The notes beneath the pieces were generated by a model. It saw nothing but the letters and a program-made list of their open reading frames with translations. It was not told the origin of the DNA and searched no databases. A stretch of DNA of 64,000 nucleotides. It comes from a phage. Shown here one piece after another: positions 1 to 64,000 of this stretch. The position numbers were made by a program, and so were the translations under genes. Each line of letters opens with the position of its first letter. Positions within the stretch are counted from its first letter, which is position 1. The stretch lies in the NCBI GenBank assembly GCA_026188615.1, contig GCA_026188615.1_4525.1. One strand, written 5' to 3'.

Positions 1-38
1 AAAAAAAAAAAGGAATCCCGAAGGATTCCTTAAATTAT

Positions 39-275
39 TTAACCACTTACTGGTGTAGGGGTAAACATTGCAGCGTTCTTAGTTTTCCAGTCAGCTGCAT
101 CAGAAACTACAGTAGAATAAGCTGCCTTTTCTGATGGAAAGATTTGGTAATGAGAATCTGCAATCCGATGTTCGTTTGAATAAATCTCAAACGGCACAGA
201 AACTTCCATACCTTTAACTTCTTTACCTTCACCAGCAGGATGCGTAAAGGTTTTGATGTTTACATAACCACCCAT
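39..275 (-). CDS. soc: small outer capsid protein Soc
   Basis: 78-aa ORF; GYVNIKTF...HYQxFPSEKAAYSTV matches T4 Soc from memory; RBS AAGGAG; late promoter TATAAATA upstream. Confidence 0.85.
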   Translation of the reverse strand: MGGYVNIKTFTHPAGEGKEVKGMEVSVPFEIYSNEHRIADSHYQIFPSEKAAYSTVVSDAADWKTKNAAMFTPTPVSG

Positions 276-277
276 AA

Positions 278-616
278 TTAACTCCTTTGTTGTTTAATTA
301 CAGGTGTATTTATAATGAATTTCTTCGGGACAATAAAATATCCGAATTTAGCTAATATAACAACATCACCGTTAATTATTACCGGAGAATAATCATCTGG
401 AGTATTAAATTTCCAGTGGAGTCTAGTATTATATCCATCAGAGCCGAATGCTTTATTAGCCGGTCTCCCGGCTTTTTGCCATGCATAAAAATCAAGTTTC
501 ATTTGCAACCCAATCAACCATATGTAGATGGTCTGATAATTGACTAACATGCTGAAGCTGATTAGACAGGAGCTTACAAATAAGCTCACTGTTATCATTT
601 TTAAATAGTTGGTCAA
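278..616 (-). CDS. hypothetical protein (start uncertain, hydrophobic N-terminus)
   Basis: 112-aa ORF between soc and 56; no recognisable motif. Confidence 0.35.
   Translation of the reverse strand: MTNYLKMITVSLFVSSCLISFSMLVNYQTIYIWLIGLQMKLDFYAWQKAGRPANKAFGSDGYNTRLHWKFNTPDDYSPVIINGDVVILAKFGYFIVPKKFIINTPVIKQQRS
307..314 (-). promoter_or_regulatory. late promoter TATAAATA (gp55-dependent type) for soc
   Basis: Exact TATAAATA on minus strand ~32 nt upstream of soc ATG. Confidence 0.6.
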
Positions 617-664
617 TACGTTTCTTATGAGCTTTCTTAAGCTGACGTTTATTTAAACGAGCCA

Positions 665-1186
665 TTAATAACCTCGGTCTTGACGAGCAAAGTTTTCAGC
701 ATTCTTCAGATAATACAGTTTAAAGATTTCTTCTGCTGTAAGACCAAGACCCTGGAACATATTCAGAACGAAATGAAGAATATCAATCATCTCAAATTTA
801 ATTTCAAGCTGGTCTTCAGGAGACAGTTCATCGATACGACGATTTCGATATTCAGCATGTTGTGCTTTCCATGGCTTCCATACAGAGCTAGCGGCTTTTT
901 CACCATTGCTCATACCACCAAGTGAAGTCAACAGTTCACGGAATTCATCATCAATATAATCTTTCTGATTACGCAGCCAATCAACAACATCACCAGCAGT
1001 AGCCAATTCATCAGGATGTTTGTTATGTTCAGGCTTGTCATTTGCCAGACGAACCTGTAAAGATTTCTGCATATCAAGCATTACCTGCAGTGGGTCTTTA
1101 TCTTCATGAATCAGAGCATTAAAATAAGCTTCTTCTGCTTTATCAACACCAGAAATAAGTTGTGAACATTCATTAAAGTGTGCCAT
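665..1186 (-). CDS. 56: dCTP pyrophosphatase gp56
   Basis: MAHFNEC...DPLQVMLDMQ...ETAGDVV...DDEFRELLTSLG...LYYLKNxENFARQDRGY matches T4 gp56; start moved to internal ATG with AGGA RBS. Confidence 0.9.
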   Translation of the reverse strand: MAHFNECSQLISGVDKAEEAYFNALIHEDKDPLQVMLDMQKSLQVRLANDKPEHNKHPDELATAGDVVDWLRNQKDYIDDEFRELLTSLGGMSNGEKAASSVWKPWKAQHAEYRNRRIDELSPEDQLEIKFEMIDILHFVLNMFQGLGLTAEEIFKLYYLKNAENFARQDRGY

Positions 1187-1274
1187 TATTTTTCCTTTCA
1201 ATTCAGTATAAGAGAGTTAATTCTAACATTAATTTTATAAAGCGTAATAAATAATATGTAACTAAGGAGATATC

Positions 1275-1472
1275 ATGTTTAAACTTCCATCGTTAATCAA
1301 CGCTATTAAAGGCAATAAAAAGAAAACTGCTATCGCTGCAATAGTTGTAGGTGGCATTATTTCATGGAACTTCGGGATTGCACCATTGTTAGTTGCCCAT
1401 GGTATTATAGTTCCTTCTGTTCCATTGGATACTGTAGTTGATTTGGCCTTTGCTATTATAGGGCTTGTTTAA
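1275..1472 (+). CDS. small hydrophobic protein (65 aa), opposite strand
   Basis: Plus-strand ORF in the 56-61 gap; ATG preceded by AAGGAG at 7 nt; two predicted TM stretches; stop overlaps gene 61 stop convergently. Confidence 0.45.
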   Translation: MFKLPSLINAIKGNKKKTAIAAIVVGGIISWNFGIAPLLVAHGIIVPSVPLDTVVDLAFAIIGLV

Positions 1473-2491
1473 ATCTTCGAATAACGAGATAATCTCATTT
1501 TAGCATGCAACCCACTTGAAATATTCTGTTTCATATATTCTAAAATTTCTTGTGGTGTTGCATTTTCTTTCATTACCATATCATTCACATCCTTTGATCT
1601 CCATGGAGCTCGGTCCCAGAACATGACACGTTCGCCTGCATCAACTAATCGCTTCATGCGAGCTATAGTATCCGGATGCCTAGGTTCGTTATCCATTACC
1701 CATACCCGACGTTCTTTAAATGGTACCACATCTAAATCTATCGAGCCGCCTGTAATAGCGATTGCATTGGGTATGAATAAACTATCAATAGGGCCTTCCA
1801 TTACCCAGACGTCCCCTTCCTTAACACGTTCAACACCATAAATTTTTGTTGCAGACTCAAACGCTTTAATAGTGATATATTTCTGAGGAGCATCTTTACG
1901 AAGTGCACGTCCTTGGAATGACTCGGCCTTCCCATCTTTATTAAAAATAGGAATCACTAACCGTGGTTCGGGAATCTCTTTCTTATACGTACCAGGTTGA
2001 ATCTTGTTGACCAATTTGGGCCATTCTAATGTGAACCATAATCTGTTCCACGATTCTTTAGGAATACACCGAGACTTAACATATTTCACAATAGGATGCT
2101 CTTCAGGCAGCTTGTCAAGACGAGAACAAGACGGCAAAGAATTTATAGTCTTTTTCTCTGGTTCTGGTTTATGTTCAGGAACCTTTTCAATCTTTGGTTC
2201 CATTCTAGCTTTTTCTTTACGAACTTCCATTAGATATTCGCGATAAAGCTCTTCATCATACTCTTTTAAGTATCCGGAAATTGTATTGTGGTATTGACAA
2301 TTATAGCAATGTACATTACCAGGAGTACCGCCATAATACCAACCGCGGGCTTTCATTGCATCTGTCTGAGAGTCGCCACAAACTGGACAACGAAATGTTA
2401 ATTTAAATGTGCTTGAATTATTGATTTGTCTAAAACGAGGTAGGTGAGAAAACGCACGATAAGCAAATTCATTATCTATCCATTCAGCCAT
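1469..2491 (-). CDS. 61: DNA primase gp61
   Basis: 340 aa; N-terminal Zn ribbon CPVCGDS...CYNCQYH and T4 gp61-like length and position. Confidence 0.9.
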   Translation of the reverse strand: MAEWIDNEFAYRAFSHLPRFRQINNSSTFKLTFRCPVCGDSQTDAMKARGWYYGGTPGNVHCYNCQYHNTISGYLKEYDEELYREYLMEVRKEKARMEPKIEKVPEHKPEPEKKTINSLPSCSRLDKLPEEHPIVKYVKSRCIPKESWNRLWFTLEWPKLVNKIQPGTYKKEIPEPRLVIPIFNKDGKAESFQGRALRKDAPQKYITIKAFESATKIYGVERVKEGDVWVMEGPIDSLFIPNAIAITGGSIDLDVVPFKERRVWVMDNEPRHPDTIARMKRLVDAGERVMFWDRAPWRSKDVNDMVMKENATPQEILEYMKQNISSGLHAKMRLSRYSKI

Positions 2492-2530
2492 AGTATTCTC
2501 CAGAGGCCTTAAATTAATAAGGCCATCATA

Positions 2531-3025
2531 TCACAACTTATTAATATTTACTTTAATTCGCTTTCTTTTCTTGGAAGGAATTTGTTCGGGACCTTTATTT
2601 ACGACTGCACCTGTAGTTGTTCCTGATGCAATAGCTTGAGGACTACTGCCTGAATCACCAGCAACCATATCCTCAAATAAAGGGAGTTCTTTAAATATTT
2701 CTTTCTGTTGTTCTTCAGTAATGTTATAGCGTGAAGCTACAGCACTCCAAGCGGACATCATTGAGGCCATTCCATTAAGACCCGGAACAGTGCTCATCAT
2801 TCGCTTCATTGAACGAACTGAAGCATGAAAAGGTGTATAAGCCGCTTTCTCTTCGGGAGTAGAAGGACGTTTAAGAACACTTCCACGTTCATCGATGATT
2901 TTGGCTTCGTACGCTTTCCATTCTGTAAAAGGTTTTTGCATTAGTCGAATAAACTTATATGCATAAACTGAATCTATTGCAGTGTTAATAATACCCATAG
3001 GTACCTCCTGAGTATATTTAATCAA
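2531..3025 (-). CDS. hypothetical protein (61.1-like position)
   Basis: 164-aa ORF, synteny only. Confidence 0.5.
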   Translation of the reverse strand: MIKYTQEVPMGIINTAIDSVYAYKFIRLMQKPFTEWKAYEAKIIDERGSVLKRPSTPEEKAAYTPFHASVRSMKRMMSTVPGLNGMASMMSAWSAVASRYNITEEQQKEIFKELPLFEDMVAGDSGSSPQAIASGTTTGAVVNKGPEQIPSKKRKRIKVNINKL

Positions 3026-3215
3026 TCACAAAGATCGCTTTATCACCGTTCGCATCTGTGACTTCATATGTAGTGTCTTCGTAGTGTGGAATATTCCAAA
3101 TTACACCGTCATTAGCTTTTACACTAATATGGCATTGGTGTTTTGAAACAACTTCATAATCTTCAAAACTTGTAAAAACACTAATTTTAGAACCAGTGCA
3201 AATTGCAGTAGTCAT
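3018..3215 (-). CDS. hypothetical protein
   Basis: 65-aa ORF, tight spacing to neighbours. Confidence 0.4.
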   Translation of the reverse strand: MTTAICTGSKISVFTSFEDYEVVSKHQCHISVKANDGVIWNIPHYEDTTYEVTDANGDKAIFVID

Positions 3216-3216
3216 T

Positions 3217-3876
3217 TTAACCTCGATTCATAAATGCATTAAATATTTGGTCATCAACAGAAATTTCTAATTCAACTTCAATTGCTTCAGCCTTTTCTTC
3301 AGGTGGTAATTCATATCCACACACTACAATTTTTTCATCGATATCAAAATATACAGAAGCAATACGATTAATGTTACTTTCAGTTAAGTCTAAATCAACA
3401 TCAACATCTTTTTGACCTACACTTAAAGGATAACTAATACGGGTTATTTTATTATCTTTAACAAAGAGACCACCAACATACTCTGTACTACGTTTGAAGT
3501 TTACACGTTTCCGAATTGAAAGATATGATGCATCTTTACCATGAGCTCGGCTCATAGGACATAATGAATAGCTAGAATAAGAGATGTCAAATCCTACACC
3601 TTCAATATGAGCCAACGTGTCATGATTAAACCAATTATAATCATATGCCAAATCCATTATATTGTAATATGTGAAAGGCACAGGATTAACATCATATGTT
3701 GTACCTTTAAAATCTGCCCAGGCAACGATTTCGTTATCTTTAACAATTACAAAAATTACACCAATATGGTATCCGTTATTATTTTCATTCGGCGTTATAT
3801 TATAACATTGTGCATTAGGAAATTTACCATATTTAAATGGCGCATTTTTGTGCATATAATAAATCATATTATTCAC
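3217..3876 (-). CDS. hypothetical protein (61.2-like position)
   Basis: 219-aa ORF; no motif recognised. Confidence 0.5.
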   Translation of the reverse strand: MNNMIYYMHKNAPFKYGKFPNAQCYNITPNENNNGYHIGVIFVIVKDNEIVAWADFKGTTYDVNPVPFTYYNIMDLAYDYNWFNHDTLAHIEGVGFDISYSSYSLCPMSRAHGKDASYLSIRKRVNFKRSTEYVGGLFVKDNKITRISYPLSVGQKDVDVDLDLTESNINRIASVYFDIDEKIVVCGYELPPEEKAEAIEVELEISVDDQIFNAFMNRG

Positions 3877-4162
3877 CTGTGATTTCGGTTACGATATCTT
3901 TGTTATCGAAATTAGGGTCACAATACAAAACATAGTTGTACTGCATGATACCGCCAGACTTAAGTTGTTCAACAACTTTATTAACCATATTAGGACGGTC
4001 TCGTTTAGTGATGTTCATGATATCAGAGAAGATTTGTTGTTCAACATCTTCTTGATTTGCAGTCATTGACCACTCACAGAGGTCTTTATCATAACCTGCC
4101 GTAACTGGAGCCGGTGCACATGATACTGCAAGTAAGATTGCTGCCAATGATAACTTTTTCAT
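3869..4162 (-). CDS. sp: spackle periplasmic protein Sp (61.3)
   Basis: 97 aa; signal peptide then GYDKDLCEWSMTA...KSGGxMQYNYVLYCD matches T4 Sp; RBS AAGGAG. Confidence 0.9.
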   Translation of the reverse strand: MKKLSLAAILLAVSCAPAPVTAGYDKDLCEWSMTANQEDVEQQIFSDIMNITKRDRPNMVNKVVEQLKSGGIMQYNYVLYCDPNFDNKDIVTEITGE

Positions 4163-4191
4163 TTTAACTCCTTAGTTGATTTGATAGGACT

Positions 4192-4221
4192 ACTATACTA
4201 TAGTCCATCTATAATGTAAAC
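4192..4221 (-). promoter_or_regulatory. T4-early-type promoter (GTTTAC -35, TATAGT -10)
   Basis: GTTTAC-N18-TATAGT upstream of sp; dyad symmetry flanks -10. Confidence 0.6.
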
Positions 4222-4225
4222 AAGT

Positions 4226-4474
4226 TTATTCTTTTTCGCGAATAATAATTACTTGTTGAGGCTGCTGAGCAGATTTCTTTTCGGCAACGATAGACCAAAT
4301 TAAAGTTCCAATCCAACCAATCATCGTCCAGTTAAAGAGTAAAGATACAAAGAAGATTGCTGTTGTGCTTTTTGTGCCACGAATAAGTGCGATTACCCAA
4401 GGCAACATGTAAATGATGATTGAACCAATACCTGCGATTAAAACTGCTACTGAACTAGCTACGAATAATTCCAT
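4226..4474 (-). CDS. small membrane protein
   Basis: 82-aa ORF, two hydrophobic helices, RBS AGAGGA; early promoter upstream. Confidence 0.55.
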   Translation of the reverse strand: MELFVASSVAVLIAGIGSIIIYMLPWVIALIRGTKSTTAIFFVSLLFNWTMIGWIGTLIWSIVAEKKSAQQPQQVIIIREKE

Positions 4475-4502
4475 GTTAATTTCCTCTTGATTTGTTATGT
4501 TT

Positions 4503-4532
4503 ATAATATCTTGTTTTAACTTTGGTGTAAAC
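4503..4532 (-). promoter_or_regulatory. early-type promoter
   Basis: GTTTAC-N18-TATTAT upstream of ORF 4226..4474. Confidence 0.5.
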
Positions 4533-4535
4533 CAA

Positions 4536-4904
4536 TTAATTAAATTTGTTTAAACGTTCAATACACTGGACGTAGTTATTCGCTATTTGTTTCTGGGTAG
4601 GCTCTTTACCAGTTGTTTCAACATAGCGAATGAATGCGATTTCAGTAGCCTGTAAGCAATGTTCTTTAACGCGTTGTTCTTTTGACAATGCTACAGTATC
4701 AGAGTCACGATAACGTTGAGCATGGGCATCAGCTTGAATCATTCGATTACCTACAGTAACCGGGTCTTCCACTTCAACTTTAGGTTGTTCATATTGTTTA
4801 ACATTCGGATTGTAAATCAGTTGGCCAACGTTATTAGGGATAAAGCCATGGGCACCACATCCGGTTAATCCGAATACCATTGCTAAAGCGATTAATTTTT
4901 TCAT
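4536..4904 (-). CDS. putative lipoprotein
   Basis: Internal start MKKLIALAMVFGLTGC (lipobox) with GAGGA RBS; track ORF 4536..4964 extends upstream. Confidence 0.55.
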   Translation of the reverse strand: MKKLIALAMVFGLTGCGAHGFIPNNVGQLIYNPNVKQYEQPKVEVEDPVTVGNRMIQADAHAQRYRDSDTVALSKEQRVKEHCLQATEIAFIRYVETTGKEPTQKQIANNYVQCIERLNKFN

Positions 4905-4964
4905 TTCAATTTCCTCTGTAGTTGATAGAAAGATAGTAACACAGTATGTGGTGCTTGTAAACAA

Positions 4965-5177
4965 CTATTTTAAACTTTTGCGAAATTTGCGTTTTTCTTG
5001 ACGAATCTGTCGTTTAGTCGGACGTACAGCAAATTTAACGAAGTCCACTTTACCGTGTGGAAACTTTTCAGATGCTTCACAGTCCATCATTAGTTCCCAT
5101 CCTTCCAGAATAAGAGCTTTCCATTGTGTAGTTGATGCAAATTCGTATGTTGATGGTTTAAACACAGTTGAATACAT
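4965..5177 (-). CDS. hypothetical small basic protein (C-terminal VRPTKRQ motif)
   Basis: Start moved to internal Met so that it abuts the dmd stop; paralog of 33408..33578. Confidence 0.45.
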   Translation of the reverse strand: MYSTVFKPSTYEFASTTQWKALILEGWELMMDCEASEKFPHGKVDFVKFAVRPTKRQIRQEKRKFRKSLK

Positions 5178-5178
5178 A

Positions 5179-5373
5179 TTATCCTCTGAAATCAGCTTCG
5201 AAAACTTTCTCGTCATTAACAAATGCTTTAACTAATGCTTTATTAATTTCAGCAAACTGCATGGTAGCCCACATGATATGCTCTTTGTCTGTTATATCCA
5301 TGCGGATTTCTTTGGTAAACATACTACCATTTTCAAACCAACCAATAAAAACTACTTTAGCAAACTCTTCCAT
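5179..5373 (-). CDS. dmd: antitoxin Dmd (61.5)
   Basis: 64 aa; KVVFxGWFxNxSMFTKEI...WATxQxAEINKALVKAF matches T4 Dmd. Confidence 0.85.
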   Translation of the reverse strand: MEEFAKVVFIGWFENGSMFTKEIRMDITDKEHIMWATMQFAEINKALVKAFVNDEKVFEADFRG

Positions 5374-5691
5374 TTAGATTTCCTCACAGAACGCCCATTC
5401 AGCATGATAAACTGTAGCGCCTTTAGTATCATTCATTTGAACTACATCTACCGGAGAAATTACTCGATAGAGTCGTGGTTCACCTCCATAAGAGCGTGCA
5501 GCTCGTCCTGCATAAATCTTTGCTAAACCGATATCTTCAGTAAAGAATACACGATCCAAGTTTTTCTTACGTCCAGTTTCAGACAGAACTCCTGTTTCCT
5601 CAGGAGGACAAAGCATGTTTTCGATGTTAGCTGAACTACTTGAACCGTGATAAAAAATCTTAAATTCTGCTTTACAATCGATGGTTTTCAT
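5374..5691 (-). CDS. hypothetical protein
   Basis: 105-aa ORF with RBS. Confidence 0.5.
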   Translation of the reverse strand: MKTIDCKAEFKIFYHGSSSSANIENMLCPPEETGVLSETGRKKNLDRVFFTEDIGLAKIYAGRAARSYGGEPRLYRVISPVDVVQMNDTKGATVYHAEWAFCEEI

Positions 5692-5717
5692 TTTGTTCTC
5701 CAGTAGTTGATAGGTCT

Positions 5718-5746
5718 ATAATAACACAACTACTGGAGAAGTAAAC
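5718..5746 (-). promoter_or_regulatory. early-type promoter
   Basis: GTTTAC-N17-TATTAT upstream of ORF 5374..5691. Confidence 0.55.
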
Positions 5747-6121
5747 TTAAAAACGTAATTTAGATATATCTGCGTTGATTTCGTTTTGGTTCGCGTCATA
5801 TGCAATTAAACGAACCGCTTTAGACGGGTCATTCAATGCATAGAAATGATGGAACATTGCTCGAACGATATCACCATTTACGAGTTCTACCTGGATAGGA
5901 GAACCTTTTTCGAGTTGGAAATGTTCATAAGCTTTGATGGTTCGTAGATAATCAAGTTTTTGATTTCCAGCTCCAACTATTTGTACGATACGTTTGCCCA
6001 TGTTTTCCATACGAGATACAATAGTTTTAGGAGCAAGAATAACGTAGGTTGCCAGCGGAGAAACTACTTCAACAGTTGTGTTTTCGGTGATTGCAGTAAA
6101 AATTGCTTGAGACATATTCAT
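5747..6121 (-). CDS. hypothetical protein
   Basis: 124-aa ORF, RBS AGAGGA, early promoter and terminator upstream. Confidence 0.55.
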   Translation of the reverse strand: MNMSQAIFTAITENTTVEVVSPLATYVILAPKTIVSRMENMGKRIVQIVGAGNQKLDYLRTIKAYEHFQLEKGSPIQVELVNGDIVRAMFHHFYALNDPSKAVRLIAYDANQNEINADISKLRF

Positions 6122-6150
6122 AATGTTTTCCTCTTGGTTGGTGTAAGTAC

Positions 6151-6180
6151 ATCATATCATGCCTAGAGGAAGATGTAAAC
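6151..6180 (-). promoter_or_regulatory. early-type promoter
   Basis: GTTTAC-N18-TATGAT upstream of ORF 5747..6121. Confidence 0.5.
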
Positions 6181-6183
6181 CCC

Positions 6184-6209
6184 AAAAGGAGACCGAAGTC
6201 TCCTTTTTT
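6184..6209 (-). terminator. rho-independent terminator hairpin (bidirectional)
   Basis: GGAGAC-CGAA-GTCTCC flanked by A4 and T6, just after gene 41 stop. Confidence 0.7.
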
Positions 6210-6210
6210 A

Positions 6211-7653
6211 TTAAAATTTTAACTCATTGGCTAAGCTATCTAGGTCAGCACGTGTTGCTTTGGCTTTACCTACGCGTTCCGTACGATTCACCTCTGCCTG
6301 ACGCATCTGAGCACCTGCGTTTTCATTTACTGTGTTAGGTGTGTTCATGCCTTCTTGCTCGATCTCAATCCATTTCTGGTTGCCTTTACGTACACCCATC
6401 AGGAATTTATTCCACTTATTCTTATCGCCGTATCGTGATTTGATTTGTTTGATAAGTTGTTGTTCAGCTTGTGCAAGTTCTTCGGTTTCAATTACGGCCA
6501 ACATGAAATCTGCCGTTGCTGGTAAACCTGCTGATTCTGCAATATCACTCATGTTCATATCCGAAGCATCCCATGCTGCACGCCCTACTTGAGCTGCAGT
6601 CCATAGAACTGTTTCAGATTCTACTGCTAATGCACGAAGTTCTTCTGCGATAGCTTTAACTAATGTGTAGCTATTTTCAGTGTAAACTCTGATACGACAA
6701 GACCCACAAATACCTAAGTAATCAACCATGATTACAGATGGCACAAAGTTCTTCTTGAGTTTCAATTCATTAAGCAATGCACGGAATGTATTAGCATTAG
6801 CTCCGCCAGTAGGATACTGTTTAACTACTAAACGTCCTAATGTGGATTTTGAACGCCATTTTTCCATCTTGGCTTTATATTCGGCATAAGATACGTTACC
6901 ATCATCGATATCATCAAGTGATACGTCAAGCATGTTTGCATCTATACGCTTAGCACAAACTTCTTCAGCCATTTCCATAGAAATATAAAGAACGTTATGG
7001 CCTGTTTGAAGATAATCTGCAGCAAGTGAACAAAGGCCTAAAGATTTACCGACGTTAACACCAGCCATTAAAACGTTTAGTGTACCTGTTTCTGCACCGC
7101 CTTTAGTGATTTTATTCAAAATGTTTAATTTGAACGGGACCTTACGTGCTTTATTTAGATAAGAAAGCCAGCGTGCTTCGTAGTCTTCCATCCAGTCATG
7201 TCCAACATAACTATCAAACGAAATTGAAAGTGCTTGACGCATAATATCAGGAATAGCTCCTACATCAGGCATTTTCTTGTTACGTTGTTCTGGAGGTAGT
7301 TCAGCATTAGACTGAATCTCAATGATTTTGGATGTAGCATTATACATCGCTTTTTGCTGGACATATTTCTCAGTTTCTTTAACCAACCATTCGTGGTCTT
7401 CAGGAGTATCAGCCAATTTTTCAATTAGGTCTGAAGTTCCTTTATATTCGGCTTCAGTTAAAGAACTGTTATCTAAAGCCACCTTTAATGCATTGATAGA
7501 TGGCATTGCATTATATTCGTTAACGTGGCTCTTTATAATTTTAAAGACATTTTTTGCCGGTCCACGCTCAAAATACTCAGAATCCATATAAGGCCAGACC
7601 TTAGAAAAATAAGCCTGGTCATATACTAGATGAGACAAAATAATTTCTACCAC
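6211..7653 (-). CDS. 41: replicative DNA helicase gp41 (DnaB family)
   Basis: 480 aa; MVEIILSHL..., Walker A GVNVGKS; start codon appears to be GTG. Confidence 0.93.
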   Translation of the reverse strand: MVEIILSHLVYDQAYFSKVWPYMDSEYFERGPAKNVFKIIKSHVNEYNAMPSINALKVALDNSSLTEAEYKGTSDLIEKLADTPEDHEWLVKETEKYVQQKAMYNATSKIIEIQSNAELPPEQRNKKMPDVGAIPDIMRQALSISFDSYVGHDWMEDYEARWLSYLNKARKVPFKLNILNKITKGGAETGTLNVLMAGVNVGKSLGLCSLAADYLQTGHNVLYISMEMAEEVCAKRIDANMLDVSLDDIDDGNVSYAEYKAKMEKWRSKSTLGRLVVKQYPTGGANANTFRALLNELKLKKNFVPSVIMVDYLGICGSCRIRVYTENSYTLVKAIAEELRALAVESETVLWTAAQVGRAAWDASDMNMSDIAESAGLPATADFMLAVIETEELAQAEQQLIKQIKSRYGDKNKWNKFLMGVRKGNQKWIEIEQEGMNTPNTVNENAGAQMRQAEVNRTERVGKAKATRADLDSLANELKF

Positions 7654-7662
7654 GATAACTCC

Positions 7663-8004
7663 TTAAAAGAATTTAAATTTTTTCTTGGTCCGTTCATTAA
7701 AAGCTTGTTGTACTTGCATTGTAATACATTTTTCAACATGTGGTGCAAGTTCTGCTTTTCTGTCCTGGTCAAGAACTGCAAAGTCCATTACGATTTTACC
7801 ATCAACCCAGTCTAGTTTTGTAATATAGACTATATGATGAGAACCATCTTCAAGCGTAATCAGAATCTCTTGAATGACATTTTCCATTGCTGAACGGATA
7901 ATTTTAAGAGATTCATTAAACACTCGTTCTTTGCGAATGTCTTCCCCTTCCGAAGAAGGGGATTCATCAACGATTTCTAGATTTAAATCATCGAGATTAT
8001 TCAT
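7663..8004 (-). CDS. 40: gp40-like protein (head vertex assembly chaperone position)
   Basis: Internal ATG MNNLDDLNLEIVDESPSSEGE immediately after uvsX stop; ~114 aa as T4 gp40; synteny. Confidence 0.6.
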   Translation of the reverse strand: MNNLDDLNLEIVDESPSSEGEDIRKERVFNESLKIIRSAMENVIQEILITLEDGSHHIVYITKLDWVDGKIVMDFAVLDQDRKAELAPHVEKCITMQVQQAFNERTKKKFKFF

Positions 8005-9169
8005 CGAAATCTTCCATTTCGTCAAGGTCGTTTTCAATATCTGCTGCAGACGGAGCATCAGAAGCTTTAACAGGAACTTTAGTTGTTGCTTTGCAATTAA
8101 TAAGGTCGTTAACAGCGTCATCAACTTCTTTAATAGAAGAGATAGCACCTAGTTTATATTTAGTTTCAATTGCATCTCGGAAAGGTTTGTGTTTAAACAA
8201 CGGTCCCCAGAATTCTACACAATCAGTAGCTTTAGCACGCCACGATTTCTCTTCACGAATCATTTCGCCTGTTTCTTCGTCAAGGAATTCACGAGCATAC
8301 CAACCAGCTTTAGGCTTAACTACAAAACCAATTTCAGTTGCCATTTCTAGCAAGCCGCTGAATGGGTCGATACCACCATCAAAATTAACCGTGATTGGGA
8401 AAGTAGATTTTTCTTTAACGGTGCGAGATTTTTCTGCTTTCAATGTGAAGTCATAACCGGTCAATTCTGTACCTTCTTTAACCTGACGTTTAGAGATAAA
8501 GAATACAGTGTTAGCAGAGTAAAGAATACCTGTACCACCACCCATAATCTCTTTAGGATACAATCCGCCAATTTCCATTGCGGTATGGTTAATTGCAACA
8601 CACGGAATATCTTTAATAGTCAGATAAGGAGTCACAATGCGGAACAGAGATTTAAGTGCCTTAGCACGAGACATATCACCTACAACTTTCTCGTTCAACG
8701 CATCTTCGGTTTCTTTCTTAGATGCAGTATTACCGATTGAATCGATAAAGATAATAACTTTATCACCGCGTTCAATAGCGTCAAGCTGATTAGTCATATC
8801 AACTTTAAGTTGTTCGACAGATTGAATCGGAGTATGAACTACTCGGTCTAAATCAACACCCATTGATCGAAAATAAGATTCTGAAGCACCAAATTCAGAA
8901 TCATAGAACAAACAAATTGCATCTTTATATTTCTTCATATATGCTGCAACCATAGTCAGCCCAAACAACGTTTTAAAGTGTTTAGAAGGAGCAGCAAAAA
9001 TAGTCAAGCCTGATTGCAATCCTGCATTCAGAGCACCACCTAGTGCAATATTCAACATCGGAATACGAGTAGGGACTTCATCACGATTATTAAACAGCTT
9101 AGACTTAGTCAAGTCTGCAGTCATTTTAGAAGTAGAAGCTTTAATCAGACGAGATTTTAAATCAGACAT
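7997..9169 (-). CDS. uvsX: recombinase UvsX (RecA-like)
   Basis: 390 aa; MSDLKSRLIKASTSK...GWYAREFLDEETGEMIREEKSWRAK matches T4 UvsX. Confidence 0.95.
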   Translation of the reverse strand: MSDLKSRLIKASTSKMTADLTKSKLFNNRDEVPTRIPMLNIALGGALNAGLQSGLTIFAAPSKHFKTLFGLTMVAAYMKKYKDAICLFYDSEFGASESYFRSMGVDLDRVVHTPIQSVEQLKVDMTNQLDAIERGDKVIIFIDSIGNTASKKETEDALNEKVVGDMSRAKALKSLFRIVTPYLTIKDIPCVAINHTAMEIGGLYPKEIMGGGTGILYSANTVFFISKRQVKEGTELTGYDFTLKAEKSRTVKEKSTFPITVNFDGGIDPFSGLLEMATEIGFVVKPKAGWYAREFLDEETGEMIREEKSWRAKATDCVEFWGPLFKHKPFRDAIETKYKLGAISSIKEVDDAVNDLINCKATTKVPVKASDAPSAADIENDLDEMEDFDE

Positions 9170-9222
9170 TGTATTTTTCCATAGGCATCATTATATTTTA
9201 CTCATGTTTAAAAGATAAGATG

Positions 9223-9247
9223 ATTATATACTAAGGGTTATACAGCA
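9223..9247 (-). promoter_or_regulatory. middle-promoter-like element (imperfect MotA box TGCTGTA + TATAAT)
   Basis: Box 12 nt upstream of TATAAT, ~50 nt before uvsX ATG. Confidence 0.35.
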
Positions 9248-9267
9248 TTTAAAACTTTAAATGGCTC

Positions 9268-9816
9268 TTAACGAGCCCATTTGATAATTTCTGTAATCAA
9301 ATAATTACGTTCGCTTGCATTAAATCCTATAACTTTGTTAGCACCATCATGATTAAGTAATTGATACGTTTGGATTTTGTTATGAATTGCAAACTCTTCA
9401 AAATGTGAAATGGCTGTATTAAAACCGAATGAAGACAAAGTAATAAGGTCGTCTTCAAAACTTTCAGTCATTTCGTTACGTGTTAAAATAATTGTGAACA
9501 CATCATGGTTTTGGCAAAGACGAATATAATCCTGTTCATAAACGTCAAGAACCGAGTCCGCATCTTGTCGAATACGTCCATAAACCCAGTTACTAATATA
9601 TCCACGGTCTAACAGATAAATCTTAGTAGGGTCTAAATAATTCAACATCGTTTCGAAACAGCCAACTTCATTTCGAGACTTAACATCGAAACGTCCATCA
9701 ACTGTTCGTTTAGGGAAATCAATCTTTACATATCTTTCACTAATTTCCATTATGTCATTAATGAAAGTTGTTTTACCGGCATTATCCGGGCCATCTACTA
9801 AAATAATTTTAGCCAT
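9268..9816 (-). CDS. P-loop kinase-like protein (thymidylate-kinase-like Walker A)
   Basis: 182 aa; IILVDGPDNAGKTT and DRGYIS motifs; occupies the T4 beta-gt locus together with 9818..10717. Confidence 0.6.
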   Translation of the reverse strand: MAKIILVDGPDNAGKTTFINDIMEISERYVKIDFPKRTVDGRFDVKSRNEVGCFETMLNYLDPTKIYLLDRGYISNWVYGRIRQDADSVLDVYEQDYIRLCQNHDVFTIILTRNEMTESFEDDLITLSSFGFNTAISHFEEFAIHNKIQTYQLLNHDGANKVIGFNASERNYLITEIIKWAR

Positions 9817-9817
9817 T

Positions 9818-10717
9818 TTATTCCTCGATTACGACATCTTCGTATTTAGGTATATTATACGGCGAAGAAATTAAAGCATTAAAGTAGATGAACTCACCAA
9901 GACCTGGATGGAATACTTCTTCAGGATTTTCGAAATATTGAATCTTCGGACGTCCTTTAAGAATTTGATAGTACTCAGTTTTAGTTGGTTTAAAAATTCG
10001 AATCAGCGCTTCTTCAGGATACTTATTTCTGTCGAAGCTATTATTTGGATCGGTTATATAAAGCGGTTGGCCTAATTGAATTGCACATTCAACCACTTGT
10101 TCAAAACGATAGCACGGGTCACTAATTCGAAATGGATGAAAAATACCATCTAGATGAATAGGAGCCAAATCACCTACAAGACGCTGCATGATGGAAGGAC
10201 GTATAACTTTCTGAGTTACGATAATCTTATTACCATCTGCACCTGCGTTAACCAGCACTTCTTTTTGACGTTCATTCAACACAGTAGTTTGAAGTGAACT
10301 ATTAACTGACAACATATCGGTTTTTAAGAATTCGTCAATATAAAAACGTGGTTTATTAGGGTCTGCCGTGATATTGAAATTGAATTCTACATCAAAAGCG
10401 CCGTCATAACCAGTGATATCTGTTATTAGAAAATCACAATCATAATAAGCAATTAATGAATCAACCACAAATTCATTTTCAGACCAGAAATATTTACGAG
10501 TGTTATACGCGTTATCTTTATACCATAATGGAACAAACTTAAATTCTGGGAAAAGACGTTCACATTCTTTAATATCAGATGCATTACGTGGATATGTAAT
10601 CACATCACCTGGATTAGCACGGTGCAAATGAAGTTGGAAGTTGCCATCCTTAAGGATAGCATACTGTCCAGTTTCATAAGACCGCATACTCAAGATAGGT
10701 ACGCGGAAAATAGCCAT
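9818..10717 (-). CDS. hypothetical protein (299 aa) in place of beta-glucosyltransferase
   Basis: No recognisable motif; TAATG stop/start overlap with gene 42, 1-nt gap to downstream kinase-like gene. Confidence 0.6.
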   Translation of the reverse strand: MAIFRVPILSMRSYETGQYAILKDGNFQLHLHRANPGDVITYPRNASDIKECERLFPEFKFVPLWYKDNAYNTRKYFWSENEFVVDSLIAYYDCDFLITDITGYDGAFDVEFNFNITADPNKPRFYIDEFLKTDMLSVNSSLQTTVLNERQKEVLVNAGADGNKIIVTQKVIRPSIMQRLVGDLAPIHLDGIFHPFRISDPCYRFEQVVECAIQLGQPLYITDPNNSFDRNKYPEEALIRIFKPTKTEYYQILKGRPKIQYFENPEEVFHPGLGEFIYFNALISSPYNIPKYEDVVIEE

Positions 10718-11433
10718 TAGTCAAGGAATCCTTTAACATAATCAAAATCACGTTCAAACACATGGGCACTTACCATGGTATGAGTATAATCACCAACTTC
10801 TACACCGCATTCGTTAGCGATATAATGAAGTAATTTTCCTTGGAGATAAAAATCCAACTGCATAACAACAGCACAGTTCTGAGAACGCATATGGCAGTGG
10901 GTATAAAGCTTACCATCACGAATATAATAAGTCACTGAGTCAGTACATGGATATTCAAGCGTTTCGTCTGAATCAAGCAAAGCCTGATCAGAACTTTCTA
11001 GAATTTGGAACACAACTCTTCGGGAGTTAGGCTTCTCTTTAAGTTCTTTTAGAAGAGCTGGTAATTGGGCCGCAATGCGAGGACCATAGAAAGTGTTGAA
11101 GTTCGCCGGCAAAACATCTGATTTTGGTTTAGAAATAAATTTAGCGACATTAGGATATGCCTTAAACGCTTCTTCTGCGTTGGTACCACCAGAAATCATA
11201 AACTTCCAGAAGTCTTCGGCATATTCATAAGAGATGCGGTTAATACGTGGGTCGGTCATTTTGAATGATGATGGAGTGTCAACAACTACTGTCATAGACC
11301 CAATTTCATTACAACGTCCAATACGAGAATCAGTTACGAATTCCGGGTTTTCTAAAATTTCACGATTGACTGCTTTAAATGCGGTTTGAAAATCTGCGGC
11401 TTTGATATATTTCATTGTGTTATGTTTTCCCAT
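10717..11433 (-). CDS. 42: thymidylate-synthase-family dCMP hydroxymethylase (gp42-like)
   Basis: 238 aa; SRRVV, YPCTDSVTYYIRDG, HMRSQN and QLDF align to T4 gp42 NPDSRRGIM / FMCTNTVQYLIRD / NMRSND / RNDY motifs. Confidence 0.75.
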   Translation of the reverse strand: MGKHNTMKYIKAADFQTAFKAVNREILENPEFVTDSRIGRCNEIGSMTVVVDTPSSFKMTDPRINRISYEYAEDFWKFMISGGTNAEEAFKAYPNVAKFISKPKSDVLPANFNTFYGPRIAAQLPALLKELKEKPNSRRVVFQILESSDQALLDSDETLEYPCTDSVTYYIRDGKLYTHCHMRSQNCAVVMQLDFYLQGKLLHYIANECGVEVGDYTHTMVSAHVFERDFDYVKGFLD

Positions 11434-11452
11434 GTTTACCTCAATACAATTT

Positions 11453-11476
11453 ATTATATACTCAATTCATAAAGCT
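11453..11476 (-). promoter_or_regulatory. middle-promoter-like element (AGCTTTA box + TATAAT)
   Basis: MotA-like box 11 nt upstream of TATAAT, ~20 nt upstream of gene 42 ATG. Confidence 0.4.
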
Positions 11477-11715
11477 TATTTGAATTTCTTGGCAATGTTG
11501 ATATAACGTAAAGCTTCAGAATCTATACTTCCAAGAACACTATGAAGGAATGCATCAGTGTAGTATTCCAATTGAACAGGTTCTTTAATCACTTTAGCCG
11601 CTTTGGTTTCAAACAGGCCCATAAGGGCCTTTTTAAGAATTTGTTCGTTAGTGTTCAGTTTCATAGTCAAAATCTCTTCGTTAAGTTTATAATTAAAACT
11701 TTTTCTAGAAATCAT
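11476..11715 (-). CDS. hypothetical protein (79 aa)
   Basis: ATGA start/stop overlap with upstream 386-aa gene; soluble, no motif. Confidence 0.5.
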   Translation of the reverse strand: MISRKSFNYKLNEEILTMKLNTNEQILKKALMGLFETKAAKVIKEPVQLEYYTDAFLHSVLGSIDSEALRYINIAKKFK

Positions 11716-12872
11716 TCCGGGTACCTCAAAGCGTCATCAGAGTTAGTTATATCAATAATAGATATGGAGTTTTCTGCTAACCCGTTTTTAGATAATTGAC
11801 GTTTATAATACCTTTCACAATATGTACACGTTGACCCACAGATTTCATTAGCACAATCAAAATCTGGATGTCTGAACCACCTTTTTTCTAAAAAGCCATC
11901 TAACAAAGAGGTTTCAATATTTACTGTATGTGAAAACTCAGTCTCATTTTCAAGAGTGAAAATAGTCTCTAAAGGCTTCCACAGTTCTAACAAATTACCT
12001 TCAAACTTTTCAGAAGCGTATGCTTCAAGAACTTTCAAAATGTAGTCTGTGCTACCTGTACGTCCTGAAACTTTGAATTGAGTGATACCAATATCATTAT
12101 AAAGTTTCAAATCTTGAGGACGAACAAAACGAGTTCTCAACCAGTTAAATGGGTCTGTATCACGAGCTTTAATACAGTGCTGCATTGGATATCCGTTTAA
12201 GGATTTAGCATCATCAGCTGTAACATCAGTACTATGGAAAATATAGCAAGAGTCACGATAGCTACAATGTGTTGTATACCCTTTACCAGCATTAGAACAG
12301 AACTCATTTACAAGAACTTCAAATATTATATTGTTCTTATTGCAAAACTCTGCTGCACGCTTCAGGAAAGAAACTGAACGGTTCTTATGAATTCCACAGC
12401 AGACCTTTTTGATATTATATTGGTCATGCAAGTATTTGATTTGAGTTACAGCATCGACATGTAGAATTGTTGAAACTTCAATCTCAATGTCTTTATTGAC
12501 TTCACGAACAATTTCCATAACAACAGGGTTAGCGATAGTAATACGCCATACGCCTATTGACCAAAGATACTGAACATAATCCTGAATAGCTTTCTTCTTC
12601 CACTCAACTAGTTCTCTTTTTGAACCAGGATTTATCGTGTTGAGTGTATAGTTAAAGCAAATACCTAATTCGTTACAACGTTTAACGTAGTCTTCTAACA
12701 TCTTTTTGTCAACGTCAGGAAGCCTAAAATCAGGTCTGGCTGCTACAAAAGCCATTTCTCTTGTAGAGCCGTATACTTCGTTTATCAAGCTATTAGGATA
12801 AGTTTTATTGAGCTCTACGATTTTATCAAGAAGAGCTAAATCAAAATTCGTTCCGATTTTAAAAGTATTCAT
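11712..12872 (-). CDS. Cys-rich hypothetical enzyme (386 aa)
   Basis: Multiple Cys clusters (KVCCGIH; NEFCSN...HCSYRDSC; C-terminal CANEICGSTCTYC); weak resemblance to Fe-S/TIM-barrel enzymes, not assignable. Confidence 0.55.
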   Translation of the reverse strand: MNTFKIGTNFDLALLDKIVELNKTYPNSLINEVYGSTREMAFVAARPDFRLPDVDKKMLEDYVKRCNELGICFNYTLNTINPGSKRELVEWKKKAIQDYVQYLWSIGVWRITIANPVVMEIVREVNKDIEIEVSTILHVDAVTQIKYLHDQYNIKKVCCGIHKNRSVSFLKRAAEFCNKNNIIFEVLVNEFCSNAGKGYTTHCSYRDSCYIFHSTDVTADDAKSLNGYPMQHCIKARDTDPFNWLRTRFVRPQDLKLYNDIGITQFKVSGRTGSTDYILKVLEAYASEKFEGNLLELWKPLETIFTLENETEFSHTVNIETSLLDGFLEKRWFRHPDFDCANEICGSTCTYCERYYKRQLSKNGLAENSISIIDITNSDDALRYPE

Positions 12873-12928
12873 TTTTTTGCATCTCGCGTTAATTGATGCG
12901 ATGGTTTTTGCAGGTCTTACTTAAATTA

Positions 12929-13330
12929 TTATAGATTCGGTTTATATGATTTAAATGTTTCGAATTCGCCTTTATTCATAAGAGCTTTGAATTCGTCAGG
13001 ACGCATAGCTTTGTCGTCGATAATCCAATCATATACTGGTTTATGTGTTAGCAAATTATGGTACTTCAAACCAATGTTTTCCAAGTTCTGAATCAGACTT
13101 GGGAGAATGTCAATTGCTATACGACCAGGACCTACTGACTTCATACCACGAGCAGTGTAAAGCGTTATGGTATGCCCTGCATCATACAGGGCATTAATGG
13201 CAGACACCATTTCGACGTCTGGTTTGAAGTTCACGTAATCACGATTGTTATTCCATTCCGTGATGCAATCATCGACATCAAAACAAAGATTAAGCATGTT
13301 TTCTACACGGTGCATTAGATTCGTTCCCAT
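12929..13330 (-). CDS. HAD-superfamily phosphatase (KdsC-like small sugar-phosphate phosphatase)
   Basis: 133 aa; motif I FDVDDCIT, motif II ITLYTAR, motif IV WIIDDK; 16-nt overlap with upstream gene. Confidence 0.65.
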   Translation of the reverse strand: MGTNLMHRVENMLNLCFDVDDCITEWNNNRDYVNFKPDVEMVSAINALYDAGHTITLYTARGMKSVGPGRIAIDILPSLIQNLENIGLKYHNLLTHKPVYDWIIDDKAMRPDEFKALMNKGEFETFKSYKPNL

Positions 13331-15000
13331 TGATGAGTGATATCGCCACCGATTGGACGATAGGAAACACCAGTTTCTTTATCAGTTAGTACCCATTTAC
13401 CCGGATTTTTTGTAATCAGAGTAGCCGTTACAGGTTCTGCTACGTCATAACTAATAGAGCCGTCTTGAAGTACACGGCCCATGTTACGTAATTGCTTAGT
13501 CAGAAGTTCCATACCTTTATAATATGCGGCTACCGCTTTAAGTGGATTATTCTTGAAATAACCACCTAATGCAATCCAGATAATTGCTACAGCCAAATGA
13601 TGATACTCGTTAAACGAACTCATCTTTCCATATTTGTAAACTAATGGATTGATGTTAATAGTCACATTACAAGTTGTTTCATCAATAGTAAACTGTCCCC
13701 AGGCCGGATTAGCATTGAATTCATCATAACCTGAAACAGCATAAAGCACTTTAGCTTCATCATATAATTTTGGCCCGTAAATCTTGGTTTCGCCAAAATA
13801 TCCACGAGGGTCGATAAACTTGACTTCACCGTTATCAGTAATCATAGTATTACTGAAGTTCGGGTCACCATGAATAACAGAGTACTGTCCCTGAGAACGA
13901 TTATGATAACGAATAAGGTGTTCTAAAGCTTGTTTCAGCATTGGCTTCAGACGTCCAATCTTAGTGTAGTTCACATGTGTGATTTTACCAAATGAATCAA
14001 TCAATGGTTGAATGCTTTCACAACGATCAATAACTTTCGTATAGAATTCTTTAGTGAAATCACGACGAACAGTTTCAGGACTTACAAAATAAGTGTCTGT
14101 GCTGAATTTCAGTGCATCTAAAATTGCATCAACAATTTGTGGACGAGCAAGACTTGATTTGGATTTAATATATTCAAATGCCGGCTTACCTTTAATGCGT
14201 TCCATTTCAAAATTATTTTCATTAACAGAAACTAACTGAGGAACTGAATCTGATTTCACTTTAAGATACCATGAAATCTCATCTTTCTGAAGAGCTCGAC
14301 CCTGTTCGGTTAATGCGAATTTAGTTACAGTTTCTTCACCAATTTCAACTGCATTAAAACTACGGTTCAGTTCACGAACTTCATGAGCTTTTTCAAGTTT
14401 AGGCATATCACCTAAATCAATTAGATTCATAAGCTCTGATTTATTGAATGCGCTACCGTAAAGGAATTCTACGAAATCACGTCCTTTGCAGTATTCATGA
14501 ATTTCTTCATCGGTGGAACCCATATAGAATTCCCAGTCTTTGAACTGATAAATTCCTACAACATTACCACCTGTTGAACCTACGTTAGTGATATTTTCAC
14601 CGTCGAAATTATATCGACATTCGTCACCCTTAACATAGATTGCGTTAACATTCCAAGACCATGAACCAAAATCCGGAATAATATCACACCAGTTAACAAT
14701 TACATTATGGCCGTCTAAATCTTTGTGTAATTTAGCAAGAGCATAAGCAGAACCATACGCTTCATCAACTGTACGAATAGTCACATTGAACCCTTCTTGC
14801 TCACAATAAGCTCGAACAGTTTCAGCAAATTTTGAATGAACTACTACAATAATTTCATCTGCGCCAAGGTCAGAATAAATTGTATACAAATTGCTCAGAA
14901 TAGTGTCTTGTTTATAGTTAACAAGCACCTTAGGAATATGATGCGTTATTGGATACAAACGAGTTGCCAGTCCAGCACCAAGAATAACAGCTTTTTTCAT
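13315..15000 (-). CDS. bifunctional sugar-1-phosphate nucleotidyltransferase / APH-type sugar kinase
   Basis: 561 aa; N-terminus KKAVILGAGLATRLYPIT (RmlA/GalU-type G-x-G-T-R-x-x-P-x-T); C-terminal VIHGDPNFSN...KFIDPRGYFG (aminoglycoside/choline-kinase-like). Confidence 0.7.
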   Translation of the reverse strand: MKKAVILGAGLATRLYPITHHIPKVLVNYKQDTILSNLYTIYSDLGADEIIVVVHSKFAETVRAYCEQEGFNVTIRTVDEAYGSAYALAKLHKDLDGHNVIVNWCDIIPDFGSWSWNVNAIYVKGDECRYNFDGENITNVGSTGGNVVGIYQFKDWEFYMGSTDEEIHEYCKGRDFVEFLYGSAFNKSELMNLIDLGDMPKLEKAHEVRELNRSFNAVEIGEETVTKFALTEQGRALQKDEISWYLKVKSDSVPQLVSVNENNFEMERIKGKPAFEYIKSKSSLARPQIVDAILDALKFSTDTYFVSPETVRRDFTKEFYTKVIDRCESIQPLIDSFGKITHVNYTKIGRLKPMLKQALEHLIRYHNRSQGQYSVIHGDPNFSNTMITDNGEVKFIDPRGYFGETKIYGPKLYDEAKVLYAVSGYDEFNANPAWGQFTIDETTCNVTININPLVYKYGKMSSFNEYHHLAVAIIWIALGGYFKNNPLKAVAAYYKGMELLTKQLRNMGRVLQDGSISYDVAEPVTATLITKNPGKWVLTDKETGVSYRPIGGDITHQWERI

Positions 15001-15041
15001 GTTGAAGTCCTCATTGGTAAGTAGGAGTATTGTACACTATT

Positions 15042-15185
15042 CTAGTTAAAGCATTCATACTTTGCTTGTAGTCCAATCATAATCCATCCAATTACAAGTG
15101 TTGGAATCATTACTGGAGCCGTTAAGCTCCAGTAGATAGTCATGACAAGCATCAATAGTAAAAGTCCTATTGTTATTGCTTTCAT
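15042..15185 (-). CDS. small hydrophobic peptide (47 aa), not in ORF track
   Basis: MKAITIGLLLLMLVMTIYWSLTAPVMIPTLVIGWIMIGLQAKYECFN; its ATG overlaps the TGA of the SIS gene (ATGA); ends 42 nt before the nucleotidyltransferase start. Confidence 0.5.
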   Translation of the reverse strand: MKAITIGLLLLMLVMTIYWSLTAPVMIPTLVIGWIMIGLQAKYECFN

Positions 15186-15817
15186 TGTTCGCCTCGTAAC
15201 ATGGCACCTAGTGCACCGCCTGGATGGAACTTAAGGAAATCATTAGAGGTAAATCCGCGTTCAGACGAAAGGTTGATAGCGAACGTATCGATAAGCGCTA
15301 ACAACAATGTAGTAGACATTGTCGGAGCTAAAGAGTTCTCGTCAACTTCTACTGCGATGCCTGTACAGAAAGAGTAATCAAAAAGGGCTTCATTTTCTTG
15401 TGGAATGTCTGGGTTACAATGCAACAGAATCTGTTTGACGTTCGGTCGAATCATTTTAAGATGCTTAGCCACGCCTATCATTTCTTCAGTTTTACCAGAA
15501 CGACTAATATGAATCAACACGTCATTAGGCGCAATAAATCCTGCATCACCGTGAGAATAATGTCCAGTGTTCAAGTACATACTCGGGATACCGAGTGAAG
15601 CAAATGTCTCAGAAGCTTTAGTTGCAATATTAGCATTCTTACCAACACCTGTAATAATTACTCGGCTTTCATAATTACTAAGTCCCGGGCGTCGAAGAGT
15701 TTCTAGAATAGCATTATAACGAGCAGGGTTTTGACTAATTACTTTGGCCATAGCGGCCAAAGAAGAAGCTTGTTTTATGATTGCGTCAATAGCGATAGTA
15801 ATAGGAGTAGTTTTCAT
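15182..15817 (-). CDS. SIS-domain sugar-phosphate isomerase (KdsD/GutQ arabinose-5-phosphate isomerase-like, no CBS domains)
   Basis: 211 aa; GVGKNANIATKASETFASLG and FHPGGALG motifs typical of SIS isomerases. Confidence 0.7.
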   Translation of the reverse strand: MKTTPITIAIDAIIKQASSLAAMAKVISQNPARYNAILETLRRPGLSNYESRVIITGVGKNANIATKASETFASLGIPSMYLNTGHYSHGDAGFIAPNDVLIHISRSGKTEEMIGVAKHLKMIRPNVKQILLHCNPDIPQENEALFDYSFCTGIAVEVDENSLAPTMSTTLLLALIDTFAINLSSERGFTSNDFLKFHPGGALGAMLRGEQ

Positions 15818-15857
15818 ATTTCTCTCATTTAATTAGTTTACCGTCCATGACATTATA

Positions 15858-18569
15858 TCAAAAATCGAACATATCGAACAGAGATGCTTTCTTCTCATAA
15901 TCGAGTTTCGCTGCTGATGTGAATCCTTCAAGTGGTTTAATAAATGTCTTCTCAAGGAGAACAGTGTAGTCCATCCAATGAAGTACATCATCTTTGATTA
16001 AATCAGTGATTTCCGTACCAGAAGGCCATGCGATACATTTATCACCGAATGGGTTTCCTTCACGTAAAGGCAGAACATATACTTTTTCACCTTCTACAAC
16101 TTGCGGCGCATCGATATTACCTTTGATAGCCCGGTTATACGTCAGAATTCCACGAATATGGAACGGGCATTTGGGACCAGGGAATCCACCGACGTCATAT
16201 TTAGCAATGTTATTCGCAGAAGATACCGACGCGATGCTAATATAATTCAATTGACGGAATTCTTTTTCAAACTCTTTAAAATATTCTTGTAATGATTCTT
16301 CACCTTCTTGAAGCATACGACGAATACATTCCTTAAGAGCTTTCTGTACTGCTTTAGGGGTTGAAGATTTCTGTGTTTCGAGACCCATGATTTTAAGCTT
16401 AGGTTCAGCGTATCTAGTTCCTTCCATATCCCACACGTTTAATGCATAACGTTTCTTACCAGTCCAGAATCCACCAATACCTTTAGAACCGAGCGGAGGA
16501 CCAGCGATAGCTTCTCGGTCCATGAACATCAAATGTTGTTTATTGTTCATGTATTCACACATTTCACGGAAACCTCTATCAATAGCTGGTTCCATACGTT
16601 CACGTGCAAACTTATCTAAGAAGTCTACCCAATGGTTAGTATCACGGAATTTAGATTCACCAACCTTATCGATAATTTTATCAGCAGATACGTAAATAGA
16701 GTCTGTATCACCATAAAGAACGAAAGCTTCGCCTTCTGTACCACAAACTTCATTCAGGTATTCATTAACTTTACGTTCAATCCACTGTAAAGCCATTTGC
16801 CCGAATGTTGTGATTGCAGTAGCATTACGCAAATCATAATAACGGAACCAAACGTTGCCAAGTGCACCATAAAGTGAGTTGATAAGCAATTTACGGTTAA
16901 TCTGTGCAGTCATACCTGCAACTTCAGTACGTTGAGCTCTAAACAACATTTCATTAAGAGATTTAGCAGACAACTTTTTAATCTTTTCTTTAATCTCATC
17001 GCTGAAGTCGAAACGATAATCAACATCTAATGGTTCGTCAACAGAAAGATTAGGATTATGCAATGCCTCTTTAATTATTTCACCATTACGTTGAGCTGCA
17101 AGCATGTAACCTTTATGTTCTTTACGTTGATTAAAGACCTTAGTGATTTCAGTTGGAACTACACCATCACGGTCTTTATAATACATCATGCCGTTAGGAG
17201 AACAACTGTACACATCTGAAGGACGTTCAGCGATTGCGTTAATATAATCATGCAATGGAGCTACTTTAAACGTTCCTGCTATTGTTTCTGGGCTAATATT
17301 CACTTGGCGAATAATACTTGGATACAGAGATGTAAGGTCGAAACTCATTACATATTTGTATCGATTTGGAATAGGTTCCTTAACAAAAGCGCCAGGATAA
17401 GGTTGAACCGGGTGAGAACGACCTTGTGGAATCACCTTGTTCTGCTCTTTAAGGCTATTAAAAATAATAGCATCCCATGTTTTAATTGGGCTAAACACAG
17501 ATTGAATCTGTATCTTAGCATAATAACCCATGTCCAAGCTCAAGTTGATGAACTGACGCTTAGCATCAATTTGCAATACACGATACACGTCGATAATGTT
17601 ATAAGAAATATATCGTTGGTGATTGCTTTCACGAAGCTTAGAAATAGGGCCGTCATATTTCAGTTTACCAACGTTCAATTCAAATTCTGAAATGTAATCC
17701 AGAGAATATGACGGTTGGTTCGTGAAAGAGAACTTTTTGTAAAGGTCAATGTAATCAAGAACAGAGATACCGAACAATGTAATGATTTCACGAGAACCAT
17801 ACATGTTTTCGATAACTTTAACACGAGTTTTACGATGTGGTGATAAACGTTTCGCAGTAGATTCGCCAAAAATATTCTTGATTCGGTTATACACATATGG
17901 AATATCAAATGACTCAACGTTCCATCCAGTCAAAATGACAGGAGTTTTCTGTTGCCAGAAGTTGAGATATTCCATCAATAATTCTTTTTCATTATCAAAC
18001 GGCATATAAACGATTTTGTCGATAATTTCGGATGGAACTTCATCACCACCTTGTTCTTGAAGCTTAGCTGCAATTTCGATAGACCATTCTTCTACATTAC
18101 CATATGGAGAATTCAATAGATCAAATACGTAGAACCTGTCGTCAATTGAGTCATAATGGGTGATAGCATCAATCGGATGTTTTGCTTGTGACGGCTCAGG
18201 GAACCCGTCCGGAGATGTTACTTCGATGTCGAAGTTAGCCACACGAATTTTTGTATGGTCGTATTTGATTTCATAGTTATAAGTGTCAGACAAATACGCC
18301 AATTTGAAATCGTCCATGCCAAGTGCTTCAAGTCCGATATCTTCCATGCGTTTAATCCATTGGGAGGCATCACGCATATTAGCGAACAACTTACGAGTAC
18401 ACGGCTTACCGTAGATATCGAAATATTTCGTAGCCTGACTTTCTGGACAATGAGCAAACAGTGATGGTTTATATTCTACTTCACGAGTACGTTCACGACC
18501 GTTAGAATCGATGTAACGTTCAAAAATTGAATCACCAATCTGTTCAACCGTTAAGTAAAATTCTTTCAT
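15858..18569 (-). CDS. 43: DNA polymerase gp43 (family B)
   Basis: 903 aa; MKEFYLTVEQIGDSIFERYIDSNGRERTREVEYKPSLFAHC... matches my recollection of RB69 gp43; exo and pol motifs (FDIEV, YGDTDS) present. Confidence 0.97.
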   Translation of the reverse strand: MKEFYLTVEQIGDSIFERYIDSNGRERTREVEYKPSLFAHCPESQATKYFDIYGKPCTRKLFANMRDASQWIKRMEDIGLEALGMDDFKLAYLSDTYNYEIKYDHTKIRVANFDIEVTSPDGFPEPSQAKHPIDAITHYDSIDDRFYVFDLLNSPYGNVEEWSIEIAAKLQEQGGDEVPSEIIDKIVYMPFDNEKELLMEYLNFWQQKTPVILTGWNVESFDIPYVYNRIKNIFGESTAKRLSPHRKTRVKVIENMYGSREIITLFGISVLDYIDLYKKFSFTNQPSYSLDYISEFELNVGKLKYDGPISKLRESNHQRYISYNIIDVYRVLQIDAKRQFINLSLDMGYYAKIQIQSVFSPIKTWDAIIFNSLKEQNKVIPQGRSHPVQPYPGAFVKEPIPNRYKYVMSFDLTSLYPSIIRQVNISPETIAGTFKVAPLHDYINAIAERPSDVYSCSPNGMMYYKDRDGVVPTEITKVFNQRKEHKGYMLAAQRNGEIIKEALHNPNLSVDEPLDVDYRFDFSDEIKEKIKKLSAKSLNEMLFRAQRTEVAGMTAQINRKLLINSLYGALGNVWFRYYDLRNATAITTFGQMALQWIERKVNEYLNEVCGTEGEAFVLYGDTDSIYVSADKIIDKVGESKFRDTNHWVDFLDKFARERMEPAIDRGFREMCEYMNNKQHLMFMDREAIAGPPLGSKGIGGFWTGKKRYALNVWDMEGTRYAEPKLKIMGLETQKSSTPKAVQKALKECIRRMLQEGEESLQEYFKEFEKEFRQLNYISIASVSSANNIAKYDVGGFPGPKCPFHIRGILTYNRAIKGNIDAPQVVEGEKVYVLPLREGNPFGDKCIAWPSGTEITDLIKDDVLHWMDYTVLLEKTFIKPLEGFTSAAKLDYEKKASLFDMFDF

Positions 18570-18616
18570 TTAATTTCCTTTAGACGAGTTATTGTCTTTT
18601 GTTTGTTGATGAACTT

Positions 18617-18647
18617 ATTATACTCCAAATGGGACCGAAGTCCCATT
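18617..18647 (-). promoter_or_regulatory. regA-43 intergenic hairpin (AATGGGAC-UUCG-GUCCCAUU) abutting a TATAAT element
   Basis: 8-bp stem with UUCG tetraloop on the transcript, 5 nt upstream of TATAAT, ~50 nt upstream of gene 43 ATG. Confidence 0.45.
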
Positions 18648-18650
18648 GCT

Positions 18651-19019
18651 TTAATTACCAATTGTATATTTTGCTTTCAAAGTCCAGTCATCTTTCTGTT
18701 TAAAAGAGATAACTCGGAAGTTATTAGTCAGGCTAAATAGATCTTCACGAGCAGAGTCTTCAATAACAATCAGTCCCCAGTCTTCAAGCAACTGGGCAAT
18801 CGAATCACGTCGTTGGTAGTCTTCACCATCGATATCAACTTGTCGTCCGTCCATACGCAGCATTTCTTTAAAGTGGACGATGTAGTATTTACCTTGCTTT
18901 TGGAGGATATGACAGGACTGATAAAGGACTTTATCCTTGTTATTAGCGATGCCCATACGGGTCAAAGTCTCTTTGACTTTAAGAAAATCTTCCGGGTTCT
19001 TCAATTTAATTTCAATCAT
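18651..19019 (-). CDS. regA: translational repressor RegA
   Basis: 122 aa; MIEIKLKNPEDFLKVKETLTRMGIANNKDKVLYQSCHILQK matches T4 RegA. Confidence 0.93.
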   Translation of the reverse strand: MIEIKLKNPEDFLKVKETLTRMGIANNKDKVLYQSCHILQKQGKYYIVHFKEMLRMDGRQVDIDGEDYQRRDSIAQLLEDWGLIVIEDSAREDLFSLTNNFRVISFKQKDDWTLKAKYTIGN

Positions 19020-19022
19020 TTT

Positions 19023-19586
19023 TTACCATTCCAATGCTAATTTTTTAAATTGTTTTTGTTCTTTCACATTTTTTGTAACTTCTTTGAGAAACTCATCAGT
19101 GACCATGGCCTTCAGTTCTTTAAGGACTATTGGCAGCTTGTTATTTTTTTCAAGGAGCCGTTTATACTCGGTAGCATCATTCATGTTGATTGTGTAACGT
19201 TTCATCAACAATTTGATAACTAGTAACTCTGAAGTGTCTTCGACTAGTTTAGCCCATTTAGAGAATCGACGACCATGCGGAATTGCCGCCATCATATAGT
19301 TGAAGTGCGCTTCATCACTTAATTCAGAACCGACTAAGTTCATCATGTAAACAGCTGGCATACATTCCGGGAACTGTGATAATGAGTTCTCAACCATAAA
19401 TTTTGAGTAGTCGACCTGAGCAATTGACATAGATTTCTTTTCATTAATAGCATTAATGATTTTAAAGAATTCATTCTCAGGTTTTTCTTTAAACATGTCA
19501 GCACATTTTTGAATCGCATCAGCGTCATTAGACTTCCATGCAATTTGGTGCTCGTTAAGCTGGACGTCATCATCGAATAAGTTCAT
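19023..19586 (-). CDS. 62: clamp loader small subunit gp62
   Basis: 187 aa, position between regA and 44, T4 gp62 size. Confidence 0.85.
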
Positions 19587-19587
19587 A

Positions 19588-20550
19588 TTATTTCCAAGTC
19601 AGTTCGCAGGTCAGTTGAAGAAGCATATACATAACATGTAATTCAATATTACTTGCTAATCCATGAAACTTATTGTTTTCGCCTGCAATTTCGTAAAGCG
19701 AAATAATACTTTTACCAGGTGCAACTTGGTCATAACATTCTGAAACTAATTTATCGATGAACCATGAATAATCTGCAGCGTATTTTGGAGCTAATGCACG
19801 AAGTTGTTTGATATCTTTGTTCTTCATTGCTTCGATAACATCAGAGACTGTGCCACGGTCATTAGTTACGATAGACAAAATACCTGCATCAAGAACACCT
19901 TTAGACGAGTACTGGTCTAATTGACCAATTGTACGACGAAAGTCCGGGAAGTTCTTTTTAACCAGAGCTGCAACAACTTTCATATCAGCGATTTCGATAT
20001 TTTCATTCTTACAGATTTCAACCATACGATGAATCATTTTCTTCATCATCGAGATTTTATCTTCTTCGGTTGGACGTCCGAATTCGATAACTCGACAACG
20101 ACTACGTAATGGTTCAATAATTCCATCGATGTTGTTAGCAGTAATAACAATAGAGCAGTTACTAGAGAATTCTTCCATAAACGTACGAAGGTGACGTTGT
20201 GATTCGGCGAGGCCACTACGGTCAAATTCATCAATAACAATAACTTTAGGCTTGCCTTCCATTGAGACTGAACGAGCAAATGCAGTTAACGGACCGCGTA
20301 CAAAATCAATTTTACAATCAGAACCGTTGACGAACATCATTTCAGCGTTGATATCGTTACATAATGCTTTTGCTACGGTTGTTTTACCGGTACCAGGAGA
20401 TGGAGAGTGTAAAATAATATGAGGAAGTTTTCCTTTAGATACTAAAGACTTGAATGTTTCATGGTCATACGCAGGCAGAATACATTCGTCAATGGAAGAA
20501 GGACGATATTTCTGTTCTAGAATGTGTTCTTTGGAATTGATAGTAATCAT
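19588..20550 (-). CDS. 44: clamp loader ATPase gp44 (AAA+)
   Basis: 320 aa; Walker [11 protein letters not shown], Walker B VIVIDEFD. Confidence 0.93.
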
Positions 20551-20576
20551 GTAATTTTCCTCATTATCATTAAACT

Positions 20577-20592
20577 GGAGGATTTCTCCTCC
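20577..20592 (-). other. 45-44 intercistronic hairpin
   Basis: GGAGGA-TTTC-TCCTCC between gene 45 stop and gene 44 start. Confidence 0.35.
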
Positions 20593-20625
20593 ATAATCGT
20601 ACTACATTAAACGTAAAGCTTTGAC

Positions 20626-21312
20626 TTAGAAGTCGTGAGTAGAATCGGCTTCCATCGCAATAACATAACTTACTTGAGAGCTTTCAAACTTAGCTGCAAC
20701 TTTATCACCAGCTCCCCACAACATTACTTTATAGTTACCTGGCTGGATTTTCATATTAGCCATATTGATTACGAAGTTAAAGTTGTTAGAACCATCATAA
20801 TCGGTAAGAGTCAAAGAATACTTAGGACGAGTCAAGCCAGAATCTTCAACTTTATTGTAACCGTTGATAACAATTTTACCATCTTTATTTGTAATAGCAA
20901 TTGTATCAATCTGAAGACCACGTGAAACTCGAAGCAATTGTTGAAGGTCTTCAGCTTTAATTTCAGTAATCACAGAAGCCACTGGGAATTGAATTGGCTT
21001 ATTAGGAAAAACAATGGTGCTCTTGTCAGCGGCAGGCCAATAAACTGTGGAACGTGTATCTGCAATTTTAATATTGCCATCAGTGTGCATTGAAATTTCA
21101 GCATCATCAGACACTAGACTCAAAATGCTTAAGAAGCTATTCAAATCATAAAGTGCTACGTCAAAATCAATTTCATCAGAGATATTTGCTTCCGCATAAG
21201 TGGTGCCATTAACTGCACGAGTCATAATAAATTTACCTTGACTCAGCAGAATGCCAGAGTTAATAGAGGCAAAGTTTTTCAGAATAGCGATAGTATCTTT
21301 AGACAGTTTCAT
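20626..21312 (-). CDS. 45: sliding clamp gp45
   Basis: Internal ATG MKLSKDT... with AAGGAA RBS; sequence matches T4 gp45 along its length (ends ALEADSTHDF in T4, AMEADSTHDF here). Confidence 0.93.
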   Translation of the reverse strand: MKLSKDTIAILKNFASINSGILLSQGKFIMTRAVNGTTYAEANISDEIDFDVALYDLNSFLSILSLVSDDAEISMHTDGNIKIADTRSTVYWPAADKSTIVFPNKPIQFPVASVITEIKAEDLQQLLRVSRGLQIDTIAITNKDGKIVINGYNKVEDSGLTRPKYSLTLTDYDGSNNFNFVINMANMKIQPGNYKVMLWGAGDKVAAKFESSQVSYVIAMEADSTHDF

Positions 21313-21354
21313 TTTATTTCCTTTCAAGACAATTCAAAGTTTATAACAAATTTA

Positions 21355-21771
21355 TTATGCAGCAACCATCTGCTTTTTAATAGCTTCAGGCAGTGATTCA
21401 ATATATTCTGGAATTTTAGAAGCAACAATTTCACCAGCTGCAATTAGTTGTTCGTCGGCATCAACACAGTAGAAATCTTCCAGACGCTCAGAACCGTCTT
21501 TATCAAGAACGATTTTTCCGCCGGCTTCAATAGAATCTTTATAGTGCTTACGCATCAGATGAATCCACATATCAGATACATCGTTATCAATAAAACCATA
21601 AATCATAAAACGAGTTTCTTGTGGCAAAGATTGGAGTTTTTTAGCACTTGTGTCATCACAATGCAGGACCCATGCTTTACGAACACGATTATGGTTATGT
21701 GGGTTAGCGTCAGTACGGATAGAAGTAACTTTCAGATCAGCAGCAGTGAAACCTTTAGCAGTAGTAAACAT
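21355..21771 (-). CDS. rpbA: RNA polymerase-binding protein RpbA-like
   Basis: 138-aa ORF in the T4 rpbA position; assignment by synteny. Confidence 0.55.
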   Translation of the reverse strand: MFTTAKGFTAADLKVTSIRTDANPHNHNRVRKAWVLHCDDTSAKKLQSLPQETRFMIYGFIDNDVSDMWIHLMRKHYKDSIEAGGKIVLDKDGSERLEDFYCVDADEQLIAAGEIVASKIPEYIESLPEAIKKQMVAA

Positions 21772-21783
21772 ATTATTTCTCTC

Positions 21784-21984
21784 TTATTCGTAGAAGTCGG
21801 TAACTGTCCATGCGGAATTGCGATTAGACATTATTTTATTATACTCATCTTTAAAAGCAGATTTGAGCATTTGTTCAGTAACAATATGTTCTTCACCTGA
21901 AAACGTATTGGTCAAAACATATTTTTTAATTTCAGGGACAACGAGAAGATGTTGGCCAGTTGAATACTCCATGTTGTTCTCCAT
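21784..21984 (-). CDS. hypothetical protein (45.2-like position)
   Basis: 66-aa ORF. Confidence 0.45.
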   Translation of the reverse strand: MENNMEYSTGQHLLVVPEIKKYVLTNTFSGEEHIVTEQMLKSAFKDEYNKIMSNRNSAWTVTDFYE

Positions 21985-22026
21985 TTAATTTGATGTGGTC
22001 ATTATAACCACATCGTGTTAAAGCGT

Positions 22027-23715
22027 TTATGAAACAGTCATTACCGTAAATCGTCCAACTTTGCTCATCTGAAGATGTTGTCCATAACGTTGAGGGTCAT
22101 GGTCTCGATGAGAGATAATGAACACATTAGTATTTTGTAAACTTCCAAGAATGGTATCTATAGCCTTAACAGCCTCAGAATCGACAGCACCATCAAAAAC
22201 CTCATCAAGAATCAGAGTGTTGATTTTAACACCAGAGACCTTTTCAGCAATATCTCGCCATGTAAACAACAATGCGATATCGATACGCGCTTTTTCGCCT
22301 TGACTAAATGAAGCATAACTGAACTCTTCACGGCCACGTGATTTTATAGATTCATTGAATTCTTCGTCAATAGAAAACACGTAATCGGCTTCCATGATTT
22401 TAAGATAATGGTTAATCTGCTTGTTGAACAGAGGCACGTATTTTTTAATGATAGCACCTTTAATGCCAGAATCTTTTAACATATCTGTGATAATACCACG
22501 ATGGTATTTTTCAAGAACGATATCCGATTTTGTTTTAATGATTTTATCAAGTTCTTTTTGAAGCAAAGCTATCTCATCGGCATGGTCGATAAATTCCGCT
22601 GAGGCTTGTTCTATTGCAGCTTTAACTTTCTTAGCTTTATCAATAGTGGCAATCATTGCTTGTTTCTTGGTACGAATATCAGATGCAAGGTCCTGTTTAG
22701 TCTTAACATTAGCTCTATATTCGTCCACTAGGACACTCAGATTATCTCTGTGACATGTAAGTTGCTCGAATGAGTGATTACATTCATGAAGCTTATCGGT
22801 AATCTTAGAGACAATAGGATCACCCTGGTGCAACTGTGATGCACAAGTAGGACATGTACCGCCGTCATGATACATCTTAATAACTTTGTTATATGAGTCA
22901 ATTTTAGATTTAATCAAGAATGCTTCTTGTCCTATCTTGTTAAATGCCTCAGTAGGGTCTTCATCAAGAACGATATTAAGTAGTCGCTCATTAGCTTCTT
23001 CGATTTCTGCTTTTAATGAACGAGCTTCTTTGGCCAGGTCGTCGTACATATTCTGTAGACGTGCTACATTGTCACCAGATAATTTCTTTTGACGTTCGAT
23101 ATTCTCGTTATAAATCTTAATTTGTTGGATAACACCATCTTTCTTAGCATCGAGAACTTGTCCCTGGGAATTAAGTTCTCGAACTTGAGACTTATTGATT
23201 TTATCCATTTCGGCGAGTGTGCCGACTTCTAAAAGGTCTTCGACAAGTTTTCTACGAGCAGGGGTGCTAAGAGCCATGAAAGGGGTATACCCTGCCGTCC
23301 CAAGCACAACGATTTGTTTAAAAGACGCGTATGACATTCCGATGCTACGTTCAAATTCTTCTTGGAAGTCACGACTGCTGGCAGATTCATCGAGACGAAC
23401 ACCGTCAACGGAGATTTCGAAAATATTGGGCTTTTGGCCGCGTCTAATGAAGTATTTTTTATCATCGAATTCCATCCAAAGCTCAACTAAGAGCTCTTTC
23501 TTGTTCGTGCTATTAATGATTTGTCCTTTCTTAACATCACGAAATGGTTTACCGAAAAGTCCGAAAGTAATGGCTTCTAACATCGTAGATTTACCACCGC
23601 CATTTTTACCAGTGATTAATGTCTTTTGGACTTTATCTAATTGGATATCAATAGGATTCCCACCTACCGACATGATGTTTTGATAACGAACACGATTTAA
23701 TTTAAATGATTTCAT
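22027..23715 (-). CDS. 46: recombination endonuclease subunit gp46 (Rad50/SbcC-like)
   Basis: 562 aa; Walker A TGKNGGGKST, long coiled coil with CPTC zinc hook, C-terminal signature. Confidence 0.93.
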   Translation of the reverse strand: MKSFKLNRVRYQNIMSVGGNPIDIQLDKVQKTLITGKNGGGKSTMLEAITFGLFGKPFRDVKKGQIINSTNKKELLVELWMEFDDKKYFIRRGQKPNIFEISVDGVRLDESASSRDFQEEFERSIGMSYASFKQIVVLGTAGYTPFMALSTPARRKLVEDLLEVGTLAEMDKINKSQVRELNSQGQVLDAKKDGVIQQIKIYNENIERQKKLSGDNVARLQNMYDDLAKEARSLKAEIEEANERLLNIVLDEDPTEAFNKIGQEAFLIKSKIDSYNKVIKMYHDGGTCPTCASQLHQGDPIVSKITDKLHECNHSFEQLTCHRDNLSVLVDEYRANVKTKQDLASDIRTKKQAMIATIDKAKKVKAAIEQASAEFIDHADEIALLQKELDKIIKTKSDIVLEKYHRGIITDMLKDSGIKGAIIKKYVPLFNKQINHYLKIMEADYVFSIDEEFNESIKSRGREEFSYASFSQGEKARIDIALLFTWRDIAEKVSGVKINTLILDEVFDGAVDSEAVKAIDTILGSLQNTNVFIISHRDHDPQRYGQHLQMSKVGRFTVMTVS

Positions 23716-23966
23716 ATGTATTCTCTTCGAATGAAGTCCTCTACATATTTTAACATGTCATCTCTATCAGCAAAATATTCATCTAGTTCTGCATACATAA
23801 CAACACCTGGGGCGTACTCACAGGTAACATACATTGTTCCAAAGAAACGAGGAGTTGATTCCTCGTAATTCTCAGTCCATTCAACGATACCAATATAACC
23901 GTCACCAATACTAAATTCATGACGATGGATTTCATAATCAGTCTTCGTCATTATACGCATCCTCAA
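23712..23966 (-). CDS. hypothetical protein (46.1-like)
   Basis: 84-aa ORF overlapping gene 46 start by 4 nt. Confidence 0.5.
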   Translation of the reverse strand: MRMRIMTKTDYEIHRHEFSIGDGYIGIVEWTENYEESTPRFFGTMYVTCEYAPGVVMYAELDEYFADRDDMLKYVEDFIRREYI

Positions 23967-24195
23967 TACACGCTTCAGCCATTTTAAGAATAGAACTGGG
24001 AGTATCGTTGTCCATTATATTAAAGCTAAATTCAATAGCCCAGTCGGTGCAGACATGAACTGCTTTAACTTCATTGCCTTCAACGCGTAATGGCTCAATC
24101 CAATACTTGATAGTGTTCTCGAATCCATCATCATCTTTAACGTCTATTTCAACTTCAAGCCCGAGCCCAGCATTGTTAAATTCATCTAAAGTCAT
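23938..24195 (-). CDS. hypothetical protein (46.2-like)
   Basis: 85-aa ORF. Confidence 0.5.
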   Translation of the reverse strand: MTLDEFNNAGLGLEVEIDVKDDDGFENTIKYWIEPLRVEGNEVKAVHVCTDWAIEFSFNIMDNDTPSSILKMAEACIEDAYNDED

Positions 24196-25211
24196 TGTGT
24201 TGCCTCAATATAAAGTTCGTTGGAATATTTGACCAGCGCTTCTCTGTCTTCGTCTGAGATATCTGGAATCGCGTCAATATATTCTTTAATGATATCTTGA
24301 AGTGATTTAATCTCGATTTCCTGGTCGTCATCAGATTCAACACTGTTATCAACTTTAGAAACCATACGAAGAGAGTGAACTACTTTTTCAAGTTCAGATT
24401 CAAACTTAGTCAAATCTGAATCAATTTCTGATACTATAACACGTACGGCTAGATTAGTATAATCAGAATAATTGATTTTGCCTTTAAACGGATAAGTGAT
24501 TCGTCGATGCCATGTTGTTTCATTAGGAATAAATTCCATACGTTCAACATCAGTGTCAAATACCCAGAATCCTCGAGGGTCGTTCTCATCACCTGCAGTA
24601 AGGGTCCATGGTGTCCCAATATATTTGACGTTAGCAGCTTCAGAGATTGTGTGGAAGTGGCCAGACCAGACTTGTTTATAGGTCTTTAAGAAATCAGGTT
24701 CAAGCCCATGAGACTTCATTCCTTTATAGAAATAAAAGCCGTTCAGTTCCAAGTGACCAACACAATACGCAGCAGAAGAAGTCTTGATGTGCTCTAAGAT
24801 TTCACCTGTATTTTCTTCACACATCCATGGAACGATATCAATCAGACATCCGTCAAAATCTACAGTAGTTGGATGTTCGTAAATAGTAAAGTTTTCAAAT
24901 TGAGTTAACAATTCAGAAACAGTGTTAGGTGTTATTGTATTCTTAAACGCCATGTCATGGTTTCCTATCGTGACATGAACGTGAATGCCTGCTTTAGAAA
25001 TCATATCAACGATTTCACGATTGAATTCCATTGTACGATGTGTTATTGCTTTACGGACGTCAAACCAATCACCGTACTGAATCCAAGTTTTAATCCCGTG
25101 TTTCTTAGAGTATTCAATTGCTTGACGAATACCGTCACGTTGAATATCTTGGACCCATGGGTCGTCTTGTTTGACTCCGATATGGAAGTCGCCTAAGTGC
25201 AAAATTTTCAT
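24192..25211 (-). CDS. 47: recombination endonuclease subunit gp47 (Mre11/SbcD-like)
   Basis: 339 aa; MKILHLGDFHIG, phosphoesterase motifs GNHD and GHxH. Confidence 0.93.
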   Translation of the reverse strand: MKILHLGDFHIGVKQDDPWVQDIQRDGIRQAIEYSKKHGIKTWIQYGDWFDVRKAITHRTMEFNREIVDMISKAGIHVHVTIGNHDMAFKNTITPNTVSELLTQFENFTIYEHPTTVDFDGCLIDIVPWMCEENTGEILEHIKTSSAAYCVGHLELNGFYFYKGMKSHGLEPDFLKTYKQVWSGHFHTISEAANVKYIGTPWTLTAGDENDPRGFWVFDTDVERMEFIPNETTWHRRITYPFKGKINYSDYTNLAVRVIVSEIDSDLTKFESELEKVVHSLRMVSKVDNSVESDDDQEIEIKSLQDIIKEYIDAIPDISDEDREALVKYSNELYIEATQ

Positions 25212-25234
25212 ATTATTTCCTCATTAGTTAATTC

Positions 25235-25258
25235 ATTCTATCATCCGTTTATAAAGCA
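25235..25258 (-). promoter_or_regulatory. middle-promoter-like element (TGCTTTA + TAGAAT)
   Basis: MotA box consensus 11 nt upstream of TAGAAT, just after terminator and before gene 47. Confidence 0.4.
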
Positions 25259-25281
25259 AAAAAGGAACTCCGAAGAGTTCC
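25258..25281 (-). terminator. rho-independent terminator
   Basis: GGAACTC-CGAA-GAGTTCC followed on minus strand by T6. Confidence 0.7.
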
Positions 25282-25454
25282 TATCCACATAGTACACCGT
25301 ACAGAGGCTCATTTGAACTTTTAAATCGAATGGGCTTGTACGTAATAGTTCCTTCGGCTTTAGCTTTATCATAAGACTCTTTAAAACGTCTCATTCTTTC
25401 TGCTTTGCCTTTACTGATTTTATCGAAATTTTCAGAAGTCGGGATGTTCGTCAT
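25281..25454 (-). CDS. small ORF (57 aa), not in ORF track
   Basis: MTNIPTSENFDKISKGKAERMRRFKESYDKAKAEG...; ends at the terminator hairpin. Confidence 0.3.
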   Translation of the reverse strand: MTNIPTSENFDKISKGKAERMRRFKESYDKAKAEGTITYKPIRFKSSNEPLYGVLCG

Positions 25455-25493
25455 GCATAATCACCTCTCAGAAAATACCTAAATCGATTTCTC

Positions 25494-25715
25494 TCATCGT
25501 TTCCACCATTTCTTAACTTGAAATGAATCAACCCACACGAGTTGTTTTGGGTCTGCCTTTACAATAGGCGGACAAATTTCTGTAATAGAACCGTCGTGAT
25601 ATTCCTTTTCGGAAATTTTAACACAAAGAGGACCACCTAATTTAATGGTGAACCCTGCGTTCAGCTTCAGACGTTTAAACTTTGTTTGAACTAGCGCCAT
25701 TAATGATGTCCTCAA
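25494..25715 (-). CDS. hypothetical protein
   Basis: 73-aa ORF. Confidence 0.4.
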   Translation of the reverse strand: MRTSLMALVQTKFKRLKLNAGFTIKLGGPLCVKISEKEYHDGSITEICPPIVKADPKQLVWVDSFQVKKWWKR

Positions 25716-25998
25716 TAGCCTGACGAGTAGTAATCCACTGGATTTTAATTAACTTGTCATTATATGGTTGTCGTAGAATATCCCGAGATTTCTTAATAGC
25801 ATATTCATAAGCTTCGAAGTTGTTTTGAATTGCTGCTTCTTGAGCATGAGCATAAAGACGGTTTAGTTCAAAACGATTCTTTTTAAGAATCTTTTCAGAT
25901 TTTTTACGTGCTTCAGCTTCATTTTTCTTTTGGATTTCTTGTAGCATTTTAGCTACTGCATCTTCTGCTTCTTTATTTTCAATAATCTCGGTAGTCAT
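25675..25998 (-). CDS. hypothetical protein
   Basis: 107-aa ORF. Confidence 0.5.
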   Translation of the reverse strand: MTTEIIENKEAEDAVAKMLQEIQKKNEAEARKKSEKILKKNRFELNRLYAHAQEAAIQNNFEAYEYAIKKSRDILRQPYNDKLIKIQWITTRQAIEDIINGASSNKV

Positions 25999-25999
25999 A

Positions 26000-26215
26000 T
26001 TATCTCATTAAATTAAAATAAAAACGTCCGTCCTCTTCAATACAGAACTCGTACTCAACCGGGGTCCCATTTATCGAAAATGACACGTCATGTGGGTTCA
26101 AAGGGTCGATGTCAAAATTAATTTTAAATTCTCGACCCAACAGTTTTACCAAATAAGGGATTGCTTCGTCAAAAGGTTCTTCTAAGTAGTTAGAGATGTC
26201 AATTGTCATCCTCAT
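26000..26215 (-). CDS. hypothetical protein (start trimmed to first in-frame Met, still overlaps gene 55 end by 17 nt)
   Basis: ORF 26000..26293 overlaps gene 55 end; internal Met used. Confidence 0.45.
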
Positions 26216-26756
26216 ATAAAAAATCCAAACTAGGTGAATCGCTAACAACTTCCTTCTTTTCAGCCCCAGGAGCTTTATAAGCGGATTCTTCATAATGCGT
26301 CATTTTATCGTAGATGTCTTGAATAAACGTTTCATCTACCAACGCTACCATATCATCGTCATGACTGTCGTAGACATTATGAACGAAGTAACTATATTTC
26401 TTTGCAACTTCCTTACGTTCTTTTTTGATACGTTGGACAAAAGCATTAAAACAAGCTCGAGTTATGTATGCATGTGGGTTATTGTACTTAGTTTCGTCGA
26501 AATTATGAAGTCCCTTAATAGAGGCTTCAATCCCATCTGCAATCATCTCCTGCTTCCAAGACTGGGTATATCCTGAAAAGTTGAAACGTTTGGACAGGCC
26601 TTCGGCGATAAGCATAATTGCTAAACCGATGGTATCATTCTGACGAATAATTTTGTTTGGGTCTTTATTATTTAAGAGCTCCTTTTTCCACTCGATTATA
26701 GCGGCGAGAAGCTCTTTATTATTCACATAGTTATTTTTAGGTTTTTGTTCAGTCAT
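26199..26756 (-). CDS. 55: late-transcription sigma factor gp55
   Basis: 185 aa; NYVNNKELL...[60 protein letters not shown] matches T4 gp55. Confidence 0.95.
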
Positions 26757-26793
26757 AAGTACCTCTTAGCTCAATTCATAGGTCTATTATATC

Positions 26794-26821
26794 ATAATAT
26801 TTAGAGACCTATCTTAAAGCA
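26794..26821 (-). promoter_or_regulatory. middle-promoter-like element (TGCTTTA box) upstream of gene 55
   Basis: TGCTTTA then 15-nt spacer then TATTAT; spacing longer than canonical. Confidence 0.3.
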
Positions 26822-26828
26822 CGAGATA

Positions 26829-27098
26829 CTATCGGATCAAACAATAAGCCTGAAACACTTTTTCCATTAAACGTTTGAACTCATGGATATCGATATAAAG
26901 CTCAGTAAGACCGGCATTATAAAGAAAATCTAAAAAGTTCTCATGTGTTTCGTTATAGTCGCCTTCGTTTAATTGAGATACATGAGTTTCCCAAAAACCA
27001 ACACCTTTAACGAATGGAAAATACGTGACTTTCATGTATTCGTCAACATAAAATTCGCCCAGCTTTTCTTCAGTTATACTGATTCGAGTTATTTTCAT
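26829..27098 (-). CDS. hypothetical protein
   Basis: 89-aa ORF. Confidence 0.5.
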   Translation of the reverse strand: MKITRISITEEKLGEFYVDEYMKVTYFPFVKGVGFWETHVSQLNEGDYNETHENFLDFLYNAGLTELYIDIHEFKRLMEKVFQAYCLIR

Positions 27099-27322
27099 TC
27101 TAGTTCCTTTGCTGCTTCAAGAGCAGCATCCAGCGAATCAAATTGGTCAACGAAATCAATATTCAACGCATCGTCAACCGTAGCATATAACCACCATTGT
27201 TTGAATTCATATTCTAGGATAAATCCAGGCCCTTCAATCTGAGGAAGACCTAGGCTATTTGTACCAACTTCGTAACCAGCTAGACGCAGGTCATTAATCA
27301 AAGTTTCTGTTAATACGCTCAT
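27095..27322 (-). CDS. hypothetical protein
   Basis: 75-aa ORF, 4-nt overlaps both sides. Confidence 0.5.
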   Translation of the reverse strand: MSVLTETLINDLRLAGYEVGTNSLGLPQIEGPGFILEYEFKQWWLYATVDDALNIDFVDQFDSLDAALEAAKELE

Positions 27323-27651
27323 TTTACCGCCTTAACAATTTTCAGGTCAACGAATTTTTTCTTACGTTGATTTTTCATACGACGGATAGTCTTTTCAGAG
27401 ATTTCATGTTTCTGATAAGCTTTAGATTCAACACCAAATGCAGCAACGTCAAATTCAGAAAGAATATATTGTACTAGAATTTCACGAATAGAATTACGTC
27501 CAATTTTCTGGTCGTGTTTTTGCATGATTTCATAAAGACGGAATTCCCACGCGTCAAGAACTTGAGGAGTAACAATATTGCCGGATTCCAGAAGAGCAAC
27601 AACTTTATCGAAAGCGAAAGAATTAACTACGTTTTTGATTTTAGTAGACAT
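27319..27651 (-). CDS. hypothetical protein
   Basis: Internal ATG MSTKIKN with GAGGA RBS; early promoter upstream. Confidence 0.5.
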   Translation of the reverse strand: MSTKIKNVVNSFAFDKVVALLESGNIVTPQVLDAWEFRLYEIMQKHDQKIGRNSIREILVQYILSEFDVAAFGVESKAYQKHEISEKTIRRMKNQRKKKFVDLKIVKAVK

Positions 27652-27688
27652 ATTATTTTCCTCGGTTATTTTATTATCCAACGAGAGA

Positions 27689-27717
27689 ATTATACTCATC
27701 TCTCAAGAGTTTGTATA
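27689..27717 (-). promoter_or_regulatory. sigma70-type promoter (TATACA -35, TATAAT -10)
   Basis: 17-nt spacer; near-duplicate of element at 57044..57072. Confidence 0.45.
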
Positions 27718-27957
27718 TTATTTTTTAAGCATGAAAAGTAAGTAATTTGTATCACGTGGAGTAATATCAACACCCATATCAAAGATGCCTTTATAGATTG
27801 GGTATTTGTTTTCGGTTGTATCGAAGCTGAAACTATTTCCATCACAACTAACAGTAATAGCATCTGTTAAAATGTCATACTCAATCCTAACAATTGAATC
27901 CCCAATTTTAACGTCGAGGTGTTTTTTGAATTTGATAAAATCTAATTCTTGGGCCAT
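27718..27957 (-). CDS. hypothetical protein
   Basis: 79-aa ORF. Confidence 0.5.
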   Translation of the reverse strand: MAQELDFIKFKKHLDVKIGDSIVRIEYDILTDAITVSCDGNSFSFDTTENKYPIYKGIFDMGVDITPRDTNYLLFMLKK

Positions 27958-28020
27958 GATATTTTACTCATTTTAAGACGATAGGAAGATAATAACATGT
28001 CTTCCTATCGTTGTACATTA

Positions 28021-28233
28021 TTAACCGAACTTTTTAGCGCCTTTCCAGCCTTCGTACATAACTGCACAAGTCAATAGTACAGCGTGCTGGCATTCTTTGT
28101 ATTTGTAAACCCAGAACCAGCGTAAGAAGTCTTCATCCTCAACGCCGTTGAGTTTCATATTGGCAAAGAATTCTGCACGTTCTTCACGAAGCTTTTGCGA
28201 TAACATAGATTCAGGATTCATTTTGTGTTCCAC
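28021..28233 (-). CDS. hypothetical protein
   Basis: 70-aa ORF. Confidence 0.45.
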   Translation of the reverse strand: MEHKMNPESMLSQKLREERAEFFANMKLNGVEDEDFLRWFWVYKYKECQHAVLLTCAVMYEGWKGAKKFG

Positions 28234-28359
28234 GCCCCATTTTCATCGATGAACTTAATCCAGTCATTTACAGACCATTTAGTTGTATCACCCTTTGGAT
28301 TAACATTTAAAGTGTATAATCCCTGCTTAAAAAGCATTCGTTTGATATTCATAATTTCC

Positions 28360-28653
28360 TCAACTGTAACGATAACATTCGTTAGCTTTACGTTTGGCTT
28401 CAGTATGAGAAGTATTATAATCATAATCTTCTTTACTGTAAACATCTTTTTTCAACTTACGAACTTCTTTGCGGAGTTGTCGATTCATTTCGTTCTTGAC
28501 TTCAGAATCAACGCCTTTCATACGTTTCCATTTATCTGAGCGGAAGATGTTTTCAACCATGTCTTTGTGGCTAACACCGTCAGGAGCTTTACGCTTACCA
28601 AAATAGTCGTAATCGCGAACTTTCAAATCTTTACGACGATATGTTTTACCCAT
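28360..28653 (-). CDS. hypothetical basic protein
   Basis: Internal start MGKTYRRKDLK; Lys/Arg-rich. Confidence 0.45.
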   Translation of the reverse strand: MGKTYRRKDLKVRDYDYFGKRKAPDGVSHKDMVENIFRSDKWKRMKGVDSEVKNEMNRQLRKEVRKLKKDVYSKEDYDYNTSHTEAKRKANECYRYS

Positions 28654-28660
28654 AAGTACC

Positions 28661-28909
28661 TCAGAGGTTGATTGATACAATGCGTTTGATAAAATTCACT
28701 TCACTTACTGAAAGGTCTTTAAGACCGATTGATTCTAAACGCTGAGTAAGCGTCAACATTGGGATATAATCCCATTGAGTTTTATTTGCTTGATAAGTAC
28801 GAACGCCATTAGCAATTTCAACATGCAAATCGGAAATGGTAATGAATACCGGATGCTCGTCATTAACTTTAAGGGTTAGAACAACCTTCTTTGAATCTAA
28901 ACTAATCAT
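28661..28909 (-). CDS. hypothetical protein
   Basis: 82-aa ORF. Confidence 0.45.
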   Translation of the reverse strand: MISLDSKKVVLTLKVNDEHPVFITISDLHVEIANGVRTYQANKTQWDYIPMLTLTQRLESIGLKDLSVSEVNFIKRIVSINL

Positions 28910-29250
28910 GGCTTAATTTCCTTCGCAACTGAACAGAAGATACTACGGTCACAAAGCATTTCACCAATTTCTGGATATTTGATTGAACGGTACCAAACAT
29001 CCAGGCTTGAAACTCTGGTTATCTGTATGGCATTACCATTGACAGAATAGTACTGGTCAACCTTAATTTCTTTATCTTCAATTGTCATTTTATTTTCCTC
29101 TATAGTAGATGGTTTAATCTTAACACATTTATTGAGGATGTAAACTGTTTTATGAAAATATTTTTTGATTTGAGAGGGGCACAAGGAGATAGTGAAGTGA
29201 AGATTCCAATGGATTATATTAGAAATGAGATAAAGAAGACCAGGCGGCAC
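28906..29250 (-). CDS. hypothetical protein
   Basis: 114-aa ORF, start uncertain. Confidence 0.4.
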   Translation of the reverse strand: MPPGLLYLISNIIHWNLHFTISLCPSQIKKYFHKTVYILNKCVKIKPSTIEENKMTIEDKEIKVDQYYSVNGNAIQITRVSSLDVWYRSIKYPEIGEMLCDRSIFCSVAKEIKP

Positions 29251-29254
29251 CTGG

Positions 29255-29545
29255 TCAATCTTCTATGATATCAGAGTCATATCCTAATGAAATCAAGGAC
29301 TTTTTAAACTCTGCAATATTCTTTTGTTTCTTATCATTTAAAAATATGACAGGATAACGAATATTAAGTGAAGTGAATCCTGCACGTTTAGCAAGAGATA
29401 CGATTAAAGGACGGTCATATTCAATCTTACCATTATTAGTGAGGACTTTATAAAATGTATAAGGAGCATTGAGCTCCTTTAAAAGTTTTGTAACAGTATA
29501 ACATCCTGGACAACGTCCAACTTCTTCAGGGATGCCATAAATTTC
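29255..29545 (-). CDS. glutaredoxin/NrdH-like redoxin (start uncertain)
   Basis: CPGCYTV CxxC motif in thioredoxin-fold context IYGIPEEVGRCPGCY...; upstream part of track ORF overlaps 29544..29861. Confidence 0.45.
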   Translation of the reverse strand, partial: EIYGIPEEVGRCPGCYTVTKLLKELNAPYTFYKVLTNNGKIEYDRPLIVSLAKRAGFTSLNIRYPVIFLNDKKQKNIAEFKKSLISLGYDSDIIED

Positions 29546-29861
29546 AATCTTGTTCTTTAAGTTCGAGTTTTGTTCCACGAGAAATAATTCCTTGGTAAGC
29601 CCAATAAGGAGGATTAACAGAATCCTCACCAGAGTTTTCTTCAGGAAAATAAACCTGGATAACGAAGCCGGATTCATCAAAGGTAAAATAAACCGTAGGC
29701 AGTTCACCTAACAAATCGGCACGAGCGTTGATTTCTTCGAGGTCTTGTTCACGTCCAGCCCAGAAGCTTGGGTTCAGACTACATTCATAGAAATAATAGT
29801 CATTACCGAACATATCAAAACCATTCCAACTCTCTACTACATACCGCTCAAAACTAATCAT
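29544..29861 (-). CDS. hypothetical protein
   Basis: 105-aa ORF with ATG start. Confidence 0.5.
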   Translation of the reverse strand: MISFERYVVESWNGFDMFGNDYYFYECSLNPSFWAGREQDLEEINARADLLGELPTVYFTFDESGFVIQVYFPEENSGEDSVNPPYWAYQGIISRGTKLELKEQD

Positions 29862-29863
29862 AA

Positions 29864-30079
29864 TTAAGCCTTTTTATCAAGAACAGAATTCAGTTTGTTA
29901 GTAATTTTATCCAGACGCTCATTGAACTCATTATAAGATAAGCCCTTTTCTGGAGAAATTAAACTAATCACGAAAAATACACCAGTAAAAGGAATAAGAA
30001 AAATAGCTCCAACTGCCATAAACAAAAAGAACGTTACAGTTGTAAGAAAATCAGCTAAACCTTTACGAAATTTATACAT
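29864..30079 (-). CDS. small membrane protein
   Basis: 71-aa ORF, one long hydrophobic segment. Confidence 0.5.
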   Translation of the reverse strand: MYKFRKGLADFLTTVTFFLFMAVGAIFLIPFTGVFFVISLISPEKGLSYNEFNERLDKITNKLNSVLDKKA

Positions 30080-30190
30080 ATTTACCCTTAATTAATTAAC
30101 CAAGCGTTGATAAGCAAACCATATTGCGAATAAAATTCTGGACCAAAATGAAAAATCATATCATTTGTAGTATCCATAATGTAATTCAAT

Positions 30191-30661
30191 TTAATCATGT
30201 TTCCACACCCCATCGGTATTTGACCAAAGTCGCTGATTATCTGATCCTCGCCACAGCTTTTTGGTCGGAAGATTTTTCTCATACTTCCCATCAATAATAA
30301 CATCAACATATTTAAGCATTTCTAGCTGTTTAATATCTTCAAACTTATATCCTGTCCACAACCAAATGCTTTTATTGGGATAAAGATTTTTAATAGTTTG
30401 AACCACAGAGTGAATCACATCTCTGTTATCAGGATAGAGAGGGTCACCTCCGGTTATAGTCAATCCTTCTATATAATCATTATTCAAACATTCAATTAAT
30501 TGTTCTAGTGTTTCACCAGTGAATGGAATACCATTTCTAGCATTCCATGTTGATTTATTATAACACCCTTCGCATTTATGCAAACAACCTGTAACGAAAA
30601 GAACGACCCTGCAACCAGGGCCATTCACAAAATCGCAAGGATAAAATCTATCATAATTCAT
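30191..30661 (-). CDS. nrdG: anaerobic ribonucleotide reductase activating protein NrdG (radical SAM)
   Basis: 156 aa; CxxxCxxC motif CLHKCEGC; size and position as T4 NrdG. Confidence 0.9.
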   Translation of the reverse strand: MNYDRFYPCDFVNGPGCRVVLFVTGCLHKCEGCYNKSTWNARNGIPFTGETLEQLIECLNNDYIEGLTITGGDPLYPDNRDVIHSVVQTIKNLYPNKSIWLWTGYKFEDIKQLEMLKYVDVIIDGKYEKNLPTKKLWRGSDNQRLWSNTDGVWKHD

Positions 30662-32475
30662 TGATGCTTAACCCTATGCATGATTTCTTTATTTTTGCCT
30701 AGATTAAATCCGCGTTCGTTCGGATTTCCCAAGTAACCGCAGGTCCTTCTTATAGTGTTCATCTTTTTAGGATCAGTTTCTCCGCAAACTGAACAAACAA
30801 ATCCGTTTTCAGTAGGAGTCATTTCATGGGTACTTCCGCATGTAAAACACTTATCTACTGGCATATTAACACCAAAATAATCTAAATGTTGTGCAGCATA
30901 ATCCCAGACAGCCTCAAGTCCCTTTAAATTGTTTTTCATATCTGGAAGTTCAACATAAGAAATGTGACCACCTGACGCAATGAAATGATATGGCGCTTCA
31001 CGAGAAATCTTTTCAAACGGAGTAATATTTTCTTCTACTGAAACATGGAAACTATTAGTGTACCAGCCTTTATCAGTGACATCCTTTACACTTCCATATT
31101 TTTCCGTGTCGAGTTTACAGAAACGATAACACAAGTTTTCAGCAGGAGTAGAATACAAGCTAAAAGCAAAACCGGTTCTTTCGGTCCACTGTTTAAGATG
31201 AGCATTCATCTTAGTTAAAATTTCTTGTCCAATATCACGACCGACAAGAATATTCAATTCGTGAATACCAATGTATCCTAGGGACACTGAACTTCTACCG
31301 TTTTTAAATAACTCAATTATATCGTCATCAGGTTTAAGACGGACCCCGAATGCACCTTCTTGGTAAAGAATAGGAGCAACAGTCGCTTTAACCCCTTTTA
31401 AGGAACTAATTCTACACATCAAAGCTTCAAAACACAAATCCATTCGTTCATCGAACAATTCGGCAAATTTCTGTTCATTGAACTGTGTTCCAATATAAGA
31501 ATCTAATGCGATACGAGGAAGATTCAGTGTTACAACACCGAGATTATTACGTCCATCAAGAATTTCATTACCGGTCGAATCTTTCCATACGCTCAAGAAA
31601 CTACGGCAACCCATTGGAGAAACAGGAACTGAAGAACCGGTAATAGCTTTATTATTCTTAACCGAAATAATATCAGGATACATTCTTTTGCTTGCGCACT
31701 CTAGAGCAAGCTGCTTAATATCATAGTTCGGATCATCTTTATAAAGATTAACACCTTCTTCAACAAACATAACAAGCTTAGGGAAAATAGGAGTTATTCC
31801 ATCACGACCAAGACCTTTAATGCGGTTTTTAAGAATTGCCTTCTGAATCATTCGTTCAGTCCAATCGGTTCCCGTACCAAATGTAATTGTTACAAAAGGC
31901 GTTTGTCCGTTTGAACTAAAGAGAGTATTTACTTCATATTCATAAGCTTGGAATGCGTCATAGACATCTTTTTCTGTTTTGGATTGAGCATAATTCAACG
32001 CATCAGCGATTTGCCATTTTTCTGCATCTTCAACATGTTTAGCGTATGTGCGTTTAACATAAGGAGAAAGAACTTTATCGACATTCGCAAATGTAGTTCC
32101 GCCATACTGGTGTGAAGCAACTTGTGCGGTAATTTGTGCCATAATTGCAGTAGCAACGCCAATAGATTTAGGCGTTTCAATTTGAGCATTGCCTAATTTA
32201 AATCCATTCTCAAGCATCCCCTTTAAATCGACTAAACAGCAATTAGTAAATGGAAGAGCAGGAGAATAATCAATATCATGCATGTGAATGATTCCGCTTT
32301 CATGCGCATTCATAATAAAAGACGGGACCATATTTTTGGCAATGTGCTTAGACACAATACCAGCCATAAGGTCCCGTTGAGTTGGAAAAACACGAGAATC
32401 TTTATTAGCATTCTCGTTTAAAAGGTCTTTATTAGTTTTATGAATTAATCCTTCAATTTCTTTTTCAATTTTCAT
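30658..32475 (-). CDS. nrdD: anaerobic ribonucleoside-triphosphate reductase NrdD
   Basis: 605 aa uninterrupted; C-terminal Zn site CFTCGS...CSVCG and glycyl-radical motif RTCGYLG. Confidence 0.95.
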   Translation of the reverse strand: MKIEKEIEGLIHKTNKDLLNENANKDSRVFPTQRDLMAGIVSKHIAKNMVPSFIMNAHESGIIHMHDIDYSPALPFTNCCLVDLKGMLENGFKLGNAQIETPKSIGVATAIMAQITAQVASHQYGGTTFANVDKVLSPYVKRTYAKHVEDAEKWQIADALNYAQSKTEKDVYDAFQAYEYEVNTLFSSNGQTPFVTITFGTGTDWTERMIQKAILKNRIKGLGRDGITPIFPKLVMFVEEGVNLYKDDPNYDIKQLALECASKRMYPDIISVKNNKAITGSSVPVSPMGCRSFLSVWKDSTGNEILDGRNNLGVVTLNLPRIALDSYIGTQFNEQKFAELFDERMDLCFEALMCRISSLKGVKATVAPILYQEGAFGVRLKPDDDIIELFKNGRSSVSLGYIGIHELNILVGRDIGQEILTKMNAHLKQWTERTGFAFSLYSTPAENLCYRFCKLDTEKYGSVKDVTDKGWYTNSFHVSVEENITPFEKISREAPYHFIASGGHISYVELPDMKNNLKGLEAVWDYAAQHLDYFGVNMPVDKCFTCGSTHEMTPTENGFVCSVCGETDPKKMNTIRRTCGYLGNPNERGFNLGKNKEIMHRVKHQ

Positions 32476-32945
32476 TTTAAACTCTTTCTAAGCTGCTTTT
32501 TGAATGAAGCTATTAATTGTGTTTTAGTGTCAGATTCATTATATTTAAATCCTCTTTGAAGCATCTCAGTCATCATTTCCTCTTTACCTAGTCTTGAGAA
32601 CTCTTTAGTTTTGTCTGGAACAAAATTAGGATGGATATTATTATCAGAATAATCTTGTTTCAAATAAGCAAGAAGAGCTTCAAGCCATTCGAGGTAATCA
32701 ACGTTTTGACCTTTAAGACCAGAACGGTTGAACTTATGCTTCATTTGACCTTCTGCTGCGTTGCACAGGTTACATAGTAAACCACGAACCTTACCTGCTT
32801 TTGGCCCGTTTAATTCATGGTCGTGGTCAAGATGGTTACCTTGAACATCAGGGTCTAATTCACGGTGGCAAATAGGACACTTACCGTTCTGTGCATCATA
32901 AAATTTTTGTTTTTCTTCTTTATATTTTGCGCCTGATAATAACAT
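32472..32945 (-). CDS. 49: endonuclease VII gp49 (Holliday junction resolvase)
   Basis: 157 aa; KFYDAQNGKCPICxREL...HLDHDHELNGPKAGKVRGLLCNLCNAAEG matches T4 gp49. Confidence 0.95.
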   Translation of the reverse strand: MLLSGAKYKEEKQKFYDAQNGKCPICHRELDPDVQGNHLDHDHELNGPKAGKVRGLLCNLCNAAEGQMKHKFNRSGLKGQNVDYLEWLEALLAYLKQDYSDNNIHPNFVPDKTKEFSRLGKEEMMTEMLQRGFKYNESDTKTQLIASFKKQLRKSLK

Positions 32946-32980
32946 GATAAACCCTTACCTTAAATAGATAAGGGTATTTA

Positions 32981-33544
32981 TTAACTTAAACGTCTTTCTA
33001 AATATTCAATGTATTCTGCGGCTGCTTGCATCAGGTTACCTTCATAGCCGTCGTTATTTTCTTGTCCGGCTAATTTAGCTAATGCATAAGAAATTCGTTC
33101 ACCTTCGAATTCACCAAGTTTACTACCTAGCACATCCGCAATATCAGCCGAATCAATTTCTTCGAGTTCATCTATTGAATGGGATTCCCAGAAGCACCAA
33201 AGAGAAGTATCACGGTCATAGATGCAAAGTTTCTCACCTGTGTTCAACATCACTTCGTTAATGCCATGGTCGCCATAACCATCTTCGGTAGTAGTACCAA
33301 TTACCTTGATGATTGTTCCTTTCTTTAATTCAGGAAACTTGACTTGTAGTTCTTCATCTTCTTTAACAATCTTGAACCATTTACCGCGAGTTTCAGAAAT
33401 ATTCATATCAATATTCTCTATAAAAGTTACGATGAGAACGTTTAGCTTTGCGAAGCTGACGTTTAGTAGGACGAACTGTAAATGGTTGTCCAGAGAAAAA
33501 ATTAGGATCGGTTTTAATAAGCAAATACCAATCATGTTTGCCAT
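32981..33544 (-). CDS. hypothetical protein (start uncertain)
   Basis: 187-aa ORF; likely starts at internal Met MNISETRGKWFK. Confidence 0.45.
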   Translation of the reverse strand: MANMIGICLLKPILIFSLDNHLQFVLLNVSFAKLNVLIVTFIENIDMNISETRGKWFKIVKEDEELQVKFPELKKGTIIKVIGTTTEDGYGDHGINEVMLNTGEKLCIYDRDTSLWCFWESHSIDELEEIDSADIADVLGSKLGEFEGERISYALAKLAGQENNDGYEGNLMQAAAEYIEYLERRLS

Positions 33545-33578
33545 TTTTTAATAAACGGTACAATAATTTAACTTGCAT
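33408..33578 (-). CDS. hypothetical small basic protein (C-terminal VRPTKRQ motif)
   Basis: Internal start MQVKLLYRLLK...FTVRPTKRQLRKAKRSHRNFYREY; paralog of 4965..5177. Confidence 0.4.
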   Translation of the reverse strand: MQVKLLYRLLKNGKHDWYLLIKTDPNFFSGQPFTVRPTKRQLRKAKRSHRNFYREY

Positions 33579-33706
33579 AATAATCTCTTCCCATTTCCAT
33601 ATCAATTAATTCATTTATTGAAGGTTCATCATAACATGGTTCTTCGTCGTTGTAAACCGTTTCGACGTCTGGCTCGACAGTCTCCCATCGAGCAGAATAC
33701 CACGGT

Positions 33707-33916
33707 TTAACCCCGGAGTTTATTGAGCTCTTCATAATCAATCCAGGATTCTAGCCCAGATGGCAAATCAGATTCAATTTCCCAAAGAAGCTCTTCAATT
33801 TTCTGAAGACGATCTAATTCTTCAACAGGAATAGTAACCATTGATGGAGCTCTTGCTGCACTAATATCGTAAATCATATTTACCCCAGTTTGACCACACA
33901 ATCGCCATATTTCCAC
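33707..33916 (-). CDS. hypothetical protein
   Basis: 69-aa ORF. Confidence 0.45.
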   Translation of the reverse strand: MEIWRLCGQTGVNMIYDISAARAPSMVTIPVEELDRLQKIEELLWEIESDLPSGLESWIDYEELNKLRG

Positions 33917-34095
33917 TTAGAAATAGACTTTTCGCCATTAGAATAATAAACTTCGAGTTTAGCACGATTATTTTTAATTTGAATAACCTTGGCTGTCATC
34001 AAAGTTCCATACCCATAGTAAACTGCAACTTCATCACCTACATATACCGCGTTTCCACGGTAGTCATGGATATAATCAGTTCCTTTAAGCATCAT
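33880..34095 (-). CDS. hypothetical protein
   Basis: 71-aa ORF. Confidence 0.45.
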   Translation of the reverse strand: MMLKGTDYIHDYRGNAVYVGDEVAVYYGYGTLMTAKVIQIKNNRAKLEVYYSNGEKSISKWKYGDCVVKLG

Positions 34096-34355
34096 TTAAA
34101 ATATTCCCGCAGTTGATCAAATCCACCAATGTGACTTCCGTCAGGAGCAAACACTTGAGGCATAGTCAATCCAACTTGTGATTTACGTCCAAGCTTAACC
34201 AGAAGCTCAGCAATTTTTTCTTCATCGAATACACCTTTTTCTGGCATAACATTAATGAATTCAAATGGCTGTTTCTTAACAGTCAGCAATCGTTTAGCAT
34301 TATCACAATAAATGCATTTATGAATAGTAGAGTCATACCCGTACACTTTAAACAT
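34092..34355 (-). CDS. nrdC: thioredoxin/glutaredoxin NrdC
   Basis: Internal ATG MFKVYGYDSxIHKCxYCDNAKRLLTVKKQPFEFIN...PDGSHIGGFDQLREYFK matches T4 NrdC; AGGA RBS. Confidence 0.93.
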   Translation of the reverse strand: MFKVYGYDSTIHKCIYCDNAKRLLTVKKQPFEFINVMPEKGVFDEEKIAELLVKLGRKSQVGLTMPQVFAPDGSHIGGFDQLREYFK

Positions 34356-34761
34356 TATTTTTCCTTTCATCGATTAAATATGCAACGCCAAATACAATAC
34401 ATGTAATAAAACCTGTGATACAGATAGAAACCAACAACACTGTACCAAAGAACCAAATCAGGTTATCTTTAGTAGTTTGTTTGATATCCATCTCACGAAT
34501 TTCTATAGCTATCGTATCACCTTTATTCAGAAGCGTATAAAACGAAGGTGATACACGCCTGTCAAAAACTCGTCCTTGTTCATCTTTATAAACTGCAATA
34601 AATTCTAATTTAGAATATTTTCCTGTAGATTGTCCTGAGATTAATTCCACTACCTCCACAGGAATTACTTTAGTTTCCATGTAAGTATTCTGGCTGTTCC
34701 AAATGAATGGAATAATGGCAAAAACTAAAGCTGCGATAAAACAACGAAGGCTATATCTCAT
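34348..34761 (-). CDS. membrane protein
   Basis: 137-aa ORF, N- and C-terminal TM segments. Confidence 0.5.
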   Translation of the reverse strand: MRYSLRCFIAALVFAIIPFIWNSQNTYMETKVIPVEVVELISGQSTGKYSKLEFIAVYKDEQGRVFDRRVSPSFYTLLNKGDTIAIEIREMDIKQTTKDNLIWFFGTVLLVSICITGFITCIVFGVAYLIDERKNNV

Positions 34762-35066
34762 TATAATGTTCTCTCAAATTTGTGGAAGCATTTACGGCAT
34801 TTCAATTTCAAGTTATCACTGGTCCAGTTAACCAGTTGGACTTGGATAGTTCCACATTCCGGACACGGATGTTTTGCTGCCGATTTGGCAGCATTTTCAC
34901 GTCGTTCAACCATTTTCATTATTTCGTTCCATGCTGGAGGAACGAACTCTTCTTCACCATGAATTTTATCTCGCTGAACAAATTCAATCTTTGAACTATC
35001 ATCAATAAACTTAACTAAGCCATGATTAGTGCTCATATCAATATCCTCTAGAAGACGTAGGTTCAT
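34761..35066 (-). CDS. zinc-ribbon protein
   Basis: 101 aa; CPECG...CRKC. Confidence 0.5.
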   Translation of the reverse strand: MNLRLLEDIDMSTNHGLVKFIDDSSKIEFVQRDKIHGEEEFVPPAWNEIMKMVERRENAAKSAAKHPCPECGTIQVQLVNWTSDNLKLKCRKCFHKFERTL

Positions 35067-36013
35067 TATAACACCTCAATGGCATTTCGTAAACCATCCG
35101 CTTTCGCGTTCAGAGCTTTTAACGATTTAGTCTGTTCTTTAATCTGGGCTTCGACTTCTTTAAGACGAGATTTGAGATATTCACGTTCTTCGCTCAAGTT
35201 GTCAACTTTTTCTACTTTAGGTTCTTTAATAGTCTTAAGTTTATACTCGTTAGGGTTCTTCAACTTAATTTGAATGCGAGAACTGAATAACATCGAACCG
35301 TTATCTTCGGTTTCGTCATACATTTCTACTACGTCCATGATTCTTAACATCATGCGAAGTTTATAAGACAGCGAACGAACGGTTTTATTGTGCTTCTTAA
35401 TTTCTTCAGCTTTCATGGTGCCGAGATTACGTGAGTAGTAATAAGGAACCTGGATATCAATTGACAATGATGCGTTACCATTACCTGTTGGTTTGAATAC
35501 TGCAGTAACCCAATCTTTAACATGAACTTTATTTGTACGATCATCGCCACCAGTGAATAATTTACGAGAATGTTTAAAAAGCATATTCACTTGGTTATTG
35601 AATTCACAAGCAAATTTATCAGCAAATTTAGTTTCAGGAATGGTAGATAACCAATCAGCCAAATGAGTCTTTTTAACATCATTAACAATAGTGAATTCAA
35701 CCAAATCGGTTTTAGATGTCACAGATTTAATAAAGCTCGGCTTCATAAAGTTTTTAATGTTATCGCGAGCTACAGTAGAAGATAATAAACGAGAACGTTT
35801 GAACCATTGAAGCAGCGTCCCTAATGAATGAGAATATGCATTTTGAGTATCTTTACAGATATGATTTTCTTGGCCTGTGTATGTAAGAAAATCACGAAGA
35901 ATACTATAAACCACACCTTTATGTGGAACATCAGTCCAAGCACCAGTAGCACGTTGAGCGTGAGCGTTAGCGATAAGACCGGCAAAGTATTCAATGTAAT
36001 GTGAACGTGTCAT
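35066..36013 (-). CDS. hypothetical protein with C-terminal coiled coil
   Basis: 315-aa ORF; strong early promoter upstream. Confidence 0.6.
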   Translation of the reverse strand: MTRSHYIEYFAGLIANAHAQRATGAWTDVPHKGVVYSILRDFLTYTGQENHICKDTQNAYSHSLGTLLQWFKRSRLLSSTVARDNIKNFMKPSFIKSVTSKTDLVEFTIVNDVKKTHLADWLSTIPETKFADKFACEFNNQVNMLFKHSRKLFTGGDDRTNKVHVKDWVTAVFKPTGNGNASLSIDIQVPYYYSRNLGTMKAEEIKKHNKTVRSLSYKLRMMLRIMDVVEMYDETEDNGSMLFSSRIQIKLKNPNEYKLKTIKEPKVEKVDNLSEEREYLKSRLKEVEAQIKEQTKSLKALNAKADGLRNAIEVL

Positions 36014-36041
36014 AATATTTTCCTCTCGTTAAGATAGGTTC

Positions 36042-36071
36042 ATTATACTCCAACCATCCTTGGTTGTAAAC
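36042..36071 (-). promoter_or_regulatory. early promoter (GTTTAC-N18-TATAAT)
   Basis: Best consensus match in window; upstream of ORF 35066..36013. Confidence 0.7.
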
Positions 36072-36075
36072 TGAT

Positions 36076-37035
36076 TTATGATTTTAATGCATTCATTGCG
36101 TTAAAAAGTTTAGAGTACTGCAACTGGAGATTGGTCACCACCTGTTGAGCATCACGAAGCTTAGCTTGTGCTTTGTCAAGTTCAACGGACAGTTGGTCTA
36201 CAGTAGCCTTGATTTGGTTGTAATGATAATCTTCGGCCGGAAGAAGGTCATTAGAAACATTTAGTTTTACTGCCGACAGTTTGCACACATTTGGCAAACC
36301 TTTAAACATACCAGATTGTGCTGGAGAATATGCGCCTAGAACCTCTGCATTACCGACTGGTGTTGCTGTAATATTGCCTTCAAACAATGCATTTTCCTTT
36401 TTAAGATTTTGATAGTATTCAGAGTCTTTGTGCCACCATGGCGCAGGAACCTTTTTACCAATAGATACACGAGCTTGGATAGCGATATGGCCCTTATTCT
36501 TGATAGGGTCGATAATATTAAGCTCACGAGAATAAATTGCTTTAATCTGGTGGATATTATCACCTAAAACTTCCAACGCTTGGTGAAATACACGAGCAAC
36601 GTTATCATTCTTAGGTTTATACGTAAGAGTGAACTCATTCTCACTGATAACCATGATTTCCAACTTATCATAAGTATATTTCAAATGTTTCATGTTAATT
36701 GCTTGAGGACGAATACGAGAAGCAATGGCCATCAGATTGTTAAGGTTATTCCGGAACTGCTTAGCGAAATATTGTCCTTCACCGCCAATACAAAAATTAC
36801 GAAGTTTCTGTTTGGCTAATAAACGGCTGAACTCACCATTTTTAATGAACTCTTTAACGGGTGTGTTAGTAACGCATTCAAATTGAGTAAACTTACGAGA
36901 AGTAATCCCATAATATGAACAGACTTCCTCAATCTCTTCAGGAGTCTTTACAGGCATACGGATAGGATTAGGTCCTGGAGTATATGCGTTCGAGGTAAAT
37001 TCTTTGATAAGTTCTTTACGTGTAATAAAAGCCAT
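36076..37035 (-). CDS. hypothetical protein with C-terminal coiled coil
   Basis: 319-aa ORF; own promoter. Confidence 0.6.
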   Translation of the reverse strand: MAFITRKELIKEFTSNAYTPGPNPIRMPVKTPEEIEEVCSYYGITSRKFTQFECVTNTPVKEFIKNGEFSRLLAKQKLRNFCIGGEGQYFAKQFRNNLNNLMAIASRIRPQAINMKHLKYTYDKLEIMVISENEFTLTYKPKNDNVARVFHQALEVLGDNIHQIKAIYSRELNIIDPIKNKGHIAIQARVSIGKKVPAPWWHKDSEYYQNLKKENALFEGNITATPVGNAEVLGAYSPAQSGMFKGLPNVCKLSAVKLNVSNDLLPAEDYHYNQIKATVDQLSVELDKAQAKLRDAQQVVTNLQLQYSKLFNAMNALKS

Positions 37036-37061
37036 TTTATATTCCTCATGTTGAAAAATTT

Positions 37062-37091
37062 ATTATACTCCAACCATCCTTGGTTGTACAT
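37062..37091 (-). promoter_or_regulatory. early-type promoter (TGTACA -35 variant, TATAAT -10)
   Basis: Near-duplicate of 36042..36071 with 1-nt change in -35. Confidence 0.5.
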
Positions 37092-38086
37092 CATTCCTTA
37101 AGAAGTTTTACTACCTGAATAAGATTAGCTCGTTCTGTTTTATTTTTACCATTTAAGCCTGCTAATCGTGAGATTTCATCGTCAGTCTGTTGAATAGTTA
37201 CATTAAGTTCGTTAATCAAAGCTTCAAAGTATTTGATTTGCTCAGCATGTTTTGATTCAAATTTCTGAACAGGAATAACGTCTTGGTTCAGTTCATCAAT
37301 AAGGTCTTTAAGAGCATCTTCTTGGTTGATATCATATTCAACTTCTTTTATTTCTTCAACGAGCTCGTCTTTATATCTAACGTCTTTTAGTCCTGGTGCT
37401 GGTCCTGAAATCTCTTCTTTAAGAGTACAAACATATCCAATACGGTATCCAATGCCGTCTCGCTTGATATCAACTTCGTCGATAAATCCACAATGTTTAA
37501 GACCAGAGCCGATTAGGTCAAAATATCCTTGACGTCGTCCTTCAAACGTTACACGAACTACTAAGACAGTTTTACCTGCAACCTTTTGAAGCTCACATTT
37601 ATAAAAGTCAGTTGAACCTGAATAACGTGGATGAGTTTTAAAGTTCATCTGACGATCTAGGCCCATTTGTAAGCGTGCTGTTACGGCCATAAAACGTGTT
37701 TGGTTCTCGTTAAGATGAGCAACAATCCATTTCAAAGGCATTTTACACTGTTCACGACCGAACAAATCAGTACGTCCTAGATTACGCAGGATGTTGTTAG
37801 AGTTAATCATCGACAGAACGTTAAGTTTATTCAGCGCGCTGAAGATTCCGTCAGCCATTGATTTTCCATAACCTTTACACGTTTTAATAAGTGCTCGCGG
37901 TAGATTAGTATAGATTTCAGATGGCATATGAAAATCAAATTTTCTAACCAGTAATTGATGAACTTGGATAGCAATTTGCTCATAATTAAGTGCTCTGCGA
38001 TCGTTATGGTCTTTAAACCACACTTTAATCTGTGAAGCACATAAACCGTTAATTTCATGTTTTACCGCATCAGATGTAATGCTCAT
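37091..38086 (-). CDS. hypothetical protein with C-terminal coiled coil
   Basis: 331-aa ORF. Confidence 0.6.
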   Translation of the reverse strand: MSITSDAVKHEINGLCASQIKVWFKDHNDRRALNYEQIAIQVHQLLVRKFDFHMPSEIYTNLPRALIKTCKGYGKSMADGIFSALNKLNVLSMINSNNILRNLGRTDLFGREQCKMPLKWIVAHLNENQTRFMAVTARLQMGLDRQMNFKTHPRYSGSTDFYKCELQKVAGKTVLVVRVTFEGRRQGYFDLIGSGLKHCGFIDEVDIKRDGIGYRIGYVCTLKEEISGPAPGLKDVRYKDELVEEIKEVEYDINQEDALKDLIDELNQDVIPVQKFESKHAEQIKYFEALINELNVTIQQTDDEISRLAGLNGKNKTERANLIQVVKLLKE

Positions 38087-38148
38087 AACTATTTCCTCAG
38101 ATTGAATTGGAACTCAAAACCATTATAACCCGTCCTTGGGTAAAGCGT

Positions 38149-38673
38149 TTATGCGTGAACCGTCTTTAAACGTTCTTCAAATTTCCGAAGAAGTGCTTGG
38201 CGTTCTGCTCGTTGTTCCGTATAAGTTTTAATACGACCTGAAGTGAGGGCGTATTGTTCGTTTACCGATTCCTTCATAAAATCAGGAATCTCACGACAAG
38301 CTTTTATTTCGTCGAACTTGTCAATAACTGCTTGTTGTTCTGCAATCAGATTGTTGTAGTATTCGATATCTGATTTAATGTTTTGGATATCAGACTCAGT
38401 AGGCATGTTACGTGCTTTACGTTTTGCCTGATACTCTGCGTTTGTAGCACGACTCCAGTGAAGAGTACGTTTTTTGTTAGTGTTTTTATAGACTTCCAAA
38501 ATCCCAACTGAATCGATGATAACAATCCAGTTCCAACGGCTTTTGTAAATCTCTCCTCCAGAAACGGTAATCTCGTTACCGCATGCTACTTCATTAAAGA
38601 ACTTGCTTTGTGCTTCAGATTTAAATTTACCGTCGTTATAATTTACCAGGTTGAAAATATCTTTAGCGTTCAT
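38149..38673 (-). CDS. hypothetical protein
   Basis: 174-aa ORF; early promoter upstream. Confidence 0.55.
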   Translation of the reverse strand: MNAKDIFNLVNYNDGKFKSEAQSKFFNEVACGNEITVSGGEIYKSRWNWIVIIDSVGILEVYKNTNKKRTLHWSRATNAEYQAKRKARNMPTESDIQNIKSDIEYYNNLIAEQQAVIDKFDEIKACREIPDFMKESVNEQYALTSGRIKTYTEQRAERQALLRKFEERLKTVHA

Positions 38674-38700
38674 GTTTTACCTCCAGTAGTTGATAGGTCT

Positions 38701-38730
38701 ATAGTAACATGTCCATAGACCTGTGTAAAC
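38701..38730 (-). promoter_or_regulatory. early-type promoter
   Basis: GTTTAC-N18-TACTAT upstream of ORF 38149..38673. Confidence 0.5.
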
Positions 38731-38732
38731 AA

Positions 38733-39020
38733 CTAAAAGAAACTTTTTTCGGTATTTTTTCCACTGAACCAAACAGACTTCGGGATTTTTTGTAATTTTT
38801 CAGATTTAAGTTTCTCTTTTTGTTCTTTCTTATATACACCCTTGTCGTACTGGAGCATCTCTATGGCATTCTTTTGTAGACGATCTAAGGTAATTAAGGC
38901 TTTAGTTTTTCCTTTCAAGGAAGAGTCCTGGCGAACCTCCTCGCTATATTGCATCGTAGAACTAACCATACGATGAGCATACAGTTCGACTGCGGCTTTA
39001 ATTTTTTGCATAAAATCCAT
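38733..39020 (-). CDS. hypothetical protein
   Basis: 95-aa ORF. Confidence 0.45.
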   Translation of the reverse strand: MDFMQKIKAAVELYAHRMVSSTMQYSEEVRQDSSLKGKTKALITLDRLQKNAIEMLQYDKGVYKKEQKEKLKSEKLQKIPKSVWFSGKNTEKSFF

Positions 39021-39158
39021 AACATATCCTCTTTGATTTGTACATCATTATTTTTAAATATTTCTATGCCCTCAGTAGGTTCCTGGTGTCCTTCTTTGAG
39101 GTAAGCCATATGATTATTCATCTTTATGGCTTTTGTTACCTAAGAATTTCCTATAAGC

Positions 39159-40160
39159 TTATTTCAGTAAAGTAACTTCCGAGATTTCCTCCCAACCATC
39201 TTTATCAGTTGAAATAAAATCTGCTACATAAAGAGCCGTACGTAATGATACATTGCGAAGACGAGATACGTTAGCCTTCATCCAGGACAATGCTTTATAC
39301 GTTTCTGCATCAGTCAGACCACGTTTCTGCATCATGTCAGTAGATAATATTACATCTTCAACTCGAACCATAATCTCTTCATTAGAGTGTACTCCAAGGT
39401 CGAGATACACTGAACGAGATACTAAAGCTTGAAGGTGTGGAGCAAGTTTCGAACCGCGTTCTAACTCTTTATCGATATCAACGTTTGTAATGAAAACGAT
39501 AGTACCTTCAAACTCAAATTCTTTATCAATACCCTTATCATCGAGATAAGATGACGCAGTGCTCCAACAAACTTTGCGTTTATCTCCAGTATCTAATGCT
39601 GCTTTAAGAAGATTCAAGATGTCCATATCTGAGAATACGTCAACGTCGTCGATTAAGAGAACGCTGTCTGCATCACGGTTGAGCCAAAGTTGTTCGTAAA
39701 GGCCAATACCGGAGATTTTACCATTAATGCTTTTGTATTTGATGAAACCATTATCATTAGCATTATTAAGTGCTTTATCCAGAGAATACGTCTTACCAAT
39801 ACCGGCTGCACCTGAAATAATGAGTGAACGAATTTTGCCATCGATAATGCCATTCGTCATCATGTTCATTACTTTAAAGCGTTTGTTGATACGAGTTTTC
39901 ATATCTTCAGTGCTTTCAACAACTGCAACTGGTGACGTCTCAACTCCTTCCATTACGATGTCTGATTTGAAGACCCATACTCCACGTTCAGAACCATCAA
40001 TCATAACGAAAATTTTACCGTCACCTAAGTGGGAACATTCAGGATTAAGCTTTGCCGGGAACCAGGTCTTTGTGGCAACATAAGAACCAGAGATTTCGTT
40101 ATTACGATAGATACCTTTTTTGATTTGAACGTTGAACATTTTATTCTCCAATTTACTCAT
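39159..40160 (-). CDS. AAA+ ATPase-like protein
   Basis: 333 aa; Walker A ISGAAGIGKTY, Walker B VLLIDDVD; unassigned ~110-aa N-terminal domain. Confidence 0.65.
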   Translation of the reverse strand: MSKLENKMFNVQIKKGIYRNNEISGSYVATKTWFPAKLNPECSHLGDGKIFVMIDGSERGVWVFKSDIVMEGVETSPVAVVESTEDMKTRINKRFKVMNMMTNGIIDGKIRSLIISGAAGIGKTYSLDKALNNANDNGFIKYKSINGKISGIGLYEQLWLNRDADSVLLIDDVDVFSDMDILNLLKAALDTGDKRKVCWSTASSYLDDKGIDKEFEFEGTIVFITNVDIDKELERGSKLAPHLQALVSRSVYLDLGVHSNEEIMVRVEDVILSTDMMQKRGLTDAETYKALSWMKANVSRLRNVSLRTALYVADFISTDKDGWEEISEVTLLK

Positions 40161-40177
40161 TTCGTTTCGATAGGTCT

Positions 40178-40206
40178 ATAATAACATATCCTAAAAGCAT
40201 GTACAC
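40178..40206 (-). promoter_or_regulatory. early-type promoter
   Basis: GTGTAC-N17-TATTAT upstream of AAA+ ATPase gene. Confidence 0.45.
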
Positions 40207-40236
40207 TACTTTTTAAAAATATTTTAACCCCCTAAA

Positions 40237-40252
40237 GGGACCCGAAGGTCCC
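40237..40252 (-). other. stem-loop GGGACC-CGAA-GGTCCC after secreted-protein gene
   Basis: 6-bp GC stem with tetraloop; not followed by a clean U tract. Confidence 0.4.
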
Positions 40253-40257
40253 CACAT

Positions 40258-40539
40258 TTACTTATCACACTTAGCAACATAATTAGGCATATCACAGAAT
40301 ACGGAGCGAGTAACTACTCGACCCTTTGACCATGCTTCAGTTGCTTGTCCGGCCGTGCTATTAATATAGTTTGATTTAATGTTCTCAATACCCTGAGAAT
40401 GTGATGCATTTACCGAACCATTGGAAGGCCCAGAAGACTGGTTACCACCAGCTCCTGCACTACCGCTGGCTGCACCCGTGGTAGCACCGACAGAGAATGC
40501 CATCATTACTGCGAATAAACCAATTACTAATTTTTTCAT
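40258..40539 (-). CDS. secreted Gly/Ser-rich small protein
   Basis: 93 aa; signal peptide MKKLVIGLFAVMMAFSVGA; two C-terminal Cys. Confidence 0.5.
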   Translation of the reverse strand: MKKLVIGLFAVMMAFSVGATTGAASGSAGAGGNQSSGPSNGSVNASHSQGIENIKSNYINSTAGQATEAWSKGRVVTRSVFCDMPNYVAKCDK

Positions 40540-40570
40540 ATTTACCTCAAGTTAATGGTTATTTATCTAT

Positions 40571-41560
40571 TTATTTATAGTAAGAATTATGATTTTCGAG
40601 ATAGACTTGCTCAAGGAAATCATCCCAGAAACTCATATCTACTTTTTGTTGCATACCATTCTTGGCAGCTTGTTCAGATGCTTGTTCAACTTGGTCAACG
40701 ATATCTTCTAGGAATTCTTGTACAGTTTTAAACGTATGTTTGCCAAGCTTAACATCGAGAATAAATGGAGCATCCTGAAGTGGGTAAACCAGGTCGCCGG
40801 TTTTGTAAATTTCCAATAATTGAAGTCCACCACGACATGCATGACTCAATGCTTTCCAGTCAATACCTTCGTTGGCTTCTGCCTTACGAGCACGTTCACC
40901 ATAGTTCTCTTCCAGTTTAACCAGGATGGCATTGAACTCTTTATTGGTTAACGTATCTTGGAATTTACGGTCTAACAGATTATAGAATGTTTGCTTACCT
41001 GTTTTCTCGTTTTCGGTTTCAACCCACGAAGCAAATTCACCTACAGGCAGAACATTCTTCATATGTGATAAACGAATTACTGCACCATTATCAAAGTATT
41101 GTCCCCATTCATTAGAACGTTTAAGGGCTTGTCGAAGAACAGCCAGTCGAGAACCCTTGACACCATATTTAGAAGCTTGCTTACGGACATACCCTAAATA
41201 AGATTTCATGTTAGTGGTATAGAAACGAGACCTGTTATCTTGAATATACTTCCATACATCAGGCAAATCAGATTTAACTACTAGACTTTGTGGAGTGTGA
41301 AGCATATCTAATGCGACGGTTTCACCATCCGCAGCTAGTTTAAAGAAATATTTGAGACTATATAACTCATGGTCCACGTCGTCTTTTGTGTTCTTAGAAG
41401 ATGTGTTATTCGTGTTCTTGCTCATATGTTCTTTAACGTTACCGGTCAAGATATCACGAGCATGAGGGACATAAATTTCTTTAAAATCAACGTCAGATTC
41501 TGGGGTAGACGTTCCATAAAGGTGGCTACCAAAGTAGCCTTTCATAATTGTTTTCATCAT
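40571..41560 (-). CDS. nucleotidyltransferase-fold protein (minimal NTase motif)
   Basis: 329 aa; GSHLYGTSTPESDVD fits G[SG]x9-13Dx[DE]. Confidence 0.6.
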   Translation of the reverse strand: MMKTIMKGYFGSHLYGTSTPESDVDFKEIYVPHARDILTGNVKEHMSKNTNNTSSKNTKDDVDHELYSLKYFFKLAADGETVALDMLHTPQSLVVKSDLPDVWKYIQDNRSRFYTTNMKSYLGYVRKQASKYGVKGSRLAVLRQALKRSNEWGQYFDNGAVIRLSHMKNVLPVGEFASWVETENEKTGKQTFYNLLDRKFQDTLTNKEFNAILVKLEENYGERARKAEANEGIDWKALSHACRGGLQLLEIYKTGDLVYPLQDAPFILDVKLGKHTFKTVQEFLEDIVDQVEQASEQAAKNGMQQKVDMSFWDDFLEQVYLENHNSYYK

Positions 41561-42030
41561 TTAGCCTTATATTCAAGAGTAGGACAGACTTTTTCTTTAC
41601 GAGCTTTAAGGTATTCGCCTATTAATGATTTCTTACGTTCAATAGGCTCAAGTCCATTTTTAATTCGTTCTTGGTTTTGCGCAATGAGCTCAATTTCTTT
41701 ATAATACTTCCGCTCTCTATATAAGTCGATTAGCCACGGTATGCCTAATACTAAAACTATAGAAATACCAACACATAATGCAATGAATAAAACACCTACA
41801 CCAATTGAGGCCGGAACCAATGACCATAAACTACTAAAGACAAAGAATTTAGTTAAAATTTCATGGCCAACGATTGTGGCCGCTGCTAAAATCGCAAATC
41901 CAATAATCGAAACAAACAATACCGGGAGAAACGTTTTCCAAAAATAAGCACACAACGTTTTCGGACGATTCCATGTACTATTAAACGCGGCATAAATTTT
42001 AAAGTGCCAAGAGTTTTCATTGATAATCAT
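41557..42030 (-). CDS. membrane protein
   Basis: 157-aa ORF, multiple TM segments. Confidence 0.5.
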   Translation of the reverse strand: MIINENSWHFKIYAAFNSTWNRPKTLCAYFWKTFLPVLFVSIIGFAILAAATIVGHEILTKFFVFSSLWSLVPASIGVGVLFIALCVGISIVLVLGIPWLIDLYRERKYYKEIELIAQNQERIKNGLEPIERKKSLIGEYLKARKEKVCPTLEYKAK

Positions 42031-42039
42031 AATAATTCC

Positions 42040-42570
42040 TTATTTCAAAGTTGGGATAATAGAATCGAGATAAGCTTTAAGAGCAACTGCTTCATCTTTG
42101 TCTAATGTAACGATATGTTGACGAAGGTCATCAATTTGGCGAATAACTACAACATCGCCATCTTCATAAGAAGGATTAACGCCTAGGACCGTTGTATAGT
42201 CAGGGCGGTCCTGATTTGTAATAAAAGCATTACGGCATTTAGCCCATTGAAGTTTAGCCTTTTTGGCCGTTTCAGATTCCATTAATTCTTTCACCTTAGT
42301 GACAAACGTTTTCCAATTATTAATAGAAAGGCATTCATCTTCTGTTTCGATATTAACCCCACTATAAAGACCGTGATAAAAACGAACTTGAAGGTCTTCA
42401 CCGATGTTAATTACAGATGCATGGCCGGGCGGATTGAGTTTCAAAATCTTGTCCAGTTCCATAGGAAGAATAGTAACAGAATCATCTTCTTGTGTCAGAA
42501 CATACACATAACCACGTTTTTCGATACATAAATCACCAAACAACTCGGTTGTTTCAATTACGGTTTTCAT
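42040..42570 (-). CDS. hypothetical protein
   Basis: Track ORF starts on TTG; ATG MKTVIETT at 42570 with RBS. Confidence 0.5.
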   Translation of the reverse strand: MKTVIETTELFGDLCIEKRGYVYVLTQEDDSVTILPMELDKILKLNPPGHASVINIGEDLQVRFYHGLYSGVNIETEDECLSINNWKTFVTKVKELMESETAKKAKLQWAKCRNAFITNQDRPDYTTVLGVNPSYEDGDVVVIRQIDDLRQHIVTLDKDEAVALKAYLDSIIPTLK

Positions 42571-42571
42571 A

Positions 42572-42751
42572 TTATTCACCAATTAAAGTTTCAACAAAAT
42601 TCACCAAATCATTCAGACAAGCATCAACCTGTTTTTCATAAAAGTCTTCGTTATCATTTACTGCATGATAAGCTACATCATTCAAATCTGAATCGGCTTC
42701 ACGTAAGTTACGGATAAGTTCCATCAATTTATTAGCTTGTTCACGGGTCAT
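42572..42751 (-). CDS. small ORF (59 aa), not in ORF track
   Basis: MTREQANKLMELIRNLREADSDLNDVAYHAV...; ATGA overlap with upstream 36-aa ORF. Confidence 0.35.
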   Translation of the reverse strand: MTREQANKLMELIRNLREADSDLNDVAYHAVNDNEDFYEKQVDACLNDLVNFVETLIGE

Positions 42752-42858
42752 TTTACCATACTCGTTTCAATAAGATTCACTACGCCGTTTACCATGTTAT
42801 AAGTAAACATCGGATAATTGTATTGTACTACAACATAAGCGATAAGCAAAAGTTTCAT
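42748..42858 (-). CDS. small ORF (36 aa), not in ORF track
   Basis: MKLLLIAYVVVQYNYPMF...; just downstream of an early promoter. Confidence 0.3.
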   Translation of the reverse strand: MKLLLIAYVVVQYNYPMFTYNMVNGVVNLIETSMVK

Positions 42859-42886
42859 TTTGTTCTCCGTTCGTTTTGGTAGGACT

Positions 42887-42916
42887 ACTATAACATAATC
42901 CTACCAAGATGTAAAC
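42887..42916 (-). promoter_or_regulatory. early-type promoter
   Basis: GTTTAC-N18-TATAGT with flanking dyad TAGGACT/AGTCCTA. Confidence 0.55.
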
Positions 42917-43149
42917 TACCGATTGTGTTTTAAATGTTGATAAAGTTCTTCAACTTGTTTATGGTCCAAAACAATTAGGTCATTTTCTTGGCGAAGATAA
43001 ATCCATCCCTTATCACCAGGGCCATTTTTACAAAACATCACCACCGTATCATCATCTTCAGCGCTTTCAGGTAAAAGTTCAAGTACACCGTCTTCAGATT
43101 TTCCAGTATAATCGTAAAGCATAATATCCTCACATAATCTCGTTAACAT
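42916..43149 (-). CDS. hypothetical protein
   Basis: 77-aa ORF. Confidence 0.45.
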   Translation of the reverse strand: MLTRLCEDIMLYDYTGKSEDGVLELLPESAEDDDTVVMFCKNGPGDKGWIYLRQENDLIVLDHKQVEELYQHLKHNR

Positions 43150-43309
43150 ACATTTGCAATTCGGTGTGGGTGTCAGCCATCTTTTTCATTGCCTTATTGA
43201 TATCAATATCGCCATCTTCGCACCCATGGGCATTCTCCCAATCAGATACGGCATTAGCGTACTCTTCAATCAAAAACATTAACTTAGAAATTTTTTCTTT
43301 ACGTGACAT
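43130..43309 (-). CDS. hypothetical protein
   Basis: Internal ATG MSRKEK; track ORF extends into the promoter. Confidence 0.4.
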   Translation of the reverse strand: MSRKEKISKLMFLIEEYANAVSDWENAHGCEDGDIDINKAMKKMADTHTELQMYVNEIM

Positions 43310-43336
43310 AACGTTCTCCTCTAGTAAGTAAAGACT

Positions 43337-43365
43337 ACTATAACACAACCTGCGGAGAAGTAAAC
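43337..43365 (-). promoter_or_regulatory. early-type promoter
   Basis: GTTTAC-N17-TATAGT immediately after terminator 43376..43404. Confidence 0.55.
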
Positions 43366-43375
43366 TGATAGATAC

Positions 43376-43404
43376 AAAAAAGCCCCAACCATAAGGAAGG
43401 GGCT
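43376..43404 (-). terminator. rho-independent terminator
   Basis: AGCCCC...GGGGCT stem with internal GNRA-like loop, then T5 on minus strand; after rI. Confidence 0.65.
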
Positions 43405-43410
43405 AGTAAA

Positions 43411-43713
43411 TTAGATAGATGTAGGCTCTAATTTTATTTTCATGAACTCGGCAAATTGTTTGGCAGTTTTTATGCCTTGTTCATGACATTCAAATGCATC
43501 ATCACAGGGGCTATTTTTGTAATGCTTTGCCATATACTTATAGAATTTTTCAGAGTTCTCGACATTTTGAATTTCAAACAAAGTGTATACGTTTTTAATC
43601 CCTGATTCCATAAAGTTATCAAAGTATGGGTCAACATATGCAGTACCAACGATAGGAGTTGTTGCTGCAAAAAACCCAAGCATCGCCATGACAGCTATCG
43701 CTCTTAAGGCCAT
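43411..43713 (-). CDS. rI: lysis inhibition regulator RI
   Basis: 100 aa; signal anchor then VDPYFDNFMESGIKNVYTLFE...PCDDAFEC matches T4 RI. Confidence 0.85.
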   Translation of the reverse strand: MALRAIAVMAMLGFFAATTPIVGTAYVDPYFDNFMESGIKNVYTLFEIQNVENSEKFYKYMAKHYKNSPCDDAFECHEQGIKTAKQFAEFMKIKLEPTSI

Positions 43714-43725
43714 ATAGGCCTCCTG

Positions 43726-43938
43726 TTAATTTTGGCCAGTATTTATTTTTCGCCTTTGGACGGCCTTAACATCTGCGAGGTATTTTTCCAGCTTGCGCTT
43801 GCGTGTATAATCAGCTTTAGAACCAGTTTGACGAATATCCTCGTTTAAATGAGAAATAGAATGTCCTAATTCTCTTCGGATTTCGTCCAATTGGGTTACA
43901 GTAAGATTACGAAGTTGTCTTTCGTTTAATTGCTGCAT
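43726..43938 (-). CDS. hypothetical protein
   Basis: 70-aa ORF; late-promoter-like TATAAATA upstream. Confidence 0.5.
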
Positions 43939-43962
43939 ATATACCTCTTGGTTAGATATTAG

Positions 43963-43970
43963 TATTTATA
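43963..43970 (-). promoter_or_regulatory. late-promoter-like TATAAATA
   Basis: Exact TATAAATA on minus strand 24 nt upstream of ORF 43726..43938. Confidence 0.45.
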
Positions 43971-44547
43971 ACAACCCTGTCAAATCATTCCAATGCTTCC
44001 GGCATAATGACACGTATCTATCAGTATCACCAATTTCAATTTGACTGCCATCTGTAATTGGAAGTCCGTCTTCCGTGACTCTAGCTACCATTGTGGCTTT
44101 TTTACCGCAATGACAGACACCTTTAAGTTCAACAAGCTTATCAGCAATAGCCATTAATGCTTGAGAACCTTCAAATAGATTACCTTTAAAATCTGTTCGT
44201 AGTCCGTATGCCATTACCGGCACATTGTATACGTCAACAATACGACTAAGTTGATACACCTTTTCAGTAGTTAAGAACTGAGCTTCGTCAACAAATACAC
44301 AGTGAATATCCTTTTGTGCTGCAGCCCATTTATAAAATTCAAAGATATCCATGTCTTTTGTAATTATATTGGCATCCTGACGAATACCAATACGGGAGAC
44401 TATTTCACCTTTTGAATCGCGAGTATCAATAGCCGGTTTAAGAACTAATACACCCATGCCACGTTCTTTATAGTTATGTGCGGCAGTAAGTAATGAAGCG
44501 GACTTACCAGCGTTCATAGCGGCATAGGTAAAAATTAAACTAGCCAT
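43966..44547 (-). CDS. tk: thymidine kinase
   Basis: 193 aa; Walker A YAAMNAGKSASLL, C-terminal Zn site CHCGKKA...CRKH. Confidence 0.93.
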   Translation of the reverse strand: MASLIFTYAAMNAGKSASLLTAAHNYKERGMGVLVLKPAIDTRDSKGEIVSRIGIRQDANIITKDMDIFEFYKWAAAQKDIHCVFVDEAQFLTTEKVYQLSRIVDVYNVPVMAYGLRTDFKGNLFEGSQALMAIADKLVELKGVCHCGKKATMVARVTEDGLPITDGSQIEIGDTDRYVSLCRKHWNDLTGLL

Positions 44548-44556
44548 AAGAGTCCC

Positions 44557-44739
44557 TTATAGTGAATTCACGTAGTCAATGAGTTCTTGTTCTTTCCTGT
44601 CAAATGATTCCATCAATGCTTGATATTCTTCGTCTGTTAAAGGAGCATATTCATCGTACGCATTGGTGGCTGCTTGCTCATCCAATAGGTCATGGATAAG
44701 TTCGAACAGTTTAGTTTTCTCTTCTTTAGTCAATTTCAT
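44557..44739 (-). CDS. hypothetical protein
   Basis: 60-aa ORF. Confidence 0.4.
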   Translation of the reverse strand: MKLTKEEKTKLFELIHDLLDEQAATNAYDEYAPLTDEEYQALMESFDRKEQELIDYVNSL

Positions 44740-44957
44740 TTAGGTTCACCTTCTTTAACGAAATCTGGGTAAGGGTAAAATCCTGAGTAAAACCCTTCAC
44801 CTTTATGATTGCTACAACCTTTGTTCGAACAGTAACACCAATAATCAAAATCACAAGCCATTTCGTCATTGCATAAAGCAAAAACTACAGGCCATTCGCA
44901 TTTTTCGCATTTAGCACCTGTAAGAATTTTTGTTTGGCTCATAACAATGGTTCCCAA
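44736..44957 (-). CDS. Cys-rich small protein
   Basis: 73 aa with 8 Cys (CEKCEW...CNDEMAC...CYCSNKGC). Confidence 0.45.
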   Translation of the reverse strand: MGTIVMSQTKILTGAKCEKCEWPVVFALCNDEMACDFDYWCYCSNKGCSNHKGEGFYSGFYPYPDFVKEGEPK

Positions 44958-45439
44958 TCAACAATCACAATTTCTAGTTTAGTGGAATACGTATCTAAAA
45001 TCTCTTCGATGACATCCCAGTTTCCACCACCACCAATACCTGCACCAATTCTTGGCATATAAATTACAGGCTTTGTTATCTTATTTTTTCCGAATTCATT
45101 TAATTCTATTATACAATTCATTAAAGCAGAGTACTCAAAATTAGGTCCCGGCTCAAACTGTGTATAAAGATTAAAGCAATAAGCTTTATGGGTCTTAAAA
45201 TATTTTTCATAAACCGAATAAGTCCCGAGTTTAGACTTGTCTCCGAATTCGGTTTGAAGTTTATCGGCTTCCAGAATTTTTGGATAAGCCTTTGCTAATT
45301 GTCCTGCCACACCAGCACCCATTGTATGAAAACAATTGCACCCATGAGCAATATTATTACCTTTAGAAAACAGGGCGACAATATCGCCCTTGATATAGTT
45401 TTTAATCACTTGCTGCAAGTCCTCTAGTATAAGAGTCAA
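44939..45439 (-). CDS. macro-domain protein (TARG1/OARD1- or DarG-like)
   Basis: 166 aa; NIAHGCNCFHTMGAGVAG and YMPRIGAGIGGG resemble TARG1 motifs AHCISEDCRMGAGIA and MPRIGCGLD. Confidence 0.65.
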   Translation of the reverse strand: MTLILEDLQQVIKNYIKGDIVALFSKGNNIAHGCNCFHTMGAGVAGQLAKAYPKILEADKLQTEFGDKSKLGTYSVYEKYFKTHKAYCFNLYTQFEPGPNFEYSALMNCIIELNEFGKNKITKPVIYMPRIGAGIGGGGNWDVIEEILDTYSTKLEIVIVDWEPLL

Positions 45440-45749
45440 CTAGGCGGTCTACCATAGAATTGCATGCTGCCTTATCTTTAGGTTCCGCCACCGAGCATTC
45501 TAATATTTGCCATTTTTTATGATATCGTTTAATTAAGGTAGACGCCTTGAACCTACTAGACGCCCCATCTTTTTCTCCGTCTTTATATGCGTATAACAAT
45601 TTTTGTGAAAAATCTACTTTACACTCTTGACTTTTACCACAATAATCAGACGCCGTTCTGTTTGTATACTCCGTTACATCAGTATATGTAGTATTAGCAA
45701 GAGCGTTAAATGAAACCAAGCCAACTATTAAAGCCAACATTTTGGTCAT
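45402..45749 (-). CDS. secreted Cys-containing protein
   Basis: 115 aa; signal peptide MTKMLALIVGLVSFNALA. Confidence 0.5.
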   Translation of the reverse strand: MTKMLALIVGLVSFNALANTTYTDVTEYTNRTASDYCGKSQECKVDFSQKLLYAYKDGEKDGASSRFKASTLIKRYHKKWQILECSVAEPKDKAACNSMVDRLVDSYTRGLAASD

Positions 45750-46288
45750 TCTTTTATTTCCAGTAGTTTATTTGATTTAAGGTAATTAGCCTTTTCTAGG
45801 ACTTCAGAAGCATATTTACTTCCAGCACTTGTCTTCCATCCCGCATTATATGAGGATATAGCTTTTCTTATATCCCCGTTATGTATATTTAACCAATAAG
45901 AAAATTCGATATAAGCCCATCTGGCTGAATTAGACCGCTTAGATAGCATTTTCTTAATTTGGGCATCAGTCATATTATAACCAAGTTGGTTAATTCTTGC
46001 CCTCATTGTTGGTAGATAATTTTGGAACATTCCATACGCATGGTGACCTTTCTTATCTTTAAGATTAATACCGGCAGATGATTCCTGCCATAGTATTGCG
46101 GCCATTATGTATCCAAGTCCTTTCTTATGCATATTTTCATGCGTTTTAAATTTTCCGTCCTTAGAAAACTGTTCCCCAAACTGATAAGCATAATTCAAGT
46201 TATCGAGTTGGACATTACTAAAAGTATGCTCGGAGCTATGTGCTGATAACGAAAGAGCAAATAGACCAGCGAGTAGTGCTTTTCTCAT
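45746..46288 (-). CDS. soluble lytic transglycosylase-like protein (vs.1-like)
   Basis: 180 aa; signal peptide; SLT motifs WQESS, YGMFQ, SYNAG. Confidence 0.7.
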   Translation of the reverse strand: MRKALLAGLFALSLSAHSSEHTFSNVQLDNLNYAYQFGEQFSKDGKFKTHENMHKKGLGYIMAAILWQESSAGINLKDKKGHHAYGMFQNYLPTMRARINQLGYNMTDAQIKKMLSKRSNSARWAYIEFSYWLNIHNGDIRKAISSYNAGWKTSAGSKYASEVLEKANYLKSNKLLEIKE

Positions 46289-46296
46289 GTTTACCT

Positions 46297-46755
46297 CTAG
46301 ATTTTAATCACTGCTTTAGAAGCTTTTCCTGGTAGTCGTTTATTGTTAATAATAGCCATTCTGCATTGAAGAGTCTTCATTTTGAATGCCGGATTTTCGC
46401 GACAAACTGTAAGTCCTAACCAAAGATTTCCGTCAGTTATTTCTAAACGGCCCGGGCGATATTCGACACCTTCGTCAAAATCTTCATCAACATCTGGACG
46501 TGCCGGCATTGATAAAAATTCTGCAACTTCTTTAACATGATTTTTTACTTTATGAAATAATTCAAAAACGTAATTCTCATCTATTTCTCTCTGGATGGCA
46601 CGATCTAAGAGATGTTGAGAATACTTGATATGAAAGCCTGGTAGTCCAAGAGACTTTGCAGCATCTTTTATACTGGCATTTATTTTGCGGAACTCCGTTT
46701 CAAAGATTCGACGGAGTTTATTGCGGCGGATAAAAACGTCTGAATTGATAGTCAT
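46297..46755 (-). CDS. regB: RegB endoribonuclease-like
   Basis: 152 aa; size and position as T4 regB; sequence similarity recalled only weakly. Confidence 0.6.
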   Translation of the reverse strand: MTINSDVFIRRNKLRRIFETEFRKINASIKDAAKSLGLPGFHIKYSQHLLDRAIQREIDENYVFELFHKVKNHVKEVAEFLSMPARPDVDEDFDEGVEYRPGRLEITDGNLWLGLTVCRENPAFKMKTLQCRMAIINNKRLPGKASKAVIKI

Positions 46756-46783
46756 TTTGATTTCTCCTCTAGTTGACAGGTCT

Positions 46784-46812
46784 ATAGTAACACAACTAGA
46801 GGAGAAGTAAAC
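46784..46812 (-). promoter_or_regulatory. early-type promoter upstream of regB
   Basis: GTTTAC-N17-TACTAT. Confidence 0.5.
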
Positions 46813-46816
46813 TACT

Positions 46817-47032
46817 TTATTGATAAAATGGAGTTAAAGCCCAAGATTCTTTAGATACTATATTGGCGAAACGCCTCATCTCTTCGATTTGGCGACGACG
46901 CTGGTCAGCATAGTCTTCTTCGCCTTCTTCCTTACAATCTTCAAGGTCTTCTTCAAGATACTTTAAGTATTCACTACAAATTTTGTTGACCTTTTCTTGA
47001 AAGTCCAATAACCCAGTAATAGTAGAAGCCAT
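46817..47032 (-). CDS. hypothetical protein
   Basis: 71-aa ORF. Confidence 0.45.
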   Translation of the reverse strand: MASTITGLLDFQEKVNKICSEYLKYLEEDLEDCKEEGEEDYADQRRRQIEEMRRFANIVSKESWALTPFYQ

Positions 47033-47466
47033 TAGTATTTTTCCTCAGGACGAAATACTGCACGACACGCCCACATGCTGGCTTCTTTTAGATGTTGCTT
47101 AGCATACTTAAGAGCCTGCACTGCATCCATATCTTCTTTGGTTTGTTCCTCTGTTTCATTTTCTTTCAAGATATATGCTTCTTCAATCAGAGCATCAAAC
47201 AACAATCCAAGACGGACTTCGGCATCTTTAATAGCGTTCACTTTACTGATTTTATCATCGGTATGCGGCTTGTAGCCTTTGATGTCTTCAATCGACATAA
47301 GGAATTTCCTCATCGGTGGCAAGGTCGTATTCGACCAATTGGATAGGCTCATTAATACCATATCCACGTACAGTGATATCAGTTGTCGGATAGTTTCCAG
47401 TAATATCACCCATTCTAAATGCTTCAATGAATGATTGCTCGCCTGAGCAACTAAACCAGGCGGCAA
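47032..47466 (-). CDS. hypothetical protein (start uncertain)
   Basis: 144-aa ORF; upstream part overlaps 47288..47512 in another frame. Confidence 0.35.
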   Translation of the reverse strand: MPPGLVAQASNHSLKHLEWVILLETIRQLISLYVDMVLMSLSNWSNTTLPPMRKFLMSIEDIKGYKPHTDDKISKVNAIKDAEVRLGLLFDALIEEAYILKENETEEQTKEDMDAVQALKYAKQHLKEASMWACRAVFRPEEKY

Positions 47467-47512
47467 AACATTTTAAAACATCTTCGGACCCTTCTATAAT
47501 CAATTTAGCCAT
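47288..47512 (-). CDS. hypothetical protein
   Basis: 74-aa ORF abutting grcA. Confidence 0.4.
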   Translation of the reverse strand: MAKLIIEGSEDVLKCFAAWFSCSGEQSFIEAFRMGDITGNYPTTDITVRGYGINEPIQLVEYDLATDEEIPYVD

Positions 47513-47874
47513 TATAGACTCTCAGTAAAGGTACGAGCGATAACGTCACGCTGCTGTTCCGGAGTCAGAGAGTTAAAGCGAACTGCATAACCGGATACAC
47601 GGATGGTCAGCTGCGGATATTTTTCCGGATGCTTAACTGCATCTTCCAGAGTTTCACGACGCAGAACGTTAACGTTCAGGTGTTGACCACCTTCAATTTT
47701 AACTTTAGGTTGATGTTCAATTTCAATTTCACGGGCATTCAAACCGTAGAAAATTTCTGGATCTACAATAGCGTCTTCTTTAAAAGTCTTAGAGACAATA
47801 ATCCGGGCTTGAGTACCGTCTTCAAAATAAATAGTGCCTTTGTGTGCACCTTCAAGAATTTGATATGCTTTCAT
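47512..47874 (-). CDS. grcA: autonomous glycyl radical cofactor GrcA/YfiD homolog
   Basis: 120 aa; C-terminal [60 protein letters not shown] matches E. coli GrcA from memory; locally GC-rich. Confidence 0.85.
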
Positions 47875-47880
47875 ATAACC

Positions 47881-48189
47881 TCAATTAGAAAATAAATTTA
47901 TCCAAGATTTTTCTTTAATCAAAAATGGACCGGAATTAAACGCCATTAAACTTTGAGTGATTAATCCCTTAAATGGTCCATCAATAAATTCCATTTTGAA
48001 ATGCGGAATACTAGTCATCAACCGTGCATTAGGAGCAGTACAAAGAACCTGCTGCCCTGCGAACGGACCTTTAGTCAAACGATATCGTTTAGGTTTAAAA
48101 TGGTAAATCTCGTAATTTTCTACAAGGGCCCTTTTATTGCATACTGGGCTGTTATAACAATATTCAAAAACTTCAATAGTGGTCATCAT
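47881..48189 (-). CDS. hypothetical protein
   Basis: 102-aa ORF. Confidence 0.45.
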   Translation of the reverse strand: MMTTIEVFEYCYNSPVCNKRALVENYEIYHFKPKRYRLTKGPFAGQQVLCTAPNARLMTSIPHFKMEFIDGPFKGLITQSLMAFNSGPFLIKEKSWINLFSN

Positions 48190-48725
48190 TGCATTCCAAT
48201 CACAAAAAATTGAGGACGAGCATTACCGCCGATGCAATATTTGCTTTTGCAACAGTGTTGGACTGTTTTAATATGTACATTGTAAATCTTATCCATATCA
48301 GGAGCTTTAATAGGCTCGTCAATTATATACAGAATACGAGAAAGCGTTAATCCACGAAATTTAGAACCTTCATTGCCAATAAAACTACGGACAGAATCAG
48401 TAAATAAACGGAATCGAATATCATCGCTAGAATAACGAGAAAATTCTTTTTTAATGTTGCCAGCAGAAATTTTAGCATAAGCTGAAGTATTAGAAAGAAC
48501 AATAACTGTTCCACCATCATACAGCCAATTAACAGCAAAATTAGTTACTGCGGTCGATTTACCTGATTGTCGGCCGCCGTCTAAACGAAGTGTACAGTAC
48601 TGCTTGAGTACGTCTTCAAACGGTGGGACATAACCATTCTTACAAATTTCTTCTACTCTAGCATCAGAATGGTGTGTAAAAGCATTCATCAGGGATAGAT
48701 AAGGTCCAGTTAAAAATGTTCTCAT
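48186..48725 (-). CDS. P-loop NTPase-like protein
   Basis: 179 aa; Walker A GGRQSGKST. Confidence 0.55.
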   Translation of the reverse strand: MRTFLTGPYLSLMNAFTHHSDARVEEICKNGYVPPFEDVLKQYCTLRLDGGRQSGKSTAVTNFAVNWLYDGGTVIVLSNTSAYAKISAGNIKKEFSRYSSDDIRFRLFTDSVRSFIGNEGSKFRGLTLSRILYIIDEPIKAPDMDKIYNVHIKTVQHCCKSKYCIGGNARPQFFVIGMQ

Positions 48726-48806
48726 TTAGTTTCTCTTAAGGTTTGGGCCATTCCGTGGCACATGAATTGTCCATTTCTGTATTTACCCCTCCAAGTAATT
48801 ATGAAT

Positions 48807-48836
48807 ATACTATCACAATTCTAGGAGAAAGTAAAC
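48807..48836 (-). promoter_or_regulatory. early-type promoter
   Basis: GTTTAC-N18-TAGTAT upstream of ORF 48186..48725. Confidence 0.45.
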
Positions 48837-48838
48837 TG

Positions 48839-49141
48839 TTATTTACCTTTAATTACTTTAGCTGCTTCGATAGCCGCTTGCTGAAGGTCATCCATAGACA
48901 TACCGAATTTAGAAGCAAAGTTATCAATTTTCTTTTCGACAGCATTCAAAGGCTTGGCCTGTTTACCTTCATTAGCGCCAGGAAGAGCGAGAATACGCTC
49001 TTTGTCAATATAAAGGCTTACAAGTTTCTTACGGTCTTTATCGGACAAATCATGAAATGAATGGGCCTTTTTATTTATAGCGGCTTCTAATTTACCTGCA
49101 CTCACTCGCGCTTCAGTAATAAATTCTTGATATGTTTTCAT
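48839..49141 (-). CDS. internal (capsid-packaged) protein with capsid targeting sequence, IPII-like
   Basis: 100 aa; N-terminal CTS MKTYQEFITEA; own early promoter. Confidence 0.75.
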   Translation of the reverse strand: MKTYQEFITEARVSAGKLEAAINKKAHSFHDLSDKDRKKLVSLYIDKERILALPGANEGKQAKPLNAVEKKIDNFASKFGMSMDDLQQAAIEAAKVIKGK

Positions 49142-49174
49142 TTTTTTTGTTTCCTTGTTTGTTTTGATAGAGTA

Positions 49175-49204
49175 ATTATACCATATTAATACTTAAGCGT
49201 AAAC
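49175..49204 (-). promoter_or_regulatory. early promoter (GTTTAC-N18-TATAAT)
   Basis: Upstream of internal protein gene 48839..49141. Confidence 0.65.
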
Positions 49205-49207
49205 AAT

Positions 49208-49468
49208 TTAAGCTTTACCGCCAGAAATAATTCCGAAATTGTTAAAATCATATCCAATATCGTCAACATCTACTTTAGGACTTGCTACAACATAAGCAAT
49301 TTCACTACGTTTTGCATAGGTGTTGATTTCTTTACCATCGCCACCTAAGAAAGAATACCCATTACGTTTTAATGAGCCAAAGTCTTCCGCATCACCAATG
49401 AAAGCTTTAACTTTAAATTTAGGACCTTTGGCATCAGCTTCAGTGATAAATTCTTGATACATTTTCAT
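49208..49468 (-). CDS. internal protein with capsid targeting sequence
   Basis: 86 aa; N-terminal MKMYQEFITEA. Confidence 0.7.
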   Translation of the reverse strand: MKMYQEFITEADAKGPKFKVKAFIGDAEDFGSLKRNGYSFLGGDGKEINTYAKRSEIAYVVASPKVDVDDIGYDFNNFGIISGGKA

Positions 49469-49474
49469 TTTTCC

Positions 49475-49888
49475 TTAGTAAATTGATTTACCATAGTATT
49501 TGTACCAAGTCGGACGTTGAGCAATTTTTTCATCTAAGCGTGCTTGACTTATCGCAATGGACTCTTCGGACGGGACGTAATTATTACGAAATTCGGCAGG
49601 GATGTCGGAAATATCCTGGACAGTCGTGTCCTTGATTTTGAAACCACGTTTCAAGCATTCAGCGATTAGCTCGATTTGTCGTAAACGTAAAAATTCGAGT
49701 TTGTCGTAAAAGAATGTTACGTGACCTGTGCCTAAGATAAATGTTGGAGAGATTTTAAAATCCTTTACACGTTTACCGTTTTGAACATGTTTACGGACTG
49801 CACCGAATACACGAGGTAATTCACGATACTCAGCCATAAGATGTTGGTCGGCCAGTTCAGAAACAAGTGTTAAATTGATACGGGTCAT
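49475..49888 (-). CDS. denV: endonuclease V (pyrimidine dimer DNA glycosylase) DenV
   Basis: Internal [37 protein letters not shown]... matches T4 EndoV. Confidence 0.93.
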
Positions 49889-49915
49889 AATTTCCTCCAA
49901 GTAGTTGATAGATGT

Positions 49916-49945
49916 ATAGTATCAAAGTCCTTGGAGGAAGTAAAC
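49916..49945 (-). promoter_or_regulatory. early-type promoter upstream of denV
   Basis: GTTTAC-N18-TACTAT. Confidence 0.5.
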
Positions 49946-49946
49946 A

Positions 49947-50228
49947 CTATTTTTCTGAAGCGCCTGAAATATATTTTTCAAGACGTTGTTTCATTAACGA
50001 GCCGTTCTTAGCGATTTCTTCCGGTTTATCGCACATACGTAACAAGGCTTCAAGCTTAGCGATATCGCTGGTACGTTCAAATTTGCGAGTATCTATCTTA
50101 CTAGCAAGTTCAGAAATACGTGCTAATAGACTTTCCGCTTCAACCAAAGCTGCACCTAGCTTAGTTGCAAATGTGTCAGTAGCTTCGTTAAGAATAGATT
50201 CTGATAAAAATTCACTATATGTTTTCAT
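49947..50228 (-). CDS. internal protein with capsid targeting sequence (IPIII-like position)
   Basis: Internal [14 protein letters not shown]; its ATG overlaps the TGA of gene e (ATGA). Confidence 0.65.
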
Positions 50229-50713
50229 ATATACGCTTTCCAAGTTCCTGTTTTAAATGTTGAGATTACGCGTTTTGCGCGATTAGGTGTCTGACGATAC
50301 CATTTAGATTGGGCTAGATTTACTGCCGCTTCGTCCCAACGTTTCTGTTGAAGCATACGAAGAGAATTAGTAAAACCGGCGACGCCTGCTACACCCATTT
50401 GGAAGACCATATTGACCAATGCACATCGACGAACTGCATCTAAAGAATCATATACCGGTTTAAGTTTAGCATTACCCAAGATTCCGCGAACGGCTTTATC
50501 AACGTCTTCATTAAATAGCTTTTCAGCCTCATCAAGGGTAATTGTACCGTTGCATTTACGACCGATCATTCTGTCAAGTTCAGCTTTAGCTACGGCTAAA
50601 GACGGGTTCTTTGTTACCAAATGGCCTATGCCAATCGTCCAAAAGCCTTCAGTGTCTTTGTATAAAGTCAGTCTAAGACCTTCGTCATTACGAAGCATTT
50701 CAAATATATTCAT
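50225..50713 (-). CDS. e: lysozyme (endolysin) e
   Basis: [23 protein letters not shown]..TIGIGHL...RCALxNMVFQMG..[25 protein letters not shown] matches T4 lysozyme. Confidence 0.97.
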
Positions 50714-50747
50714 AATACCTCCCACGTTTATAGGAGGTATTTATTAC

Positions 50748-51206
50748 TTATAGGATGGTAGTGAGCACCTTATATAATGATTTGCCCATTACATATTCCC
50801 ATTGAGAAGGTTTAATTAAAGCGAATGCATCAAATTCAGGAATCTGTCGTCCGTCTGGGAATGTATGATAGGAATTACAAACACTGTTTCTGAATTGCTC
50901 GTGCTCTACAGGGATGGTATATAGGAACAGATGAATATTCTTATTGTCTGAGTAATGATGTTCACCTAGGTCTTTCAGGAAGGCAGGGTCATATTGTGTA
51001 AACCCAGTTTCTTCTTCGCATTCACGAATAGCGGCTTCAATAGGAGATTCACCAGGCTCGACACGGCCTTTAGGAATATCCCACCGATGAGCTAAAGAAC
51101 CTTTAGGACGAGAACCAGTTACACGCCCCATGAATAATTCTTTATCTTCGGTAAGGAAAATAATACCGGCTGATAGTTCTTTCACTTTATTTTTCTTACT
51201 CATCAT
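50748..51206 (-). CDS. nudE: Nudix hydrolase NudE-like
   Basis: 152 aa; Nudix box GRVEPGESPIEAAIRECEEETG. Confidence 0.85.
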   Translation of the reverse strand: MMSKKNKVKELSAGIIFLTEDKELFMGRVTGSRPKGSLAHRWDIPKGRVEPGESPIEAAIRECEEETGFTQYDPAFLKDLGEHHYSDNKNIHLFLYTIPVEHEQFRNSVCNSYHTFPDGRQIPEFDAFALIKPSQWEYVMGKSLYKVLTTIL

Positions 51207-51447
51207 CTCTGTCCCATGATTTGGCCATTAATTCGGACATAAATTCTTCAATGCGCGTTTCTTTAGATGGACTTTCACTATTAGAGACCGCAAGTTTGTA
51301 ATCTGCAATAGGACAGAACATATCAAGGTCCATATTAAGGTCGTCTTTGATTTTTTCTTCTGACACATCTTTATCGTATGTGTACAGATAACTATCACAT
51401 GATTCTGATTTAATGTAAATTGCTATACTCATCTCAAATTTCTGCAT
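51196..51447 (-). CDS. hypothetical protein
   Basis: 83-aa ORF. Confidence 0.45.
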   Translation of the reverse strand: MQKFEMSIAIYIKSESCDSYLYTYDKDVSEEKIKDDLNMDLDMFCPIADYKLAVSNSESPSKETRIEEFMSELMAKSWDRDDE

Positions 51448-51920
51448 TCGGTAATAAAACGTTCAACTTCATTATTCTTGGCTTTTATCTTGTCTTTATG
51501 TTCTTGTAAACTACTTTTAATAAGATTAATAATGATAGCGGCAGTGCCGCCGCCAATGATGCCACCAACAACACTTATGATAATAGATGCTAATAAGATA
51601 GCAATAATATCAACAAAACCGAAAGAACTCACCTTAGTACTGAAAAACCATATAGATGGTACAAATATAATCCATCCTGTTATCCATTGGCACTTATTGA
51701 AAAACTTTTCAAGCTCAGCTTGAGTTGTTCGTATTACTTCATCGATAGGTTGATAACCGTTAATGTATCTGTTCACGATAATACCTGCTGGCTGGTCGAT
51801 TTTAAATTCTTGGCAAATACGTTTAACTAAGTAGGATGGACATCCTGTCCAATCTACTGAATAGTATGAAATACCTTTATTGCCGTCGTCTATATTAGAC
51901 CAATATGTTTTGTTAATCAT
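51429..51920 (-). CDS. membrane protein
   Basis: 163-aa ORF, two TM segments. Confidence 0.5.
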   Translation of the reverse strand: MINKTYWSNIDDGNKGISYYSVDWTGCPSYLVKRICQEFKIDQPAGIIVNRYINGYQPIDEVIRTTQAELEKFFNKCQWITGWIIFVPSIWFFSTKVSSFGFVDIIAILLASIIISVVGGIIGGGTAAIIINLIKSSLQEHKDKIKAKNNEVERFITECRNLR

Positions 51921-52606
51921 TACCAGCCTTCCATAGGGAATTCCAGATAAACTTGAGCGTTGACACGAATTTCATTGGTAATCTTTTTAACTCGGTCTGT
52001 ATTACGAGATACACGTCCGAACCAACGCCATCCGTTACTAATTGCACGAGAACCAGTGTGCCATGTTTGCCAATCAAACTGAAGAAGAGTACGATCCGGA
52101 GCTTCCCATTTCTCTAGTTCGCCTTTTTCGATTTTTTCGAGGACTTCTTTGTGCCACTGGCGATAGATAAGTTCGCCATCAGGAATCTGACTGAACTCTG
52201 CAGTTCCTGTTGCAAAATGAGTAGGACACACATCAGCGTTAACAAGACCAAGAATATGTTCAGACAAATAGCGAGGATTGTCATAGTCAGGTTGTCCTGC
52301 AGTAATAAAATGTTGACCAACCGGAATATCCGGGCGTGGTACATCGTCATGGTGATAACCTGGGATAGCAGGGTACCAACCGGGCATCAGCATGTGGACT
52401 CGTGAATCAAATACTACAACCGAGTCTTTCCAATCGTCAGGGAGATTTTGGATAAAGCTACGAGTAATTGGACCGCCGTTATCAAAAGCAAAATTCAAAT
52501 CGCAATTAAAGAACATAGGCTCGTTTTTAATCTGGCCATTTTTAATCGCATGAGCAAAACCACCTACTGCACGAGCTTGACTATTAAACACTTTAGAACT
52601 ATTCAT
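51920..52606 (-). CDS. hypothetical protein
   Basis: 228-aa ORF. Confidence 0.55.
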   Translation of the reverse strand: MNSSKVFNSQARAVGGFAHAIKNGQIKNEPMFFNCDLNFAFDNGGPITRSFIQNLPDDWKDSVVVFDSRVHMLMPGWYPAIPGYHHDDVPRPDIPVGQHFITAGQPDYDNPRYLSEHILGLVNADVCPTHFATGTAEFSQIPDGELIYRQWHKEVLEKIEKGELEKWEAPDRTLLQFDWQTWHTGSRAISNGWRWFGRVSRNTDRVKKITNEIRVNAQVYLEFPMEGW

Positions 52607-52607
52607 A

Positions 52608-52913
52608 TTATTTTCCTCGACATTCTTTAATGAAATTTTCTAGATTGGTAGATTCAATAGCTTTTTTACGAGCTTCTGCGTGTTCTTCTTCGGTCAATTT
52701 ACGTTTATAATTGACCCAGACATTATGGTCGAAACTAGTCGTGGCATATAATAACAATGCTCCAACGAATAGCAAAAACGGCGATAAGAATATAAAACCA
52801 GGAACACCATCCATATCGTAAGCCTTTTGTAATACTGCAACAGAAAGGGCTGCGTAAAAAAGTGATGCAAATATTGTTAAAAGACCAATTCGGTTGGTTT
52901 CGCCTAATTTCAT
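52608..52913 (-). CDS. membrane protein
   Basis: 101-aa ORF with TM segments; early promoter upstream. Confidence 0.5.
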   Translation of the reverse strand: MKLGETNRIGLLTIFASLFYAALSVAVLQKAYDMDGVPGFIFLSPFLLFVGALLLYATTSFDHNVWVNYKRKLTEEEHAEARKKAIESTNLENFIKECRGK

Positions 52914-52941
52914 AATATTCTCCTCATGTTTAATAGGACTA

Positions 52942-52971
52942 CTATAACATAGTCCTATAATTGTGTAAACA
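52942..52971 (-). promoter_or_regulatory. early-type promoter
   Basis: GTTTAC-N18-TATAGT, dyad ATAGGACT/AGTCCTAT around -10. Confidence 0.55.
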
Positions 52972-52982
52972 GTTTTGTGAAG

Positions 52983-53939
52983 TTATTTGAAAGGTTTTAC
53001 CATATGGAAATTTTGTTTGAAACGTTTGACGTAATCGTCATGTCCTAAGCTTTGGTACATACTTACAACTTTGCTGTAGTTTTCCCAAGCGTATTCACGG
53101 AACCAACCTGATGTGATTGAAGTACAGACCTTTTCAAGAGCCATCATAAAACTATCACGTGGATGGATTTTAAAGTCATTAGGAATTTGAGAACGTTCTA
53201 ACGCTAGTACACATGATTCTTCGTATACACCGGCCAATTTGACCATTTCCGGTAATGATTCGAACTTCTCGCGTGAGGTCATGACTTCAGAACCATCTTT
53301 CATGTAAAATGTATACGCTGGACGGTCTGTTAGTGCAATGGCTTCATGAATAGTATCATGGTCATATGTATAGATGTCATCTTTAAAGAATGCGCTTTTA
53401 GAAGTGTCAAGAACCGGGTGAGCATAATTCAAGGTTTCTTTCTGGCGTTTCAGCATAATTTCAGTAAGTTCATCGTTCAGTGTAACACCTTTACCACGAA
53501 GATACTGAATATGGTTCATAGTCTTTAAAAAGAATGGATTATTTTTCTTGAAACGATGAGACATCTTAATTGCAAGACACATCTCAGGAGTTGCCCAGTA
53601 AAACCCGTTCAAACGATCTTTAGTCAAATTTTTCTTGGCGTATTTTAAAAGGTCATAAGAAGACGTGAAATCTTCAGGAGTGAGTTCACCGACTAATTCA
53701 CGGACATTAGTGATTGCCGGAACAATATATGCTTCAAAATGAGTTTCGCGTCCATTATGGAAGCATTTGAAAACTTGGACATCAGGGTTATCTTGGTGAA
53801 CATATACACCCATCATTTGATTTTTGAATGCATTCCAAGAACCTTGGTCTGCAATAAAGTCCCAGTCACTATTTTTGATAGCGTTAGAATCAATAAGACC
53901 GTGATAGTGAAGTGCACGAGAACCAATAACTAACATCAT
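52983..53939 (-). CDS. hypothetical protein
   Basis: 318-aa ORF. Confidence 0.55.
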   Translation of the reverse strand: MMLVIGSRALHYHGLIDSNAIKNSDWDFIADQGSWNAFKNQMMGVYVHQDNPDVQVFKCFHNGRETHFEAYIVPAITNVRELVGELTPEDFTSSYDLLKYAKKNLTKDRLNGFYWATPEMCLAIKMSHRFKKNNPFFLKTMNHIQYLRGKGVTLNDELTEIMLKRQKETLNYAHPVLDTSKSAFFKDDIYTYDHDTIHEAIALTDRPAYTFYMKDGSEVMTSREKFESLPEMVKLAGVYEESCVLALERSQIPNDFKIHPRDSFMMALEKVCTSITSGWFREYAWENYSKVVSMYQSLGHDDYVKRFKQNFHMVKPFK

Positions 53940-53967
53940 AATATTTTCCTCGGATTAATTCATTAAC

Positions 53968-54219
53968 TTAAATTTCACGACATGCGATATTATATTCATC
54001 CCAGAGGTCATCGTGTGAAGCCTCTACCAATGGAACGATTGTACCGTTTATGTCTTCATTATAAGGGCAAATTGTACAGTGCGCATCTTCGAATCGGATG
54101 CCTTTGTGTTCAGATTTTTTATAACGCATATCGAATATCTTTGCAAACTTTTCACGAGTAATGGTTTTACCAACCACTTTGGTTCCGATACTTTCGTAAT
54201 AAATCATTGTGGACTCCAT
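53968..54219 (-). CDS. hypothetical protein
   Basis: 83-aa ORF; early promoter upstream. Confidence 0.5.
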   Translation of the reverse strand: MESTMIYYESIGTKVVGKTITREKFAKIFDMRYKKSEHKGIRFEDAHCTICPYNEDINGTIVPLVEASHDDLWDEYNIACREI

Positions 54220-54235
54220 TTGTTTTGATAGGACT

Positions 54236-54265
54236 ACTATAACATAGCCCTATCTTGTTGTAAAC
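54236..54265 (-). promoter_or_regulatory. early-type promoter
   Basis: GTTTAC-N18-TATAGT. Confidence 0.55.
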
Positions 54266-54269
54266 TGTT

Positions 54270-54467
54270 TTAGCAAGAATAACTAGATGATACCCAGCCT
54301 TGAACAGTGATACTATTGTGGGATAATGAGATCGCGTCCTGGAGATTCAGACCTGCGTTATCTTCAATCCATAATGTAACTTCTTCGCGTTCTTCTGTTG
54401 CAATTTGGAACAGGTTTTCCAGAGCAGCTACTGCCGTACGTACAGCACAATCTAATTCACGAGACAT
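54270..54467 (-). CDS. small protein, paralog family (C-terminal WVSSSxSC)
   Basis: 65 aa ending QGWVSSSYSC. Confidence 0.5.
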   Translation of the reverse strand: MSRELDCAVRTAVAALENLFQIATEEREEVTLWIEDNAGLNLQDAISLSHNSITVQGWVSSSYSC

Positions 54468-54476
54468 ATTGTTTCC

Positions 54477-54749
54477 TTAGCAAGTGTGAGAAGATGCGAC
54501 CCAACCACCAGTTTCGAGGCTCAGGTTGTAGTCGTATTGGTAAACGTCAGCCCATTCAGCATAGCCGTTTTTTGTACAACGTTCAAGATCGGCTTTAAGA
54601 TGTCCGGGTGAATGATAGGTTCCACCCATACCATAAGCTGGGTACAAGTTGAATGTTGTGTTTTGTTTATCAGCAATTTCTTTGGCAGCCTCAATAGCTG
54701 CATAGATTTTTGCTACAGCTTCAGCCAGTTCGGTTTGTTCTTTAGACAT
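54477..54749 (-). CDS. small protein, paralog family (C-terminal WVxSSxxC)
   Basis: 90 aa ending GGWVASSHTC. Confidence 0.5.
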   Translation of the reverse strand: MSKEQTELAEAVAKIYAAIEAAKEIADKQNTTFNLYPAYGMGGTYHSPGHLKADLERCTKNGYAEWADVYQYDYNLSLETGGWVASSHTC

Positions 54750-54758
54750 AATGATTCC

Positions 54759-55064
54759 TTAGCACAACGCAGAAGACGAAACCCAAGCACCTTCAGTAAT
54801 AACGTATCCATTACCTTCACGCTTAACATCGCCACCATTATTTTCAATTTCATCTTTCATCCACTGGGATACGATTTCACCCTTAGGATAATAAGTACGA
54901 CCGCTACCATAATCACCTACAGAAAATGATACGGCATATTGGTCTGCGATCTTTGTTGCTTCTTCTTCGATGCGTTCAGCTTGATTCAGAAGTTTATAAA
55001 TTGCATCTGAAGCGGATTTGGCATCATTAAACTCTGGTACTTTAATTTCAATAATCTTACTCAT
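54759..55064 (-). CDS. small protein, paralog family (C-terminal WVSSSxxC)
   Basis: 101 aa ending GAWVSSSALC. Confidence 0.5.
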   Translation of the reverse strand: MSKIIEIKVPEFNDAKSASDAIYKLLNQAERIEEEATKIADQYAVSFSVGDYGSGRTYYPKGEIVSQWMKDEIENNGGDVKREGNGYVITEGAWVSSSALC

Positions 55065-55420
55065 TTTCTACATTCCTTAATAAAGTTTTCTATTGTTTCA
55101 TTTTCACGTCTAGTTAGGAGTTCATTATAACTAATCATTTGAGAAGCGTAAACCTTTTTATTTTTCTTGTTATGGTTTATAAAATCGTAGTAAAAATAGA
55201 CTACAGTACAAAATGATGCGATGGATGCAAAGGCTTGGGTATACCGTAAGTCCTGCCATTGGTCTGTGAATCCACCGGTATTCCCTATAAATCCTAACAC
55301 AACTCCGTCAATAAGAAATCCAACTAATCCAAAGGCAAATCCCATGCCAATACTCATAATAAAAATTAGAATGTTCTCACCAAGAGAAGGCCATACGGTT
55401 AAGAGTTGAGGCTTTTGCAT
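55061..55420 (-). CDS. membrane protein
   Basis: 119-aa ORF. Confidence 0.5.
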   Translation of the reverse strand: MQKPQLLTVWPSLGENILIFIMSIGMGFAFGLVGFLIDGVVLGFIGNTGGFTDQWQDLRYTQAFASIASFCTVVYFYYDFINHNKKNKKVYASQMISYNELLTRRENETIENFIKECRK

Positions 55421-55824
55421 CTTATCTCCTTAACGAATTCCATAGCTTCTTCATATTCATACTTTTTAACAGCTTCATCATACTGAGCTTGAGCTTTTGC
55501 GCACTGAACTTTCCATTCTCTTAATCGGGCTCTGTGATGACGGCCTTGGTGCCAATATCCTACCCAATTAATAGGCATTAATAAAAACGGTACAATAAGT
55601 GGTGCGACGAACATTAATGAAAATGCTGCATCAGACGATATAACTTTATTGGAATCTAAAACAGCTCCTATAATCATAAAGATTAAAAATGCTAAAGCTA
55701 AAATAGGGCCAAATAGTACTTCGTTTGGGATTAATTTACGTTTGTATTCGTATGCCCATGGCTTAATTGGCATGTACAGGGTTGGCTTTGACATATTCTC
55801 TACATTCCATAATAAATTGCTCAA
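55399..55824 (-). CDS. membrane protein
   Basis: 141-aa ORF. Confidence 0.5.
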   Translation of the reverse strand: MSNLLWNVENMSKPTLYMPIKPWAYEYKRKLIPNEVLFGPILALAFLIFMIIGAVLDSNKVISSDAAFSLMFVAPLIVPFLLMPINWVGYWHQGRHHRARLREWKVQCAKAQAQYDEAVKKYEYEEAMEFVKEIRCKSLNS

Positions 55825-56359
55825 GGATTAAATTGTTAGTGAAATTAGGACTAACAACCATAGTTTCATAAAGCGCATCAATAGCACTTAAAGCATCAAC
55901 TCTTTTAAGCAAAGGCTTGCCTTCATACATAGTTTCAGAATCGATGATTAAAGTAAAGTAATATTTTTTATTATCGACTAGAACTTCTGTATCGATATAA
56001 AACATATTAGACCTCAGAAGCTTATCTCTAAAACCATAATAATCTTCTGAACGTTCACTGATATATTCCCGTTCAGTGTTTAAACAACAAACAGACCACG
56101 TAGGAGCAACGAAATCAGTGAATCTAATATCATGGTCTGCAACTAGTTTAGCAATAGCTCCGATATCATGAATCATAATACCTGGGGCTAATAAAGATTT
56201 TCGGTGATTTGCATATTCAGTTGTCTCATAAGAAGACGACCAGTACCATTTACGTCCAGTTGCAACATATCGTAATGAATCAACTAAAGACGTAGGTGGA
56301 TTTACCTTATCTCGGAACTCTTCGAACATTGAGTCAATATCATTATTTTGGTTTCGCAT
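55763..56359 (-). CDS. hypothetical protein
   Basis: Internal ATG MRNQNNDIDSMFEEF with AAGGAG RBS. Confidence 0.5.
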   Translation of the reverse strand: MRNQNNDIDSMFEEFRDKVNPPTSLVDSLRYVATGRKWYWSSSYETTEYANHRKSLLAPGIMIHDIGAIAKLVADHDIRFTDFVAPTWSVCCLNTEREYISERSEDYYGFRDKLLRSNMFYIDTEVLVDNKKYYFTLIIDSETMYEGKPLLKRVDALSAIDALYETMVVSPNFTNNLILEQFIMECREYVKANPVHAN

Positions 56360-56378
56360 GTTAACTCCTTTATTATCC

Positions 56379-56400
56379 AAAAGGAGGACCGGAGTCCTCC
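56379..56400 (-). terminator. hairpin with short U tract (weak terminator or attenuator)
   Basis: GGAGGAC-CGGA-GTCCTCC then TTTT on minus strand. Confidence 0.45.
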
Positions 56401-56408
56401 GTATTATT

Positions 56409-57002
56409 TTATTTCAAAGAGTTAATATATTCTTGTACATCAGCAGAAGTGGTTTCGACGCCGGCTGGAGTGCCATTGAACGTTTCAACACGAGTCAGAG
56501 TGTCTTCGATATCAACCTTAGTCAGTGCAGCTATTTCAATTACATCATCGGCCGTAGAGATACCAAGGGCATTGGCTGCTCGAGTTTCACGAATGTATTC
56601 GAGTTTGATTGCCAGGTTCTGACTAGCATCGTCAAGTTCAACCACCTTACGAGCAATTTCAATTCGCATAGCGGCGTACCCGTCAGCTTTTGTATTAAGT
56701 TGTTCGGCAGTTCGACGATACAGAAGACCAAGCTTAGCATGCATAGTAACATCTTGTCCTTCAGCCAGGAGCTTACGAATTTCACGTTCCTTAGAAGCGG
56801 CTTGCTTGTTCTTTTCATTAACAAGTTCGCGAATACGTTTTTCTTCATTAATAGATTTAACAGAAGCCGTTTTTAGTTCTTTGATTTGGGTAATCAACTT
56901 ATCTGCAGCTGCGTTATACTGTTCTTCGACAGTCAGATTTTTAGCCATAGCAGTACCCAGTTTAGTGCGAATGAATTCAACAAGTTTCTTCAGTGTGTTC
57001 AT
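56409..57002 (-). CDS. PspA/IM30-like coiled-coil protein (tentative)
   Basis: Start at [13 protein letters not shown]; long amphipathic coiled coil resembling phage-shock protein A architecture. Confidence 0.45.
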
Positions 57003-57043
57003 ATTATTACCTTTCAATTGGTGGTTTATTATCCAACGAGAGC

Positions 57044-57072
57044 ATTATACTCTGCTCTCAAGAGTTTGTAAA
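57044..57072 (-). promoter_or_regulatory. sigma70-type promoter (TTTACA-N17-TATAAT)
   Basis: Upstream of PspA-like gene; near-duplicate of 27689..27717. Confidence 0.55.
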
Positions 57073-57300
57073 TTATTTTTTAATCAAATTGACATAAAAC
57101 TTGGCGTCTTCGGGGTGCATGCCTTCGCAGTATTCTTCAACCATGAACTTCTTAACAGCTTCATAAGGACCGCTCAGATTAAGCTCAGTTGTCCAAAACT
57201 TGGAATCTTGGACTGAATCGATACGAACTTCAGGGTGACGGTTGCGAATAACTTCTTCAGTGTATTCATAATCAACAACATCAATACTAACTGTAGCCAT
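57073..57300 (-). CDS. hypothetical protein
   Basis: 75-aa ORF. Confidence 0.5.
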   Translation of the reverse strand: MATVSIDVVDYEYTEEVIRNRHPEVRIDSVQDSKFWTTELNLSGPYEAVKKFMVEEYCEGMHPEDAKFYVNLIKK

Positions 57301-57329
57301 TTTGTTTCTCCTCTTGATTTGATGTGATT

Positions 57330-57359
57330 ACTATAACATAAACTTACTTAGATGTAAAT
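57330..57359 (-). promoter_or_regulatory. early-type promoter
   Basis: ATTTAC-N18-TATAGT. Confidence 0.45.
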
Positions 57360-57512
57360 TATTTCAACGTCACCTTTAGCTGCTTTATAACCTTCGGCCC
57401 AAGATACAACAGAGTTTTTATCTGAGGATTCAAATTCAGGCATTGGACTTTCACCAATATTCACACAGTATGTTTCTTCATTTTCATCGAACCAAATAAT
57501 TAAAGTAGTCAT
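57348..57512 (-). CDS. small ORF (54 aa), not in ORF track
   Basis: MTTLIIWFDENEETYCVNIGESPMPEFESSDKNSVVSWAEGYKAAKGDVEIIYI; fills otherwise empty interval. Confidence 0.35.
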   Translation of the reverse strand: MTTLIIWFDENEETYCVNIGESPMPEFESSDKNSVVSWAEGYKAAKGDVEIIYI

Positions 57513-57542
57513 TTTGTTTACTCCTCTGTAGTTGATAAGTCT

Positions 57543-57571
57543 ATAGTATCACCATCCTTGGTGCTTGTACA
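57543..57571 (-). promoter_or_regulatory. early-type promoter
   Basis: TGTACA-N17-TACTAT upstream of small ORF 57348..57512. Confidence 0.4.
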
Positions 57572-57580
57572 TCGTTATTT

Positions 57581-57886
57581 TTAATTTTTCCAACTTAACA
57601 ACTTGTAGTGTCCTTCATTCATACGTGGTTTATCCCAAGAAATACTAATATATGATTCGCTGTCAATAGAAGTCGCCGGGTTTTTCTCTACCGTAAGACC
57701 TTCACTTTCCAGCCATTCAATAGTATTTGCGCATAAATCGGAAGAACACCTCATCGGGAACCGGCAAGATTTTTCACCTTTAGCTGCAGTGTTATACATC
57801 TTTTCTAAAATACGCTTTTGCACGTTTTTAAAAATAGTTTCAGCAGATTCTTCAGATTTTTTATTCAGTTCAGTGTAAAGACTCAT
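57581..57886 (-). CDS. hypothetical protein
   Basis: 101-aa ORF. Confidence 0.5.
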   Translation of the reverse strand: MSLYTELNKKSEESAETIFKNVQKRILEKMYNTAAKGEKSCRFPMRCSSDLCANTIEWLESEGLTVEKNPATSIDSESYISISWDKPRMNEGHYKLLSWKN

Positions 57887-57914
57887 AATATTTTCCTCAT
57901 GTTTTTATAGGTCT

Positions 57915-57943
57915 ATAGTAACACATCTAGGGAAGAAGTAAAC
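57915..57943 (-). promoter_or_regulatory. early-type promoter
   Basis: GTTTAC-N17-TACTAT just after terminator 57974..58001. Confidence 0.5.
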
Positions 57944-57973
57944 ATCTTTATGAAATATTTTTATGCCCTAGAC

Positions 57974-58001
57974 ACCAAAAAGCCCCAACCTTTCGGAAGG
58001 G
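57974..58001 (-). terminator. rho-independent terminator
   Basis: AGCCCC...GGGGCT then T5; near-copy of terminator at 43376..43404; downstream of RNA region. Confidence 0.65.
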
Positions 58002-58052
58002 GCTATGCCTTGCGGCAACCTTGTCGGGGTTCCACCTGCTAAGGCAAGTGTT

Positions 58053-58144
58053 TGTACGAAACGCCGGGATTTGAACCCGGTTATCAAGTAGTTGACGCTA
58101 CTCAATATTTTTAAAAGGCCATATCTCGACCATATCCGAACGTT
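58053..58144 (-). ncRNA. tRNA-like structured RNA element
   Basis: T-arm CCGGG-TTCAAAT-CCCGG followed by 7-nt strand pairing with CGGAACG 77 nt upstream; no D or anticodon arm could be folded. Confidence 0.3.
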
Positions 58145-58315
58145 CCGTCAAAAACGCTACTCGGCTTACGGCAAAGATATTTCCTCGAATCGATAATTCG
58201 GTGCGCCGTTTCTGCTGTGATGTAAGGGGATATTAACAAATCGTAAAGATTTATTAAGACCAGTCCTTACTCAGGGAACATCAGTCCGACGACTTACCGG
58301 TAGCGACCCGGCTTC

Positions 58316-58711
58316 TTATTTTGGCATATCATCAATTTGCTCTCGACGCCGACGCCATAGATTAATCGCTTCATTAACACATTCGGCGTTTGGTATATGA
58401 CGGCAATAATATAATGATTCGCGTTTCTGGAACCGATGTTGCAATGGGATTTCGTTTAAAAGGTCTTTACGGTCAAAGTATTCAAAACTAGTTAACCCGG
58501 AACGGTTTTTAATGAACTTCCAATGACCGAATTCATTTTGAACATAGATGTAATCGGCATGCTGATACAGCGAATTAATCAATCGATGAGAAATAACTGT
58601 ATCATATTCGTTAAAATAAAACGTTAAATCATGAACTACCAGATAAATATTGCCTTTCATATTTTCCTCACTTAAAGTTGGTGCCTCTAGAAAGATTTGA
58701 ACTCTCACCAT
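58316..58711 (-). CDS. hypothetical protein (start uncertain)
   Basis: 131-aa ORF; likely begins at internal MKGNIYLVVHDL. Confidence 0.45.
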   Translation of the reverse strand: MVRVQIFLEAPTLSEENMKGNIYLVVHDLTFYFNEYDTVISHRLINSLYQHADYIYVQNEFGHWKFIKNRSGLTSFEYFDRKDLLNEIPLQHRFQKRESLYYCRHIPNAECVNEAINLWRRRREQIDDMPK

Positions 58712-58739
58712 TAACCTTAGAATGATTATATGCTATCCA

Positions 58740-59405
58740 TTACACTATAGAGGCAATTAAATTATTTACAATATCTTCTTTATAAACTTCAGCATAATGA
58801 AGTTCATATATTTCCCATCCTAATGATTTTATAATATCATGGCGTTCTTTATAATAAGGGGCCAAAATCTTTTTCTTAGGATTGGAGTAATGTTGGTTTC
58901 CATTAACTTCAATAATAATCTTTTTATCTATTAAAGCAATATCCGTGCAATACGCTCGGTTTTTAACCGGTTGGTATTCTTCAATAAATGAAATTCCATT
59001 TTCTATTAATTTAGATTTCAAAAATTCACAAGGCACAGATTTAAATTTTGTATTTTTCTTCCAAGGATGTTTATCGGGGTTTTCATTCAACCATTTTTTC
59101 CGAGCATTAGATATTTTTATTCTAGCTTCCTCAGAGTGTTCTCTACCTAATGAAGCGGCTGACAATTTTTGTCTAGTCTCTTCCGAAATTACTACAGGAA
59201 CACCAGTCTTTTTAGATACAACATACTGGTTTAAATTACCTGAAGCTATACGTGCTTTATTCATTGCTGCAATGGCTGATTTAGAACTTTCTTTATACAA
59301 TTCCAATTTAGGGTTGGATTTACACCATCTAGTGTGGTTAGCCATCCATCCTTTAGGTTTATTAGAAATATCAAATTCCATATTACAATGTTTACAAATG
59401 CTCAT
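58740..59405 (-). CDS. putative endonuclease (Zn finger, NUMOD3-like helix, C-terminal Vsr/DUF559-like PD-(D/E)xK domain)
   Basis: Track ORF starts on TTG; ATG MSICKHCN...; C-terminal IIEVNGNQHY...ERHDIIKSLGWEIYEL; sits beside the tRNA genes. Confidence 0.5.
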   Translation of the reverse strand: MSICKHCNMEFDISNKPKGWMANHTRWCKSNPKLELYKESSKSAIAAMNKARIASGNLNQYVVSKKTGVPVVISEETRQKLSAASLGREHSEEARIKISNARKKWLNENPDKHPWKKNTKFKSVPCEFLKSKLIENGISFIEEYQPVKNRAYCTDIALIDKKIIIEVNGNQHYSNPKKKILAPYYKERHDIIKSLGWEIYELHYAEVYKEDIVNNLIASIV

Positions 59406-59415
59406 TACCAATTAT

Positions 59416-59434
59416 CTCCTATAAAATATAGGAG
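59416..59434 (-). promoter_or_regulatory. hairpin sequestering the Shine-Dalgarno of the endonuclease gene
   Basis: Perfect 8-bp inverted repeat CTCCTATA/TATAGGAG; the AGGAG RBS lies in the 3' arm, ~10 nt upstream of ATG at 59405. Confidence 0.45.
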
Positions 59435-59479
59435 TATTTATTATTTGGATAGAGCACTTAATTTACTTCGTTTAAATTA

Positions 59480-59551
59480 CTGGCGCACTTGGACTCGAAC
59501 CAAGATAAAGAAGTTAACAGCTCCCCGTAATAACCTTTATACGATGCACCA
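59480..59551 (-). tRNA. tRNA-Asn (anticodon GUU)
   Basis: Cloverleaf folded by hand: U1-A71 7-bp acceptor, D loop with GG, anticodon loop CUGUUAA, T arm CTTGG-TTCGAGT-CCAAG; no encoded CCA. Confidence 0.7.
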
Positions 59552-59557
59552 TTTGTT

Positions 59558-59632
59558 TGGTGACCCTGGCTGGTTTCGATCCAGCTACCTATCAGTTATG
59601 AGCTGACAGCTCTCCCATTGAGCTACAGGGCC
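59558..59632 (-). tRNA. tRNA with CAU anticodon (Met or Ile2-type), CCA encoded
   Basis: Acceptor GGCCCTG/CAGGGTC, D stem GCTC/GAGC, anticodon loop CUCAUAA, T arm GCTGG-ATCGAAA-CCAGC, 3' ACCA. Confidence 0.7.
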
Positions 59633-59694
59633 TAAATAACTTTCTATTATGAAAGGCACTTTAGAGTACCTTTGGTAATAGAGGGTATGAATTA

Positions 59695-59719
59695 ATAATA
59701 ACACATAATTCTTAAAGCA
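59695..59719 (-). promoter_or_regulatory. middle-promoter-like element (TGCTTTA-N12-TATTAT) upstream of tRNA genes
   Basis: MotA box consensus with canonical spacing, ~60 nt upstream of tRNA 5' end. Confidence 0.45.
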
Positions 59720-60227
59720 AATCAATCATTTTAACAGTTGGCAAAACGATTTCTTCTTCAATATAAGCAAATTCGACACGTTCAACTACACGCAAGAAAT
59801 CATAATCATAGTATTCAGAAGCATAGCCAAGAATATCAATAAGACCTTCTGATACCTCATCACCTTTCACAAAGAACAGGTCGAATACACGGGCTTCGTC
59901 TTCTTCAGATTTATAGCCAAGGTCGACTTCAATATCAAAGACCTTTTTAATGAATTCTGGATAAAGCTGGTCTGAGAACAGTCCTTCAACCAAGTATTCA
60001 TAGATTAAAAGCGAGCAATCACTGAATGGTGTATTACCACAGTAACGTTCAGCTTTAGTACTGGAATGACGACTCTTAAATTTCTTCAAGAGATATTTAA
60101 ACTGTTGGAGCTCATGCTCTTCCACACCAAATAATGTTTTGGTTTTATAGTTGTCGCCGTCATTTTCCCAAGTAGTGACATCAATTACGTAACCCTTAGG
60201 AATTGTACTGCCTAAACAAATATTCAT
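59712..60227 (-). CDS. hypothetical protein
   Basis: 171-aa ORF. Confidence 0.55.
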   Translation of the reverse strand: MNICLGSTIPKGYVIDVTTWENDGDNYKTKTLFGVEEHELQQFKYLLKKFKSRHSSTKAERYCGNTPFSDCSLLIYEYLVEGLFSDQLYPEFIKKVFDIEVDLGYKSEEDEARVFDLFFVKGDEVSEGLIDILGYASEYYDYDFLRVVERVEFAYIEEEIVLPTVKMIDLL

Positions 60228-60231
60228 TTAC

Positions 60232-60522
60232 TCACCGTACCATATTAATGTAATTATATTCAATGCAACGTAATTTCAAAGGATTCTTGAAAATATCATA
60301 TTCAAGAGGGCCTTTTTCTGTTTCAATAAAGAAATCAAAGTTAACTGTGTTAAATTTATCGTCTTCACAGAGTAATTTAACTTGCGAAGATGAACGGTCG
60401 ATATAAACCTTTTCAACCTCAAAGTTAGTCAGAATACCGTAGTCATTAACTAGTGCTTTAGCTGCACGTTGGTCGCTTTCATATCCATTCTCGACAGATT
60501 TTACTTTAGCATAAAGAATCAT
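60232..60522 (-). CDS. hypothetical protein
   Basis: 96-aa ORF. Confidence 0.5.
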   Translation of the reverse strand: MILYAKVKSVENGYESDQRAAKALVNDYGILTNFEVEKVYIDRSSSQVKLLCEDDKFNTVNFDFFIETEKGPLEYDIFKNPLKLRCIEYNYINMVR

Positions 60523-60899
60523 GAATGTTCCACCATTTCAAAGGTATGAGCATCAACAATATGATACCAGTCAAAATTTTCTTCTGCGTTTTTATAAATT
60601 TCGCGAAGAGCCTCAACAGTTTTTCCTGTAGCAACAAGGTCGTCAATACCACCAAGAGGATAACAGTCATAACCAGCAAACAGAAGGAAATTAATAGTTT
60701 CTGTAGGTTCTGGATGCAGAACACCGTTATCGTCTACCACTTCAAAGAAAGTGTAAGAAGGAGTACAAGTTTTAATCCAAGCCCATGCTTGAGCTGCTGA
60801 ATCAAATGGTCTGCGTATCAAACGACAATCAGGGTCTTTAGAAGGATTTGCTTCAAAATCAGCATATACATGATATTTCATTTTACTCACCTTTTGCAA
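60519..60899 (-). CDS. hypothetical protein
   Basis: 126-aa ORF. Confidence 0.5.
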   Translation of the reverse strand: MQKVSKMKYHVYADFEANPSKDPDCRLIRRPFDSAAQAWAWIKTCTPSYTFFEVVDDNGVLHPEPTETINFLLFAGYDCYPLGGIDDLVATGKTVEALREIYKNAEENFDWYHIVDAHTFEMVEHS

Positions 60900-61089
60900 T
60901 TTTATCCATAACGATAGCGATTAAACTGATTAGAAATGCTACTACCAATGAGATAGAATTTTCAGTTGTTGTCAGTAGTCCGCAAATGAATCCTACAAAC
61001 ATCGAAAAACTAAAAGCCATTGAAGCAATTACTACAGCAACATTACGAATCAGTTCAGCGCGTTTCATTTTATTTCTCCATTTACTCAT
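60883..61089 (-). CDS. small membrane protein
   Basis: 68-aa ORF, two TM segments. Confidence 0.5.
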   Translation of the reverse strand: MSKWRNKMKRAELIRNVAVVIASMAFSFSMFVGFICGLLTTTENSISLVVAFLISLIAIVMDKIAKGE

Positions 61090-61105
61090 TTGATTTGATA
61101 GGACT

Positions 61106-61135
61106 ACTATAACATATCCCTATAGGCTTGTATAC
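61106..61135 (-). promoter_or_regulatory. early-type promoter
   Basis: GTATAC-N18-TATAGT. Confidence 0.45.
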
Positions 61136-61137
61136 CT

Positions 61138-61401
61138 TTATTTCAAATATATTGCGTATTTTTTATAGCCACCAGGCTCGTGTCGAAGACCTTTATCATT
61201 CGCAAAACGTTGAATGTTATTGAACTGGTTTTCATCAAGTTCGGATGTGTCAAATATAAAAAAGTTTCGTTTGTTACCAAGCGTGATATGCGGAGTTAAG
61301 TCAATGTTATACAAATTAAGAATATCAGCAATAACCTGATTAACCGCTTTGTTAATTTTCACGCCAGACGATTCTGAGATGAATTCATTGAAAGTTTTCA
61401 T
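61138..61401 (-). CDS. internal protein with capsid targeting sequence
   Basis: CTS MKTFNEFISES at internal Met of track ORF 61138..61413. Confidence 0.6.
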   Translation of the reverse strand: MKTFNEFISESSGVKINKAVNQVIADILNLYNIDLTPHITLGNKRNFFIFDTSELDENQFNNIQRFANDKGLRHEPGGYKKYAIYLK

Positions 61402-61433
61402 TTTAGGTTCCATTTGGTTGTTTTGATAGGACT

Positions 61434-61463
61434 ACTATAGCATAGTCCTATCGTGTTTTAAAC
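61434..61463 (-). promoter_or_regulatory. early-type promoter upstream of internal protein gene
   Basis: GTTTAA-N18-TATAGT. Confidence 0.5.
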
Positions 61464-61466
61464 TAC

Positions 61467-61754
61467 TTACAGAAGAGTTTTTGCAATAATTTTAAGCTGA
61501 GCTACAGAAATATGCTTAGCTTTAAACAGTGCAGTCTCTTCAGCCGGAGAGATAACAATAGTAGCGCCATCTTTCTTAGCAGACCATCCATCCCCTAAGT
61601 AAACAGTACCTTTTACTTCTTCGCCGTCAACCAGACTAATCATTGGTTTACCCTCACGTCCTTTATTTGCTTTAATAACTTCAGAAGTAAGGGTTGCTTC
61701 GGTCAGAGTAGAAACGTTAGCAACAGGTGATATAAATTCTTTATAGGTTTTCAT
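61467..61754 (-). CDS. internal protein with capsid targeting sequence (IPI-like position)
   Basis: 95 aa; N-terminal MKTYKEFIS; adjacent to 57B as ipI is in T4. Confidence 0.65.
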   Translation of the reverse strand: MKTYKEFISPVANVSTLTEATLTSEVIKANKGREGKPMISLVDGEEVKGTVYLGDGWSAKKDGATIVISPAEETALFKAKHISVAQLKIIAKTLL

Positions 61755-61788
61755 TTTATTTCCTTGAGGCTGTTTATTTGATAGGATG

Positions 61789-61818
61789 ATAGTATCACAC
61801 CATCTTCCTTATGTAAAC
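61789..61818 (-). promoter_or_regulatory. early-type promoter upstream of internal protein gene
   Basis: GTTTAC-N18-TACTAT. Confidence 0.5.
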
Positions 61819-61831
61819 TGTTTTGTGAAAA

Positions 61832-62517
<686 letters not shown>

Positions 62518-62521
62518 TTTA

Positions 62522-63256
62522 TTACCTTAAGATTTTTTCAATTTTAGAATAAAGCTCTTCTAACGAGCCGTCGTTTGTAATAACTAAGTCGCCTTCTTCA
62601 ATAGGCAACCCAGCTTCTGTAATATGTTTATCAGTGGATTCCGTACCAGAGCGAACCACATGAATAACTGTAGCACCCATCGCTCTAGCGGTTTCCATTT
62701 CATGGACTTGGCGTGTATCGGTCACAACGTAGTAATCGAAATCACTTCCAATATAATCCATATAGTTTAATGCAAAAAGCTTAACCCAATACATACGGTC
62801 AAATAAATTAACGACAACATCCGTACCGAGGGCTTGCATAAGACGGCGGATTGACCATGTGTCGTTGATATTATTTATAGCTTCACGCAGGGCTTCATAC
62901 GGTTTAATATCTAGATATGAATACCCACCTTCTAATGATGATAATACTTTAACATTATTAATTGGCAAATATTGACTTTGTAAATAAATTAGCGCTTCTT
63001 CCAATAATTCAATAACATCCAACTTATTGAGATTTAATGGTGTTTCACGGTCGTATCCAATGCCTTCAAAGTATTCGTATTTCAACTCTGTGAATACATC
63101 AGGATTTTCAGCATGCCAAAATTGCCACGCTGTTGCTAGAGCGTCTTTAATTGGATATGCTAATTGGTATTTTACGGATTTAAAGTTTGAATTGATGTAA
63201 TCAGCAGTAGTGTCTTTACCACTACGTTTGATGCCACTTAAAAAGATTAGCTCCAT
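62522..63256 (-). CDS. 1: deoxynucleoside monophosphate kinase gp1
   Basis: 244 aa; IFLSGxKRSGKDTTAD, WSIRRLMQALGTD, MGATVIHVVR, ITNDGSLEEL match T4 gp1. Confidence 0.93.
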   Translation of the reverse strand: MELIFLSGIKRSGKDTTADYINSNFKSVKYQLAYPIKDALATAWQFWHAENPDVFTELKYEYFEGIGYDRETPLNLNKLDVIELLEEALIYLQSQYLPINNVKVLSSLEGGYSYLDIKPYEALREAINNINDTWSIRRLMQALGTDVVVNLFDRMYWVKLFALNYMDYIGSDFDYYVVTDTRQVHEMETARAMGATVIHVVRSGTESTDKHITEAGLPIEEGDLVITNDGSLEELYSKIEKILR

Positions 63257-63309
63257 AGGTTTTCCTCATATAATTTATGAGTGATTATAACATACGGAGC
63301 TAGAAGCGA

Positions 63310-63900
63310 TTAACGCAAGGAAGGGTGTCTAGAAATGGATTTAGATTCGACTGCTTGACGTGGTTGTTGAGATACAATGACTTCACCATCCTTTTCTATC
63401 GTCATATACGCATAGTGAATAGTTGCTACGCACGTAACGGCAGGGTCAGAGTCTTCGGTGTAACTAAATTCAATTTCACTCAAATCAGAAATCCATGGTT
63501 TATAGAAATTCGCCGTCAAAACTACTTCAGTCTTATTGTTGTTTAAAATGTGCAAAGTAACAAACTCAGGACCATCAGAGTGTGCCGTATTATGTCCGGT
63601 TATATAGTTATTAGTGCTGAGCATCCATTTATACATGTTCATCCAGGACGTCATGTCTTCATCAACTATAAATCGTACAACAAAAGGGTCATATTCAAAT
63701 GTGGTGCCTGCACGCATTGCACGTCCTAACCCCATTGTGCCTGTCACAGTTTCAACAACAGGAATTCTCACACCTGGCAACGGTGCCGTTTGGGCATTGA
63801 GCACAAAACCTGAAGTTCGTGTACTATCCGGGATATCCACAACAAAGTTTGTTATATTTGTTTGGTTAAAAATCTGTCTCGCTGGACGAGTCATAAGCAC
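63310..63900 (-). CDS. 3: tail-associated protein in gp3 position
   Basis: 196-aa ORF downstream of gene 1; synteny only. Confidence 0.45.
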   Translation of the reverse strand: MLMTRPARQIFNQTNITNFVVDIPDSTRTSGFVLNAQTAPLPGVRIPVVETVTGTMGLGRAMRAGTTFEYDPFVVRFIVDEDMTSWMNMYKWMLSTNNYITGHNTAHSDGPEFVTLHILNNNKTEVVLTANFYKPWISDLSEIEFSYTEDSDPAVTCVATIHYAYMTIEKDGEVIVSQQPRQAVESKSISRHPSLR

Positions 63901-64000
63901 CTCAAAAACGCTTTAATAAAAATGCAGTATAATGGTTTTAGGTCTCTTCCATTAATCCGGTTCAACAGAATATCAGAAGAACGGAAGAGAATAGAATTAA

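Follow-up and report, generated by a model that had tools for sequence, protein, structure and literature searches.

What kind of RNA ends in a perfect T-arm and an acceptor-like 3′ strand if no canonical cloverleaf can be folded around them? An earlier note on the window, by which we mean the whole stretch of 64,000 nucleotides of phage DNA analyzed here, had pointed to such a tRNA-like domain at positions 58053-58144, in an ORF-free interval beside a terminator. It had considered three readings, namely, a counterpart of the small stable RNAs of bacteriophage T4, a degenerate class II tRNA, and a processing substrate. The sequence facts on which these readings were built check out, so the note's description of the letters was accurate. 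From the terminator up to 58316, where the upstream ORF has its stop codon, there are only short mechanical ORFs, and the T-arm CCGGG-UUCAAAU-CCCGG is present on the minus strand, with CGUUUCG directly after it. The readings themselves fared differently, as described below.

Identity and surroundings of the tRNA-like element

The window genome is a Tequatrovirus (T4-like), and the feature is the 3′ part of rnaC, the orthologue of the T4 "species 1 RNA". In T4, rnaC is a stable, tRNA-shaped RNA of 139 nt that has been on record since the 1970s, and the locus is already known: it is the T4 gene for species 1 RNA as carried by a close relative. The tRNA-like end that the note had delimited is real, but its interval takes in no more than the 3′-terminal two thirds of rnaC. 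The suggestion of a counterpart to the T4 small stable RNAs was borne out by the alignment of window positions 57960-58330(-) with the T4 stretch that carries rnaD, rnaC, and the trailer, in which the identity is approximately 95% and the elements occupy the same place after tRNA-Arg. By segment, the identity amounts to 97.8% for rnaC (ungapped), 88% for rnaD, and 91% (77/85) for the trailer, hairpin, and terminator together, and the T4 reference genome carries both rnaD and rnaC as misc_RNAs right after tRNA-Arg. When positions 57950-58700 were used as the query in a megablast search, 764 phage records were matched, nearly all of them from Tequatrovirus and its relatives, and BLAST found the region to be contained in 806 phage records. 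The coordinates of the elements discussed in this work are collected in Table 1; the ends of rnaC in the window were carried over from the T4 annotation, and position p of the RNA corresponds to window coordinate 58194-p.

Table 1. Positions of the stable-RNA operon features in the window and of the structural elements of rnaC
Feature	Window position	RNA position	Strand	Remarks
tRNA-Met	59558-59632		-	ARAGORN and Rfam
tRNA-Asn	59480-59551		-	ARAGORN and Rfam
tRNA-Arg(UCU)	58679-58754		-	ARAGORN and Rfam; upstream in the same transcription unit
rnaD (species 2 RNA) orthologue, 120 nt	58200-58319		-	106/120 identical to T4 rnaD, 71053-71171
rnaC (species 1 RNA) orthologue, 139 nt	58055-58193	1-139	-	136/139 identical to T4 rnaC, NC_000866 70908-71046
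P1, acceptor-like stem		2-8/131-137	-	Joins P4 (3′ strand) and P2 (5′ strand) without a linker
P1 5′ strand, CGAUUCG	58186-58192	2-8	-	Pairs with RNA 131-137 (covariation, MFE, RNAalifold)
P1 3′ strand, CGUUUCG	58057-58063	131-137	-	Followed by U138-A139 (58056-58055), then CAA (CAAACAC)
P2, long irregular arm in the place of the D-arm	58116-58185	9-78	-	Base AGG/CCU; apical stem 38-42/49-53
Loop 1, UUGACG, apical loop of P2	58146-58151	43-48	-	Exact complement of loop 2
CGGAACG, acceptor 5′ strand of the earlier note	58141-58147	47-53	-	49-53 are the 3′ strand of the apical P2 stem; 47-48 lie in loop 1
Linker between P2 and P3		79-86		A-rich, partly variable; conserved AAAAU overlaps the first P3 nucleotide
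P3 hairpin	58082-58107	87-112	-	10-bp stem, 87-96/103-112; 6-nt loop
Loop 2, CGUCAA, loop of P3	58092-58097		-	Exact reverse complement of loop 1
Linker between P3 and P4		113		One nucleotide
P4, T-arm, CCGGG-UUCAAAU-CCCGG	58064-58080	114-130	-	Middle pair covaries (UA:13, GC:10, AU:2)
Trailer hairpin, CACUUGC-CUUA-GCAGGUG, 3′ of rnaC	58033-58050		-	Predicted fold; shared with T4
Intrinsic terminator of the tRNA/stable-RNA operon	57977-58003		-	GCCCCUUCC-GAAA-GGUUGGGGC, then U5; folds; aligns with the T4 terminator

The order of tRNA-Arg, rnaD, rnaC, trailer hairpin, and terminator, as well as their strand relative to the tRNAs, is the same in T4 and in the window. The two differ in that a 114-aa ORF (phrog_3355) lies between tRNA-Arg and rnaD in the window, whereas in T4, tRNA-Arg abuts rnaD. 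All three tRNAs of the window, which are its only Rfam matches at gathering thresholds, lie on the same strand as rnaD, rnaC, and the trailer elements. In both genomes, rnaC is the final gene of the operon and is followed by the conserved hairpin and then by the terminator, which was missed by a consensus scan because its stem contains two U.U. Presumably, the T4 trailer contains the RNase III site that follows species 1 and contributes to its 3′ end. A scan for the sigma-70 promoter consensus gave no excess over shuffled sequences and was uninformative, as was the terminator scan, and the T4 late-promoter motif TATAAATA is absent from 58320 to 62871, its nearest upstream copy being located at 62872-62879(-). 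The fold of the neighboring rnaD has a z-score of -2.75. As for rnaC itself, three point differences distinguish the window from T4: one affects a position of the long arm that is mismatched anyway, one turns a G.U pair into A-U, and one falls at T-loop position 57; all three are structurally neutral.

Fold of rnaC and the partner of its 3′ strand

Our structural model describes rnaC as a cloverleaf-like four-helix junction without an anticodon loop. The minimum free energy (MFE) fold of the window sequence, at -49.3 kcal/mol (z = -4.49), includes the terminal helix, and RNAalifold, applied without any imposed model to 27 distinct aligned homologues that represent at least nine phage genera, returns the same four helices, with compensatory changes at 22 of 35 pairs. 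When pairs were counted on our own model, 16 showed double changes; column shuffles gave 9.0 +/- 1.5 such pairs and reached 16 in 0 of 500 cases, controls in which the model was slid along the alignment gave 0-4, and 91.7% of the model cells were paired. It is highly probable, in our assessment, that the element is rnaC and has this four-helix fold, a joint statement that does not extend to its function.

The individual arms add detail to this picture. P2 is an irregular hairpin of about 64 nt and about 25 bp, whose apical stem shows compensatory changes at all five of its pairs (99.3% of cells paired in the 27 homologues). It occurs in two unrelated sequence versions of equal length that share the same apical loop, one in T4 and the other in Melville, PEi20, and VPA32. 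P3, which stands in the place of the anticodon arm, shows compensatory changes at 8/8 tested pairs, and RNAalifold lengthens its stem to 10 bp; since its loop has six nucleotides, it offers no anticodon. P4, which is contiguous with the P1 stem as in a tRNA, is the T-arm that had been noticed from the letters. This arm is real, conserved, covarying, and beyond what chance would produce: the exact T-loop motif GGTTCRAATCC has one site in the 64-kb window, at P4, and the sole other match with at most one mismatch is in tRNA-Asn. Two homologues of the Winklervirus type carry non-canonical T-loops (UGCAUCC and UGCAUGC), which makes it less likely that a tRNA-like elbow is strictly required.

The conserved partner of the rnaC 3′ strand is the RNA's own 5′ end and not CGGAACG. 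Across the 27 homologues, P1 consists of five invariant Watson-Crick pairs and two invariant U.U, and one of its pairs covaries, with AU in 11 and GC in 16, so that it is paired in 27/27. The helix is predicted independently by the MFE fold and by RNAalifold, with pair probabilities of 0.79-0.97, although the single covarying pair has two states that possibly reflect one evolutionary event, and two positions never pair. The note had instead paired CGUUUCG with CGGAACG, 77 nt away, and this part of its description is half right: the complement exists and can form six Watson-Crick pairs and one G.U, but it is not the conserved partner. Its ensemble probability in the full RNA is approximately 0, and it cannot form in the homologues that carry the second version of P2. 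By our estimate, a G.U-tolerant complement of CGUUUCG would be found somewhere in about 120 nt with a probability near 0.2, and the 7-nt pairing to CGGAACG is no more than chance.

Searches for known families agree with the note, which had been unable to fold a D or an anticodon arm. ARAGORN finds neither a tRNA nor a tmRNA over rnaC in the window, and Rfam 15 returns nothing over the element at gathering thresholds and no tRNA (RF00005) at E <= 10 on 57850-58800. Its sub-threshold matches over rnaC are isrK (E = 0.89), which lies on the other strand, and mascRNA-menRNA (E = 8), which matches 17 nt of the T-arm at chance level. Given that no family, including Y RNA/YrlA and the phage sRNAs, reaches its threshold, Rfam 15 appears to be without a family for rnaC or rnaD. 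In the T2-like phage G29, ARAGORN reports a 94-nt "tRNA-Lys(ttt)", which we judged to be a false positive because the call hangs on an A-run that is one nucleotide shorter. "tRNA-Lys" calls for G29 and G4507 have been deposited in GenBank.

Two further readings of the locus can be weighed against these data. According to the first, which develops the class II proposal, the element would be a degenerate tRNA of 92-94 nt with CGGAACG/CGUUUCG as its acceptor stem, CUUUUAA as its anticodon loop (Lys, UUU), and the P3 hairpin as its long variable arm. The 7-nt complementarity is indeed present in the window, Enterobacter phage CW742 has a perfect version of the helix, and the ARAGORN call in G29 has exactly this fold. 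Nevertheless, both programs are negative in the window, and among the 27 homologues, the proposed acceptor helix shows zero compensatory changes, with one pair broken in 14/27 and two others in 8 and 6. The bases of CGGAACG sit in the very stem of P2 in which all five pairs covary, and enforcing the alternative helix costs 13.3 kcal/mol (-36.0 vs. -49.3 kcal/mol). Moreover, no other linker in the alignment varies as much as the one with the presumed anticodon region, CUUUUAA, and the annotated T4 RNA starts 46 nt farther upstream. We thus consider the class II tRNA extremely unlikely, and the same applies to P3 as its variable arm. The other reading, for which we see next to no probability, is that of a small protein-coding gene, as several GenBank records would have it (for instance, F48 gp274 and CPT_Marfa_145). 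Mechanical ORFs of 42-45 aa do overlap the region, and "hypothetical protein" coding sequences have been deposited over homologues, but the substitutions in the helices are compensatory, the length shifts by single nucleotides between 138 and 142, the two versions of P2 do not share the ORFs, and the T4 annotation has a sequenced RNA here.

Comparisons with tRNA-like molecules help to place the fold. Like a canonical tRNA, rnaC has a 5-bp T-stem, a UUCRAAU loop, a contiguous terminal stem of seven positions in which the 5′ and 3′ ends come together, a four-helix junction, a location in a tRNA operon, and a U-rich leader whose last nucleotide is U in most cases. Unlike one, it lacks a D-arm, a D-loop, a 7-nt anticodon loop, and a U8/N9 linker after P1; the linker between helices 2 and 3 is about 10 nt long, the "variable region" is a single nucleotide, the acceptor stem contains two U.U, and the genome-encoded 3′ flank is UACAA instead of NCCA. 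This flank is conserved as U-ACAA, while Marfavirus has U-CCA-AAC. A parallel may also be drawn with tmRNA, in which an acceptor stem made of the 5′ and 3′ ends is likewise joined to a T-arm, with the remainder of the molecule replacing the D and anticodon arms, and whose tRNA-like domain is a substrate of RNase P. However, rnaC lacks the G3.U70 alanine identity pair, an encoded CCA, and a tag reading frame, and its 139 nt compare with about 360 nt in tmRNA. Small, stable, tRNA-shaped RNAs that are cut out by the tRNA-processing machinery and have no part in translation include the vtRNAs/TMERs of murine gammaherpesvirus 68 and mascRNA; these differ from rnaC in that they retain a recognizable cloverleaf with a (defective) anticodon arm and receive CCA.

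Complementary loops, distribution, and biogenesis

Loop 1 and loop 2 are complementary at all six pairs in 27/27 aligned sequences and in 38/38 distinct homologues, of which 31 have one type and 7 have the Marfavirus type; the larger set includes sequences found with patterns that left the loops unspecified and fixed nothing but the 5′ motif together with the T-arm/3′ strand. In the Marfavirus lineage, UUGGCG is found with CGCCAA, a double compensatory change from A-U to G-C, and both loops are kept despite the two unrelated stem sequences of P2. By our estimate, perfect 6-nt complementarity between two out of three hairpin loops would arise by chance with a probability of approximately 10^-3. 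From the exact complementarity throughout the set, we infer an intramolecular interaction, and the conservation suggests that the loops of P2 and P3 lock the fold by means of a kissing-loop pseudoknot. Kissing-loop complexes are known from the 6-nt loops of TAR/TAR* and from ColE1 RNA I/II, and like these, rnaC has two fully Watson-Crick complementary 6-nt hairpin loops; unlike them, its loops belong to one molecule, and the contact is deduced from complementarity and one covariation. This architecture may not have been described before. As the covariation comes from a single lineage, it is also conceivable that the invariant loops are recognition motifs for a protein or another target.

Homologues were gathered by BLAST, with the window and three divergent queries, and by pattern scans of IMG/VR and of metagenomes. 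rnaC occurs in Tequatrovirus, Gaprivervirus, Kagamiyamavirus, Winklervirus, Moonvirus, Karamvirus, Gelderlandvirus, Kanagawavirus, and Marfavirus, with a length of 138-142 nt in all copies. BLAST searches with the homologues from Melville, F48, and PEi20 found nothing beyond enterobacterial Tevenvirinae and Marfavirus. A first IMG/VR pattern, which included loop 2 and the T-arm, matched 10 loci only, and two looser patterns yielded mostly chance matches and, after filtering, at least six new true homologues; among the matches listed from these looser patterns, there were no new variants of P1 or of the loops. The metagenome scan returned 12 loci, all of them in known lineages.

In Kagamiyama-, Moon-, Karam-, Gelderland-, and Winklervirus phages, as well as in Erwinia phage COW86c, rnaC is flanked by a tRNA on either side; its leader has 6-7 nt and mostly ends in U, and its trailer has 7-13 nt and starts with UACAA. 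In the genera other than Tequatrovirus and Marfavirus, its neighbors are the tRNAs for Trp or Phe upstream and for Gly or Trp downstream. Dhakavirus phages, in turn, have rnaD joined straight to the trailer hairpin, which they retain, with rnaC cleanly missing, and the RNA must therefore be dispensable in some lineages. Judging from these arrangements, rnaC behaves as a discrete module that is both acquired and lost as a whole within tRNA clusters.

In T4, rnaC has been reported to be part of the primary transcript of the tRNA operon (PMC2330249), and a 2022 omics study placed the small stable RNAs of T4 among the late RNAs and confirmed them by Northern blot, with RNAC seen as a late, stable species (PMC9697503). 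The processing of T4 tRNA precursors has also been described (PMC11143913). The tRNA-flanked contexts and the acceptor/T-arm minihelix would fit excision of rnaC by the tRNA-processing machinery, a proposal that draws on the substrate recognition of RNase P and on T4 precursor processing, and the third of the earlier readings, rnaC as a processing substrate, is accordingly plausible. Under this scheme, rnaC would be co-transcribed with the tRNAs, and host RNase P, reading the acceptor/T-arm minihelix, would cut at its 5′ end. The 3′ end would be released in Tequatrovirus by a cut within the trailer and in other genera by the RNase P cut at the next tRNA, after which an exonuclease would trim the RNA back to the stem. 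One point to bear in mind is that the U at the annotated 5′ end would put the RNase P site one nucleotide off the canonical +1.

Possible roles of rnaC

A decoding role can be set aside, given that ARAGORN and RF00005 are negative and that the P3 loop is 6 nt long and invariant. Our preferred hypothesis, which we put forward tentatively, is that rnaC could mimic a tRNA without decoding and in this way engage a host or phage factor that binds tRNA. Such a mimic would not act as an adaptor in translation but would occupy or titrate the factor in question, and candidate targets would include a processing or modification enzyme and a tRNA-targeting defence nuclease. A more elaborate form of this idea, which we regard as speculative and improbable, is that rnaC might be a purpose-built tRNA decoy, in which a minihelix with the invariant tandem U.U would be combined with a body closed by the 6-bp kissing loop. 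With equal reserve, one could imagine this decoy as a mobile module that enterobacterial phages carry in their tRNA clusters and that titrates or diverts a host factor that reads tRNA shape, and it is similarly doubtful whether its target would be, for example, a tRNA-targeting abortive-infection nuclease, a nucleotidyltransferase, or a processing enzyme. With regard to the neighboring RNA, rnaD acquired a convergent SNP when a T4-like phage adapted to a semi-permissive host, according to an evolution study from 2025 (PMC12685909).

Other explanations would not require rnaC to engage a tRNA-binding factor. It could be a relic tRNA-like "punctuation" element that has no function in trans and is kept for processing by RNase P and an exonuclease via its minihelix, and its compact fold might shield the operon transcript at its 3′ end or the tRNAs next to it; we hold both parts of this proposal to be rather unlikely. 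Such a role would agree with the finding that rnaC is always inside or appended to tRNA clusters, with its clean absence from Dhakavirus, and with the viability of T4 deletions of the tRNA region on laboratory hosts. It would also agree with the literature, in which the functions of rnaC and rnaD are called unknown (PMC3014915, PMC9697503, PMC12685909). However, a spacer would not be expected to keep invariant complementary loops, the U.U tandem, and the GAGGA and GGCCUU motifs, nor is it easy to reconcile with a length that is held in at least nine genera while the stems turn over or with the accumulation of rnaC as an abundant stable RNA (PMC9697503). A different possibility, to which we assign a low probability, is that of a trans-acting RNA whose UUGACG and CGUCAA loops pair between molecules, either in an rnaC dimer or with an RNA target of host or phage origin. 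The two loops do not vary and lie exposed in the secondary structure, their complementarity would support dimerization equally well, and the unequal lengths of P2 (~25 bp) and P3 (10 bp) would make intramolecular closure geometrically demanding. Against this, an external target requires neither mutual complementarity of the loops nor their joint change in Marfavirus, the fact that the two unrelated versions of P2 are equally long points to a geometric constraint within the molecule, and no trans-acting sRNA has been characterized in T4 (PMC3014915).

Whatever its role, the tRNA-like 3′ end of rnaC should not be annotated as a tRNA, a caution that matters because GenBank carries both "tRNA-Lys" calls and "hypothetical protein" coding sequences over this element. 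For this abundant phage RNA, whose locus was known, the present analysis adds a structural model supported by covariation as well as a loop-loop interaction that can be tested. The modularity of rnaC, which sits between tRNAs in many genera and is absent from Dhakavirus, invites deletion and host-range work. To return to the tRNA mimic that we favor, its most elaborate form, the decoy, would, if true, be an RNA-based addition to the counter-measures that phages use against tRNA-directed host functions, and it would solve the 50-year-old puzzle of the T4 species 1 RNA.

Distribution of rnaC and rnaD

The T4 species 1 and species 2 RNAs, rnaC and rnaD, are mutually independent modules. In the Dhakavirus phages MX01, dhaeg and IME341 (loci L152, L153 and L155), rnaD, the trailer hairpin and the terminator are kept and rnaC is exactly missing, such that the junction reads ...GGCGCACCGA/ACACUUGCC... 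at around locus positions 400-600, and in the Gaprivervirus phage TH40 (L154), rnaD is followed by unrelated sequence. Conversely, rnaC is present without rnaD in Karam-, Moon-, Kanagawa-, Gelderland-, Winkler-, Kagamiyama- and Marfavirus.

Features of the window in and around rnaC and rnaD (all on the minus strand)
Feature	Window position	Strand	Remarks
223-aa ORF	58740-59411	-	between tRNA-Asn and tRNA-Arg
114-aa ORF	58316-58660	-	phrog_3355 (unknown function), E = 5e-50
rnaC tandem U.U	58188-58189 and 58060-58061	-	RNA positions 5, 6 and 133, 134
GAGUAGCGU copies in rnaC	58154-58162 and 58095-58103	-	RNA positions 32-40 and 91-99

Reading frames beside rnaD

The window carries three tRNAs, compared with eight in T4. 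In T4, rnaD abuts tRNA-Arg with 1 nt between them, whereas in the window the 114-aa ORF, for which Pfam returned no match, is an insertion separating the two; its reading frame runs into the start of the rnaD orthologue, whose first bases include the TAA stop (58318-58316). A CDS in a similar place is annotated in the T2-like phage G29 (L002 253-603). The 223-aa ORF, which at its 3′ end shares 15 nt with the start of tRNA-Arg, occupies the site of the homing endonuclease segB in T4. Its matches are all weak (RAP, DUF559, NUMOD3 and, at E = 1.6e-5, phrog_9084 'homing endonuclease'), and the ORF may encode another homing endonuclease in the niche of segB.

Structure and annotation of rnaC

Midway along its acceptor-like stem, rnaC has a tandem U.U mismatch that is invariant in 38 of 38 homologues; a pair neighbouring it covaries, and the mismatch may be a recognition feature. 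The T-stem is retained in the Winklervirus-type rnaC of Serratia phage LC53 (L020) and of a 175-kb IMG/VR contig (L060), but the loop is UGCAUCC or UGCAUGC in place of UUCGAAU; thus, a canonical T-loop is not universally required. We also found a 9-nt direct repeat, GAGUAGCGU, with one copy in the long arm P2 and the second in hairpin P3 and its loop. In VPA32-type rnaC, the apical stem and loop of P2 are complementary to loop 2 and the 3′ strand of P3 over about 15 nt, and this long duplex is formed in the unconstrained MFE structure. The repeat and the duplex may indicate an alternative conformation or an origin by duplication.

Public records give the rnaC homologues of G29 (MK327940, L002 767-860; a 94-nt ARAGORN call) and G4507 (NC_054919) as 'tRNA-Lys(ttt)', and those of F48 (L018 416-553) and Marfa (L022 252-389) as hypothetical protein CDSs. 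In both cases, a structured RNA seems to have been misannotated.

The 3′ ends

rnaD is without a T-arm, and what is conserved in it is a 5′ hairpin (CCGG-GUCGCUA-CCGG) together with a long-range stem; the central hairpin is completely different in IME341. In T4, an encoded A follows, giving the tRNA-like 3′ end ...GCGCA-CCA (L001 2048-2056), whereas the window has ...GCGCA-CCG (58195-58201, minus strand). rnaC is followed by U-ACA-A in all homologues other than those of Marfavirus (L018, L022), in which the 3′ flank reads U-CCA-AAC, that is, an encoded discriminator plus CCA. This U-CCA hints that the 3′ end of rnaC may be handled in a tRNA-like manner in at least one lineage.
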